64,000 nucleotides of DNA, taken from NCBI GenBank assembly GCA_004022145.1, contig RCNU01000010.1; one strand, given 5' to 3'. Position numbers and translations under genes: made by a program. Below the pieces are notes generated by a model. It was not told the DNA's origin and ran no database searches. It was given only the letters and a program-made list of their open reading frames with translations. Shown here piece by piece: positions 1 to 64,000 of this stretch. Source of the stretch: Paecilomyces variotii. Lineage: Eukaryota. Each line of letters begins with the position of its first letter. Within the stretch, counting starts at the first letter, position 1.

Positions 1-551
1 CGCGTTCTAACTGGAATGGGTATTATGATTGCCTTTATTTCGACTCCAGTCTGGTTGCTGATCTATTTTTTTTTTTTTTTTTTCAGAGACCTAGCTGCAA
101 GATGGACTTTTATCGCGTTGAAATGAACAGATCGATAAATAATATAAATATACAGGGTATCTTGAATCTATGCAAATCCCTCGACTCCAACTGCTGTATC
201 TCAGCTGTCACTAGGTGTGACTTTATATAGTAACCACCGCTTAGATGTGGAGTGTAATCGACGATGCCCCAAAAGCTGCGACGACTCAGCTCATCAGATG
301 ACGAGACGTCTCTATAATTCTAGAGTAAACCGGCTTCGAACTGATCATCATGTTGACGACCTAGTCCGTGTTCTGTTCGCGCCATGGAGGCGCTTAAAGC
401 TCCACGAGTCCGTCCCCGGACCAGCTTCGCAGTTCTTTGATGAGGATACATACGTAGTTGATGCGGGCAGATGATCTACGGCTCCATGCAGGCAGGTCTC
501 TGCTCGATCGTGCTCGATCGGTTGATCGTCCCCGCTTGTGGACATGTTCGC

Positions 552-1754
552 TTAGAGACAGCGTACGCCAGGACCGACACTGCCTGTGTCAAACAGCTCG
601 ATCAGGCCAGCGCCTACGGCTTCCTCCAGTACCCAGTCAAAGTGCATGCCGTAGAGCTGCTTCCATTTCTTTGTCCGCCCCGGCAAGACGCCTGTCGACT
701 CTCCTCGTGCCCTCTTGGCCAGAGCAGATCGGGTGTCTGACTCGACCGCCCCATCCCAGCGGTCCCGGAGCAGATAGAGCGGCGTTTCGTGGAATTTGGA
801 CTTCTTCAGCAGATCCACCAGATGGGACCGTCCCTGGCCCAGAAGACGGAGATAGGTGCCTGTGTTTGGGAGGGAAAGGAACATGGTGGCGCTGCGAAAC
901 TGGCTGTCACTAGGCTGCGCTGCCTGGAGTGGCTGAGTGCCAGCATCACTTCGACTGGCGGAGGAAGCACCCAGCGACGCCGGCACCGCGGGCAGTGAAG
1001 CCACGTTCAACGATCCCTTGGCCAGTGAGGACGATGAGACGAGAAAGCCGGCGCGGACGAGAGCCATCGAATCACCAGATGAGAAGACGCCCGCTGGCAC
1101 TGCTGACGCCGTTCCCATGAGGCGCAAGAGGTCCAGGAACCTATCTGTATGCAAGTCAGCACAGTCTCCAGCGATGACACCGGACAAAGCAACCATACCT
1201 TTGAGGGACTGGTCCAGCACAGCACTACGCCTTACGAGCTCCTCCCAGTCCTCCGTCAAGACCAGACAGTCCCCCAGCCCCGCCGCATCACTTCCTCGTC
1301 CGGGGACGATCAGACGTCGAACCCGGCCTGCGTTGACCAGATCCACGATTTCTTTTTCCACCCTGGTGGGCGCATGCAGCAGCGTATGGACATGCGCCAC
1401 AGAAACCAGCGGTGGCAGCGACCGGCGCAGGTTGAGGACCTCTGCGATGCGCGTGCTGTTCATCCCCGCGCGCACTGGCAGCTCTTCGAACATGGTCTTG
1501 TGAATGTGCCTGATGGCATCTTCGACGCTCTCCACTCGCGCATTCTCCGGGATATATTGTGATAGTCCCTGGTCCGGGAGCTGTTCCTCGTCCTCAAACA
1601 TACCAGTGTCTCTGTCCACCTTGTCGCGCGCGGCAGGCCGCGAACCGGGCTTTTGGCGGGCATGCTTTGCAAAGGGAGAGTTGCGAGGGCGAGGCACGGA
1701 GGCCTTTGTCTTGCGGATACCGGCAGTCGGCGCGGAAGTGACACGGAGGGGCAT
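552..1754 (-). CDS. STK19-like (serine/threonine kinase 19 family, winged-helix) protein; one intron 1145-1198
   Basis: 400-aa ORF with motifs LPPLVSVAHVHTLL...PTRVEKEI and PGRTKKWKQLYGMHFDWVLEEAVGAGLIELFDTGSVG typical of fungal STK19 homologues. A 54-nt GTATGG..GCTGAC..TACAG intron is in frame and stop-free (spliced junction reads LK-D-RFL). Confidence 0.75.
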   Translation of the reverse strand: MPLRVTSAPTAGIRKTKASVPRPRNSPFAKHARQKPGSRPAARDKVDRDTGMFEDEEQLPDQGLSQYIPENARVESVEDAIRHIHKTMFEELPVRAGMNSTRIAEVLNLRRSLPPLVSVAHVHTLLHAPTRVEKEIVDLVNAGRVRRLIVPGRGSDAAGLGDCLVLTEDWEELVRRSAVLDQSLKGMVALSGVIAGDCADLHTDRFLDLLRLMGTASAVPAGVFSSGDSMALVRAGFLVSSSSLAKGSLNVASLPAVPASLGASSASRSDAGTQPLQAAQPSDSQFRSATMFLSLPNTGTYLRLLGQGRSHLVDLLKKSKFHETPLYLLRDRWDGAVESDTRSALAKRARGESTGVLPGRTKKWKQLYGMHFDWVLEEAVGAGLIELFDTGSVGPGVRCL

Positions 1755-2360
1755 CGCAGATCACAGTAGAATCAAGGATCGGAATCAGAACCAGAGAGAG
1801 CGAAATAACAAGAACAATAATGATAGACACTGTACACTCTCAGAGACGAGTCTGCAGGCTTCGATAAGAGATAAGTGCACGTGATCGGCGGCGACCCATC
1901 CATTGGCGGAAAGTTGCCCGATCGGGGATTCCGTGGTTGACATCAAGAGTTAGTTGATTGACTGAGACGAAGACAAAGACCAGGAGAGCCAAAGTGCTCC
2001 AGTGGCGATACAATACATGCTCTCAGAATAACAGCTCGTTCTGGCCCTTTTGTGCCCTGCTCGACTGCGCTGCAACGCTGTATATTTTGGTCGAGGGCGT
2101 CTTTTCACATGACGTAGTGATGAGAATCTGGATTTCTGCCCCGCCGCTTCTCTCTCTTCTCTTCTCTTCCTGCGGTTCTACTTAATCAATCCATAATCCC
2201 CCTTCCCATTCATTATATAGAACTCGACCATTTCGCCCTCGACGCTTTCCACAACGCGCTCAGACCCCTCTCTTGAGAGATCCTCTCTTTCGAGGCGCTG
2301 AGGTTGCAGCATTCTTTCGTGGTGATTCTCTTTCCAGCTGCACCCCTCACCGGCCACACC

Positions 2361-5255
2361 ATGACGGTTTTCATCGCGTCCCTGTAAGTGGTGTCCTGCG
2401 GCCAATCTCACAGCACATCCATCACCGTACTGACTGGATACGGTTCCTACCAGATTCCTGCCGTATACGGTCAATTTCCATCTGGACCAGGCTCGCAACC
2501 GGTCCGCGCGCTCGAGCCCCAAGTCGGCCCCGTTACAGGAATCCTCACCACAAGTGCCACAGCCCGCAAGCGCTGCGCTGAGTCTATTCGAGAACCGTGG
2601 TAATGTCGTTGCGAATCCGGGGTTGACCCCAGGAGCCACCACGGAGGACGAACGCATCTTCCTGGCAAACGCTGAGAAGGAACCATCTGCATATCCGTTC
2701 CCGAAAGACGCCAATGACCTGCACAGTCTCAGAGAAAGTGAGGCACACTCTCCCAAATGGGGTGCAACCACCACGTTCGTCCAGCCCAAGGCTCAACCGC
2801 CTCCGCCGCCCTCCCCTTCGATTCTGAAACACCAGGCTTCGGAGGCTGCGTCACAGCCGCCGCAGAAGGCGAAGAAGCAGGGCTCGGGTGTCGAGGCGCT
2901 CAAGGAAGAGGAGCGCGCAAACCGTCCCGGCCAGGGCCGTTCCATGTCCTTCTCGAAGGCAGACTGGACCGTCGAGCCAGCTGAACAGGGCAATGGAGGT
3001 CTGCGCAACGCCGTTCGATCCGCGACAGAGGCCGGATTCCTGGGGGAGAAGATATGGGTGGGGACCCTGGGCATGCCCACGGACGCGTTGAAAGAACACG
3101 TCAAAGCGGGCATTGCAGAGAAGATGGAGGACGAGCACGAGTCCTTGACGGTTTTTGTCAAGGATGGTGACTTTGACGGACACTACACCCACTTCTGCAA
3201 GACGATTCTGTGGCCCGTCTTCCACTATCAGATCCCGGACAATCCCAAGAGCAAGGCATACGAGGACCACTCGTGGATCTACTATGTCAAGGTCAACCAG
3301 GCGTTTGCAGAGCGGATCGCGAAGAACTGGAGGAAAGGAGACTCCATCTGGGTCCACGATTACCACCTGCTTCTCCTGCCGGCCATGCTCCGAAAACTGC
3401 TGCCGGACGCGAAGATTGGGTTCTTCCTCCACATTGCGTTCCCATCCTCCGAAGTCTTCCGCTGTCTAGCACCGCGAAAGGAATTGCTGGAGGGCATTCT
3501 GGGGGCCGACCTCGTCGGTTTCCAAACCGACGAGTACTGCCGCCACTTCCTCCAGACCTGCAGCAGGATTCTTTGCGTCGAAGCAACAAACGATGGCGTC
3601 CAGCTCGAAGACCGCTTTGTCGACGTGGGAACCTTCCCGATCGGTATTGATCCGACGTCGTGGGACGAGAGGCGCAAAGCGGACGATGTCCAGAAGTGGA
3701 TCAAGACCATCAGGGAGCGATATGGAAATAAACGCTTGATTGTCGGTCGTGACAAGCTGGACAATATCCGAGGTGTGAGACAGAAGCTTCTCAGTTACGA
3801 ACTCTTCCTCAACACATATCCAGAATGGAGGGATAAAGTAAGTTGGCTGTCATCGCTTCCTGCGCGATTTCGTGCTAACGTTAGAAGGTTGTTCTGGTAC
3901 AAGTCGCTACCACCACTACGGAACAGCCAGAGCTCGAGGCAACCCTATCTGACATTGCCATGCGGATCAACTCGACGCACTCAACTCTCGCCCACCAACC
4001 GCTGGTCTTCCTCAAGCAGGACCTTGCATTCGCTCAGTACCTGGCATTGATATCGATGGCCGATGCTCTTATGGTGACTAGTCTGCGCGAGGGCATGAAC
4101 TTGACCAGCCACGAATTTGTCTACTGCCAGGACGGGGACTACAACAGTAAGGCATATGGATCACTCATCCTGAGTGAGTTTACGGGCAGTGCAGCTTTGT
4201 TTGACGGCCACGCTCTTTTGGTCAACCCATGGGATTACCGCCAGTGCTCGGAGGCTATCCACACTGCACTCACGATGGGTGAAGAAGAGAAGAAGAAGGT
4301 GTGGACCGCGTTACATGAAGCCGTGATTCAGAACTCGACGGGCAATTGGGTCAAATCGTTCAGCGACACTCTGTCGAAGGCGTGGGACGAGCACTCGTCC
4401 CGCGAGACCATCGCAGTACCACGGCTGTCCGTGTCCAAACTGGAGGAGCACTACAAGCAGTCGAACCGCCGACTCATCATCGTCGATTACGAGGGAACAC
4501 TGGCTTCTTGGGGTTCGCCGAAGAGCATCATCTTGACTACGCCACAGCGCGCCATTACGACCCTGACCGACCTGACCGAAGACTCTAAGAATATCGTCTA
4601 CGTCATGAGCTCCAGAATGCCCGAAGAGATGGAGCGCCTCTTCAACCGTGTCTCAGGGCTTGGTCTTATCGCTGAAAATGGCTGCTTCCTACGCGAGCCT
4701 AATACGGATGCGTGGATTAGGCTCACCGATGCGAACCGTGTCAGAGCCTGGAAGGCAGGAGTATCTAGCATCCTCGACTACTTCCATGCACGGACCGAAG
4801 GCAGTTGGATCGAAGAGCGACACTGCTCGCTCGTCTTCCACTATGGGTCTGCAGATGACCAAGCGTCTGCTGCCCGTCAGGCATCCGAGTGTGCTGACCA
4901 CATCAACGATGCCTGTGAGAGTCAGCATGTCCACGCCGTGCCGGTCGACGGCGCGTTGGTGGTTGAGACGGTGGAGACCAACAAAGCATCAGCGGCGGAG
5001 ATGATCTGGCGATACTGCCTGGAGAGGGGAAAGAGGGACGGTCAGGATTACCGTCCAGACTTCCTCCTCGTCATCGGAGACTCGCGCGAAGACGAAGTGG
5101 TGTTCCGCTGGGCCAACAAGCTGGCTGGTGCCAAAGCGATCCCGCGTGTCATGACCGTCACCCTCGGATCGCGCAGCACGGAAGCCATGGCCACATTGAC
5201 ACAGGGCGTTACAGGTGTGCTCTCTTGCCTTCAGCGACTGGCGGCATCGGGTTAG
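2361..5255 (+). CDS. TPS3: Trehalose-phosphate synthase complex regulatory subunit (Tps3/Tsl1/TslA type; GT20 + HAD-like domain); exons 2361-2383, 2454-3837, 3888-5255
   Basis: Spliced N-terminus MTVFIASLFLPYTVNFH. GT20 motifs ILWPVFHY, WVHDYHLLLLP, GFFLHIAFPSSEVFRCL, REGMNLTSHEF. The HAD motif reads DYEGTL (DxE, not the DYDGTL of Tps2/OrlA), which points to the regulatory subunit. Canonical GTAAGT..AG introns join ORFs 2554-4050 and 3960-5255. Confidence 0.9.
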
Positions 5256-6272
5256 AGCTTCAAACGATGGCATAATATTATTTCGACTCCAGCATGCAAT
5301 TCGGTCACTCTTCTTTCCCTTGTCCCGGGGCAACGATGGGTTATTTGATATCTCGGGAGTTCTGATCGTGGTTGGGTCAACCTGGACGAAAATTCACGTT
5401 ACGAATGTATGTAGACGTACGAAAAGCGATTGCATTTTACGCACATAACCACAGCGAGGCAACGACGTTGTGTTAATCCTCCGATTCTGCGGCGGGCGTT
5501 ATTATCTGTGTAACTAGCAGGAATATCTCCATTCTTATGATAGAAACACGATTCTGCAACACTGCATCTTTATCAGTCGGATTTACCCATGATCGCAGTA
5601 ATAATAATAATGCATGTACTGAACTATATGATCTACTCTGCGTCTGGGCATTGTTTTAGCGGGGACGTCCGCCGATCTCGAGATGCCGCGGTCCAAGTCA
5701 ACAGCCTCGCGATCATAACTATCTATCAACTTCTACCATGTATCATCGTAAATAAAAAAACAACACTCTCTCGGAAGCCTTTGATGCGCTCTTTACCCTA
5801 TATCCATATGGTTCATTCCCCATAACTAGTTATCGGTATATTGCGTCACCTACCACTGCCGCTGTCTGTAGTCCGAATTATCCACATGCCGAGGTTAAAC
5901 TTGTCTTATCAGTAATCGATCAAGTTGTCAACTAATAATACCCAGAAACACTCGACTAGTATTCAACCTAACTACTTAACTACTAACAGGTACTTTTGTT
6001 CTTTTCACCGACATCTACCTTTATATTAGATTTTTACTGCTCAGTTCGAGCCTCGTTTTCCCCCTGAGCGAAGGTGGTGTACCCAACATACTGGGACGAC
6101 ATCGCCAACTGCGCGCGCAATCTGCTAGAGCGACCTGTTTTCTTTCGTACTGGAACAAAAATACCTTTTTCTTATCAAGATCTATAGATTCCGGGCTTTT
6201 TTTGCGGGAAATTGCATGCATATATATATATACATATACGGGCATAACTAGAGGATACACATCCAAACAACC

Positions 6273-7460
6273 ATGCCACTACCAGCTCACACGCAAGTCT
6301 TCGAGGACGCCATAACCATCACCCCGGTCTCGTCGCATGTCTACTCGGCCTATCTAAGGGATGAATGGTGCATTGGTGCAGGTATATCTATCTATCTATT
6401 TAGTTACCGTTCCCTGCTTCTTCCAGATCCTTGCCTAATCGAGGAAATACCTATCTCTCACCGAAACGAGTGGATGAGACTGACAAAGAAAACAGTCCCC
6501 CATGGCGGTTACACGACCAGCGTGTTGGCGAAACTGGCAAAGACGCACTTTGCGCACACACATCCCAATCTGTCGACCTCGCCTGCTACGCCGATTAGTA
6601 TCCAGCTTAGCTTTCTCCGGCGGACGGATGTCGGGCCTGCGCTGCTGACGGTGGAGGATATGAAGATTGGGGCTCGCACTAGTACGATTCATGTTCTGCT
6701 CAAGCAGCGATCCAAATCCAAATTCAAGAAGGAGGAGGGGGAGGAGGAGGTCAAAGTCGCAGGCTACATCACGCTCAGTCCGGCAGCTGCAGAAACAGGT
6801 ATCACTGCCCAAACGTCCTGGGCGCTTTATCCGCCGCCGCCTGGACCGGTGAATCTGCGCGCTCTAGCTTCCACCGGCCGTGACGGGGCTTGGGTCCGAA
6901 TTCCTGCGCCATTTGTGCAGTTTCGTCGCGCTGCAGCGAATGTCGAGTTCTACGGACCGGATCCAGCTCGTCTCGAGGCTGAGGCTGGTGATGGGCGAAG
7001 AGCAATTATGGTCGATCAATGGGCGCGATTTCGTCCTCTCGGACCAGACGGGAAACCACTCGAAGGCTGCTGGACGGACGATACGATCGGGTTCCTCGTC
7101 GACATGTTCCCCATGATGCTGGATGGGTTCGATGTCATCTCGTCGGCGGCGCAGGATCCCAATGCTGCGGCGCAGAAAGGGAACTCGCCCCGCGGAACGT
7201 TCTGGTATCCGACGGTTACGTTGAATGTAGATTACAAGAAGCGGTTACCTGTTGAAGGGGTCGAGTGGTTGTATAGTCGAGTTCAGACGAAGGCTGTCAA
7301 GGACGGCAGGACGGATATAGATGTCACGGTGCTGGATGAGAGCGGAGATATCGTGGCGTTGAGCACGCAGGTAGGATTGGTAGTCAGTGCCAGTCGGAAT
7401 TTAGCAGGACGAGATCTGAAGAAGGTCAAGGTGGATGCGCAGGGGAAGGCGAATTTGTGA
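6273..7460 (+). CDS. Double hot-dog thioesterase-like protein; intron 6382-6495; C-terminal KANL (PTS1-like)
   Basis: Spliced WCIGAVPHGGY motif; FWYPTVTLNVDYKKRLP..GVEWLYSRV..K.VKDGR.D.DV.VLDE.G.IVALS.Q typical of the fungal thioesterase-like superfamily. Confidence 0.85.
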   Translation: MPLPAHTQVFEDAITITPVSSHVYSAYLRDEWCIGAGISIYLFSYRSLLLPDPCLIEEIPISHRNEWMRLTKKTVPHGGYTTSVLAKLAKTHFAHTHPNLSTSPATPISIQLSFLRRTDVGPALLTVEDMKIGARTSTIHVLLKQRSKSKFKKEEGEEEVKVAGYITLSPAAAETGITAQTSWALYPPPPGPVNLRALASTGRDGAWVRIPAPFVQFRRAAANVEFYGPDPARLEAEAGDGRRAIMVDQWARFRPLGPDGKPLEGCWTDDTIGFLVDMFPMMLDGFDVISSAAQDPNAAAQKGNSPRGTFWYPTVTLNVDYKKRLPVEGVEWLYSRVQTKAVKDGRTDIDVTVLDESGDIVALSTQVGLVVSASRNLAGRDLKKVKVDAQGKANL

Positions 7461-7462
7461 TA

Positions 7463-7463
<1 letters not shown>

Positions 7464-7493
<30 letters not shown>
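7464..7493. repeat. (TA)n microsatellite, about 15 units, just after the thioesterase stop codon
   Basis: Directly visible tatatata... run. Confidence 0.95.
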
Positions 7494-7499
<6 letters not shown>

Positions 7500-7680
7500 G
7501 ATGCGTGTGTTTCCTGTCTATCTAAGAATATAGTTAATACATGTCTGTATATACATGCCAATGCCATAGTGGCTTCCAGGGAAGCGCCTTATATAAACCA
7601 CTCTACATGACCGTTTCTCTCTATCTATCCTCGATCATCAAAAAACTGCCATCTATCATCTTGCCGAGCAGCTCACTCAC

Positions 7681-8433
7681 TCACAACTTCCCCTTCGTCT
7701 GCAACCAGAAACCCAACGCCTCCGTCCTAACCGTCTTCCTCTTCACCCACTCCAACTGCCCAGCACCACTTCTCCCATTCTTCCCCTCCTCACCCTCTTC
7801 CTCCTGCACCAACTGCCCTCTCATCCAATACTTCCTCCCATCCCTCGCGACGCACCAGGCCTTCACGACCGCCAACCCAGGCACATACACCGGCCTCTTA
7901 TACCTCACATCCAACTGCATTGTATACAACGCTCCGCGCGCCTCGGCCTCATTCTCCGCATACGCAGGCACATGCAGCGCAACACACAGCGAGACAACCT
8001 CATCTAGAATCGTGGCCACCGCGCCCCCATGCGCCGTGGACGGATGACCACTGATCCCCGGATTCGACAGCATAAGCAACGAGATCATATCCGGCGGACG
8101 GGCGGGCGCACTAGGCGTGATCGGTCTGCCCTGCGCATCGAGGCGGATCTGGGGCGGATCCCGCGGCACAGAGGGGATGTCTTTGCGACGTAAGGTCAGG
8201 ACATGAGGGATGGTGGAGTCGGTTCCGAGCGTGTTGGCGAAGAAGGCGTCTTCGCCGCTTGGTTTGGCGGTTCGCGACCACGTGCGGATCGGAAAGTAGT
8301 CTGGGTTCGAGAGGAGGGAGTTGGACCAGGGATGGGCGCGGAAGGCGTCGAGAGTCGAGGCTGGTGGGTTGAAGGGTTGGGATATCGTTGCGCTGGGAGG
8401 GATGGCTGAGGGGGGGAGGTCGTCGGAGGACAT
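7681..8433 (-). CDS. PaaI/THEM4-like single hot-dog thioesterase; C-terminal GKL (PTS1-like)
   Basis: Intronless 250-aa ORF with GHPSTAHGGAVATILDE motif and YTMQLDVRYKRPV strand. Confidence 0.85.
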   Translation of the reverse strand: MSSDDLPPSAIPPSATISQPFNPPASTLDAFRAHPWSNSLLSNPDYFPIRTWSRTAKPSGEDAFFANTLGTDSTIPHVLTLRRKDIPSVPRDPPQIRLDAQGRPITPSAPARPPDMISLLMLSNPGISGHPSTAHGGAVATILDEVVSLCVALHVPAYAENEAEARGALYTMQLDVRYKRPVYVPGLAVVKAWCVARDGRKYWMRGQLVQEEEGEEGKNGRSGAGQLEWVKRKTVRTEALGFWLQTKGKL

Positions 8434-11400
8434 GGTGGATAATAATAATTAACCAGTGGTGTATCAATTTGAGAGAGAGGAGATGGTAGGTATAAGTATT
8501 TTTTTTAGAGTATGTATGTCCGATAGATAGATAAATAAATAGAACGGCGAATGAAATCAATCAGCTGGCTCCTCCGGTGGTAATCATGAGTGTGAAACGA
8601 ACAAGAGGTTTTTTTATTTTATCTTTAAGAAACATCATTTTAAGCACAGTACCTCGGCTCGTTCTTCTCGGACGGTTGGCATCCACTTTACTTTTAATCT
8701 ACTCCCGCCGTCCGCGAGTCTATATGAAATTAACTTAACAACAGAAAGGAATATCGAACTTTCGATGACTATGACAACACATACTTTGACTCCAAAACTT
8801 CCAACCGAGCATCTGCACTGCTTAGCAAGTCAGTTTAACTAACTAGTTAACTGGTACATAATAATAGCCAACTAATTGAAACGCGATCCGATGTTCGGAA
8901 GGATGGATCGGGCTTATCTAAGCTAGCTGCGTTACTTTGCATTTATTCGTATATATTTTATATCCACTAGAGGAGGATGAAGTACTGTATATAGAGCAGC
9001 TATAGTAGATAATATCCATTCCAGTGTATACTGGTCGAAACTGGAGTGAGGCAGGATTGATTAATATACTCTAAAACTATGTATATCTCTGCTACTAACT
9101 AATTATCCTCAGATATTTAGGGGCGATAATCTTAACATAATATATCTAGCACGAGAAATTCTGTATAATAGAGTTTATTCATTCGAGCTTCTATAAGAGA
9201 GTATAAATAATCGAGAGAGAGAGAGAGAGCTAAGACATGTCTGCATCACTAGAAACCACAGTAGTAAACATCAAAGAAACCAGCTATATACCCAGAACCA
9301 CACACTTAAGACAACATACCATATGTTAGATCCAGCTAGGACCAGACCTCTGAGGAGTTCTCCTTTTTGGTCGAGTCGTCTAGTCGACTTCCGATACCAT
9401 ATAAGAGAGAAAATTCGAAAAGCTCTACCATATAATATTATCCTACTATATACTAACTATACAAACATACAATAAAGGAAAGAAGTAACCATAAACCCTA
9501 TCCAATCTATATCTCCTAACAAACAAACCCAATCTAACAATTACCGAGAACATCTATATTCTTCATTTAGCTCATTTCCTCTAACGAAAACAGAGGCTGC
9601 GCCACATAACGCAATCTACTCCGTATGCAGGAGACTAACTCTGGTCTCAGGGTCGCTTCCCCCGTTTAATCCTGCGGTTATAGCCGCGATAGTAGTTAAC
9701 CAATAGTCTACCCTTGCGTTCCCTGAGACTGGTCCTAGTAGTTGGTTAGTGTATTAGTTGACTGATTAAGTCCCATAGACTTCTAGCGCTATCGTTGGTA
9801 AGCTACTTAGGATAGTTAATTAGTTAAGTACCAAGTTATGTAGGGGTTTACTACCTATATATAACTATAACTATGACTATAGGGCGTGCTACAAAGTAGG
9901 TAATTTAATTTAAACAAACAATCAAGCGATTCCACTGTCTCAGAACTGCGACTACTTACTACTTACTACTCCTATCTTTATTCAGGAACAGGACTCTGAA
10001 ACATGTTTCTCTTTCTCTCCTGTCTGTGAATCTGGTCTTGAAATACCCGCCCTTTCTCCACAGCATCCACTTAATCGCTGCATTATTTACTGTAGTATAA
10101 TATAAACACAACAATCTCACCGGCACCATCTACGAGACGGCTAGTACCGAGTCTAGAATGAATCAATGGAATGGAAATACTATAGTATTCGATTCTGTCT
10201 GATTCTTGGCAAACGTTGACTGACATCCGGTCTCACATTCCACGCGAGGAATTCTGCAACAGTTTGAAGTAAGGCGTCGAGAAAAGCGCATTGGGAAAAA
10301 GCAAAATATTATTGTACATACAGCACCTGAAAGCGGTTTGTTGACATCGTCTGTTGACATTGCAATACCATGATTGTTCGATTCCGATGGTTTGGATCTA
10401 GATACTCCGTTGCGCCTTTTTTTTTTTTATTCGGCACTTATTGGCACTGATACTTCTTGACTCTAATTTCCAGGTAGATTAAAGGGAAAGAATATTCGAT
10501 TTTGTTGAACCGAAGTGATATGTTAACCGAACTACAACTCCGACTAAGATGCGGTGGACAGGACTAATATTGCTCTGACGTCGTGGTGAAGACCAGGTTC
10601 TGTCCGTACTTCCGAGTAGCCGGTCGCCCTCTACGGAGTAGTCTGTGGGCCAGAAAAGGATTCCCGATTTCCCAGGGCCTAATGTTCGAGTCCGCGTGCT
10701 TGACTGGATGAATTATCGTCAATCTAGCCCAGACAGTAACAATAATAATAATTAACACTGCGACATTTTGCCAGGATCAGAAAAAGCGGCTCAGAGATCC
10801 GCGTGCTCGGTACCTCGCATAAACGGGATAATGGGTCTATGACTCTATCAGAACTTCGATTAACTACTAGTATCTCCGTACTCCGTAAATCTTCCAACCT
10901 CCACTTTGGCCGCGGCCTCGGCTCCAGCTGTTGCTAACTGTAGGGCTGCACGGTGAAAGCTGGTACGGCACATGCCGACCACTCGATGCCGCTCCACTGC
11001 AACCGACTCAGAAGGATGCTCGTCGTTCGTTCCTGATTTTGACAGACGAGAGAACCTTGAGGCCGTTATCCAGTTCACCGTTGAAGTATTGCATACGTGC
11101 GAGTAGATGTTGTCACAGAACATCACCTGTCGCGACCAATCGCCATGCGCCGTGACCACTCTATCCCAGACGATAATAACCCAGGTTTCATTAGCCAGGT
11201 CGCAGAGCAATGCTGGCCCCTGTCATATGATATCGAACGCTCAACCCCAGACGGACAAGGAACGAACTCTGGCCAGTGATGTGACGTCCGGTGTCGAAGC
11301 TTTTCTAGCTGACAGATGGTGTCTGTTTTGTCGCATCTCCGTCGACACGGGCCCCATCGAGTGGCATGGGCGCTTTCATACCGAGACTAGAGCAGGCTAC

Positions 11401-12660
11401 TCATTCCTGCTATCATTATTGTTTTACTATTATTATTGTCCTTGCTCAGAACCCCGGGCGCAGAAGAGCGTGGCTTGATTGTCTTCTTTTTCTCTCTCAG
11501 CCACCGTCTCTTGGGCGAAAAAAAGAAGCTAGATAAGTGGAACAGCCTGTTGAGAACTCCCAAGGGCTGGTTCCTGGGCGGCCAGTTCTTCCATGGTGCC
11601 GAATGATGGCCAAGTTCCTTGAGTAGTATTATTGCTAGCGCCAATGGTTCTCCAACTCTCCAACAACTTCTAGCCGGGTAGCCAGACCAGACCAGACTAG
11701 AGGATTAAATTGCAGCGATTCCGGTATTCCTACTGGGCCAGACGATGGTCGGCGCCGCAACGAGTGGAGACCGCAGTATGTTATCTGTGTTTTAATATTC
11801 GAGGTGGGCAAAGCCAGAATTTCGGCGAGCAGAGGAGGAGATTGCCGTCCATCGAGACATCGTAGTGTCTTTCCCAGAACAGGGTAGGCTTATCATGCCG
11901 GCAGAGCAACCTTGTCGGGCTCCAGCCACCAACGCACAGGACTAGCGAGCGGAATGAAGCTGTTGCGGCCATTATTGGGCATTGCTTGCAAGCTTGCAAG
12001 CGGGGAACCGAGCTGCTAGTAGTAGTTAGTTAGTAGTAGCAACCAGCATCGACTGCCGGGGGGAGGGGAGCACAGAAGGATACAGCGAGCACAACCATGG
12101 TAATTGACCGGGAAAACTGCGTAGACAGGAACAGTTCGTGCAGGAGAAACGAAGCAGACGTCTAGAGTCTGGATAGGACTGCCAGGGCAAAAAATGGATT
12201 GGAATTGGGGGATCCATGGGAAGAAGAAGCTCCCAAATGGACTGGTTTCTGCTCGGATGTTGAGGCTTTCCTCTTTCGGCTCTGGCGCTGGACCTCCCAG
12301 AAGACGCTGGAAAGAATTTAATTAATGAATCAATCAATCATTATTATTATAACAAGAGTCCGTCGCAAACAGGGAAGGCCGCAGAGCTAAGGGAAGCTAT
12401 AACCATCCTAACTGATAAATAAAGGGAGCCACGACGGGGCTCTGGCGTGCCTTTTTCCTTTCCTCTTCTTCTTCATCTCAGCACAACAAACACCAACCCC
12501 GCAGGTGCCTCTTTTTTTCTCTTTCTTTTCTTTATCTCCTCCCTCTTCCCTCTCCTGGCCCTGCTCTTCATCCTTCTGCGTTCCCAGCAGCCTCTCATCG
12601 TTCCTCCAGACATACTCGTACGGTAGCAGACTTTGTCTACATACACCACACTCCGCAGCC

Positions 12661-13470
12661 ATGCGTTCCTCAGTAGTCCTGATGGTCTCTGCCTTCGCGG
12701 CCGGCATTGCCGCCCAGGCCAACTACACTCTGCCTGCTGGTTTCAACCCTGGCGAGGTCTTGTCCACTGAGAAAGGTATGTTGGCCTGGATGCCATCAAG
12801 AACGGTGTTTCGACCGTTGTCATTATTATTATTATTATTGATTCAAGGTGATACTGACTGCGATCCATAGCTTCCTGGTGTACCGGCCAGCGTAACCTCT
12901 GCCCGAAGATCTGCGGTGGAGTTGCTAACGTGAACACATGCGATCCGGTATGTTTCCTTGGAAGCCCTGTGTAATAGATAATTGATTAATACAATTACAT
13001 ACTGTACTACCCGGTAGATCGTGGGCCACCGGCTGACAACGTTCAACCAACTTTAGGACTCGCTGAGCTTCTCTTGTGTCTGCTCGGACGGCTCTGTCCC
13101 CGACTCTGCTGAGTACACCCAGTCGCTGCCCTACTTTGTCTGCGAGGCCAACTTCGGCCAGTGCATTCAGAACCACCCCAACGACCTGGACGGCCAGAAC
13201 CAGTGCAAGGAGCAGGCCAAGTGCGGTACCAAGAACGCCACCAGCGATGCTGCTTCGACTTCTTCGGCTGCGGCCACCAGCGGCACGGCGGTGGCCACCA
13301 CTCTGACTACAGCTACGACGACTGCTGGCGGGCAAGTTGCCACGACCACTGCTGCGAAGGCCACTGCGTCTACTTCGCACTCGGCGGCCTCTGCTGTCAA
13401 GGTGGCCCAGGACTACTCGGCTGCCCTGCTGGTCGGAGGTCTCCTCGCGGGCTTCCAATTCGTTCTGTAA
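12661..13470 (+). CDS. Secreted Cys-rich, Ser/Thr/Ala-stalked, probably GPI-anchored surface protein; exons 12661-12775, 12871-12947, 13057-13470
   Basis: Signal peptide MRSSVVLMVSAFAAGIAAQ; 10-Cys domain (WCTGQRNLCPKICGG..TCDP..SCVCSDG..FVCE..QCI..QC..KCG); S/T/A-rich stalk; hydrophobic C-terminus AALLVGGLLAGFQFVL; two canonical introns keep frame. Confidence 0.85.
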
Positions 13471-14297
13471 ATATTTCGGGAACGGCACAGCGACATCCCC
13501 TCTTGTTAAAAGCATACACGTTTCTCTGCGTAATTGCAGTTGGGAGGACGAAGCGCGATATCCTTTTTTCTTTTTCCGAGCATGGAGTTTTCGGCTTTCT
13601 AATTGGTTTTAATTGTTTATTCCCCCGACCGTGATGGTCTTTTACTGTCCTTATGATCGTCCATACGACTTATGTCTGTCCTTAATGATTGCATATGATT
13701 CGCGCTGGCTGTCCGCGCCTAGCAGAGCAATAAATAGTTAATACGGCCGATTAATCATGGATTCTCTGTCTTTTGTAGATAACCAGTCCAACAGGGAATG
13801 TCATATTGTATGATTTCGCTACTTTCATGGAGATCAGATCAGATCTGCGTCTACTATCAGTGAGTGAGGAAATGAATGATCTGCACCGTGTTATATACAG
13901 TTGTATGCACCCCAGACTGTTTGGTAATTCTGGATGATTAACTTATTGCTTGCTTCGACACTAACCAACTGAGAAGCGAAGAGAGCGGGCAACCACACCG
14001 TATACCAGCAGCCATACCTCGATAGTCCAAAGAAAAAAAAGAAGGAAAAAAAGCCTCGAGTAATTGAATTAATCACAATCGATATAGAATCCAATTAATG
14101 AACCAAAAATCCTCTGTAGCCTCGATCCAGCTGCGTGGTGCTGGCTCTCCTTCGTCTCCGCTGGAACTTCGCCAAGAGTTCTCACCACACACTGAAATTT
14201 CTCCCCCAACTTTATCGATAGTCTCCAACGCCAAACCTTTCCCTCCACCAACCTATCCCCCCCCAATCCTCCATTCTACCAGTCAAGCCAGCCCAGC

Positions 14298-15763
14298 ATG
14301 CCGGCTCCGACAAACACCCTCCTCATCGAGGGCACTTTCACCGAACTGTGCGAGGAGCTCGCCCAGTACATCGACGTCCTGCGCAAGAACGAGGGGCCCA
14401 GCGTCCACGCCGAAGTCGCCCCGCTGCTCGAGCCTCTGCGCCAGCAAGAACAGAATGAGCAGGAACCCGACCTGAAGCAGCGGGATGAAGTTCTTAAGAA
14501 GATCGTGTCTGCTGCGGCCGTTTTGAACTCGGCGCCTGAGAACGGTGGGTGGGAGTCTTTTGCCCGGTTGAACGCGTTGATATGATTTTTTTGAAGGAAG
14601 ATGAGAGGCTTACAATATGGACCAAAAAAAAAACAGAGATCATCTCCGCCTACAACCTCCTCGTTCACCTGTCTCACCAGGCTGAGAAGCCGGATATGTT
14701 CCTTTCTCGCATCTGCACCTATCTCGCCAAGCCCATCGCCTCGTCTCCGCAGCAGGGCCCGTCGATAGCCCTGTCCATCCTCTGCACCATCTTCAACACC
14801 CTCGCGCCCAACGACTCCAGCCGCTACCACGTCTTCCTGGCCATTGTCGCCGTCATCAGACAGTCCGGATCGTCGTACGCCTTCGAGGCTTTCAAGCCGC
14901 AGCTGACCGCCCAGCTGCCCGGATGGATCGCCGCGTGGGAGTTGGATGAGGAGGATGCGCAGAAGGTGCATCTGGCTGTGGCCGACGCTGCCACCGCTGC
15001 CGGTGATAATGAACTCGCCTACACCCACCTGGTGCAGGCTCTCCAGACGATCCCGGCCAATGAGGCCTCCAGCAAGGAGTCTCGCGATCTGGCTATCCGC
15101 GCCCTGACGGCGGCTTTCTCGAACCCGGCCATCTTCGACTTCACCCCCTTGTCCGCTTCCGATGCGGTCCAGGCTCTGCGGGCCAGCGATACCTCTCTCT
15201 TCGAGCTCCTCGAGATCTTCGCGGCGGACACGCTGGATGCCTACGAAGACTTCGTTGCCTCGACCCCTCTGTCCTCCATTTCCGGTGGCGTCCTGGCCGA
15301 CGCTGGAGAGACGCTGCAGAACAAGATGCGTCTGCTCACCCTTGCTTCTCTGGCTGCCTCGACCCCCTCTCGCTCCCTGCCATACTCCACGATCGCCTCT
15401 TCCCTCCGTGTGCCCGCCGAGGACGTTGAGAAGTGGGTTATCGACACGATCCGTGCCGGTCTCGTGGAGGGCAGGCTGTCGCAGCTGCGGTCCGAGTTCC
15501 TGGTCCACCGGGCCACCTACCGTGTGTTCGGTGAGAAGCAGTGGGCGGAGGTCCAGGGCCGTCTGATGGTCTGGCGCCGCAGCCTCGAGAGCGTTCTGGG
15601 CGTCATCCGCTCGGAGCGGGAGCGTTTCGTGCGCGAGGGCATGCAGGCTGCTGCGGAGGAAGCCAAGTCCAACGAGAAGGGTGGAAGGACCATCGAGCGA
15701 CGACGGAATCAGCAGCAGCAGCAGCAACCTCGGGAGGTGGAAGTGGCTGGCGGTGCTGAGTAG
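14298..15763 (+). CDS. eIF3m: Eukaryotic translation initiation factor 3 subunit M (PCI domain); intron 14545-14636
   Basis: N-terminus MPAPTNTLLIEGTFTELCEELAQYID; PCI region KMRLLTLASLAA..VEKWVIDTIRAGLVEGRLSQ..ATYRVFGEKQW. Confidence 0.92.
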
Positions 15764-16429
15764 ATATACCCCTCCTCGCAATATCGTCGAAGCTAAACAT
15801 GAGGGGGGGTGAAATCCACCTCAAGTCATATCCTTTTTTTTCACTCTTCCGCCGCCGCCATCTATTTACCTTTTTTTTATGTCATTCTTCTCATGTTGCT
15901 TAGATAGGGAGCCCTCTGTATGCATGATGCTTTTTCTTTTTTTTACTTTTTAACTTAACGGATCGGGACAGTTCGTTTCATCGTTCCATTCGATCATCGT
16001 CAAATCGGATAATGAGTCACGTTGTTTAAAACAAAAACGGGTCCTTTTTCTTTTCTCTTACACTTGCTGGTGAAGAATAAAATGGGAGATGGAGGACAAA
16101 GCAGAATTCAGGTTAGGGAGCAGGAAGGCCGATGACATACGAGACCACTGTGTTAGGTCGAATAGGTTCTTATTCGAGAAACTAGAGGGGGAAATAAGAA
16201 AAGAAAATGGAACGAACAATTGAACTGTGATTACGAATGCCCTTCATCATATCCACGACCAATTCAATGCTTGGAATTGGGCTTGTTCTATATCTATCCT
16301 GTAGGACGCATCCGCTGGATGAAGTATTTAATCCAATCGTAGGGACCAAAACGGGGTGGTTTTGTAAACCAAAAAGAAAAAAAAAATAAGTCAACAAATA
16401 TTTATATACTTTCTCCTTCAAGATATCCT

Positions 16430-17101
16430 TTACAGCGGGTTGATTCCCTTGGCCTCAATACCCTCCCTGATACGAGCGTATACATCCTCCTTCGTCCCCA
16501 CCGCCTCGATCGCAACCACCTTACCCTGCTTCCTAAACTCATCCACGACCGGCATGCTCGTGTCAATAAAGGTACGGAACCGCTTCTTGATCGATTCGAT
16601 ATTATCATCATCCCGACCGGAAGTCTCCCCGCGCTTCAGCAGACGCGCCTCGAGCACATCCTCCGGACAGCTCAGGAAGAGCGTGAATTTCGACGGCGCA
16701 ACAGTCTCTTCAAAGAAAACCGCCTGGTCAAGCTTGCGCGGAAATCCATCGATCAGGAACCGAGGCTTCGCCGGCTTCTTGGTGTCGGAGTCGACGCCGC
16801 TACGACGTTTGGCCAGCGTGTCAGACATGGCGTTGGACAGCAGCGCAACGGTGATTTCCATCGGCACGATCTTGCCTTCTTTGATGTAGTTCCGAATCAG
16901 GTCGCCGTATTGACTACCCTCGCGGACCTGTTCGGCGCGTAGCAGGTCACCGGCAGATAGGTGCGTGAAGCCATAGTCGCGAACGAGGTTCTCGGATTGC
17001 GTGCCTTTACCGGCACCGGGGCCGCCGAGGACGAAAACGACGTCGACTTCGTCGGGGGCGAAGCGGGGAGTGTTGTTCTTGATGGAGGTTTCGGTGGCCA
17101 T
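16430..17101 (-). CDS. URA6: UMP-CMP (uridylate) kinase
   Basis: P-loop VFVLGGPGAGKGTQ, FTHLSAGDLLRAEQ, FLIDGFPR, SGRDDDNIESIKKRF; intronless 223 aa. Confidence 0.95.
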   Translation of the reverse strand: MATETSIKNNTPRFAPDEVDVVFVLGGPGAGKGTQSENLVRDYGFTHLSAGDLLRAEQVREGSQYGDLIRNYIKEGKIVPMEITVALLSNAMSDTLAKRRSGVDSDTKKPAKPRFLIDGFPRKLDQAVFFEETVAPSKFTLFLSCPEDVLEARLLKRGETSGRDDDNIESIKKRFRTFIDTSMPVVDEFRKQGKVVAIEAVGTKEDVYARIREGIEAKGINPL

Positions 17102-17160
17102 TTTTTATTTTTATTTCTCTCTTAAGGCGTAGGTAGATTGATTTCCTTTCCCCCTTTTTT

Positions 17161-17469
17161 TTACTCTGACTTAACGGCTGGTTTGGCGGTGCGAGATTTG
17201 ACCAGCAGGATATATGCGCCCGTACCAACAGCGAGGAGCACAATGAACGGAACGACCTTGAATTCCGAACGACGGTTCTGCGGAGGCGGAGAAGAAGAGG
17301 TTGAGTAAGGTGTAGTAGTTGTATTCAGACGCTGGTGAAGACGAACGAGTTGTTGTTGTTGTTGGTGGTGGTGGGGCAGCGATGATCGACCGGCGGCGGC
17401 ACGGGATGAGGAAGATAGAGCTCGCAGAGACAGAGAGCTCAATGCTGGACGAGCCAGATGGATGGGCAT
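17161..17469 (-). CDS. Small (102 aa) putative mitochondrial single-pass membrane protein immediately upstream of URA6
   Basis: ATG at 17469; Arg/Ser/Leu/Ala-rich presequence-like N-terminus without acidic residues (MPIHLARPALSSLSLRALSSSSRAAAGRSS..PYSTSS), then one hydrophobic helix VVPFIVLLAVGTGAYILLV and a basic tail. Confidence 0.7.
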   Translation of the reverse strand: MPIHLARPALSSLSLRALSSSSRAAAGRSSLPHHHQQQQQLVRLHQRLNTTTTPYSTSSSPPPQNRRSEFKVVPFIVLLAVGTGAYILLVKSRTAKPAVKSE

Positions 17470-18435
17470 TGGGAGGATAATGGTAGGAGGAGTACAGTAC
17501 AAATGCTCGTTGGGTAAGGATAGGATAGGATAGGAAGTTAGAAGCAGAGAGGAACTCCAGCAGGCGGCCCGGGGGAAAAGGTGCGGTGGCGGAACGCTGG
17601 AATCTTCAACAATTCTCCGCGTGTGGTTAGCGTAGCTATGAGATCCGTTTGATTAGCAGGAGAAGTAGAGTATACTACTATCGATGCATCAATACTTTTG
17701 CATGCTCTAGGAAATGCATTGGTTCTGCATGCTATGGAGGGGATGGAGATGTGCTCCATATTTTGGAGGTCCTGGTGTAAGTATACAAAAGGGGCTCAGT
17801 AATAGATGGGATGCCATCAAATGAGACCTCACACACCAGAACATCTTCCCAGATAGCAGCCTTATACAGATTACAAGAGACATGTTACATTCACTTCAGA
17901 ATGAGAAAGATTTCAATCTCACATAATTAATCATAGGGCATTAATCCACACAAGACGCTGCAGCTACCCTTCACTCATACTTGACATCAGTTACCTCTCC
18001 CTCCAACCTCCCCAGATTTCATTGTGTCTGTCTCTGAATGGAAGATAATAGCCGATCTGAATAGATGAATGAGCATTCACTTGTGACGTGAAGTGCGTCC
18101 ATTTGGCACATCTCTTCTCTGCTGGTACTACTTACCTTCACCCGTCTATTCAGCTCTGTTCTGTTCCTGCCTTTTACAGTCCTAATCTCTTTCTTACTCT
18201 GAACAATCATCCAACTTATTGTTGCTTCAGATATGAGACTTTGAGGATTTCATCTAATCTCACATATTGTACCTCAGCTGGGAACAAAGAACTGAAAGTG
18301 TCGTGGCTGGTGTTAATTCTGAGAAATCAGAGTGGTACACCCCGTTCTTTTTCAAGTCCAAACTCGAATATATCAACTACAACTATCATGTGCAGACCGG
18401 TTGGTACTGTTTGTCCTTCTCTGGACTCAGCTCCG

Positions 18436-20023
18436 ATGGAGCAAAATGATGGCCATACCCGTGGTCGCGGTCGCGGGCGCGGGCGAGGAAGAGGACGAGG
18501 ACGAGGACGAGGACGAGGTCCGCGTGGGAGCCGCGGTCGAGGAGGCAGCAATGGTGGTCAGGAAATAGGAAATTTAACTCAGGTTAGATGATTCCATTGT
18601 CTATCTTATCTGATAGATAAAATACTGATCGATCGTACAGGGTCAAAGTTCTATCAACCCGCAAAACATCCAGAATAGGGACAACCAAAACCACACTGGA
18701 CATCCGAGAGGTACGGATAGAGGAAGAGGCTCGAACAGGGGCAGGGGCAGGGGCCATGGGCGCAGAGGATCTAGAGGAAATCAACAGCAAGTCTCTTCAG
18801 TGGGTCCGTATAGATCTCTGGTCGTCGAAAAGAGACCGGAATCTCAGTCGAATGCGAGCGTTTCTGGTCGACGTGGAAAAGATACCCCTGAAAGAGGGAA
18901 CTGGATGCCACGACGCAATCGTGCATCGAGAGGGAATTCTACGAACAATGATCGCGCAAGGAGATCTTCTCGAGAGAAAGGGAAAGCCCCCGTTAGACAG
19001 CCCGTGGTTGAGAATGGGGGACAAGGAAAGATGCAACACCACGGCACTGCTGTCCCTGCGAAGGAGACTATTACTCCAGTCGCCCTGGACAAGATAGCAG
19101 AGCCATCTGGAATAGTGCCAGATACTCAATTCGACGAAATAGAGCAGGAAAGCACGTGGGAGATGTCTTCTGTCCAGGTTGAGATCGACATTCAGGAACC
19201 AATTGCTCCTGTCACTCAGCAAACCATCAAGGCAGTCAATCAGCCAATCCAGCAGAAGACTCTCTTATTCAGACTGCCCGGGGAACTACGTACAAAGATC
19301 TACGAGTACATATTTGGCACCTATAGAGTCTGCATATATCGCTTCCGGGCGCCAAATACAGGAAGCTCGAAGCGCCAATACCGTCTGCGTCACACCTGTC
19401 TTCCCCCTTACCATCCGACCATCCATGACTTGATCCCAAGGACCAAATCCACTCCGGCGATCCCGAGTGCCTTGGTGTACACATGCAGGGAAATTTATCG
19501 TGAGACAGTCCTGTTCTTGTACTCGAACACGCAGTTTGTGTTCCGCTCCACCAAAGTCATCAACACCTTTTTGAGAAACACGCCCATTGTCGCACAGAAC
19601 GCTATTCGGCACCTAGAGCTCAATTATATCGGATACAACGAGCCACGACTCACCGAGTTCCGCAAGTTCAAAATCCGCAGTGATCTGGCCTGGTATCTAG
19701 CGTGTAGCACCATGGCACAGAACTTTACTTCCTTGCGCGTGCTACACCTGCACATAACTATTTGGGACTGGCCGATGAAACTGGACCTGAAAGAAAGATG
19801 GGCCATCCCGTTGCTTGAATTTGCTAGAAAGGGTGGCCTCGACCATGTAGATGCGAACCTGCGCATGCACATGTTCAACACTGATCAGTTGCAGGAGGCT
19901 GCGCGCAAGCTGGAGAAAGCGCTTATGAATCCAAGGACGTATCAGATCAAAGATGACAGGCGCTTAGCTATGAGACTGCAAGGCCCAATAAGAGCTGGAA
20001 AGGTGCTGAACATTGTTTTCTAG
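18436..20023 (+). CDS. Protein with RG-repeat disordered N-terminus and C-terminal F-box-like/DUF7730-like domain; intron 18583-18640
   Basis: Exon 1 encodes (RG)10. The GTTAGA..CTGAT..TACAG intron joins it in frame to ORF 18800-20023. Motifs LLFRLPGELRTKIYEYIFG and TCREIYRETVLFLYSNTQFVF. Confidence 0.7.
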
Positions 20024-20916
20024 TTGGTCGGCTGCTTCGACGCATGTTCTGGAGCATTGGACATCCCCTCGTCCTTTGATCACTCTATGCCTTGACAGCT
20101 GGATTCTGGAAGAATCCAGAGACATTGTTGAGATGAATTTACGGCTCACTATTCCCAGACTTGTTCTCTTTTACGATATCTCTTTTATGGTGCTTGTTCT
20201 ATCTTCCAGGGTCAGTGGACACGTACATGAAATGTCTCCACGATAATCCCAGCAGCAGTTCGCATTGGGGTTATCCCAATTCCCATTATGAGATTTCCCC
20301 TGTTTTCGGCTTCCAGTAATCATTCCAACCTAGCTAGTTAGTTAGCACTCGAGTATCAGCTTATCAATATTTTCCCCTGTTTTCGATGATATACACAGAA
20401 GTAGTATTTCCATTTCCTAGAGTCGTAGACTTACTCCATTGTAAACCCTCATGAGGGAATCTACCGACATACGTATATGACAAGTCAACGGTATTAATCA
20501 AGTTCAGAAGTTGATATGATACATCAATATACTATTGAGATAGTTCTAATCCGATCCGATCCAGACCAGTTAACTTAACTTATATACATTGTGATAGCAT
20601 GATAATACAATGCATAGACATAGACATAGAGATACAAACGCACAGAACACACATCGAAGAAAAAGAAAAGGATATAAAAAAGGCCCGTTAATAACTCTCA
20701 AGATGATACCCCCGCACCTCTCTGTAGCTAAATAGGGAAAGAATATAGGTATATATAGCTAGATAGGTGGTAAGATGGTATGTTGAAAAAAAACGCCATT
20801 CACGCCTCGTCTATGCATATAAGTGAGTTGATATGATATTACTGGTTCCAGCCCTGCGTCTCTTTTTGCTTTGGTTTTTCTCTTTTTGTTGTCTTCGACT
20901 TTTTTTCTTTTCTTTT

Positions 20917-22986
20917 TTAATGCTGAGCAGGAGTATCAGCCGCCATGGGTGTAGTAGGGACAGTTTCCTCCAAGGGAATCTGAGCGTATGATCGTCTAGT
21001 GCGTCGTTTCAGACAACATGAGAAACAAGCCACGATGCCGCCGGCGGAACAAGCGACGAGGACAAAGATCAAGAGACCTCCGATACCGCCGACGAAGTCG
21101 TATGCTTTGTCGGCTGCCTTTTGGGCTTCTTCCTTGTCTTCGACTTCTTCTTCGTGCTCGGACGAGGTGACGGCCATGGGGTCTTCAGGGACGGGGATTC
21201 GGTTGTCGGCGTGGTAGCCGGCCGCAGCCCAGTCTGGAGGCACGGAGCTCTCGTGCACGTCGGACATGCCCATGGGGTTTCCGTCTGCGTCGAGGGGTTC
21301 GGCGGAGATCCAGTTCATGTAGCCGTCGGCGATGAACATGGTTTCGAACCCGGCGTAGGGGACGTTGCCGATGAGGACGCGGGGACTGGCAGCGTCGGCT
21401 TGGGCGAAGAAGTTCCACGATGCGACGTCAGTTGCGCCGTTCCAGCTGACGTAGATAACGGTCGAGACGTCTGTGTCCTTGGCGCCGTAGACGAAGGCTT
21501 TGAGGGCTGGTGGTTCTGCGGGACGGCCGTGGAAGTCGTATTTGTACGCGCGGTAGGTCGAGTAACGGTCCGAGGTGAAGCGAGCTTCCATGGCGCAGGT
21601 TCCGTCCGGGGTGAATTCGCTGTGGTAGCCTTGCTCGCTCCATCCAACGAAGATGTTTCCACTCTTGAGCAGCTGGACATTGCCGCGGAGTCGTGACAGG
21701 CCTCCGTCCGGGCGGCCGTAGCGGTGGACGACGGTGGCTTTCATGTTCACCGTGTCCAGCTGGACGATGAGAGCCGACGAGCGGATGTCATCTTGGGACT
21801 GCTCGTCCGAGGCGTTGTTCAGGAATGAGATCGTTGTGTGGGTGCTGTTGTGTTCGACGAATCGAGCGTGATGCTGTCGATAGAAACGGAAGTCGATGAG
21901 CTCGAAATTCGACCATTTGCCGCCTAGTCGCCAGATGATGTCTCCAGTCGCTCCAGAGATGAGGTAGATGGTATCAGTAAAGCGGCAGGAGAGAAGATAA
22001 TCTCCATCGGCGTTCTTGTCGACGGAGTTGACGTGACTGGCATCAGTTTGTCAGATTTTTTAAAAGGGTCCATAGAGAATTAACAATACCAGTCATCTCA
22101 AACTTACATATAATCCCAGCCGGGAGGATCCATGACCGGGGGCTCGGGACTGGGGAAAGTACTCTCCTCCAGTGGGATGTGCCCAAGACTTCTCCATTCG
22201 TAGACGACATCTCCCGTCGCGACATCCAACTCGACGAAGCCTCCGGTGTGCACCCATCCATGGTCATCTGGGCGACCAAGCTCACCGTAGTCCAAAAACT
22301 CCGGTCTGTACGCAGTGGCCAGAGCGGTTTTTCCACCTTCCAACACATTGAATTCATGGATATCGAACGCTCCCAGGTCGTTAGTCACCGGAACCACGTC
22401 CTCGTACTCGAGACGGCCGTCGAGAACGATGGCGCCGCCCTTTTTGTCGCCGTGCTGCTGATAACCTTGCTGCACAATGAAGGAGACATGAGTATTGTTA
22501 TCGATGTTATCGATCGCCTTGAAATCGAATGTATTCCGATTCTCGAACAGACACGACCCAGACCAGACCAGATTCTGCTTCTCGTCAGCTTCTTCTGTAG
22601 ACTTCTTGTTTCGCCAGGCTCATATGCTCGCGTACCCCATCTCCATCGTAGATATGCGGGCCAACCTGGCACGGCATCCACTTCTTGGTCGGAGGTTCCA
22701 TCTCCAGGACGGTATACGGGGCGACGAACCAATATCCCGGCGTCACCAGGCGTCGGTCATGGTATGTGATGTCGAATTTGGGCGCTCTGATCTCCGGCCG
22801 CTGGAGTCGTCGTAAGCCGTTTTGTTTCTTTTTCTTGTTCTTCGCTTCTTCTTCTTCTCTTCCCGCTGGGAGAGATATGGATTGCGCTCAACTTACAGTA
22901 ATAAAAGTGAGCAGATCGTCGTCCGCGATCTGAGCAGCGACATTGCGACTGAACAGAAAGGGAACGATCCACCATAGCGATATCAT
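20917..22986 (-). CDS. Arylsulfotransferase (ASST)-domain protein with signal peptide and C-terminal TM helix; introns 22801-22896, 22575-22635, 22037-22107
   Basis: MISLWWIVPFLFSRNVAAQ signal; spliced motifs PGYWFVAPY, GPHIYD.DG.LVWSG, DIHEF, WDYIHVNSVDK, GNVQLL..GNIFVGWS, YRAYK, YVSWNGAT; TM segment GIGGLLIFVLVACSAGGIVACF. Confidence 0.88.
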
Positions 22987-24092
22987 TGTCGTGGAAAGTT
23001 GACCTTAACGAGGGACCGGAACAGAAGGTAAGAAGAGGGTCCAGAACACCCAACACAGAATCACCATGGATGGAGAGGAAAGAAAAGAAAGTAAGAAAAA
23101 AAAGAAGAAGACACTCTTCCCTACAAGACCAAACAAAAACACGTAATATAACAGACGGCGACGCCGCGAGGGCGTTTTGGTATCTTCTTCCTCCTCAAGC
23201 TGGGGCGGCGTGTCTTGGCAGGTGTTTTAGAGCGGGCCGTCCGGCTTCGTTGCGACTCTTGGATGGTCAACTCTCGCCCCAGGAGTACGAATCTCTCCGC
23301 TGATCGTTCGGCTGTCTCCAGGGGCACTGGATGACTTGGTCTGTCTGTCAATCAGGTACGAGAGTATAATTAAATAAATATATTATATTATTGACTATAA
23401 CTAACTAACTAGTTATATGCCCGGTCCAGCCCCTGCAAGTGCAACGCCATGACAGTCCCCCATCTTCGCCCGCTTTTTCCAACCTCGTTCTTCTCGCGTT
23501 CTGTGGTGGAGTGATGCTTCGACCCCAGAGATCCTTATCTCCCGCCTGTGGAACTGCCTAGACGCCAAGAATGCTCCGACTGATCCCCGCGTCGTCAGAC
23601 AGGGGGAAAGTTGAGAACAACAGACAATAATACCACCGTAACATGGGGTCATCATTGAACTGTTTCCAGCTGCGCTCTTTGAATCCATCATTTCCAACCA
23701 GAGAAGATAGCGGTGGCGAGAATATGTCTACCAAGTTCCAACACCTTTTCGCCGTTCTGGCCAGTAATATCTCCGTGAGATGTACTGGATGTGATATTCT
23801 CCGAATAAGGAAGGCCATTGACATCTAGAACATGGCCAGTCTCCCCGTAGACATGAAAAGGAGCGCTATCTGGAGTATTGCCTCCCTGTGGCGTTGTCAT
23901 ACGTTATCCGTCTTCTCTGGTCTATCCTAGTGTCGTAGCTCTCAGACGATGCATCTTACGGCCTAGCGAGCATATGCCCGGGGATAGTACCACGCAACGA
24001 TTATCAATAACAACGATGGACGTCTAAATAAAAAACCCATCGACAGTCTATAAAGTTATCTAGAGTATCGCCCCTCTTCAGCCTTATCGAGA

Positions 24093-24595
24093 TCACGTCA
24101 AGTCCAAGATCTCCAATCGGAATCTACCGAGAGAGCACGCCATACCGAGAGAGCACGCCATAAGGGCCCGAACAAAAGCTGTCCAATTAGCATCCCCATT
24201 GATCCTAACTGACATTATCTTAGTGTAAATATACTGTACTATTGTTATTGCGGCATATTCCCTAGCTAGAACGCGGGGTGTCTGGCCGCCCCCATTATAA
24301 ATAAGACGTACTTCTAGCTCGAAAGTCCGTCGATATATCGTGCCATTCGCTGTATCGAGTTGGACAACCGGCCCTGTAAACCGGTACTGTGAAGACAGAC
24401 TGAGATTCATTGCATCGTCAAGAATATTCTCGATCCGAATGACAGTTGCACAGGGCGTGCTTCAATACTGAATTAGAGCCAATTAGCGAAGAAACAAGTC
24501 AGAAATAGAAACAGAGGACGAACCACACGCCGGAGAGAGCCATTGTTGAAAGGTCTCTAGCTGGCAAGAACCTATCTTGCCCTTAGGGGCACAAC
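24093..24595 (-). pseudogene. Decayed 3' exons of the preceding orphan gene, resembling a retropepsin-like (clan AA) domain
   Basis: Phase-consistent introns 24640-24596 and 24528-24468 lead into ORF 24093-24410 (VQLDTANGTIYRRTFELEVRL), with in-frame stops at 24585-24583 (TAA) and 24464-24462 (TGA). Confidence 0.45.
24125..24160. repeat. Perfect 18-bp tandem duplication TACCGAGAGAGCACGCCA x2
   Basis: Directly visible; appears as MACSLG x2 in the ORF track. Confidence 0.95.
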
Positions 24596-24636
24596 CTGCA
24601 AACTATCTTAGTGTCGATGCTCAGAAACGATGAGTC

Positions 24637-25265
24637 TCACATAGTTACGTCCTCAACCCATGGCTGACTTTCCCCATATGCCTCAGACCATGCCTGTCGT
24701 TCAGACCTGATCTTGTCCCAGAGTCCTTCGCGAACACAAGGGCCAAGTACCATCCTTCCTGCGAACCAAACCGTTACTTTATCTGTATCCACCTTGAGCT
24801 CTCCGCGTCGATATGCGTCCAGTACAGCGCTTATGTTTCTCATATCTTCCTCAGGCATAAGCCCCGGTAAAGCCGGAGCCGGAGAGCCGTTGCGGTATGC
24901 GTATCTTAAGACCCCAATCCTCCATATAACATCAGGATCTAGATTCTTGGGTACATCTGGATAGAAGCTAAACCCAAAGTTAATACATTTCAGATCATAC
25001 TTAAAGAAGAGTCACTTACGGTGCTTGTGGTGGAATTATATGATCGATCTGATCCAGGGTCTGCCTGCAGATATCGGTATTAATTCCACGATGTATCGAT
25101 TCCTCTAACCCTGCTATTGTCTGAGCACGGTGCCTAATATATAGTCAGTCTGGCATATTCACTTTTTCAGTCGAAAACAAGACCATACAGGGTAAAATCT
25201 CTGTCGAGAATGGCCCTTTCGACTTCGATCTTCGGATACCGTTCCAACATCTCATCTATGCTCAT
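24637..25265 (-). CDS. Orphan 3-exon hypothetical protein (~173 aa; exons 25265-25189, 25133-25020, 24967-24637); probably the 5' part of a decaying longer gene
   Basis: Two canonical introns (GTATGG..CTGAC..TAG; GTAAGT..TTAAC..TAG) join three exons in one open frame ending ..QPWVEDVTM. An alternative ATG lies at 25280. Confidence 0.65.
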
Positions 25266-26012
25266 GGTGCTGCCTTCCATCGGTCGAGTGCTGATGGAGA
25301 TACACTTCCGGTAAAAATCAAGTGTCCGCGGAAGAGGTGAGGTGAGGTGAGAGGGGAGCAATCGAGGACCCGGGAAAGTTGTCAGCGCACAAAGCGAACG
25401 CCAGGTGATCTGTTAATTCATCCGTTTGCAGCAGGTTCTCTGGATCTTAATTATAAGATAGAACCTGCTAGATCACTTGATTACTACCTAGGTAGATCCT
25501 TTGTATAGGTACCTATAGAGATAAATATGGGTTCAGATCCCACCCTAGAACTAGAAGCGAGCAAGGAATGCAAGAGGGTTCAAATCAGACTATGCTCCCG
25601 TGCTATTCACTATTCGACACAAGTTAAGTCTCTGTCGTTGCTGCCTAATTGTTATTAGAGTCGTGGCTGGGAAGGTAATAATATAGAAAGGCAAGCATTC
25701 AGCCCCTCCGACAGCCTAAAGTTGACGGTATCAACCCCTCAAGATTATGTGGTCATCGTCGCAATGGTCAGGAACGTCACCCTTATCATTACAGCCAAAC
25801 TGGCGTCATTATGTCTATAATGAACATAGACTGGGTATAAAGATAGTCGCAGTTTACAGTAGAATAATCCTTTTCCCTTTTTTTGACAGTTACCGGCGCG
25901 GCTTCCTCATCAGGAACTATATATTCGAATACTTCAGGCGAGACAAAAACTCTTTGGATAATAGGAAGCTCTTTTCCATAACGCTATACAACAGCACTGC
26001 TCTAATATAAAG

Positions 26013-27289
26013 ATGCATCTGTCTGAGGATTCCGACTACATCCCAGTAGAGATGCAGTGGGATACGCAAGACAGCACCAAGGGCGAGCCGACTGAGGACG
26101 ATTTATCTCAGGATCTCGATAAACTGGGGATCGACAAGGAGAAAGAAGCGACCAGCAACAACATTGAAGCTGAAGGGCAGGATGCGGCATGGGAAAACCC
26201 CGTCTCTCTGGCCGACACGACTATTGATCATGGTGACGAAGTTGCTCGGGAGCTCATCGAGATAGACCCTGAAGGAGACGCTGCCCTTCGTGTAGAGTCC
26301 AAGGACCTTATTGTATCATCAAAGATCCTAAGCATGACATCTACTGTGTTCAATGAAATGATGAGGAAAGATGACACTGAAACCGCTGATTTGGGCGCAC
26401 TCCTGATTCTGCGCTTGGAGGGTGATGATCCTAGAGCTTTGACTCTGCTGTGCCAACTTTTGCACTACAGATTCGATGCTGTCGAGTCCCAGCCGAATCT
26501 GGATCTGTTACTGGAGTTTATAAATCTGGCCAACAAATATAAGTGTATACCGTCAGTTCAGCTCCAGGCATCCCACTGGCTTCGTGGTGAGGCCAAATCC
26601 CCGTGGCTTACCCGTGAAGAGACGAAGAAAATGTGCCGTGCGGCATTTCTATTGGGAGATGGAGAAGAATGCCGCAAAATCATGGAGTCTTTCACAGCAG
26701 ATGAACTTGAAGAAATGCTGATAGACTCTGATCTTCCTGCGGAACTGATAGGTATGTATCCCAAATCGTATGAATGTGCAACTGCCAGACGGAAGCTTTA
26801 CTGCATATGCATCTAAGTTCCTTTTTATGATCATTACCTGACACAGCTACAGTCGAAATATTCTCTCTTCGACGCAGAAATTTCGGGAGCTATCTCGCCG
26901 CAATCGAGAATGCCATCCTCTATGTGCAGCGGGAGAGTAAAAGGAGGAGATGGTCAAGTCAAAAAATCTGCAGCTCCTGTCGGATGCTCAAGCCTCGACA
27001 AACAAGAGTGTGCGGTTCGTGCAGAGGGCGCGAATTCGAAGAATTCGACTGCACGAGCGCTTCGCAATTAGCCGCATTCATGAAGATCCTCGTATCGTGT
27101 GGTGTATGGCCGTTGAATGAGCGATTTAACGAGGCCACTGCCAAGATCAATGGTATACTTAAAGATGGGACTGATGAGCTTTATAGACAGGGGAACACCA
27201 TGCACGATTGTGATTACGGGACGGACTGCGTTGTCCATACGGCCCTATCACGGTTGATACTAGATCTGAGGGCCATACAAGGTGCCTAA
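26013..27289 (+). CDS. BTB/POZ-domain protein with C-terminal CxxC-x10-CxxC motif; intron ~26752-26852
   Basis: IDPEGDAALRV..LIVSSKILSMTSTVFNEMM..LEGDDPRALTLLCQLLHY..LANKYKC fungal BTB signature; GTATGT..CTGAC..CAG intron joins ORF 26924-27289 in frame. Confidence 0.8.
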
Positions 27290-27696
27290 GTGGATGATGC
27301 AAGGCGCGAGAAGAAGTCCCTCATATGGCCACGAGCGCGGCAGTATGCTCCTGATAATCGAATATCATTGCTACTAAGGACTTATTTTATTGATTCATCC
27401 AAAGGAGTAAAAGAGGAAGGAAACTGTAATTGCAAGTAGAACTCCTAACCACAGCCGATATTCGGTACAGTAGTTGGAAGTAGTTAGTTACGGAGTAGTT
27501 GAAACCGTGCACATAGGTACTTGAGCGCACGAGCCTCACCGCCTTCGGAGTTTCCTACCAACGGCCATCTATCTACTCAAGCATACATACAACTGCATGA
27601 AAACGACAGTATAGCAATACCATCAGTAGAGACAGTGACGATTCCTCTTTCTCTTGTAGCCACATATTTCATCACATATATACAAATCAATCTCAA

Positions 27697-28353
27697 ATGC
27701 GTTCTTCTCTCCGTCTCCTTGCTGCTATCTCGCGCAGCCAACCATCGAAATCAAAGAAGCCCGCTCTTGGTCTCGAGCATGTAAGTACCTAGCCACTATG
27801 ATCGAAATCAAAGTAATTTGATATACTCACAAGATGCTAAATTTTCAAATACAGTTCCTACAAAGACAACGTGTTCTTGCTTTATGGAGGGAAATCGTCA
27901 GAGCTCTGAATCGTAAGTATCATGTTCATTGCCGTCCTTCTTTTTCTTACCCTTCTTCCTATTTCATCCTGGAGTCAACGTTGGATGCGATTATTTCCGC
28001 GATGAGCTAGCTACTTGTATATCAACTAATTTCAACAACCAGAGGTTCCCAAGTCGCCAACACGCGATGAACTGCGCGCCTACGCACGACAAGAATTCGA
28101 ACGAAACAGAAATGTTGAAGATTTGGTAAATCTCAGTTCCTTCCTGGATTGTTCCTTTGTGTATGTGAATTCTTTTCAAGATGCAGGACTGACGTGTTTT
28201 ATGATGAAAAGTCACATATTCGATATTTGGTTTCTGTAAGTTATTCTTCTTCTCTGGGACGTGTGGTTAATGGGATTTGCTTATGATGACTAGACGGGGA
28301 AAGCGGAGTTCGATACCATGAAGAGATATATTGATGAGCAGGCTGCGCGGTAG
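27697..28353 (+). CDS. Mitochondrial LYR-motif protein (LYRM2-like), 102 aa, 5 exons: 27697-27780, 27855-27912, 28043-28125, 28212-28235, 28294-28353
   Basis: Hand-spliced protein MRSSLRLLAAISRSQPSKSKKPALGLEHFLQRQRVLALWREIVRALNQVPKSPTRDELRAYARQEFERNRNVEDLSHIRYLVSTGKAEFDTMKRYIDEQAAR; all introns GT-AG; absent from the ORF track. Confidence 0.9.
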
Positions 28354-28651
28354 GGATTGTCTTCTTGATGAAAGGGGTTGGGGATCTTTCCTCGGCGGTT
28401 GGTTTCTGATTTTGATTGCTGGTTGATGTTCTTCACCCAGGGCTTTTTGGTGCATGATGATTTATAAGAGACCGGACGACCAAAAAAAAAGGTCCAACAT
28501 GAAAATATGGGGGGAATGCTCTTTTTGAAATATTTTTTTTCTTATGCCCGGGAATCAAGGAATATATGTGCAATACAATACATCATAATAAAGCGGAGAT
28601 AGACTGATATAAAAATTCGGCCACCTTCCTTATCCTCTTTGCTCGCCCCCC

Positions 28652-29420
28652 TCATCTGCCTCCAGAAATCAAAGACCTCACTGCATCCAGCACACCTCCA
28701 CCCTTCTTCTCATCCGAGGACTCAACAGCCGCCCTGTTCGTGTCCTGCGGTGGAGACGCCGGCTGCGGCTGCGCGGACTTCTTCTCAGCTTCCTTTGCAG
28801 CAGCCTCGATGGCCGCATGGCGCTCTCTCCAATCTCTATCCTCCTTGTCTCTGACCTCCAGCTCGCGCAACCACGCATCCCGTTTCTCCTGCCGCTTGCG
28901 TTCATCGAGCACCTTCTCGAACTCCTTCCGCTGTTCACGCTCGGTCTTATAGTACATTCCACCAGCGACGACTGCGAGAAGCGTAAAGAACTGGGCGTAG
29001 ATACGCGCTCGGAACATCCGGTTCATCTCGACGGAATCACGGGCCCTCATCGATTTGTACGCGCGGTAAAGGGCATAACTGGTGGCACCGCATCCTATAG
29101 GATTATACGAAAAATAAGTCCGAATCCATCAATGATACCACTCTGGAAGTTCCTTTTTATTCCACCCGTTCCGGAATGGCCAGAACCGTAAGAACCAGGA
29201 CAAAGAAGTGACCAGACATACCTAGCGGAATAAGAGGCTCTTCCTTAAGACGTCTCTTGAACTTCTGAGCCGATGTCTCCTCCTTGAATTCCCTAAGAAA
29301 AAAGAATCCCCAATCAGCCCTTTTTCCATTCCATCGAACATTTCGGAAGGATTCCGCGAATTCAAGCTATGGGTAAACGTACATCTGGTCAAACGACGAC
29401 GGGAGAGGGTTGTCGCTCAT
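28652..29420 (-). CDS. RCF1: Respiratory supercomplex factor 1 (HIG1 domain); introns 29382-29293, 29221-29095
   Basis: [73 protein letters not shown]. Confidence 0.93.
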
Positions 29421-30005
29421 CTTGGGTATCGATTACCAGGGTTTCTGGTTTATGTAGGGAGAATATGCGAATTCCAGGTTCAGTTGACCTGCAGAGGGGC
29501 TCAATTGGTAGTAGTTTGACTCCGGTTGAGTCCGTGGAGTCGTGCGGGATTTCGTCGTCGGCGAGGTCCTCAAGCTCCGATGCGCGAACAGTCGCTCTGC
29601 GCTGAAGGGTAAACGCTCAGTATAGAATGGGAGAATTAATGGACAGGCAAATGTCGCTTGCCCTCGTTTCGAGCGGTGATGGTAACTTCAGTCACGATAA
29701 GCAAGCAAATGCCTCTCGGCATGACGTTCGGGCGAGAGACGGATGCCAAGGACTTTGCTGTTTTACAATACGAAAAATACACGACAGAGACGGATTTTGC
29801 AGGTATGTAGTATTGCCTGATTTTTACATTGTGGACTTGTACATTAACAGTCAATAATTGACAATCGTATAACTACAGATGCTATAGGGCTAATTGAGTC
29901 CTGGTAAATTGGGTTACTCGTGGTCTGGTGATACATTGTTTATAGTATTGACCTGGTATCTCTGTGTACGTAGTACTACGTACTGGGACGTATATAGGCG
30001 GCTAC

Positions 30006-32184
30006 CTACGAGCTGGAATATGGCGGACCTCGTGTATCGCCGCCCATGAGTTCTGTTATGATATGAAGACGGTCACGGGCATCGCTGACCTCTTCTTCCC
30101 AGAATCGTAGCATATCCATTGCACTCTTCACAGCCTCCTGCCATCCCTCAGGCATAAGATCCTGTGCTTCGCGACTGTGAGATGCTGCAAGAAGGATTAG
30201 GGCGCTCCGTGTGCAGGAACGAAGCATGAGCCACGTGCCATGATGGCGGTGGTTGAAGCCCGGCTGGTTTTTGCGAATTCTGTCTACAGACATCTGCAAG
30301 CCTTTCCGCGCGTATTCATCGACGGACGGATCACGTTGACCGTGATTGATCGTTTCCGCCATGAAGGGAAAGTACATCCATTCGTAACAATCCAGCAGAT
30401 GGCCACGGAGGACGAATTTGAGCATGTCATCATCCTTCTCCGGCGTTGCTAATGAAAACATTTGAGGAAGTGAAGCCATCCTAGAATTCTTGGTAAGCGG
30501 ATTGCCATCGAGTCAAAGTCAAGAAATTCTGGTACTTACCAGTCAGCCGCCTGCGACTCGAAGGCGGCAGTGGAATCAACCATCTGCTTAATGCGGAAGA
30601 ACCTGCCTTCCTCTTGATTTCTAAACAAGTGATGTAGAATCCGGTTGGCCAACCTTCTTAATGCAATCTCCGCTAGATAATAGTACCAAGCCCGAGCTGC
30701 ACCCTGTTCCAGATGCTCAGATGGAGGGCTTGGGAAAGACGTGGGATAAGAAAGATCCTGCAACCCAAAGCCCGGTAGGGACAATTCTATACGAACTTCC
30801 CTAACCACGTGATGTCAGTTCCTCCTATGTGAGATTAAGGACCTCGTGAACCTACAGTTCCGATTTCAAACACGTCCAGTACATGCTTTCCTGCGACGCC
30901 CGTTCGCGTCTAGCTTCAGGGCTGGTCATTGCCTCAGGGCTCAAAGGCTTCCGTGGAAAGTCGAATCCCTGGGAAGTCGCTGCTGCTTGAACAAAAAACC
31001 TCCATGCCTTCATTGGCTGCTGAAGAGTCATCAAATATACACCGGCGTAGAAGAAGCACTGTGCCTCGAGCACGCCTCCCTTATGCATAAGGCAGCCCAT
31101 TCGTTTTTCTGCTGCCTCAAAGTACGAATTCGCAAGGACAAAGGCTGGCGAAGTTCTCGCCAGAATCGATTTGGCCTCATACCGACCCTGGAAGGCTTCT
31201 GCTATGGAACCAAGGGCGCATAACAAGAGCTTGACAATAAGGATATGTTAAAAAGTCTCTTCCAGACATGATGTGGCAGTGATGAGGCATTATCAGTACT
31301 TACCACGAGACAGGATGGCGTATCCCAGCCGATTCCGCTCACGCACGCTTGATGGACAAAACGACGGACTAGAGGAACATCTAGAATGGGATTTGCGATG
31401 TGAACTCGCTCCAGAAAGCTATCGAGCAATCGATTACAGCCTCCTAGATCGAGATTTTCCACGAAGGGACCAGGATCTACCGCCAGGGACCTGCCGTGCG
31501 CGGCTGAAGGATCCGATCGATTGAGTAGAGCTTTCAAGTCCAGACGAGAGTCAAATCTGTTGCGGAAAACTGGCCATGAGAGGACCGTTTCGATGGTAAC
31601 CATGCTAAAGTCTGGACCGTAGGACAAGTTGGACACAGGTGATCCATACTCGATGGGAGAAGTCTCCTGCTCGAGCGCTGCGGCTCTGTTCAACTCCTCT
31701 TCCCCCGGTTTGGTGCGTATCAACTGCTCTAGTCGGTCCAGCTTCTCTAGAATCGCCAAACTCGCCGGATCAAACCTGTACGGCGGAGATCAGCCTTGGT
31801 CTCAATGGACGAGAGCCTCTGAAAGGGCCAGCTGCAAGCGTGGGAGATGGCATACGATGACAGATCCGTCGGGCTCGTTATACACTTGGCGCCTACTTTC
31901 TCGCAGAACGAACACGAAGGCTTCTTGTTGTCGCATTTCGTCCGACGGGCTCTGCAGACCTGACAGGCCTTGTTGGCACGCTTGCGAGGATAAGCGGCCG
32001 TCCCACGTGGAGCAGGGCGTTTCCTCGAGGCCGTCGCATGGCTGCTGCTATTATCATCATTGTGATTCTCCTGGCTGCTGTCCCGTCTTAGATCCTCCGG
32101 GAGATTCTGCGGGGTTGGCAGCGCACCGAGCGACGGGAACTCGGGCTCCACAGCATGAAGAAGATGCTGCAAAGAATCGTTCAT
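30006..32184 (-). CDS. Zn(II)2Cys6 transcription factor with fungal middle-homology region; multi-intron
   Basis: CQVCRARRTKCDNKKPSCSFCEKVGAKC; intron 31855-31776 gives SFDPASLAILEKL; downstream ORFs 31202-31759, 30852-31226, 30536-30808, 30006-30479 carry VHIANPILD, YWTCLKSEL, WYYYLAEIALRRL, HRHHGTW motifs. Confidence 0.88.
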
Positions 32185-32831
32185 GAAGCTCGTCGGATAA
32201 TTGGGGTCAACGGTAGGGCTGATGAGATCCAACCTCTGGGGAGCATTGGGGAAGGGCGCGGAGTATCGCTCCTGGTCCGTTCGGGGCGAGGGGAAGAGAG
32301 AGAAAAACCTGGGGGCGATATGGACGAAGGGTCGCACAGGGCTACGGGGGTTGAGTACGCATCCCCAGAGTGTCCAGACCGCAGCTAAAGGCAACTAATT
32401 TTTTAAACAACAGCTGCCCGGTGGTCCGTTCTCGCCTGGGCTTGCCTGGCACCAGCTTAGGCTCTGTAAGTGCCGGGAAGGGAGAAAAACTATCACGGAG
32501 TATCCGCAGTTCCTGGTTGTGTTCATGTCGCTAGCCTTGGACCCTGCTCCTGGCACCTGTTCCAGATCCCCTGAACTTGATGGAGTGCCATGAGTGTGCT
32601 CAGAGACTACTACTACTGAATGTCCACTGCGCATTATTAACCATATCACACTCATCTGCTGCGGGCTGCGAAGCTCTCTGTGGAAGTTCCGACCATCATC
32701 CGTGAGGATGGTTACTTCCGCCGTCTACACTTCACTTTGAGGCAGACTGCCCAGGAGCAGGACTATTCCTGTCTTTTGCGCTCTGGAACTGTGTGAATCT
32801 TTCACCAGCGATACGATATCGGCAACTGACG

Positions 32832-34685
32832 ATGAGGTTCATTTCGGGGCAGAAGCCCCAAAACGCGATCGTCGAAACGCGCCAGGAGATCCCCATCGAT
32901 CAGCTCTCCGGCAAAGAAGCTGTGGCCGACAATAACGAAGAGGAACGTCAACTGTCGCTCTGGTATGTGCTTCTACATCATAAAGCACTCGTCTGGTGGT
33001 GTTTCTTCTTCGCTGTAAGCGCGATCGGATGGTATGTACTATTCTGCTCTGATCCCTTCTACATTTGCCGGATCAGCGAACGCGTCAACCGCGTGGCAAT
33101 TCTGCGCTATCGCTGTTTTTACACGATTCTTGGTTTTATGCAGGGCTGAGGACCGTTCAGGGGCTTCGATGCACAGGTGAATAGCGCCGTTATCTCGGTG
33201 CCCGCATTCCGCACACAGTTCGGTTATCTGCACCATGGCAAGCAGATAATCCCTGCGCCATGGGTGAGCGCGTTCAACATGATCTCCTCCATCGGCCAAT
33301 TCTTTGGCGGCTTCCTCTGCAGCAGCGTCGTGGACCGTATCGGCCGACGGCGGGGGCTAGCGATCGGCATGGTCATCTCGTGTGGAGGCATCCTGGGCGA
33401 GGTCTTCTCCACTCATCGTGTCGCCTTTCTCGTCAGCAAATGGATTGTAGGCGTCGGTCTTGGCTTCTACTTGACCATCGGCCCGCTGTACTGCTCCGAG
33501 GTACGATTGTCCCAGCCGGGCTTGTCATGTCAAGCTACTACTATCATCTCCATCTCGTCTATGACTATATAATTGCCCATGGCTGACTGGACGTAGGTCT
33601 CACCCGTCGTCCTGCGTGGCATTACCACTGCAGGGGTGAATCTGGGCATCGTTGTCGGTCAATTGTTATCGAATGCTGCCATTAGAGGCTTTGGCTGTCG
33701 GGACGATAGTTGGGCCTACCGGGGCCCCTTTGCCATTCAGCTGTTCTTCATTGGTATGTTTCATCATGATGTCCTGACTGGTAAGACAATGAGACTGACG
33801 GGACGGTACCAAGCTTTCTTTGTTTTTGGTCTTCCGTTCTCTGTAGAATCGCCATGGTATCTGGTGCGTCGCAACGATATCGACGGTGCTCGCCGCGCAT
33901 TGCAAAGGCTATATGGCAAAAACACAGATGTCGAGACTAAGCTGAAGGCCATGCTGAGCAGCACTGCTGATGAAGCGACTCTCCAGAAACCGAGATGGGT
34001 GGACTGTTTTCGTGGCACTGACTGTCTCAGGACCTTCATTTCCATTGGGGTCTTTATCTGCCAGCAACTCAGCGGCATTATCTTCGTTATGGGGTTTTCG
34101 ACGTATCTATTCCAGCTTGCTGGCGTGGCGGTGTACAGCTCTTTTGATTTGGGAATCGGGGTCACTGCCTGCGGCGTGATGGGAACCATTGTCTCCTGGT
34201 TCGTGGTCAACTCCTGTGGGAGGCGAAAAATCTTCCTAGCCGGGATGGTGGGACTTACGGTATGTCTCCTCTTGATCGGAATATTGGATGTGGTCCCCAC
34301 GCGGGCAGCGGGTTGGATGCAGGCATCTTTTACGGTCGTCTACGCGCTCATATACCAAGCCACCATTGGATCAGTTGCATTCGTGCTTCTTGGTGAAGTC
34401 TCATCCACGAGACTACGAGCGAAGACTACCGCTCTTGCTACAGCGACACAGTCCGCTTTCGGAATTGCGATGAACGTTGCTGTTCCATATATGGTCAATC
34501 CCGATGCGGGGAATATGAATGGGAAGGTAGGGTTTGTCTTTGGGGGTCTGGCGCTGGCATGCACAGTCGTTTCTTACTTCTACATACCGGAGTTAAAGGG
34601 GCGCACCTTCGACGAAATCGATACACTGTTTGTCAACCGTGTTTCGCCGAGAAGGATGGGTCATTATCTGATCAACCACTACTGA
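32832..34685 (+). CDS. MFS sugar porter (maltose/alpha-glucoside permease-like), ~522 aa; introns 33032-33160, 33501-33596, 33754-33813
   Basis: WGFDAQVN, DRIGRR, YCSEVSP..LRG, ESPWYLVR, QQLSG, GRRKI, GEVSSTRLRAKT, PELKGRTFDEIDTLF motifs. Start codon is approximate. Confidence 0.88.
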
Positions 34686-34915
34686 TTGTACTACTTCTTA
34701 TGACATAGATTCAGGGCCGTGTATCTTTACTACATGGATTTTAATAACTAATCCTCTAAACCAATGAAAGAGTGTGGTTTCCTCAAGAATGATCCTGACA
34801 TATTCTACTGTAGTTAGAACAACAGGAAAAGTGATTGATGCATATAAGATACCGTATACTGGTACACTGATAGTCGCGACCGAAAAAGGAAATCAGGGCT
34901 TTGTGTTAGGGTTGA

Positions 34916-34922
34916 TGACTCA
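34916..34922. promoter_or_regulatory. Gcn4/CpcA recognition element TGACTCA upstream of ILV1
   Basis: ATGACTCA about 180 bp upstream of the ILV1 ATG; amino-acid biosynthesis genes are typical CpcA/Gcn4 targets. Confidence 0.55.
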
Positions 34923-35097
34923 GGATGATCCCCCTCCCGCTTTTCGGCGGCCGTCATTTTTCGTGTAACGATGGCGCTGACGGACAAAAAAGTTGAGGCC
35001 AAGTCTTAAAGAATCGATATTCCTTCCGGCCTCGACCGCGATATCCCATTTCTGTTCTTAGAATTGTGTTTGGTCGTTTCATTTGTTTTTAGAGATA

Positions 35098-36930
35098 ATG
35101 TCTGACGAGTCGTCGACCAATAGCGCTCCAACGCCTGGCACTCCCAAGGTCAGCACTCTATCACTGACCGAATATGCGGCAACCCCAACGCCTCCCAACG
35201 AGCGGAGTGAGCAAGTCCCTTCCGGACTGCATCGAGACTGGCAGATCCCGGAGGCTTTTCTTCTTCCCAATGGATACCCTGATGTGAGATCTTGTCGAAT
35301 CTCCAAGGATTATCTGCGACCAATTCCTAACCGTCTGGATTCATGAGCATAGTATCTCCGTTTGATCCTCACATCCCGCGTCTACGAGGTTTTGGACGAG
35401 ACCCCGCTTCAACATGCAGTGAACCTGAGCAACAGGCTTGAATGCAAGGTGCTCTTAAAGCGGGAGGATCTGCTGCCGGTTTTTAGCTTCAAGCTGCGCG
35501 GAGCTTACAACAAAATGGCTCATCTGAGTCCAGAACAGAGATGGAAGGGTGTCATTGCGTGTTCAGCAGGTGAGTCTCATTCTTTCACTGATTAAAACCT
35601 GCCTGCTAATGTTCCATTTTCTCTAGGTAATCATGCGCAGGGCGTCGCCTACTCCGCTCGCAAATTGAAGATCCCCGCCACTATTGTGATGCCGTCCGGT
35701 ACACCCGCTATCAAGCACCTCAACGTTTCCCGCCTAGGCGGTACTGTGGTGCTTCACGGAAACGACTTTGATGCAGCTAAGGAGGAGGCCCATCGCTTGG
35801 AGAAAGTGCATGATCTCACGAACATTCCTCCCTTTGACGATCCCTATGTTATCGCTGGTCAAGGAACTAGCGGTATGGAGCTGCTACGCCAGGCCAATTT
35901 GCAAAACCTGGAGGCAGTGTTCTGCTGTGTCGGTGGAGGTGGATTGATCGCCGGTGTTGGAGTGTATATTAAGCGCATCGCGCCACATGTCAAGGTTATC
36001 GGAGTCGAGACTTACGATGCCAATGCGATGGCCCAGTCCCTCGAGAAGGGCGAGAGGGTCACACTAAAGGAAGTCGGACTATTCGCCGACGGTGCAGCTG
36101 TCAAGGCCGTTGGCGGGGAGACCTTCCGTATCTGCCGCGAGGTCGTGGACGAGATCATCCAGGTCAGCACTGATGAAACATGCGCCGCCATCAAGGATGC
36201 TTTCGAGGATACTCGTTCTATCGTGGAGCCTGCGGGTGCGCTTGCTATTGCAGGTCTGAAGAAATATGTTGCGAAATACCCAAACCCGGATCCAAAGCGG
36301 GAGTTGGTTGCTATCACTTCAGGCGCCAACATGGACTTCAACAGGCTCAGATTCGTCGCCGAGCGGGCTGCCTTGGGAGAGAGAAAGGAGGCACTGCTCA
36401 GCGTCACCATTCCCGAGTGCCCTGGCGCGTTTGCTAAGTTGATCGAGGTCATTATGCCCCAGGCTGTTACCGCGTTCAGCTACCGTTACGCCACTGCAGA
36501 GTACGCTGATATACTCATGGGTATCTCACTATCTGCTTCGACTAGTAGAACCGACCTGGCCAGTATCGTTGCCGAACTGGCGAAGAACGGCATGGCCGCC
36601 ACCGATCTCAGTGACGACGAATTCGCAAAGACTCATCTGCGTTACCTAGTCGGTGGTCGCAGCACCGTTAAGGATGAGCGCCTCTTTATGTTCCAGTTCC
36701 CCGAACGCCCTGGTGCTCTGGCCAAGTTCCTCACCACTCTCCGTCCCCACCAGAACATCTCTCTCTTTCATTACCAGAACTATGGTGGAGATGTTGGCAA
36801 AGTGTTGGCAGGTATCCAGTGTCCGGACCATGAGAAGACCGAACTGGAGGCCTTCCTCCGTGACCTCGGGTATCCTTTCAGCGAGTGCACGGATTCCCCC
36901 ACCTACCAGAGGTTCTTGCGCGATATCTAG
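35098..36930 (+). CDS. ILV1: Threonine dehydratase (biosynthetic); introns 35284-35352, 35570-35626
   Basis: [23 protein letters not shown]-lysine motif, [32 protein letters not shown], two C-terminal ACT-like regulatory repeats. Confidence 0.96.
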
Positions 36931-37468
36931 ATCATCTAGAGATCTTCGTCTGTCTGTATTCATACGACTTCACACGACCAGTCCGCTTTTCAACAAGTAT
37001 TGTATCTGGCAATGGAATTCAACGGCCGAAGATGTATTCTGCATGTGGAAGATTTGCTTGGCGTTAGGGTTAAAGGGGATTAGTATCTGTCCTGTAACTA
37101 TAGAAATTGCATCTTCTTTGACTAGAATTTATAGTGATATGCTCAGTACATAAGGACTCCATTGCCCTGTATTCCTCATGGAATGAAAGAGTGTGGTGTT
37201 GTATATGGTGTAGATCGGGCCAATCACCGTCTCGCGTTGTCGGAACCGGAAGCGCGGCGATACTGAATCGCCGACCAACATTTGCTGCGGCCCGGAGGCT
37301 CCCAAGGTGACCATCTCACGATAATCTGATTGCCGACGCCGTCAGACTATTCTAAAGCCCTTTTCGACAGTGTCTTATCGAGGAGAGATATCCAGGGCCG
37401 TCGGAGCCCTCTTTGATATCAATTCGACTGCCGAGATCACCATAATCGCGTCCAAGACGCTCGCCGCA

Positions 37469-37964
37469 ATGTTTCCCCTCCGGTCTCTTCTCACCTCCGG
37501 GTCTTCTTCCCTGCGTCAATTCCTCACCCGTCAGACGCTCTCTCAGTCATTCGTCTCGAGGTCATTTTCACAACTATCCAGAATCTCCAGCAGTAACGGC
37601 CTGCGATCCCTGCGATTCTGGAGACCGCAGGCCGGAAATGGGGCGGTTGCAGGTGTCGGAGCTCTCGAGCAGGTTCGGGGAATGAAGACGCGGTCTTCTG
37701 TTAAGAGACTGTGTGATGGATGCAAGGTATGGATTTCCTCTTGGATAATGTAGTTTGAGACATGATTTTTTATGTGTGATCATCTCACATGCTAATCAAC
37801 ACTCTGGAACTACTAGCCCGTTCGGAGAAAGAACCGTGTTTATATCATCTGGTAAGTCTCCTATTCTCGAATCAACCAATGGAGCAGACATGGAACTAAT
37901 CTGTTTCTCTCTTCTCTCAAATAGCTCCAAGAACCCGAAGCACAAGCAACGACAAGGAAAATAA
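37469..37964 (+). CDS. RTC6: Mitochondrial ribosomal protein bL36m; introns 37727-37816, 37852-37924
   Basis: Presequence followed by [41 protein letters not shown] after splicing. Confidence 0.92.
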
Positions 37965-38475
37965 ACGCTGTATTCTAGTTTTGGGATTTGATAGGGAAAT
38001 CGAGACGATGGAAAAGAAAAAATACCCCCCGATAAATAACAGGCCGGTCACTCACAACATGATATCGATGTTCACCAGTGTCGAACTTACACTCCGACGA
38101 CGTACGAACGATCTTCCCTAGGTCGAGGACGGGCACTATGCATGCGCGTATACAATAAATTCTTCGTCTTCGGGTACGTTTCGACGGTGGACATAATGTA
38201 CGACTATGGAAGTTTGCGTTTGTCTATGACATACTTAGATCCCTGTTATCCGACGCTTTATGTATTATAGCAAGGTCATTTTGGGTTTCATGCTTTCTAA
38301 GATGTCGTTCCCCCGGACTGCGTACGGCGCACACGATGCATATTTTAGCCTATATTGTTGCGAACAAAAGAAAGACTCCTCTATAATTCCCTGTTGTCTT
38401 TTCCTTAATAGAAAAATGTTACTGGATGGGGTTGGTCTTGGACGTGCTCTAAGCAGATCAGTTTCGAAGCATTCA

Positions 38476-38497
38476 GGGGGGGGGGGGGGGGGGGGGG
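38476..38497 (+). repeat. G22 homopolymer
   Basis: Directly visible run of 22 G. Confidence 0.9.
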
Positions 38498-39891
38498 TAA
38501 ATCGGTCATGCAGAATGAAACTCCCTCCGATTTAAATAGATACGGTGAAACAAAATTTCAGAAAGAGACAATTGGCAGCTCTCTCTCCCTCATCAGTTTA
38601 TGATCATTGGGAGAGCTTCATGGATGGAAATAAGCGCAAATATATTGCTCGGAATTGGCTCGACAATGCAGGGTTGTTGTCTATACTTAGTCAGATTCTG
38701 ATCGATGTTTAACTATGCCAGAACAACATTGTGCATAGAGGACCAAGTATTACATGATCCGTTATTGTGGATAGGTATCGTGCTACGGGATACTCTGCTG
38801 CTTCTAGGAAGAGAAGAACCCATGATTCCTGCACGATCGATTCTTACATTGTCGAATCTTTCAGTCGGAAGTAATTTCTATCAAATCCGACTAACTTGAT
38901 AAGTCCCATGACGGGCTCTCAATTATGATGTGAGAGGCTTGAATCTACTCACCTGGCCTATCATACTGCCTAATCCACTTCCATGGGAAGCCCTTTCGTT
39001 TTGTTCCATTCCATATTAGGCCGGGGGTATCAGGGCTAAAAAGAAATACCACACTTGTCGACTACCGCCATTGACGGGGGCTAAAGCTCCGCCCGTATCT
39101 TTCTATCACAGTTGCAGCACAATGACACTTCCTGAACTAATCCAATCGACATAGTAACAGTGTTGTTTGTGGTATAAACGAGACAAATCTTGTCTGCTCC
39201 GTTCGCGACAAGTCCTCGGAAGTGACCGAGCCAGCCGACAGGACCACAGAACTGCGTTCTGGGCACAATGGACATAGCAAAGCAGTTTCTGTTGAGCTTC
39301 GTATAGATGTCGACACCATCCATGGATTCATTGTTCAGATCTTGAGTTCAAAGTCCGAGGCTTTCCATCTGGCGACCAGAAGTCATCGACGATTAGCCGC
39401 TTTTGCTCGATGTCTTGGACCATGTTTCCGAATGAGGCGAGTTCTGTATCGGCGTCTTGATTGAATCCCAGATCACAAACCAGCAAATGGTTCTCAGAAA
39501 GATGGGTTGTCGCGATCTTCGAAACTGAAGGAATCGTGTTCTTCTAAAGATTGTATGCGTATTATCCTGAGAGGGATTCTTCGTGGTTCGCTCATGAGAA
39601 AACAGCCGTCTCCCTGTCGTATCCCTTCGTTGGAAGGGAGAGATGAACTTTAAAACGTATTGTACATTATAGTATGCAAAAAGCACCAAAATCAAAGTAG
39701 TGCTTTTGAATCATCGTGTGATATCAGACAGAGCTGATGTATGTGAAACAGCTGGAGTTGAGAGTTCGAACATGAATCATAATAAAATAGTACAACCCAA
39801 CAATGGAAATGGGAATCATCATCGCGAGAATAACGCCATTTTGAGATGTGGGGACCTGAATATCGTTGCAGAACTGTATATCATAAATCTC

Positions 39892-42407
39892 TCATGGGAA
39901 GGAGCGTGCTACAACTTGCGAGATTTCGTCTATACTTCCTGTCAGCATTTGCATTACAACAGCATGGTGCACGAATGTTATACCTCTCATTCCCTGCATG
40001 GCCTCAAAGGCGATCGAATAATTCGACAGCCCCTTTATAGCGAGCTGCAGGCCTTTGTAAAGATCATTTATGAACCCTGCCAGAAGTAGGCTCTCGTTGT
40101 CGCCGTCTCCATTAGGAGAAAAGGATGTACCGTTCTCACGCAGGGTACGCGTCTTGAAACACAGCATGAGCAACGCATAGCTACTCTGCATTACACAGCA
40201 GGCGAACGTCGGCATCGTGCGGGGTGCTTCGATAGTTGATAGTTCTGACAAACATGGCGGGGTGATGAATGATATTGAGTTGTTCGGATTAGGATAAGGT
40301 AGATTGTCAACAAGCGTGACAATGCTGAGAGCCGAGTGCAGGCATATCTTCGAAGACGCATGGGCTGAGAAAGAAAACCGCAGACCAAGGTCCTCGGCTG
40401 ATAAAGATGCATAATCGCGTGGCGATAGCATTGGAGATGAATTCATCATGGGCAAAGAGCTCATATCTCCTCGACAACTGCATCTGTCCTTAACCCTGGA
40501 TTCGTTTGCAACTCCAAGGTCACAGTGCCGTTTGAGGAATATGGGGACGTCCGAAAATGCGCAGAATCGGTGGGTCTTAATTCTCGCACTGCCAACCGTC
40601 AGAGCAAAAACAGCACATAGAGCATGTAGCCCTTACCTGTGTAGTTTTATTTCCGCTATTAATCGGGTAGCCTTGGCGACTACGGCTTCAGATGAATCTA
40701 CCGGCGCTGTGGCTGAGACCTGAGCTAAGGAAGTCCTCTCTTCCTCATTGAGAAGCGCTTCAATCTGATCGTCTAACTCTAGCATCCGCTGAGGGATCCA
40801 TGATAGGTCCGACCAAGCGTTCAAAGATTTGTCGAGATCATGAACGAATTTCGTGGCAGCAAGGATCGTCTGTTGGGATTTTATTAAATATGACCACCCC
40901 TTCGGAGGTTAGTATCGTTCATAGTATAGTAAGAGTTACATGACTCACCTGGGGGTCTGAGACGAAAGTAGGAAATGGCGTGACGAATCGCTCGTCATAT
41001 GGATCAAAACAAGCGGGCTGCAAAGAGTTAAGCAATGTTCCCATATATCAGTTAGGCATTACGTACCGTGTTACTGACTATAGAGCCTTGACACGCGGTG
41101 ACATACTACAATAAATTAGACAAGACCCACAGGAGCGATATTGGCGAACTCACTGTCATCCACCAGGCTCGTCTTCTTGCTTCCGCGAACTGATCATTCT
41201 CAGTAGCCTCGTGCAGTGACATGCACATTGCCGTCGTTAGTGCCTGTCCGGCACGGTTCTTCATTTTGGTCATATTTCCTCTTTGCACGTATTCATACAC
41301 GCTGAGCAAGTTAAGTGCTAGGATGCTTTCCAGGTAGACAGGGACCTTTGGGTGGAAATGTTCTCGGTTGAACTGATGAGTTCCTTCAGAAAGGGCATCG
41401 GAGGGGTTAATGCTAGAATGTAGAAGCTCGGAATCCATTTCAATCGCCTCAAGGGCCGACTGAGCAAATGACTGAGCATAGTCCCTTCTTAGTCTTACGT
41501 AGTCGAGCCTCGAAGGGTCGTTCTCGAATGGATGTGGGATGAGGACCAAGAGAGCCGAAATAGCTAGACTCAAAGGCGTCGACGGTTTAAATAAGGAATT
41601 TCTGTCTGAAGCGAGTGGCCGATTAATGACTGGTAGGCGCTCCGGAGGAGGGAGTAGAGGATAATAAGGGTGAATAAACACGTAGTAGGCATCCAATCTG
41701 TCCCACAACTTTAGTTCAGTAGACCAACAAGGGGAAAACAAGGACTCACATGTCTTCATCGCTGCCGTATACTTGGACAACGTCTGCTGGAAGAGAACTG
41801 GATGCGGATGAGGAGATGTCCTTCTCCCTTGGAGGAGCGAATATCGTGTCAAAGATATTCTCTATCTCTGAGATCGGCATCTCAACATTGGGAAGTCCAG
41901 CGCCCGGGTCAGTGAGACCAACAAGCTGGTTGAACCATGCTATAGTAAAGGATGGTAAGATGGAATAACATCCAATTGTGGGAGACTGGTGGCCTACCAT
42001 CGTCGGTGAAACTGAGGTCAGTCGATGTCTCACTGCTATTCCTCTCAGCAGGCTTTACATCTTGCAACTGGTCCTGTTGCTGTGCAGGTTCATGTCTTGT
42101 CTTCTTCTTATAGACACGGGGGCCTCCGCGCCTACTTGGGATATAACAGCATGTTATGTCCCTGGCAATGCAATTCGCACATCGCTCTTGGCCATCGCAA
42201 CGAGTGCGTAATGACCGACTGCTCAAGTATCAGCACCAGATCTAGATCCAGGACAATTATAATTTGGAACTAGATAATAACAACAACGTACCAAGAAAGA
42301 CATGCCAATTTTACAGGGGGTTTGCTGAACTTGCGCCGTTTCTGGGGTTGAGGCTGTGGCGTACTCGAGCTCTGAGACCGGTCTTCACTCGATGAGATCG
42401 ACGCCAT
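39892..42407 (-). CDS. Zn(II)2Cys6 transcription factor, multi-intron
   Basis: Exon 1 MASISS..KRRKFSKPPVKLACLS spliced (intron 42291-42219) to CRSLRTRCDGQERCANCIARDITC; later LDAYYVFIHPYYPLLP, EARRRAWWMT, PRTMPTFACC; last intron 39983-39930 is 54 nt and stop-free. Confidence 0.85.
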
Positions 42408-44184
42408 AACTTGAATGCCCAGTTGCCAAACGTACTTGCAGCGCCCTAGACTTGACCGTCAATTGTGTGGAGAAGCTGTCGTGAGGGCATTCGCCGTCTT
42501 TTAGGGATTCGCCGGCGCAAGCAAATCCCGCCTGGGACACAAGCAAATCCCGTTCTAGATGTCGTCTCGCCACCACCACAAGGCCATCCTCCCACGGCAA
42601 CTCTGTGATTAATTGCCTCAAATTACCGCTCAAGCAGACAAGATATGTGTTCTTAGTCAGAGTTTTTTCGCTGCTAGTCGTCTCCAGTGAAGATGGGCTC
42701 GCTGGAATTTGTCATAATAGACGTCGTGTGTACCTATGTATGTATGTACCTTCGCCAAATTATAGCAGATGAGTCTCATCCACATTTGATGAGTTATATG
42801 CATTTCCTGGGCGTTAATACTGTTGAAATAAGATTATTCTCGGAACATCAGCGCCAACGTGACGTGATCATATCGCTCGTTTACGCTAACTTCTAACAGG
42901 TATGATAGTAGATAAACCTAGTAGCCCTATGGTACACAATCTCATCCTTGAGCCCTATAAGCCAACAAAACCATGTCATCCATTGCTATGATACTCGCGA
43001 TCAGCCACGGATAGAAGTAACAGATTAGACTCTCATATACGTGAGCTACGGAGGCCCGAATTCTATCACCTTAAGCGTCTTGGACGATCATTGCCATTCA
43101 ATACTAGGTGAAAACATAATGAAGCCGAAGCATTTCTGCACAGAGACAGCCATAGCTCTGGCAACAATAATATCCACCCCTAATCAACAAGATCAAGGCC
43201 ATCAGTATTCTGATCTTGGTTTCGATCGCGATCTAGGACGTGACGCCGTCGCCTGTCCTCCAGAGCTGCGGCCTGCGTTTGTCGACTGACTTGAATGTCT
43301 CCGTGATCGCGACCCGTGTCTCGGACCACGCTTGTTGTTAGGAAAAGTGGCCGAATCGTGCATTTGAGCGATGTTGGTCTAGGCGTTGAAGCTCATATCA
43401 GAACGAGGTTGTACTATCAGATGTTGGATTGGAAACCCTACCAATACGTTCACATCTCTCTGCAATTAACGGATTATATTAGTCGACGCCATCAAGGTAA
43501 TTCCTGGGGGAACTAGGAAGAAAGCAATACAATTCTGTCTGGATCTCTTCTACCAATCTGATCTCCAGGGTCGCCCTGGTCGCCTTCCGAAACACCTTCG
43601 CGTGGAAGATTGAGTGTCTCGCTTGAGTTTGCTCTTGCAGTTCCTGCAGCCATAATCAGAACGATAAATTGTAATCTGATTTATCTAATAAAAAAGATGC
43701 ACGTCAAAAGGTATACAGGCCTCCCTTAAATCAGGTAATCAACAAATAACTCATACTTTAGATCATCTTGCGCTTGGACGCAATAGACGTCTGATCTAAT
43801 ATTCTGTGACGGTCTGGTCATGATGGCGTTTGCTAACGTCAATATGACAGCCAATATCGACGTCGTGGCGGGAGAAGAAAGTATCTACTATAATTTTGGC
43901 GGAGGTTGTCTCCGAAAATTGCCTCGAGACGTGGCTACTCTCAAAGAGCCCCATTGCTAGTCAAGTCATGATCACTTCTGCTTTCCAAGTATCATGGATG
44001 CATTAAATGCGAGACATAGGAGCATACTGATGGTTCTCAGATGCTAGTTATTCAAATCATGAAGTTTTCCTACTTCCCGCAAATCAAATGATCCATGCGC
44101 TAACAAATATTACTACGGCCAGATATACAATATCGCTCTCACTGTGCAGAGACATCTTCTATCAGAGAAATAGCAAAAACAAAA

Positions 44185-44303
44185 ACATACAACAGCAGGG
44201 ATTCGCTGGTGGTCACCCACCCAACTACTAACCTGCCGGCGTGTGGCTTAAGTACGGCTGAGCGGACGGGAAGCCCTGTTTTCCACACCCTATGGTCGTA
44301 TGT
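44185..44303 (-). rRNA. 5S rRNA gene (dispersed copy, 119 nt)
   Basis: ACATACGACCATAGGGTGTGGAAAACAGGGCTTCCCGTCCGCTCAGCCGTACTTAAGCC...GTTAGTAGTTGGGTGGGTGACCACCAGCGAATCCCTGCTGTTGTATGT; terminal stem pairs; followed by a T-run Pol III terminator. Confidence 0.97.
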
Positions 44304-44326
44304 GTTTGTTTTCTGTGAGTCCTGCA

Positions 44327-44333
44327 TTATATA
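44327..44333 (-). promoter_or_regulatory. TATA element (TATATAA) at -30..-24 of the 5S gene
   Basis: Position matches the upstream TATA box known for dispersed 5S genes of filamentous ascomycetes. Confidence 0.65.
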
Positions 44334-45517
44334 GAAGAGTATATGGATAACTGCGTTCCCAAGTACTAGTACTAACTCCAATATCAATGGTCTATAGGTA
44401 TCTTCCGGGGAATAAAGTCACCTTCACAAACTTCATGGTCTATTAGTCAATCGATAACAACAGGAGGATTGGGACCTATAGATATTCCAACCTTACTTAC
44501 TTATTAGAACAGCTCATTACTTTTTCTTTCATTGACCCTGCTGTCATCACTTAGAAGATTAGTGGGGGAATTTGAGGCATCCTTGAACGTCTGCGCGTAT
44601 CTGAAGCAGAACCATGTTGCAAAACCATAGGTCAGCACTGCCGTCAGTGTTAAGTTGTAGGAGACGCGATGATGGATGTTTATAGTTGGTTTCGATATTC
44701 CCGGCAGGGTCTCGTGCTTGCAAATAACTAAAGCTCAAATCGTGAGCTATGGTCTAAGCAGATCTTTCACATCGGAGGGCCTGTACTGAGTTTGGTATGA
44801 GACTATACTCGATATATCCGGGATCAATTTCGCAACGTCTCATATATAGTCTCATCAAAAATAGGGTTTGATTGCCTCCTAACCAGCGATTATGCCGGAA
44901 ACCTCGCTGTATTGGACACCGTAATATTGGCGAAAGGAAGCCTTCCACTTTCGCAGCCGGTCGCTTTCTTGAGGATTTTCCGCATACCAACTTATTGTCG
45001 CAACATCCATTGCGGCTTTGGCTCCATGGGCTGTATTATTTCTCTCGTTGACACCATCCCGATCTTCCAGGGAACTCCAGGTATCCAATACGACCTCTCT
45101 AACGAAGTGCATATGTTGTCTGAATTGTTAACAAAGCCGCTAGCCATAGTTATTGTTGAAATTCTAGACTAGACGAGTTCGAAACCATCCGGCAATGGCT
45201 CGTTCTAAATCCAGTACATGGCAGCTTGTGCAAATATTTTCGGTTCTTGTCTATTCCAACAATGGTGTATATTCTTATTCTGATTCCTCTGCTCTATTCT
45301 ATTACAGAAGGCTGTTGCCTGCATAAGTATGTAGTTCATGATTGTCGTTTAGTTAATCGATATCCGGAGCTGCTTACTGGCTGGCGGAGCGCAGATCACC
45401 ACGTGATCTGTTCCTGGCTCCCCGAACTTTTTCTCGGAGTCTGATCGGAATCGAAAGACGCTGCTGGATTCAAGGAGACAGATACTCCGTCAATTCAGTC
45501 AGGGGTTGTTAATCACA

Positions 45518-48137
45518 ATGAGGGCCCATTCAGTTGTCCGGTCACAGATTCGCGGCCTTTCCGGCCTGACGAGGGCGCCAACTCGACTACAGACGCAGAA
45601 TCTCCTCTGTCGACGATGCGCGTCCACGGCCGTCCTGCGTTATCCCGCTACGGCGCTCTCATACCAGCAACCGCTGAGCAGGCGCTGGGAGCAGAGACGG
45701 AATGCTTCTGCAGCTGCAGCTGAGGTGTAAGTGAGCTTACAATCTCATTTTTATCGCCATAATAATGATCCACTGACCGTGAACAGCCTGGAAAAAGCCG
45801 CCGCGGAGCCGGAGGGTCTCTCCCAGGAAGCCATCATCGACAACCTCGATCCCATTGAAGCCGCACGCCTCTCCAAAGTCAGGAATATTGGTATCGCGGT
45901 ATGATAAGACTTTGCGTTCGTATTGGAAATACTTTTCGAGGATCTAATCTTTGCGATAACAGGCACACATCGACAGCGGTAAAACCACCTGTACCGAACG
46001 TGTTCTTTTCTATACCGGTCGTATCAAGGCCATCCACGAGGTTCGAGGTCGCGATGCTGTCGGAGCAAAGATGGACTCCATGGAGCTTGAAAGAGAGAAA
46101 GGTATCACCATCCAGTCTGCCGCGACTTTCTGCGACTGGGTTAAGAAGGGCAAGGATGGAAAGGATGAAACCTACCACATCAACTTGATCGATACTCCAG
46201 GTCACATTGATTTCACCATTGAAGTCGAGAGAGCACTTCGAGTTCTTGACGGAGCCGTCATGATTCTCTGTGCCGTGTCCGGTGTTCAGTCCCAGACGAT
46301 CACGGTCGACCGGCAAATGAGAAGATACAACGTGCCTCGTATTTCCTTCATTAACAAGATGGACCGTATGGGTGCGAACCCATTCAAGGCCATTGATCAG
46401 ATTAACAACAAACTGAAGATTCCCGCTGCTGCTGTTCAGGTGCCAATTGGTGCTGAGGACGAATTCAAGGGCGTGGTCGATCTGATTCGCATGAAGGCCA
46501 TCTACAACGAAGGCTCCCGGGGTGAAGTTATTGTCGAGAAGGACGAGATTCCGGAAGAAGTGAAGGCAATTGCGGAAGAGAGGAGAAAGATCCTTATTGA
46601 GACCCTTGCGGACGTCGACGATGAAATGGCGGAGATCTTCTTGGAAGAAGCCGAGCCCACAGAGGACCAGATCAAGGCCGCTATTCGACGCGCCACCATT
46701 GGTTTGAAGTTCACACCAGTCTTCATGGGATCTGCCCTCGCCGATAAGTCGGTTCAGCCCATGCTGGATGGTGTTGTTGACTATCTGCCCAATCCCTCTG
46801 AAGTGACGAATTTGGCCCTCGACCAGAAGCGCGATGAGGCTTCTGTCAAGCTTGTCCCCTACAACTCTCTCCCATTTGTTGGTCTCGCTTTCAAGCTTGA
46901 GGAGAGCAACTTCGGACAACTCACGTACATCCGTGTGTATCAAGGAGCCCTCCGCAAGGGTGCCAATGTCTTCAATGCCCGAAACAACAAGAAGATCAAG
47001 GTGCCACGTATTGTTCGCATGCACTCCAATGAGATGGAGGAGGTGTCTGAGATCAGTGCTGGTGAAATCTGTGCGGTGTTTGGTGTTGATTGTGCCTCTG
47101 GAGACACCTTCACCGACGGCCAGCTTGCTTACAGCATGTCTTCCATGTTTGTGCCAGAACCCGTTATTTCGCTGTCCATCAAGCCCAAGAACAACAAGGA
47201 CTCTGCCAACTTCTCCAAGGCCATGGCTCGATTCCAGCGTGAAGACCCAACCTTCCGAGTCTCCTACGACTCCGAGAGTGAGCAAACCATTATCTCCGGA
47301 ATGGGTGAGCTGCACCTTGACATCTACGTCGAGCGTATGCGTCGTGAATACCGTGTAGACTGCGAGACCGGTCAGCCTCAGGTTGCCTACCGTGAGACAC
47401 TCGGCAACCGTGTTGAGTTCGACCACCTGCTCAAGAAGCAATCCGGAGGTCCCGGTCAGTACGCTCGTGTCGTCGGTTACCTCGAGCCTACTGGATCTTT
47501 GGAAGACAACAAGTTTGAAGAACAGATTGTTGGTGGCAGTATCTCGGAGAAGTTCTTGTTTGCATGCGAGAAAGGTTTCAACCTGGCGACTGAAAAGGGC
47601 CCTCTTATCGGACACAAGGTCCTTGGTACCAGGATGGTCATCAACGATGGAGCTACCCACATGACCGACTCTTCTGAAATGGCTTTCAAGAATGCTACTC
47701 AGCAGGCTTTCCGTAAGGCATTCATTGAGAGTCAGCCGGCCGTGCTGGAGCCTCTCATGAAGACTGTTGTTACCGCCCCGGTCGAATTTCAGGGTGATGT
47801 GATTGCGCTCCTGAACAAGCGCAACGCTACCATTAACGACTCTGAGGTCGGTGTCGACGAGTTCACTGTTTACGCTGACTGCAGCTTGAACGGCATGTTC
47901 GGTTTCAGTAGTCACCTGCGTGCGGCTACTCAGGGCAAGGGCGAGTACACCATGGAGTTCAGCCACTATGAGCGAGCTCCTGGACAGTTGCAGTATGTTG
48001 CTTCCCATCAATTTTCCTTTCTTCCGGTATAATCCTGATACTAACCACGTGCTATCTGTAGGAAGGAACTGGTTCAGAAGTACCAGAAGGCACAGGCCGA
48101 CCGTCACAAGAAGGATCCCAGTGCCGCAAGCGCATAA
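45518..48137 (+). CDS. MEF1: Mitochondrial elongation factor G1; introns 45727-45786, 45899-45962, 47993-48061
   Basis: Presequence; [57 protein letters not shown] motifs. Confidence 0.96.
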
Positions 48138-48674
48138 ATATACAAAGACGCTGTGTATGTGGATCGACTGTGACTGATCTCTTGGAGGAAATGGTCCTGC
48201 CTGTGGCACGGCTTCATAAAATCCATTTTTAACGACTCTTTTACCGTTAGACTCGAGGATGTGTCTTATATTCCCCCTTTGTCATTACTACGCCAATTTT
48301 CTCGCATGTGAATACTGGAGGACGCGGCCATATTTATTACATTAACTCATGTCACACATCCTAGAGACCACGCTGCTTGGTAAAAAAGAGAGAAAAAAAG
48401 AAAAGAAAAAGTGACTACTGTGACGGCCGCTTATGGAAGGACAGCCCAGGGAAGAGACTCTGGGTTGATGCTGGGTTGATACAATTATGTCATGTAACAA
48501 CCACTGTACCTACAGGAAGGGTCCTGACAATACTGTACTATTGGATAGGCGAACGGCTGGGAATTGATATTCTTTATACTCCCCTCTTCTCATACAGGCA
48601 AAAAGAGCGATTTCCTTTTTCAAGCAAATTGTCTATTTCCACTATTTCCTGTTTGACTAGTATATTCTCCATCT

Positions 48675-50193
48675 TCACTCTTCAAATGCTCTCAGAATCG
48701 CGAGAGAGGCCACGGAGTACGTTGCGATGCGATTATGACCTGTAGAGTTCTCGATTAGCATGTTATTTCAGGGTATCTGAGGCCTCTGAGGGCACATGCA
48801 AATACATACCCCCATAACCAACTCTTTCCCACCTAACCCTCTTCACTTTCTTCTTTCCTGTTCCCTTCGAGGATCCAGAGACAGGCCTCTCCCAGATCTT
48901 AATTTCAGTACGACCATCCTCCGCTATTCTCTGATAAACGATGTCCCCAGGTGCATCCTGAAGACCCTCTCTTGTAGCTGCAATCCAATTACGTCGACCC
49001 TCCCTCCAGGGAATCTCGTAGTCGTCCCGAGCATGAATAATGGCGAGGTCGAGCTCCTTGTCTGCATAGGCAGAGTCGGACTCGTTCTGAACAATCCCAG
49101 TCAGACGAGCAAGGCGAGAAGCCGTATCCCAGCGGTCGACGATGTGGTCGAGTGCATACTTCTGAGCTGGGGGGTATCCGACCAACGGAGACAGCATGGG
49201 CGGAGTGAGACCCTTAAGACTGTACGACTCGATCAGTTTAGGAATGTTACTGAACGATGCGAGGAGGATAATGCCAGCGAAAGGCTCAGGGTCTTTGATT
49301 GCTGGTTGAACGGCCTTCGGGTCTGGCGAGCCGAATGCGAAGCGCTCCGCCACTGCAGCAGTCACTGCGGTCCCGAGACTCTGACCGATGATGACGATCC
49401 GAGACGGTGGGATATTAAGAGGTGGAGAAGTGAGGAAGTTGAGAAGCGTTACAGCATCTGTGATGACTCCTTCCTCGGTCGGGAAGCCCGTGGAGAGTCC
49501 GAACCCACGGTAGTCTATGGCGAAGACATGTACTGGATTCTGAGGTGTTGAAATGCCTAGACCCATGCGATAGCCGTCTGAACGCAGTTCGAATCCGATA
49601 TGTCCGGCATTTCCGTGAACTGGAGCGGTCAGTTAATACTAGAAACGAGCAAGGAGCCTCTCGATGATAGCGCGCTCCAAAACTTACAGCTCACGACTAC
49701 CCTCGCATTCGGATCTTCAGCTAGAAGCTTGAACGCGGCGGTCTGAGTAACATCCTCGGCTGGGCCAAAAGGCTCATTTGCATTAAGGAGTTCCTCGTGT
49801 TCGCGGCACAGGTGAATTGGTAGCATATGCCAGGCGTAGATGGTCTCGCCGTCTGGCGTGGTGAGGTTGAATGGCTGTACCTGCGTTCCTGTTTCCTAAC
49901 AGTCAGTGCATAATTCGAACATATGATTGGGAAGGGGAGATATACTCAGGAACCCGAAGTTCTCTACATCGTTGACATTCTCCCAGATAGTTGGATTAAG
50001 CATATGAGCATATAGCGCGCTGTCAAGAACAATCAGTCATTGGACTTCAGACGTAGATTAGACGGATGGGATGTCTAGCGCACAAACGTTGGATAGTTGG
50101 AAAGGTCAAGGAGAAGATGATAGATACGTATATGAGGCCAGCAATGGCCAATGACCAATAGGCCTTTTTGAATATCGGCTGTAGTTCAACCAT
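48675..50193 (-). CDS. ABHD12-like alpha/beta hydrolase with N-terminal membrane anchor, 5 exons
   Basis: TM YWSLAIAGLIYVSIIFSL; TPDGETIYAWH; spliced FHGNAGHI; IDYRGFGLSTGFPTEEG; nucleophile GQSLG; IIHARDD; final exon GHNRIA. Confidence 0.88.
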
Positions 50194-50762
50194 GATAGAT
50201 CCTAGGACTATGTGAGCCAAGTCCTATATAGCGGAACGCGTCATTTTAAATTGGGCAGATATAATAAAAGTAAAGGTAAACAAGAACTGAGTAAATAGGT
50301 CAACACAAAAGGAAAAGACCCATTATCTATCATAGAGGACAGTGTATGCGATTCCAGGTATGAGATCAGGTTGACGCCTTAGGAAGCTGGCAAGATAACA
50401 AGACACTGATGACTTCATGGCGTTGGAAATAACTAACAAGAGGATGAAAAATCCAGAGAAATCTGATGAGAAGCTATTTAGCAGGCATTCGACACTTACC
50501 TTACTCGAACCAATGTCCAGGATCAATTGCAAAGAAGACCAGACAGCAGCCCGTCCGAGCGCTGAAGTCGGCCAAGGAGAGCTTCTTTTCTTTTCGCCTC
50601 CGCGCTCTCCGCCCGTCACGATCATCCCGAAAGATTTCCCTCCCGCCATCACGCGCGCGACGTACGCCCCTCTTCATCCCTTTGGAGGTCATCCTTTTGG
50701 TAAATTTTCTCTCCCTTCTCCGTCGCGGCACATAGCTGCATAACGCTGCGTGCTTCTCTGCG

Positions 50763-53484
50763 ATGGTGGAGAAGCGCAAGCTGCCCGCACGCGATCGTCG
50801 TGAGTCCGCGGCGAAGAGACGAGCCTCCGAAGCTACTCCGCAGCCTCCAGCTTCTTCAAAGAAAAAGGCGTCGACGCCTATTACGCTACCTCCTCCCACG
50901 CCGGAACCGGTGCCAGAACCTCTGCCAACAAAGATAAAGGATGGAGAAGCTCTTCCGACGGTGTCCAAGGCGCAGGAGCTGTCCAAGCTCTCCGCGAGGG
51001 AGTATCAGTCGATCGCAGAAAGGTACGAATCAGGCTGCTAAGATCTGTCAGGCTGTTTAGAATATGGACGAAAGCTGATATTTTGATCGATGCAGTGCGG
51101 TTCTTCTGGTCTCACTAGAGCGTTCTAAGAAGAAATGGCTGAGCGACGGCATATTCGAACGATACTGGACGAAGCCCAAAAAGACCAAGAGAGAGCAGAT
51201 CGAAGGAAAGAATCCGCCAAAGGAGTCGATGACCAAGGTCGGGCCTTGCAGCATAGTCATCGAACCCCATCACTTCGATGGTATGCTGTATACCGTCAAG
51301 GACCCGAATGCGCAGCCGCCCATTCAATACGCACCTCCGCAACGGCCGATGGTTCATTATGGCCATCCAAACGGGTTCCACCAGTATCAGCCGTACCCAT
51401 CACAGAACCAGATGCGCCAGCCTGCTTCATATAATCATCATCCTCCACCACCTCCTGCTCAGAATGTCTACAATCAGAGAAACAACCCTCCACCGCATAG
51501 AGCTTCGCAACCTCCCCCAGTTCAGCAACGACCACCGCCTCCGCAGCCTCCTCCCCAACCCCCCAAATCCAGTCCAGACCCGGTTATCCAGATGTTGGCT
51601 ACGAGGGCTGCTTCGAACCCGGAGCTAAAAGCGCTCATGCGGGTTGTTGCGTCCAGCAAGGCATCTCAGGAACAACTGCGAACTTTCCAGGCCCACATAG
51701 ACGAGCTTAATGCGATTATAAGGGCCAGAGAGCAGCAGCAACAAGCGCAGCTTCAAAGACAGCAGCAGCAGCAGCATAACCAAGGTATCCAGGCTAATCG
51801 TTCTCCGGCTTATGGACATGGCCAGGCTCAGAGCCAAAGCCCAAGGCCGACACCGACACCTCAGGGACAAACTTCCCAAGGGCCTCCCCAAAGACCTCAG
51901 GGTTATCAAGGACCTCCTACTCAACCACACACTCCTCAGACCCCAAATCCTACGCAACAGGCTCCTCAAGGACCTGCTAGTGCCTCTCAGGGAAGGCCTC
52001 AGAGTGCGCAAGGTGCTCAGCAAACTTCCCAGGGTCCTTCTCCAATGCCCCAAGGACCTGCTCAGCCTCAGCAGATCGCTCAGACTCCTCAAGGTCCTGC
52101 CCCGGCCACACTGAGCCCTGCGCAGACCCCCCAGCCAAATAACGACAGTTCATCGAGACCCGCGCAGAGTTCTCAGGGTACCGCCCAGCCTGTCCAGAGC
52201 ACGTCTCAGTCTCCCCAGGGCCCTTCTCAGACTTCAACAGGTGTCCCGTCAAACCCTAAACCAATGTCCCAAGGTGCTCCTCAGATAAAACAAGAACCAG
52301 GGATGTCTGCGCCAGCAGTGCCTTCACCGGCTGAGCCTCGTCCAGCAGTGCCTGCTCCTAGTGCAAATCCCGGTCCCCCGGTCACAGCAGCTGCGAGTTC
52401 TAACCCTGGGCAGCCGAGTTCTGCGATACGGCCTCTAGCAGCTCCCGCCCATCCAACACAAACTGCTCCTAGTCAACCTCATTCCCAATATCCGCCTACT
52501 TACCCCCCTACATATCAAACTCCTCAGGCCCCTATCAGATCACGTCCCCCACCGTACGGCTCGTCGCCTGGATACTATCATCAACCAGCACCACCTCCTC
52601 CACCGCCTCCGAAGCCGAATATCAAATCCGTCGTCTTTGAGTTTACATCTCCACTGACACCATATGGCAGCAGCACTTCAGGTCACGCAGGTTCGGGTGA
52701 CCGGTATCTGTTTCCTGAATATACTATCCTGGAATTCTTTCCTGGCGGAAATGCCGTTCTCGCTTCTTTTCTCATTGTGCGCAAGGTTGACCCGAATGCC
52801 CCGTTTCCTATAGAAACAGCATCGGACGTTGGCAATAGACGGGGTAAAAATGCAAAATCTAAAAAAGCGGACAAAAATAAAGATAAAGCGGGTGCTGCAG
52901 CACCAACTGCAAATGGGGGCACTCCATCTGCTACACCCGCACCGGGTCAAGAAACGCCTAAAGGAACCGACTCCAACGAGCAAAAAGGGCCAGCCACCTC
53001 ATCCACAGTGGAAACAACGACATCTACGGATGCTGGTGACAAATCAAAAACTGAAGGCACAGACAAAGAAAAGACGAAGGACGAGAAACCGAAGCTGAAA
53101 GAGTATTACCAGCCGGTTACAATGCGCATCTACAGCTCCAACCCTCGTGTCTTGGAACCACTGGCTCGCGTGGTCAAACCTCCCGACGAGGTCCGCAAGT
53201 ACATGGAGGATGTTATGGACCGTGCGGAACGCGCCCCGGAGGGATTCCTTGCCTTACGCCTTCCGCGAGAAGAAGAAGCGGAAGAGACGGAGCCAAAGGA
53301 AAATGACAAGGACAAAGCGGCTGCTGGTGCTATCAAAACTGCTGCGCGCAATCGCACCAAAGGCCATGCAACAGACGATGATTCTGGCGTGGAGATTACA
53401 CGCACCGACGAAGACGAGGAAGAAGAAGAGTTGAGAGATTTCTACGATGCGCCTAGCGGACTCGTTCCGTTAGGAGTGGCATAA
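50763..53484 (+). CDS. SWC3: SWR1-complex subunit Swc3-like protein with a long Q/P-rich insert; intron 51023-51095
   Basis: YQSIAESAVL..SLERSKKKWLSDGIFERYWTKP, DPVIQMLATRAASNPELKALMRVVAS, GSGDRYLFPEYTILEF, RVVKPPDEVRKYMEDVM blocks recognised as fungal Swc3 family. Confidence 0.75.
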
Positions 53485-54342
53485 TACCGGTAGACCAGGG
53501 CATCTTTGATGATTTGATTATATGAGAGCTCCCTACATGGGGAAGGCGTTCTCGATCTAGCGTCTGAGTTTCTATGTAATAATGTACTGTACTATATCAC
53601 GAATCATCTTCCCATCTGGGCTATCTTTGCTCTTATATCTCGTCTCACTGTAGGGAAATCAAACAACTGTGTGCAAGTCATGGATCTAAGAGGCTATGTC
53701 ATCGTGGATAGACGAGTAGATAATAAGAAGAGCAACGTGAACCAACGCGAGAAACCTTCAAACAGAACAATACAACATTCTCTATATTCATTTACGATAC
53801 TAGAAAGAGAATACGCAAAGAAATACTTTTACAACTCCCAACCATACCTATATACACATACACATACACATGCCTAACACTGCCTAACTTAACTCACGTC
53901 CACACCTTCCCAAGAAGGAATCCCAAAAAAACTACCATAGTTTACCACCATATAGGTAGCTGACAACCCCTACCCACTCACTTCTTTATCTTAGAGAGCT
54001 TATGAGGGTGCTATAAACCCCCGACCTTGCTTTCTGCGAGCAGGGTTCTCCTTCTCTATCGATCACCTAGGGAAGGGATGCTCTGGGTCATGTTCAGGAG
54101 AATTCGATATTGAATATTAAATCATCAATTCTGGCTTCTTCAGCCACATGAGAGCGTGCCTGGGAGGGAGGGAGGGGGTTGTTTTTTTTGTTGTCAGGTA
54201 GCTAGCTATGTTTATCTTGGGAAGGTATAAGTTTCGTGCTCATGAGAGGTTCTACAGATCGAAGTGGTGATTATTCCTTGAGGAAGCAAGTTGACAGACA
54301 ATGTAATTAATCTACTGGATACTCCTCATAAAGAACTACATA

Positions 54343-56369
54343 TCAGACGCTCCCGCCGCCTTTCCCGGAATCGCCTATGATGCCTGCCATTTCAAGCAGA
54401 GCTCTAGCAGTTTGCGTATCAGCAGCTCCTCCAATCTTCGTGTTCACATTGCGCCTTCGTTCCGCTTCCCGCGCCTCAAAGTCCCATCTGGAGCGCTGGA
54501 TAGCAATGGCATCCAGTTTGGACTGGTCTGCAGATGGTTCAGGGGCGGGGACCAGACCCCAAATTTCCAGGTCGTAGATGTTGATACTGGTCTTTGACGC
54601 TGGGAAAGCGTTTTCTGGAACCGGGGGCAGAAAAGCTCCTGACCGATTATCAAGAGAAATATGTAGATCAGCAGTTTCGAGACTTCCATCGATCAGTAGG
54701 CTCCCTGCCCCCTCTGGCGTTGGCTTGGACACTTTGTTGCGAGATGAAGGTGGAACATGGCAGCCAATTGCGATACCTGTGTTTGTGGAGAAGTATGTTA
54801 TGGGTTGTGTCGGTTTATGAGCTGAAGATGAAGGGTTTCCTTTGAAGACAGCATGGGTAGGAGATAGCTGGAAGAGACAGGGAAGCGTGGAAGGGTCAGA
54901 AGGGTTGATTGAACTCTGAGCAGAGCTGGAAGGTTTCCAAGCCTGAGGCACATAAACACCTATTGTTATCAATTTCTCGTCATCGTCATCTGCCAAAGCA
55001 CCGCGCAGTAATAGAAGTGTAGGCGACTGCCATGATAGGACATGGTGAGAAAAGGAAGTCAAAGACTGCCCATGGGCTGCAATTGAGAATACCGGATGCA
55101 GCCGGGTGCGGCTGTAAAAGAGATTCGGAATCGATGAACTGACTGACAAGAAGAACGATAGATGAGACAAAACAGTCGGATTGAGGATTTCGGAAGTAAA
55201 GCTGCCCTGTAGTAAGACGGGTGACGGAGGTGACGGTGCCATATCAGATGCTTTTTCCTCAGGAGCTGGGTCAGACGAGTTCGTATTGGCCCGCCGCCGA
55301 GAAAGATCCAAGTTCTCGCTGAACAACAGATGCTCGAATAAGGGTGTCAGGGGATCAAATAGATATGGTAGCGTTTCCGAGATCGTCCGGGCGAATGATT
55401 TATAACTAATTCCGCCTGCAGTCTCTTCTGGACTGAAAGCTGCCAATATGCTGTCAGCTTCTTTACGGACGGCTTCTAGATGTTCACTCTCTAGATGCGA
55501 AGTATATCTCGACACTGGTTCCAGCGGTTTCAGTGGCGCAATGACGAGAAGCAACATCAGAAGCCGTCGAAAGGTGTTCACCGAAATTCGTGCTTCGTAG
55601 ACGGCCTTGTCGATGCGCTGATCATGCTTGAAGACCTCGATTGCATCTAGCGATTCCAACGCAGATAGCACCAGATCATCATCGTCATCCTCATACTCTT
55701 CATCATTGACAGGGTCATCAACCGCGAAGCCAGCAACATGTGAATGAGAAGCTGCCGCATCATCAGTCACCTCTGATGATTCGTTTTCCACTTTCTGCTC
55801 GGTCTCTTTTCGGCCGACGTCTGCGAGGCTCCCAAAGAGCAATTTGATCCTATCCCGGCGGCCTCGCCTAAGCACCTTTCCATACCTCTCTGTGAGCAAC
55901 ACGGCCACTTTCACCATAGCCTCAAAAGTCAACACGCTAGGCGCGAGAGTAGTCTGGAACGGAAACGCCCCTAGGTAGGATACCATTCGAAAGATGACCG
56001 GCCCCGGATCGAGCGGAGAGTCGTGTCCAGCACCACCGTCCACTCCATCCGGTATCCCAAGAAAGTCAGACAATATCTTCTCGTTCCAGTAGCGAAGTCC
56101 AGCTTGGTCCACAGCGCGAGTATAGAAATTGTCTTTAAAATGGGTGAGTTCCAGCGGTGTGAAGCATTTCGTTGCAAAACGCTCGGCAAGCACATGGCTT
56201 AGCTGTTCTGTTCACAATTCAGTCAGTGACATCCTTTCATCAGAAAGAGTCGCTTGGATGCCAGTCTTATAGAAACTAGCCACCTCGAACTTCCACCGCG
56301 ATGTCCTGGGGAGAAAAGCTAACCGGGAGACCCGTTGCTTGCGCCGTCAGTCGATTGTCCAGCACCCAT
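54343..56369 (-). CDS. RTC5: TLDc-domain protein Rtc5; intron 56323-56208; N-myristoylation motif MGAGQS
   Basis: Spliced N-terminus [36 protein letters not shown]; TLDc region ([35 protein letters not shown]); C-terminal [24 protein letters not shown]. Confidence 0.85.
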
Positions 56370-57007
56370 CTCGCATATGTATATCGAAGGATGACTGGTA
56401 TATCAATGAAGAGGATGCGAAAATACTGGCAGCTATCCCAGTACACTATGTAGGTGTCGGCGACTCAAATCCACCGTTCTCAAGCTCAATCTGTCCTTTG
56501 AACCTCAAAGCTCCGTGATATTGCAGGTTCATCCCAGGAGATCACCAGGATATACAGCTGGCAGAGACCTGCTGCAGCTCTCTACATGCAGCCAGTTGAT
56601 TGTGTCCGATATCTCGCAGGTAGTGGGCAACCAGCGAACTCGTAGGCAGAAACGTGCAAGCTATCGCGCAAGCTCCAGAGCTGACATGCGGAGCTTTCTA
56701 TGCGTACATTTTTTGGTCAATGCAAATCACAAAGAGTTCAGCACTAAAAGTCCGTCTAATTAAGTAGTAGCCATGAAAGATGGAGCTGTGGTGGAAAAGG
56801 AGGGGCCGATGGACCGCGGCGATCGAGCTGAGACAGACTCCGGATCCGACCAAAGAACGTCATTTGGGATACTTCATTCATTTATGCGATAAGCAGCATC
56901 CCCAGGTCAATTCCCCCCGCATTTTGCATGGAAATAACAACTATTAGGTTATGTACAGTAACAAAGCAAGATATACGCCTCATACCATGAAAAACATCCG
57001 TAAGAAA

Positions 57008-57532
57008 TTACCCCAATCGCAATCCCAAAAAGATCGTTCCTTCCAGCGGGGTATCGTAATACGGCTCGATCTCCCGGAACCCGAATGAATGATATAACCT
57101 CCTCGCAGCCTCCATCTTCGGAAGTGTATCCAGTCTTATTTCACTGTATCCCAAACTCCTCGCAGTCTCGATGATCACCTTGACTAGCTCTTTGCCCAGC
57201 CCACGACCTCGACCCAGCGGGCTGACGTAGAGACGTTTCATTTCGCAGATACCAGCAGGTCGGTTGTTGCCTCCTTGTGCGCCAGCTCCGGGTAGGGGTC
57301 GCAGCGCAATACAGCCCAGAGGTGTCTCTGTTTGAGTGTCTCGCGCGAGGAGTAGTTCGCCTGTTGGAGGAGCATATTTTCCAGGCATTGAGGCCATTTC
57401 TGTTTCAAAGTCCTGGAAGCTGAGATCGAGATCGAGCCAGTCGACATAGGCGGTGAAGAGAGCTTTGGTTGCTTCGAGATCTGTGGTTGTTCGGACGGGA
57501 GTGATTGTGGTGTTGGATCTTTGGCTGGTCAT
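57008..57532 (-). CDS. GNAT-family N-acetyltransferase
   Basis: Intronless 174 aa; CEMKRLYVSP.GRGRGLG acetyl-CoA motif A; LDTLPKMEAARRLYHSFGF. Confidence 0.9.
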   Translation of the reverse strand: MTSQRSNTTITPVRTTTDLEATKALFTAYVDWLDLDLSFQDFETEMASMPGKYAPPTGELLLARDTQTETPLGCIALRPLPGAGAQGGNNRPAGICEMKRLYVSPLGRGRGLGKELVKVIIETARSLGYSEIRLDTLPKMEAARRLYHSFGFREIEPYYDTPLEGTIFLGLRLG

Positions 57533-58188
57533 TGTGGAATTGGTCGTGGATGGTTACTATATTGTTATGCTGTGACCGTCACGAGCGTAGATTCTGTCGT
57601 CTATGTTTCGCGTAAAGGAAAATGTGATATACTATAAGAGTACTTAAATGACAATAGAAGCGGAGGAACCAGACTGAAGGAGAATATAGAATTGTGTCGG
57701 TGACAATGGCCTTAGATCGATTGTTATAGAAGGTAGTCAAATATGTTAAGAATGTCCAATGGGAAAGACTTCGTGACTCACGCGACGTCAAAACGTCTCC
57801 ATCAACAGATGAATCCGACATCGGATATCACTCAAAAAGGTAAATATACACACAGTCTTCCATACTTATCCTGGAGTAAGAGGATCAACTTGATTTATCT
57901 GACGTAGTGGTCGTTCGCGATCGCTGTCCGCATCTTAATGCAATCAATATATGCTGCGGGCACTAGATCCACAAACCTCTACTGCACTAGGGTGTCGTTG
58001 TGGACTATCATAACCATAATATCATTTTTATTCTTGTTAGGGTATTCTGTGAGCTATTTTCTTCTCTTCAACAGCTATAGCACAACGCGGTCGACCAATA
58101 GAGATCATCTCGCAGACGCCATAAAACCGTGTCCCATACCTGCTGTCTGCATTCTGCCCCAGGCAATGCATCGATTCTATTCCTTTTT

Positions 58189-59936
58189 TTACAAGAGAAC
58201 AACACCCACGCCTCCTCGCTTCTTATCATCCGGAAGGTTCCTTTCGTTAACACCACCCGGAACCGGGGAGGTGCGGTAGTTGAAGAGGTAATAATGAAGC
58301 TGTCCGTCACCAGCGCCGAACTTGAGCTGCTCAAGGAAGAGAGGGTTGTCGTGGATAGTGAGAGCGTTGAACACGTCGAAATGAGCCTGCGTGCTATGTC
58401 AGTATTTTATTCGATGGACCGGAACCTTTTCTCGGTGCGGACTTACTCTCTTAGCAAGAATAAGCGCATCATTGATGAGAGTCAGTAGCCGCTCCTTGAG
58501 GACCTTATCGTCATCCTTGAATGCTGCCTCCGTTGCGTAGTAGTATAGGTATGCCGCTCGGACCTCCTTATGCTTCGGGTTCTGAATAACCGAAGAAGGC
58601 AGAGAGTAGAACGAGACAAAATCGGTAATCTTATGCGTCTCTGGGTCTTCTGCGACGTACGACCAGACAACCTGCTCCTTGTCTGCCTCTTCTTTGTGCA
58701 CCAACCAATGTTCAATCTCATCTTTCGAGTAGGCCTGGTTCAGTTGGAAACGTTTCAAGTAGCGTTCCAGGAGGTCGTGAACATCATCGACATCCTTGAG
58801 CTCCATTGGCCGGATTCCCGGAGTCGATGTTTCGCTGGGGAGGTGGTTCTTCGTGATTTGACGAGCCTTGGTCGAGCCATGAGGAAGGGGAGAGAACCCA
58901 ACTTCATATAGCTTCAGCCAGTCCAACGGGCGGTGGTAGTATCTGCACGAAGCTACAGGTTTAGGGAGGACGACACCACCGGTGTAAATGGCCTGGTAGA
59001 CGCCATTCAGATAACAGCGACGGGTAATCTCTTTGATAAGCACTGGGGTCAGGCGCTTTGATCGCAACTTCTTGTGAATGCAGAGAAAGTTGATCTCGCT
59101 GACGTGAAGAAGCTGATCACGCACACGGATGTCCGCAGGCACACCGCAAATCGAGGCGACTAGTTTGCGAGACTTCGAGGCGCGGACACCGACATGCCAT
59201 TCTGGCCTCCATCCTGGGGCCTTCAAGGCCCTGGTTTAACCTATCAGTCATACAGTCCCAACGTGTAAATCAAACGCCCTGAAGGTGACACGTACCAGTC
59301 AAGGAAGGATCGCGAATAGTTGAAACGGAACATGGCATTGTCATCCTCCACGTAGTGGTTCGTAAGCAGTTCGTACAGCTCCTGAAGCTCCTTCTCGTCC
59401 GTCAAGTCCAACGTAACCCACTCGAAGCCTTCCAGGAGAGGATCAGGCTGCTTGGGCACCTCGTCCGGATTGATGACCTTGATGGGCCCCTCGACCATCT
59501 GTCCCTTCTCATCGAACCGCGGCACCGGCTGCGTACTCCAGAACTTGTAGGAAGCCATATCCTTCTGGTTCTTGCCTCCAATCGCCAGGCCCGTCAAGAG
59601 TTCCGCGATGTTCATATTGCGCAGAGCCTCGGTTTTCTTCTTCTGGTCCAGCCCCTCCAGTTCACCTTTCAGAGCAGGGTTCTTCTCCAACAAGGACTCC
59701 GCCATACCAGACGTAAGCTTCTTGCCTGCTGTCGCCGGACCTTCCTCTGCTCCATCCTTTGATTTCTTTCCGAACAGCTTCTTCTTCTTTGTCTTGTCTG
59801 CGGAGTCGTCCTCGGCGGCGGAAGTGGGCTGCGCTTCGTTCTCCGCGACGGAGGAGGGGTCAGCGGACTCGACGTTGCCGGTTTCCTCGGGGGCGGCGGC
59901 GGTGGCCTTGCCTTCAATTCCCTTGGATTCGGACAT
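58189..59936 (-). CDS. NMT1: Glycylpeptide N-tetradecanoyltransferase (N-myristoyltransferase); introns 59295-59231, 58446-58387
   Basis: [56 protein letters not shown], terminal GVGVVLL. Confidence 0.97.
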
Positions 59937-60645
59937 GGCCGCGGTAAGATGTGAAGGAGGGAGAGAAGATTACCGTGGCCTCGATGGGACAGTGTGGTGG
60001 ATTTTGAAACTCGGGCTTGCTTGACGGTTGCTTCGCTCACAGCCTCAAGCGCCCGCCCCACGTCGAGGCTAAACAATAAGTAGTACCGGCGTTGACTATC
60101 CGCCCTATCGTTTAGGATAACCGTTGGACATGCCATGGATATCGCATGCAAGAGTCTTCTTTGGGAAGTAAATGTCCCGGGATATAAGTACTAGACCGTT
60201 TAGACTATAATGTCACATCACATCACAGCTATATGTTCACAGCTGCACTTGGAGACTCAGCTTCGACGCCAATTTACAGCGGGTTTGGTTTGATAGAAGA
60301 ACGAGGAAGCTTCGTGGATGCATATTAGAACGGCCCGCGGACATAGAAAAAGTCTATGATCAATGCTTTTCTCCATCCAAGCCTTAAGTATATCGCTAAT
60401 CCAAGTGTTGAAACCTCAGTATCCATCCAAGTCAGCTGCCATACAGGAACAAAAGGATATACTAGTCAGCGCTCATGGTCAAATCCATGGCTCAGGAAAT
60501 AAGAGAACGCCGATATTGCCAACCCCACCCAGCGATGCGTTGAAGCTGTACGCGAAAGAAGAGATGCCAATGCAGAGAACGGTATAAAGTAATTAACGGG
60601 TCTAATGTCAACTTGATGAGCACAAGCATAAGGAGCAGTGCCCGA

Positions 60646-62459
60646 TCACTGCGGGCCAGGCTTAGTCTCGACGACATCGAGGAAGCCACCCACAAGATGG
60701 AGACTGCCTGTGACCAGAGTCATGACGGCTGATTCTGACTCAGAAACTTGGTGTTGATTTTTCTCGGCCAGATCCCTGACGTACTCGACAGCCTCTTCAA
60801 TCGTTCCCAGAACTTCAACGGTCGCTGTGGGATCAATCGTCTTCCACGTTTCGGCCAAAGTATTTTGTACACTCAGTTTTTCGATGTCAGCGGAGTTAGT
60901 GTTGATACTAACCAAGTCTGGCCGGTATCCAGCATCCTTGTAAGTGACATTAGTACAGAAGATGGCATGGGTGAAAGGCTTCTCAGCGCCCAAAGCCTCA
61001 GCAAGAGTCTGGTGTAGAGCCTTGGCCAAGGCCACGCTGTCGCGTGTCTGTTGATTGAAAATGAGCACTCTTGGCTTCTTACTGGCTGCCTCAGTAGAGG
61101 AAGAGTGAGCGAGAATCTGTGATGCGAACCACTCTCCCGCTACTCGGATACTCTCCAGGGTATGGCCTCCATCAATATACCACGAGACGTTTTTCTCGTG
61201 TCTCGTTTCACATCTCCCTCCTAACTGAGTCTGTTCGAGACCTCTCCGGAACTCATCAGGTAACGGGGCCCTCAATATATCTTCGGGGATGCCTTCAATT
61301 CCACGTTTCCTCAAAAACTCCCCAGCCACGGCAACAGCCAGGTTGGCGTTTGTGTATTGGAAGTCACCGGCAAGACCCAGCTTCAACCCGCTCGTCTTGT
61401 TCAATTCCGGATGACCCTCTGCAACCCGCAGCTCAACGCCCTTCTCTGCTGCCCTCTCAAACAGCACCTTGAGCGCCGCGTCCGCTTGAGGAACAGTGAA
61501 AGCTTTGGCCCCAGGTTTCATGATACCAGCCTTGTGCCAGGCTATTTGCTCAATGGTTGACCCAAGGACGGCGACATGATCAATGCCTAGGCTGGTGATT
61601 CCGCTGACGGCTGGCTGCACAATGATGTTTGTGCTATCGTGCTCGCCTCCAATTCCACATTCAATCACGGCAGCATCCACGCCCTCACTCATATACGTGT
61701 GGAATGCCATAAGAGTGAGGAAACGGAAATATATCGGTTTAGTCCCTGGTTCCTTAGGGTCTATTCCTGCAGCGCGGGCAGACTCTTCCAGCCGATCCCA
61801 TGTCTCGAAGAAATATTTCGCAAATTGTTCCTCGGACAGAGGGGTGTTGTTAATCTGAATGCGTTCCCGAGCAAAGCGAAGGTGAGGAGACGTGTAAAGG
61901 CCGACCTTGGTGATCTTCGATGATGATCGTGAGGAGGATGGGAGGTATTGGGCAAGAATATAAGAGACGAAAGCCGAGGTTGAACCCTTCCCCTTCGTAC
62001 CGGCGATATGGATTGGGTTCAGACGATTCAATTCTGCGGGCTATGAATAAGACAATTCGTTTGTCAGTAACAGACATTACTAAACGGTCCCGTTGACAGA
62101 GACAAAGGCCGAACGTCTCCCAAAGTAATGGACCACCCACCTCGTAACCTATCTTCCTACACCACTCGATCATCTCCGGAATGGCCTGCTGGTTCATAGC
62201 CCGGCCCGACTTTCTGATCGCATCGACAACTGCGAAATTCGACTGCAGCGAATTAAGTGCTGCAATCGCATCCTGAAAGACCGCGCATCAGCCAACCACA
62301 TTATCAAAAGAACAAGAAACACCGCCATTGCAGTATCCAGAAAGCTAAGAGGTGTTAAAAACAAACCTCGTAACTCCGAGCCATTGCGATGCGACTGGTC
62401 GAAAAGAGCCTGGATCGATGAGGTGCTCTGAAAGGAAGATGTTTCCAAAGCCCTTTCAT
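60646..62459 (-). CDS. MET7: Folylpolyglutamate synthase; two in-frame starts (62459, 62384); introns 62366-62273, 62140-62041
   Basis: MARSYE/DAIAALNSLQSN; IHIAGTKGKGST, GLYTSPHL..RERI, ECGIGGEHDSTN, IAWHKAGI, YIDGGHT, LVTGSLHLVGG. Confidence 0.93.
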
Positions 62460-62883
62460 GGGCGTCTGAAGGGTTTATGTTGGAAAAAGTAGTCGTCGTT
62501 CCCTGCGCTTTGAGAATCTAGACTGTAGGAGTCATGATGGAATTTAGCGGGGATTTTCCATGCATCGAAAAGCGACAGGTTCCGCCTTCGGAGAGCTTCT
62601 TATCGGTTGCCCCACGTGAGCGATAAAGATACTAACTAGTATGTACACCACGGTTTATCCTGCCATCTTGCTTGATTCCAAGGGGCTCCATAGAATGTAT
62701 TTATATAATTTCCAAGTTCGGAATATAAATACATTCACAAGATTAGACCCATAATAATTGATGTTGAATAATTGTTGAAAACACAAGGTAAACTAGAAGA
62801 TACCTTTCATCATGCAGCTAGTCCTCCATCCCGGCCTCTTCATCCACCATTGAAAAGAACAAGACAAAAGATCCATTTTCCCA

Positions 62884-63867
62884 TCATCTACTCGCCGCAA
62901 AAGCAGCCGCATAAACATCCATATCCCTCACAAAAAACCCACCTCTCTTCGGCTCCCATCCCAAGACCTGCCTCGCGCGGATCGAAGATCCCCTAAAAGT
63001 CGTACTCATAGCCTCATTAAACAAATCTCCACCATGCCCAACCAATTCCACCCTCCCCTCGAACCCGAAATACTGAGCCAACGCATCGAAGATATCCTTC
63101 ATACTTTCCTGACTGGTCACGAGGTCGAAAACAGGATACACGCCCGTTCCGGAAAGCAAGGGTAATTTCTCTATCGCGCGTTCAAACCCCACTGCGGCGT
63201 CATCCACATGGACCAAGGCTGGTTTGGATGTTGGATCGAGTGGGATGTGGATCGTTTCGGAGCTTGAATTTTGATTCTGATTCCGTGCAGCTTCGTACAG
63301 CGGAGCGATGTAAGGTGTCCAGATGGTATGTTCACGGCCGTAAAGTAGAGCTGGACGAAGGATCATCACGTCTAGGATGTTAGATGAGTTGAGGATGGAA
63401 TTCTCAAGTGCTACGCGCCAAGCGACGAGAGGAGCTGGAGGTGTGATGGCTTCTGGCCCGACGAGGTCTAGGTCATTAATTCTCTTCTCGGTCGATCCAT
63501 GAACCCAGGAACCGGAGCAGTAGATGAAGCCCAGTTTAGGACCTTTGATTCCAGTTTTGGTGTAGTTGTCGAGACGCTCCTGGCTGATGGATTTGATGTC
63601 TTCGAGGATCTTGTATGTTCCGTCATTGGCGCCGGCGACGTCTACGACGATGTCGATGTGGGCGGAGCGGATGAGAGAGAGGTAGGCAGATGGTTCGTTG
63701 ATAGGGTCAGGACATAAGACTGGGATGATCTCCTGGGCTGCTAGTTGCTTTGCTTTGGTTGGTGTGCGAGCAACGCCGTAGACGGTGTGTTGACCGTTGC
63801 GAACTAGGATATTGGCTAGATTATTGCCTAGGTAGCCTGTGGCTCCGAGAATGAGAACTTTTGTCAT
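62884..63867 (-). CDS. NAD(P)-binding Rossmann protein (NAD-dependent epimerase/dehydratase-like, atypical SDR)
   Basis: KVLILGATGYLG, FIYCSGSWVHG, ILRPALLYG, VHVDDAA, RARQVLGWEP; intronless 327 aa. Confidence 0.85.
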   Translation of the reverse strand: MTKVLILGATGYLGNNLANILVRNGQHTVYGVARTPTKAKQLAAQEIIPVLCPDPINEPSAYLSLIRSAHIDIVVDVAGANDGTYKILEDIKSISQERLDNYTKTGIKGPKLGFIYCSGSWVHGSTEKRINDLDLVGPEAITPPAPLVAWRVALENSILNSSNILDVMILRPALLYGREHTIWTPYIAPLYEAARNQNQNSSSETIHIPLDPTSKPALVHVDDAAVGFERAIEKLPLLSGTGVYPVFDLVTSQESMKDIFDALAQYFGFEGRVELVGHGGDLFNEAMSTTFRGSSIRARQVLGWEPKRGGFFVRDMDVYAAAFAASR

Positions 63868-64000
63868 GGTGGGATTGAATTGACAATCGGGATAGAGTAT
63901 AGATATCTTGCTGTGGAATGGTTCGGGTATAGGAACTCGATTTCAATGAAGCTTTTCTTTCATAGTCTTTAGGTACAGTACATATCATGTCTTGTTTTGA

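Follow-up and report, generated by a model that had tools for sequence, protein, structure and literature searches.

A conserved small membrane-protein ORF directly upstream of URA6 in Paecilomyces variotii: a candidate bicistronic locus with features of leaky scanning

The URA6 locus and the small protein encoded upstream

The window, a stretch of 64,000 nucleotides of Paecilomyces variotii DNA (contig RCNU01000010.1, assembly GCA_004022145.1), contains two closely spaced open reading frames (ORFs) on its minus strand (Table 1). The downstream ORF matches the Pfam ADK family (PF00406) with an E-value of 7.4e-41 and a score of 140.2 bits (cut-off 26.8) over profile positions 1-150 of 151, and the closest relative that carries a name, at 89% identity, is 'uridylate kinase Ura6 [Paecilomyces variotii No. 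5]'. The P-loop residues Gly26, Gly27, Pro28, Gly29, Gly31, Lys32, Gly33 and Thr34 are invariant in an alignment of 30 sequences. By homology, this ORF is assigned as the UMP-CMP kinase URA6, a member of the adenylate kinase family. The 115 listed URA6 matches of 209-276 amino acids are too short to hold an N-terminal extension, and among the seven of these that were inspected the long ones carry internal inserts.

Table 1 Features of the small ORF and URA6 locus (positions in the window).
Feature	Position	Strand	Description
Small ORF	17161..17469	-	102 aa; TAA stop; open reading frame listing
URA6 ORF	16430..17101	-	223 aa, intron-less; Pfam ADK match
AUG1, small-ORF start	17467..17469	-	ctcccaATGcc; weak context, C at -3 and C at +4
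AUG2, URA6 start	17099..17101	-	taaaaaATGgc; strong context, A at -3 and G at +4
TAA stop of small ORF	17161..17163	-	Sequence; same letters in contigs X1, X5, X6 and X9
A-rich spacer, 59 nt	17102..17160	-	Sequence; poorly structured; TAA codons in URA6 frame
Two AATAAA hexamers	17104..17115	-	Starts at 17115 and 17109, just 5' of AUG2
C+T-rich tract	17470..17600	-	Probable 5' boundary of RNA
CAC/CAA codon repeat (His/Gln run)	17340..17382	-	Length differs between strains
Predicted TM helix codons, aa 72-90 (VVPFIVLLAVGTGAYILLV)	17200..17256	-	Kyte-Doolittle window
P-loop GGPGAGKGT, URA6 aa 26-34	17000..17026	-	30-sequence alignment

The two ORFs lie in different frames with an offset of 2, and TAA codons occur in the URA6 frame 2 and 4 codons 5' of AUG2. 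AUG1 is the same start as in the P. variotii protein models P0002-P0006. The 131 nt preceding it contain 72% C+T, compared with 53% in the next 200 nt upstream, and a leader beginning within this tract would probably be short, about 15-45 nt. Stretches rich in C+T are also present within the small ORF. An earlier interpretation made from the letters of the window (the sequence-only reading) had described a 102-aa ORF that ends 59 nt before the URA6 ATG in a different frame, a TAA 2 codons ahead of that ATG, a weak upstream start (C at -3) followed by a strong one (A at -3), and a CT-rich tract 5' of the first ORF, all of which were found, together with the second TAA. Folding of the RNA across the spacer (17200-17072) gave -10.8 kcal/mol with a z-score of +1.38, 189 of 200 shuffled sequences folding at least as well, and no Rfam match was obtained anywhere in 15800-18400, the spacer included.

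The 102-residue protein comprises a presequence-like N-terminus, a linker, one transmembrane (TM) helix and a short basic tail. Its first 68 residues include eight Arg and Lys residues and no Asp or Glu, and the best 19-residue Kyte-Doolittle window, with a score of 2.48, spans residues 72-90, flanked by Lys71 on one side and Lys91 and Arg93 on the other. The charge count and the hydropathy window bear out the presequence-like N-terminus and single TM helix of the sequence-only reading. The protein appears to carry the signature of a presequence followed by a stop-transfer anchor, namely a basic, acid-free N-terminus and a basic-flanked helix, and this signature points to a location in the mitochondrial inner membrane. 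Five other P. variotii strain models (P0002-P0006) have exactly the same C-terminus, the tail of the P. lecythidis model P0007 differs by two residues, and the lengths of the His and Gln runs vary among models P0001-P0007.

A profile search collected 73 cluster representatives at E<=1e-3, most of them metagenome or Logan records, with a taxon range so far of Eurotiomycetes, Helotiales and Trizodia. These proteins and the small ORF product form an unnamed fungal family that combines a presequence-like N-terminus with a single TM helix. The TM block is the most conserved block across the family; Asp and Glu are absent from the first 30 residues in 54 of 63 members, and the parts preceding the helix contain 526 Arg and Lys residues versus 47 Asp and Glu in 3685 residues. 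Eurotiales, Chaetothyriales and unnamed lineages all retain both the TM block and an N-terminus that is basic and free of acidic residues. An R-x-[YF]-[SAPQ] motif, resembling the processing-peptidase type R-x-[YF]-[SA], is likewise present in 54 of 63 members; the window protein has T-P-Y-S at this place and lacks the motif. No Pfam family reaches its cut-off for the small protein. Cytochrome c oxidase subunit VIIa (COX7a, PF02238) was considered and rejected, with 13.2 bits against a gathering cut-off of 22.1 (E 0.13) and a sub-threshold match in only 2 of 43 family members. The structural look-alikes found in the Atlas are small single-TM mitochondrial subunits, all scoring <0.9 and serving as leads only.

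Intron-joined and split loci in other fungi

In all 15 of the 15 metagenomic loci, which include 12 distinct ones, URA6 lies directly 3' of the small ORF in the same orientation, and the two genes of Thermoascus crustaceus carry the consecutive locus tags 5902 and 5901. Adjacency to URA6 alone is weak evidence, because a convergent eIF3m neighbour is equally conserved (10 of 10 distinct loci with enough flank), and the arrangement could be plain microsynteny. N-terminally extended URA6 models exist in nine Helotiales (P0080-P0088) and one Trizodia (P0053), and the extension is homologous to the small ORF of the window. The suggestion in the sequence-only reading that some ascomycete URA6 models carry a similar extension thus proved correct for these ten. 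All seven distinct Helotiales-type loci (the intron class) contain a GTAYG/GTGCGT donor, a CTRAC-type branch site and a YAG acceptor located 2 nt 5' of AUG2. The intron so defined is 167-268 nt long and its removal joins the small ORF in frame to the URA6 start codon, giving a spliced product that agrees with the fused database models and a URA6 of about 300 residues. By this homology, the small ORF is the detached first exon of the URA6 gene of other fungi, a relation that the sequence-only reading had overlooked.

The split class comprises the window and loci L001, L004, L007, L012 and L015. No GTRNGN..YAG intron joins the frames in the window, and enumeration of all its GT..AG pairs revealed no consensus donor; the pair formed by GTTAAG (17175) and AAG (17078) is poor, yet frame-keeping. 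A stricter intron scan found none in the window, L004, L007 and L012 while recovering the positive controls L005 and L009, and for L001 and L015 it returned nothing beyond branch-less candidates, whose removal would cost the helix or most of the ORF. The spacers of the split class range from -17 to +77 nt (33 nt in L012 and 27 nt in L015), with the URA6 ATG of L004 and L007 located inside the small ORF, 17 nt upstream of its stop. These spacers do not align, and no conserved element was detected in them. The scans agree with the sequence-only reading that no credible branch point or acceptor joins the ORFs in frame in the window. The adjacency is conserved, the AUG depletion is shared across the split class (1 ATG in 1522 nt, see below), and the ORFs are intron-joined in Helotiales and split or overlapping in Eurotiomycete-type loci.

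The ratio dN/dS for the small ORF is 0.33 over 74 codons between the window and L001 and 0.27 over 69 codons for the L012-L015 pair, and synonymous sites are saturated in five other class-1 pairs. The substitution pattern indicates that the small ORF is a real and conserved coding sequence under purifying selection.

The start contexts also differ between the classes. Position -3 of AUG1 is a pyrimidine in 3 of 3 split-class loci versus one of seven in the intron class, where a purine is found in the other six (Fisher P 0.033), and AUG2 of the split class has A at -3 in 6 of 6. A local baseline was drawn from 19 long ORFs of the window by taking the first ATG of each; position -3 was a purine in 11 of 19. 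This baseline was dropped as too noisy, many of these starts probably not being true starts.

ATG scarcity, read-derived contigs and the competing explanations

No ATG is present in any frame in the 365 nt between AUG1 and AUG2. The expected number at local composition is 4.0 from mononucleotide frequencies and 2.8 from a first-order Markov model, with probabilities of zero occurrence of 0.019 and 0.064, respectively, and 1.5% of 20000 mononucleotide shuffles were ATG-free. The sequence-only reading had noted the absence, which stands; the 5-6 ATGs it expected are a uniform-composition figure that these local values replace. The ATG-to-ATG gap of 368 nt is matched or exceeded by only 6 gaps among about 2190 in the window, and the closest ATG 5' of AUG1 is 220 nt distant. 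Across the split class, 1 ATG occurs in the 1522 nt 5' of AUG2 versus 9.5-14.7 expected (P 8e-4 to 6e-6). In the intron class, exon 1 contains 13 ATGs in 1717 nt, 1-4 in each (P 0.002, rising to 0.022 when the shared Met column is left out).

The depletion does not reside in codon choice. Synonymous resampling predicts 0.00 out-of-frame ATGs for the window small ORF and 1.60 for the pooled sequences, where 1 was observed, and it revealed no selection on synonymous sites against ATG. Because the resampling expects about zero out-of-frame ATGs, the depletion is placed in residue composition, that is, in the lack of Met and of ATG-compatible dipeptides, and the ATG statistic is weaker evidence than it appears. 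Eurotiomycete-type representatives contain 4 internal Met in 2665 residues versus 35 in 2532 residues for the Helotiales type, and 1.58 versus 3.91 ATG-compatible dipeptides per 100 residues. The W and non-W sequence classes stand in only imperfectly for the fused and split states: L015 has the W type despite being split, and one in-frame ATG remains in it. In both classes Met is scarce in the N-terminal part, and the class difference lies mostly in TM columns +5 and +7. Since most of the difference is confined to one or two TM columns, few independent events may stand behind it.

The RNA-like, read-derived contigs X5 (15921-17494), X6 (up to 17484) and X9 (16405-17514, 1110 nt), which originate from three studies, cover both ORFs with no other letters, no gaps and no joint; three of the four runs compared (X1, X5, X6 and X9) are RNA by guess only, and overlapping transcripts would assemble into identical contigs. 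The contigs end at 17484 (X6), 17494 (X5) and 17514 (X9) without a loose end and leave 17520-18250 uncovered, each a weak hint of an RNA 5' boundary. The contig of run X1 spans the whole 2.7-kb stretch including intergenic DNA, and this run was rejected as transcript evidence. Neither other letters nor indels occur at the small-ORF stop in any of the four contigs; the CAC/CAA repeat at 17340..17382 was skipped as a repeat in this read comparison. Two conditions that the sequence-only reading had named as fatal to its proposal were not encountered: there is no joint indicative of splice fusion in X1, X5, X6 or X9, and letter-for-letter agreement of X5, X6 and X9 across the stop and spacer speaks against a homopolymer error that conceals a single ORF.

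Taken together, the small ORF and URA6 are probably carried on the same mRNA, and leaky scanning of one bicistronic mRNA best explains the locus, an explanation that we consider on balance correct. The sequence-only reading had proposed one mRNA, two proteins and leaky scanning; the comparative data favour this proposal, from which we infer both the single mRNA and the leaky scanning.

A serious, if rather unlikely, alternative is a pair of overlapping monocistronic mRNAs, in which the small-ORF mRNA is polyadenylated near or just inside the URA6 5' end, the URA6 start site lies inside the small ORF, and assembly merges the two. The contigs, which do not resolve single molecules, would accommodate it, as would the C+T-rich stretches within the small ORF and the explanation of the missing ATGs by residue composition. 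The AATAAA hexamers at 17115 and 17109, the sole two on the minus strand between 17200 and 16300, could be a poly(A) signal of a short mRNA isoform, in keeping with this alternative, or a component of the A-rich start context. It further gains from the ATGs in exon 1 and some introns of the intron class, where a short URA6 may need an internal start site, and from the long-read study of Gordon et al. (2015, PMC4503453), whose reported tally of polycistronic transcripts for the ascomycete Neurospora crassa is 0. Overlapping mRNAs do not, however, predict the weak AUG1 (3 of 3 split-class loci versus 1 of 7), nor would they lead one to expect fewer Met residues and ATG-compatible dipeptides in the split class. 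Spacers of -17 to +77 nt, and in particular the URA6 ATG placed inside the small ORF in L004 and L007, also argue against them. The absence of loose ends and contig breaks between the ORFs in X5, X6 and X9 points weakly in the same direction.

A single mRNA might instead carry the small ORF as a relic or regulatory upstream ORF, a detached exon that throttles URA6 and whose peptide has no function. Homology to exon 1 of the Helotiales URA6 is consistent with such an origin, as are the looser constraint (dN/dS of 0.27-0.53 in the split class versus 0.11-0.16 in the intron class) and the missing R-x-[YF]-[SAPQ] motif in the window protein, and upstream starts in the leader of yeast URA6 are described as reducing URA6 output (PMC8943034). 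We regard the relic as improbable: dN/dS is well under 1 and synonymous sites are saturated, the TM block and the acid-free basic N-terminus persist from Eurotiales to Chaetothyriales and unnamed lineages, and a pure throttle needs no 100-codon ORF with a conserved membrane helix.

Reinitiation after an ORF of about 100 codons is unfavourable, and the small ORF has this length. Translation of URA6 from a bicistronic mRNA by termination-reinitiation or by internal entry at the A-rich spacer is very improbable, even though the spacer is short and A-rich in the window and only 33 and 27 nt long in L012 and L015. AUG2 precedes the stop of ORF 1 by 17 nt in L004 and L007, the spacers are unalignable and share no common element, no stable structure forms, and neither the avoidance of ATG nor the weak AUG1 would be required. 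That the ORFs are really one in Paecilomyces through splicing, frameshifting, readthrough or assembly error is hardly credible despite the fused models of other fungi and the poor frame-keeping GTTAAG/AAG pair, given the lack of a consensus donor and of a joint in four runs, the identity of X5, X6 and X9 over the stop and spacer, the TAA codons 2 and 4 codons 5' of AUG2, the identical C-terminus in five other P. variotii strain models and the shortness of the 115 listed URA6 matches.

The proposed bicistronic model and its relation to known systems

In the favoured bicistronic model, an old Pezizomycotina transcription unit would have carried a segment coding for a mitochondrial-type signal and anchor in front of URA6. 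The segment serves as exon 1 in Helotiales, where splicing yields a URA6 of about 300 residues with an N-terminal anchor, and in Paecilomyces and the Eurotiomycete-type loci, where the intron signals are absent, it closes at its own stop. The unspliced mRNA would begin about 15-45 nt 5' of AUG1 and hold both ORFs. Some scanning 40S subunits would use AUG1, with its weak context and short leader, to produce the 102-residue membrane protein; the remainder would cross 365 ATG-free, weakly structured nucleotides to the strong AUG2 and produce the URA6 enzyme. As a counterpoint, the exon-1 ATGs of the intron class imply that any short URA6 there is made in another way, possibly an ancestral one that is retained here.

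A more speculative and doubtful extension is that early Pezizomycotina URA6 was tethered to mitochondria, its kinase part exposed to the intermembrane space next to dihydroorotate dehydrogenase, and that Eurotiomycetes cut the anchor off and kept it on the same mRNA. Leaky scanning would then set the ratio of anchor to kinase, and the free anchor may still act in mitochondria, perhaps by keeping URA6 or a different enzyme of the pyrimidine pathway at the inner membrane in trans.

If the bicistronic model is true, a natural bicistron built on a central gene of nucleotide metabolism is conserved throughout Aspergillus, Penicillium, Paecilomyces and their relatives, in a fungal group where two-protein mRNAs are thought to be rare or absent. 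The locus would make leaky scanning accessible to study in a genetically tractable fungus and represent a gene part shifting from spliced exon to free-standing cistron. It would also explain the discord in annotation between Eurotiales, with a 'hypothetical protein' and Ura6, and Helotiales, with a single 300-residue 'uridylate kinase'. A connection between UMP/CMP kinase and mitochondria, so far unstudied, would be a further implication. A literature search, with supplementary gene lists outside its range, found no paper on the small ORF or on a mitochondrial extension of fungal URA6.

Class 2 dihydroorotate dehydrogenase possesses a bipartite mitochondrial signal composed of a presequence and a stop-transfer helix. 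The small protein resembles it in that its N-terminus is basic and lacks acidic residues and a single hydrophobic helix comes next; in the fused state, such a signal would keep an enzyme of the pyrimidine pathway at the inner membrane. The two are unrelated in sequence, and the location of the small protein is a predicted one. The closest counterparts are the Helotiales and Trizodia URA6 models (P0080-P0088 and P0053), which share the order and strand of the two segments and keep the URA6 Met at the junction. They differ in that a canonical intron removes the stop in Helotiales, and no such intron is present in the window. The polycistronic transcripts that Gordon et al. (2015, PMC4503453) describe in Agaricomycetes each extend over at least two conserved genes lying side by side; these are basidiomycete cases enriched in tandem duplicates, unlike the present locus.

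For the bicistronic nuclear loci of green algae, mutations linked the same three-part signature to leaky scanning (Duenas et al. 2025, PMC11892635). [quoted passage not shown] It differs in belonging to another kingdom and in being one locus rather than a genome-wide class (PMC11892635), in that we infer the single mRNA and its translation here, and in the homology of ORF 1 to an exon of the ORF 2 gene in other lineages. Human MOCS1, as reported by Mayr et al. (2018, 10.1101/429183), likewise yields either a bicistronic mRNA or a spliced two-domain fusion, with mitochondrial targeting involved. Both forms of MOCS1 arise in one organism by alternative splicing (10.1101/429183), whereas the joined and split states of URA6 are divided between fungal classes. 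In the bicistronic form of MOCS1 described there, only the first ORF is translated (10.1101/429183); in the fungal case ORF 2 encodes URA6, which is called essential in yeast (PMC8943034), is presumably needed and must be translated.

The two reading frames and the small-protein family

The minus strand of the window carries a small ORF and the URA6 ORF, separated by a 59-nt spacer with a frame offset of 2. The sequence-only reading had described this arrangement together with an in-frame TAA two codons ahead of the URA6 ATG, to which a second TAA, four codons ahead, can be added. The URA6 ORF matches the Pfam adenylate-kinase family (E 7.4e-41) and shows 89% identity to 'uridylate kinase Ura6 [Paecilomyces variotii No. 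5]', which assigns the DNA to P. variotii or a near relative within Eurotiales. The start of the small ORF (AUG1) lies in a weak context, with C at -3 and C at +4, and that of URA6 (AUG2, at 17101) in a strong one, with A at -3 and G at +4. No ATG occurs in the 365 nt from start to start, where local composition predicts 2.8-4.0 (P(0) 0.064-0.019); among ~2190 ATG-to-ATG gaps in the whole window, six, this one included, are this large or larger. The reported CT-rich tract (72% C+T in the 131 nt ahead of AUG1) and presequence-like N-terminus with one transmembrane (TM) helix are likewise present, the small protein having no acidic residue in aa 1-68 and a single strongly hydrophobic stretch at aa 72-90. 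The original observation stands. The spacer region 17200-17072 is weakly folded (z +1.38). A CAC/CAA repeat at 17340-17382 (minus strand) encodes a His/Gln run of the small protein that varies in length across Paecilomyces strains (2-4 His, then 4-5 Gln).

Features of the URA6 region in the window
Feature	Coordinates	Strand	Basis or remark
Small ORF, 102 aa	17469-17161	-	minus-strand reading and ORF listing
URA6 ORF, 223 aa	17101-16430	-	minus-strand reading and ORF listing
eIF3 subunit M (eIF3m) gene	14582-15763, upstream exon near 14196-14582	+	convergent; Pfam PCI domain and eIF3m C-terminal helix
Short ORF with a run of eleven Gly-Arg (GR) dipeptides	18388-18591	+	divergent to small ORF; Pfam, sub-threshold match only

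A word-based search with the small protein returned a single relative of 141 aa beside 'hypothetical proteins' of Paecilomyces, and nothing else. These eight sequences were made into a profile, which retrieved 73 proteins at E<=1e-3 when scored on 1.84 billion representatives, mostly of 65-215 aa and matching at their C-terminal end. Alignment A2, which took in the shorter 43 of 75 proteins, comprises a variable basic N-terminus, an R-x-Y-S motif, an RSxFK(I/V)xPF block followed by a helix with GSGSY that ends in VLLVKSR, and a short tail. A motif and a start could be recognised in 63 of the 75 proteins, and the other 12 do not enter the family counts. Of the 63, 54 have no D/E within the first 30 aa, and the pre-TM parts contain 526 R+K vs 47 D+E. 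R-x-[YF]-[SAPQ] is found in 54 of the 63; the window protein lacks it and has T-P-Y-S. No Pfam family reached the cut-off in any of the 43 A2 proteins, and a COX7a identity, below cut-off (E 0.13) in two of them, was rejected. The look-alikes in the Atlas, small mitochondrial subunits with a single TM helix, all score below 0.9 and are therefore leads only. Sources of named members are the Eurotiales genera Thermoascus, Thermomyces, Aspergillus and Penicillium and a Chaetothyriales species. With these relatives, the small ORF is a gene that belongs to a family.

Fused and separate forms next to URA6

The N-terminal extension of some ascomycete URA6 models that the sequence-only reading had mentioned exists and is homologous to the small ORF. 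P0053, a 330-aa protein from a Trizodia MAG, is a fusion of the small protein with URA6. An A2 search of longer proteins (8000 candidates scored) gave nine matches of 293-414 aa, all with adenylate-kinase domains; the database name is uridylate/UMP-CMP kinase or adenylate-kinase-domain protein for eight of them and 'uncharacterized protein' for P0087. They belong to Hyaloscypha, Halenospora, Hyphodiscus, Coleophoma, Phialocephala, Drepanopeziza and Rhynchosporium, all genera of Helotiales, a placement confirmed for four of them. At the aligned junction, ...KSR-x-D-M-A-P..., the helix is directly followed by the retained initiator Met of URA6. Of the best 120 URA6 relatives listed, 115 have 209-276 aa and five have 381-390 aa at 46-52% identity; among seven inspected of the 115, five Onygenales-type proteins (258-276 aa) lack the extension and have internal inserts instead. 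Thermoascus crustaceus has consecutive locus tags for the small protein and URA6.

When A2 was run over metagenome contigs, 43 stretches matched, 15 of which (loci L001-L015) encode a relative; L001, L002 and L003 are identical over the locus, as are L005 and L006, leaving 12 distinct loci. In 15/15 the relative is followed by a same-strand URA6 homologue, bearing out the conserved adjacency that the sequence-only reading had proposed to check. Tail-to-tail orientation of eIF3m with URA6 is also kept, in all 10 distinct loci whose flank is long enough (that of L011 and L012 is too short), so adjacency alone could be microsynteny; the argument rests instead on the joining by an intron, the ORF overlap and the start-codon signature. 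The upstream neighbour is common to the window and L001 only.

In the intron class (L005, L008, L009, L010, L011, L013 and L014, with Helotiales-type proteins) the small-ORF segment is spliced onto URA6. All seven loci have a donor just past the helix, 2-4 codons behind the KSR motif (ctg|GTACGC, ttg|GTATGx, ttg|GTGCGT or ctt|GTACGT), an intron of 167-268 nt, a CTRAC-type branch site ~20 nt ahead of the acceptor, and a YAG acceptor exactly 2 nt ahead of the URA6 ATG. The spliced product reproduces the database-model junction KSR-x-D-M-A-P in six; L014 reads ...RSRDGTY-M-T-P....

The split class (window, L001, L004, L007, L012 and L015) has two separate ORFs, with spacers of 77, 33 and 27 nt in L001, L012 and L015. 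In L004 (91-125) and L007 (90-124) URA6 starts inside the small ORF and out of frame with it, its ATG preceding the small-ORF stop by 17 nt; both frames are open over ~30 nt, and the URA6 N-terminus resembles Onygenales models. In L012 (190-289) and L015 (3130-3226) the ORFs share a frame with one stop (TAG or TGA) and no further stop between them, an arrangement with a roughly estimated chance of ~0.2 per locus, in which readthrough of the stop would restore the fusion.

Start-codon signature and RNA-like contigs

Split-class loci contain one ATG in 1522 nt ahead of the URA6 start (window 365, L001 455, L015 321, partial L004 108, partial L012 273), where composition predicts 9.5-14.7 (P 8e-4 to 6e-6); L007, a close relative of L004, was omitted and has none in 107 nt. 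In contrast, intron-class exon 1 has 13 in 1717 nt (P 0.002). A shared helix Met column accounts for seven of these 13 and for the single split-class ATG, and its removal leaves 0 vs 6 (P 0.022). AUG1 has a pyrimidine at -3 in the three split loci with the start on the contig and a purine in 6/7 intron loci (P 0.033); AUG2 has A at -3 in 6/6 split loci. At the protein level, the Eurotiomycete type K(I/V)(L/V)PF (n=32) and Helotiales type KIWPF (n=31) served as a class proxy, an imperfect one as L015 is split yet KIWPF type. Internal Met numbers 4 in 2665 vs 35 in 2532 residues, and ATG-compatible dipeptides 1.58 vs 3.91 per 100 aa (Fisher P ~1e-7 for each; URA6 proteins, 5.30), P values this small overstating independence because the representatives are related. 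N-terminal parts are Met-poor in both classes by our reading. Synonymous resampling predicts 0.00 out-of-frame ATGs for the window ORF and 1.60 pooled, with one observed, so codon choice shows no ATG avoidance. Thus, the AUG depletion and weak-then-strong contexts earlier called a hallmark of leaky scanning are real and class-specific, and carry moderate weight.

All or part of the stretch is contained in 20 of 24 listed public runs, and contigs of four runs from four studies (X1, X5, X6, X9) were compared with it. The X1 contig spans the whole stretch including intergenic DNA and is therefore uninformative on transcripts; it alone has an extra A behind window 16376, in a T/A homopolymer of the URA6 3' region. 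The others, taken as RNA by guess, are single contigs (X5, 15921-17494; X6, ending at 17484; X9, 1110 nt, 16405-17514), each spanning both ORFs with no other letters, gaps or joints, though contigs cannot demonstrate both on a single molecule. They end 15-45 nt ahead of AUG1 with no loose end where X1 continues, a weak hint of a 5' RNA boundary. Errors of assembly or homopolymer length at the small-ORF stop or in the spacer, which had been raised as a caveat, are excluded by these contigs. Since X5 extends from URA6 to 15921, the 3' ends of URA6 and eIF3m may overlap. X5 also has a low-depth contig starting at 18287, near the GR-repeat ORF.

Routes to URA6 and known systems

On balance, the best reading is a single unspliced bicistronic mRNA with leaky scanning to URA6. 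The mRNA would run from about 17514-17484 to beyond 16405; its short leader and weak AUG1 would yield the small membrane protein, and ribosomes scanning past AUG1 over 365 ATG-free nt would start URA6 at the strong AUG2. A green-algal study (PMC11892635) links the same signature to leaky scanning by mutational work. In S. cerevisiae, the URA6 leader is ~160 nt with four upstream UUG codons, whose use in an eIF5 fidelity mutant lowers Ura6 protein (PMC8943034); in yeast, too, URA6 output is therefore affected by upstream initiation.

The main rival, possible rather than probable, is an overlapping transcript pair with a URA6 start site within the small ORF. Two AATAAA hexamers just ahead of the URA6 start favor it, as do the need of the intron class for another route to a short URA6 and the absence of polycistronic transcripts in Neurospora (PMC4503453). 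That the small ORF is a relic or a regulatory upstream ORF is unlikely. Its dN/dS is 0.33 for window-L001 (74 codons), 0.27 for L012-L015 (69 codons) and 0.53 for L004-L007 (40 codons), and in five more split-class pairs synonymous sites are saturated (pS 0.76-0.87) with 34-64% of residues identical over aligned codons; in the split class as well, the peptide is therefore probably translated, and it is under constraint, less tightly than in the intron class (pairs at 0.11-0.16). Reinitiation or internal entry at URA6 is very improbable. A hidden fusion can be largely dismissed: no credible joining intron was found in any split-class locus including the window, in line with the earlier failure to find an in-frame splice, and no spliced form joins the ORFs in the X5, X6 and X9 contigs.

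A literature search excluding supplementary files gave no paper on any small ORF or mitochondrial extension of fungal URA6. That the UMP/CMP kinase was once tethered to mitochondria is a testable hint. With leaky scanning as proposed, the window locus would work like the green-algal bicistrons (PMC11892635). The evolutionary twist is unusual, the same segment being spliced to URA6 in one class and a separate ORF in another. Human MOCS1 (10.1101/429183) likewise has two states, a bicistronic mRNA or a spliced fusion, both from one gene; in the fungi, by contrast, the state differs from one fungal class to another, and the second ORF has to be translated.
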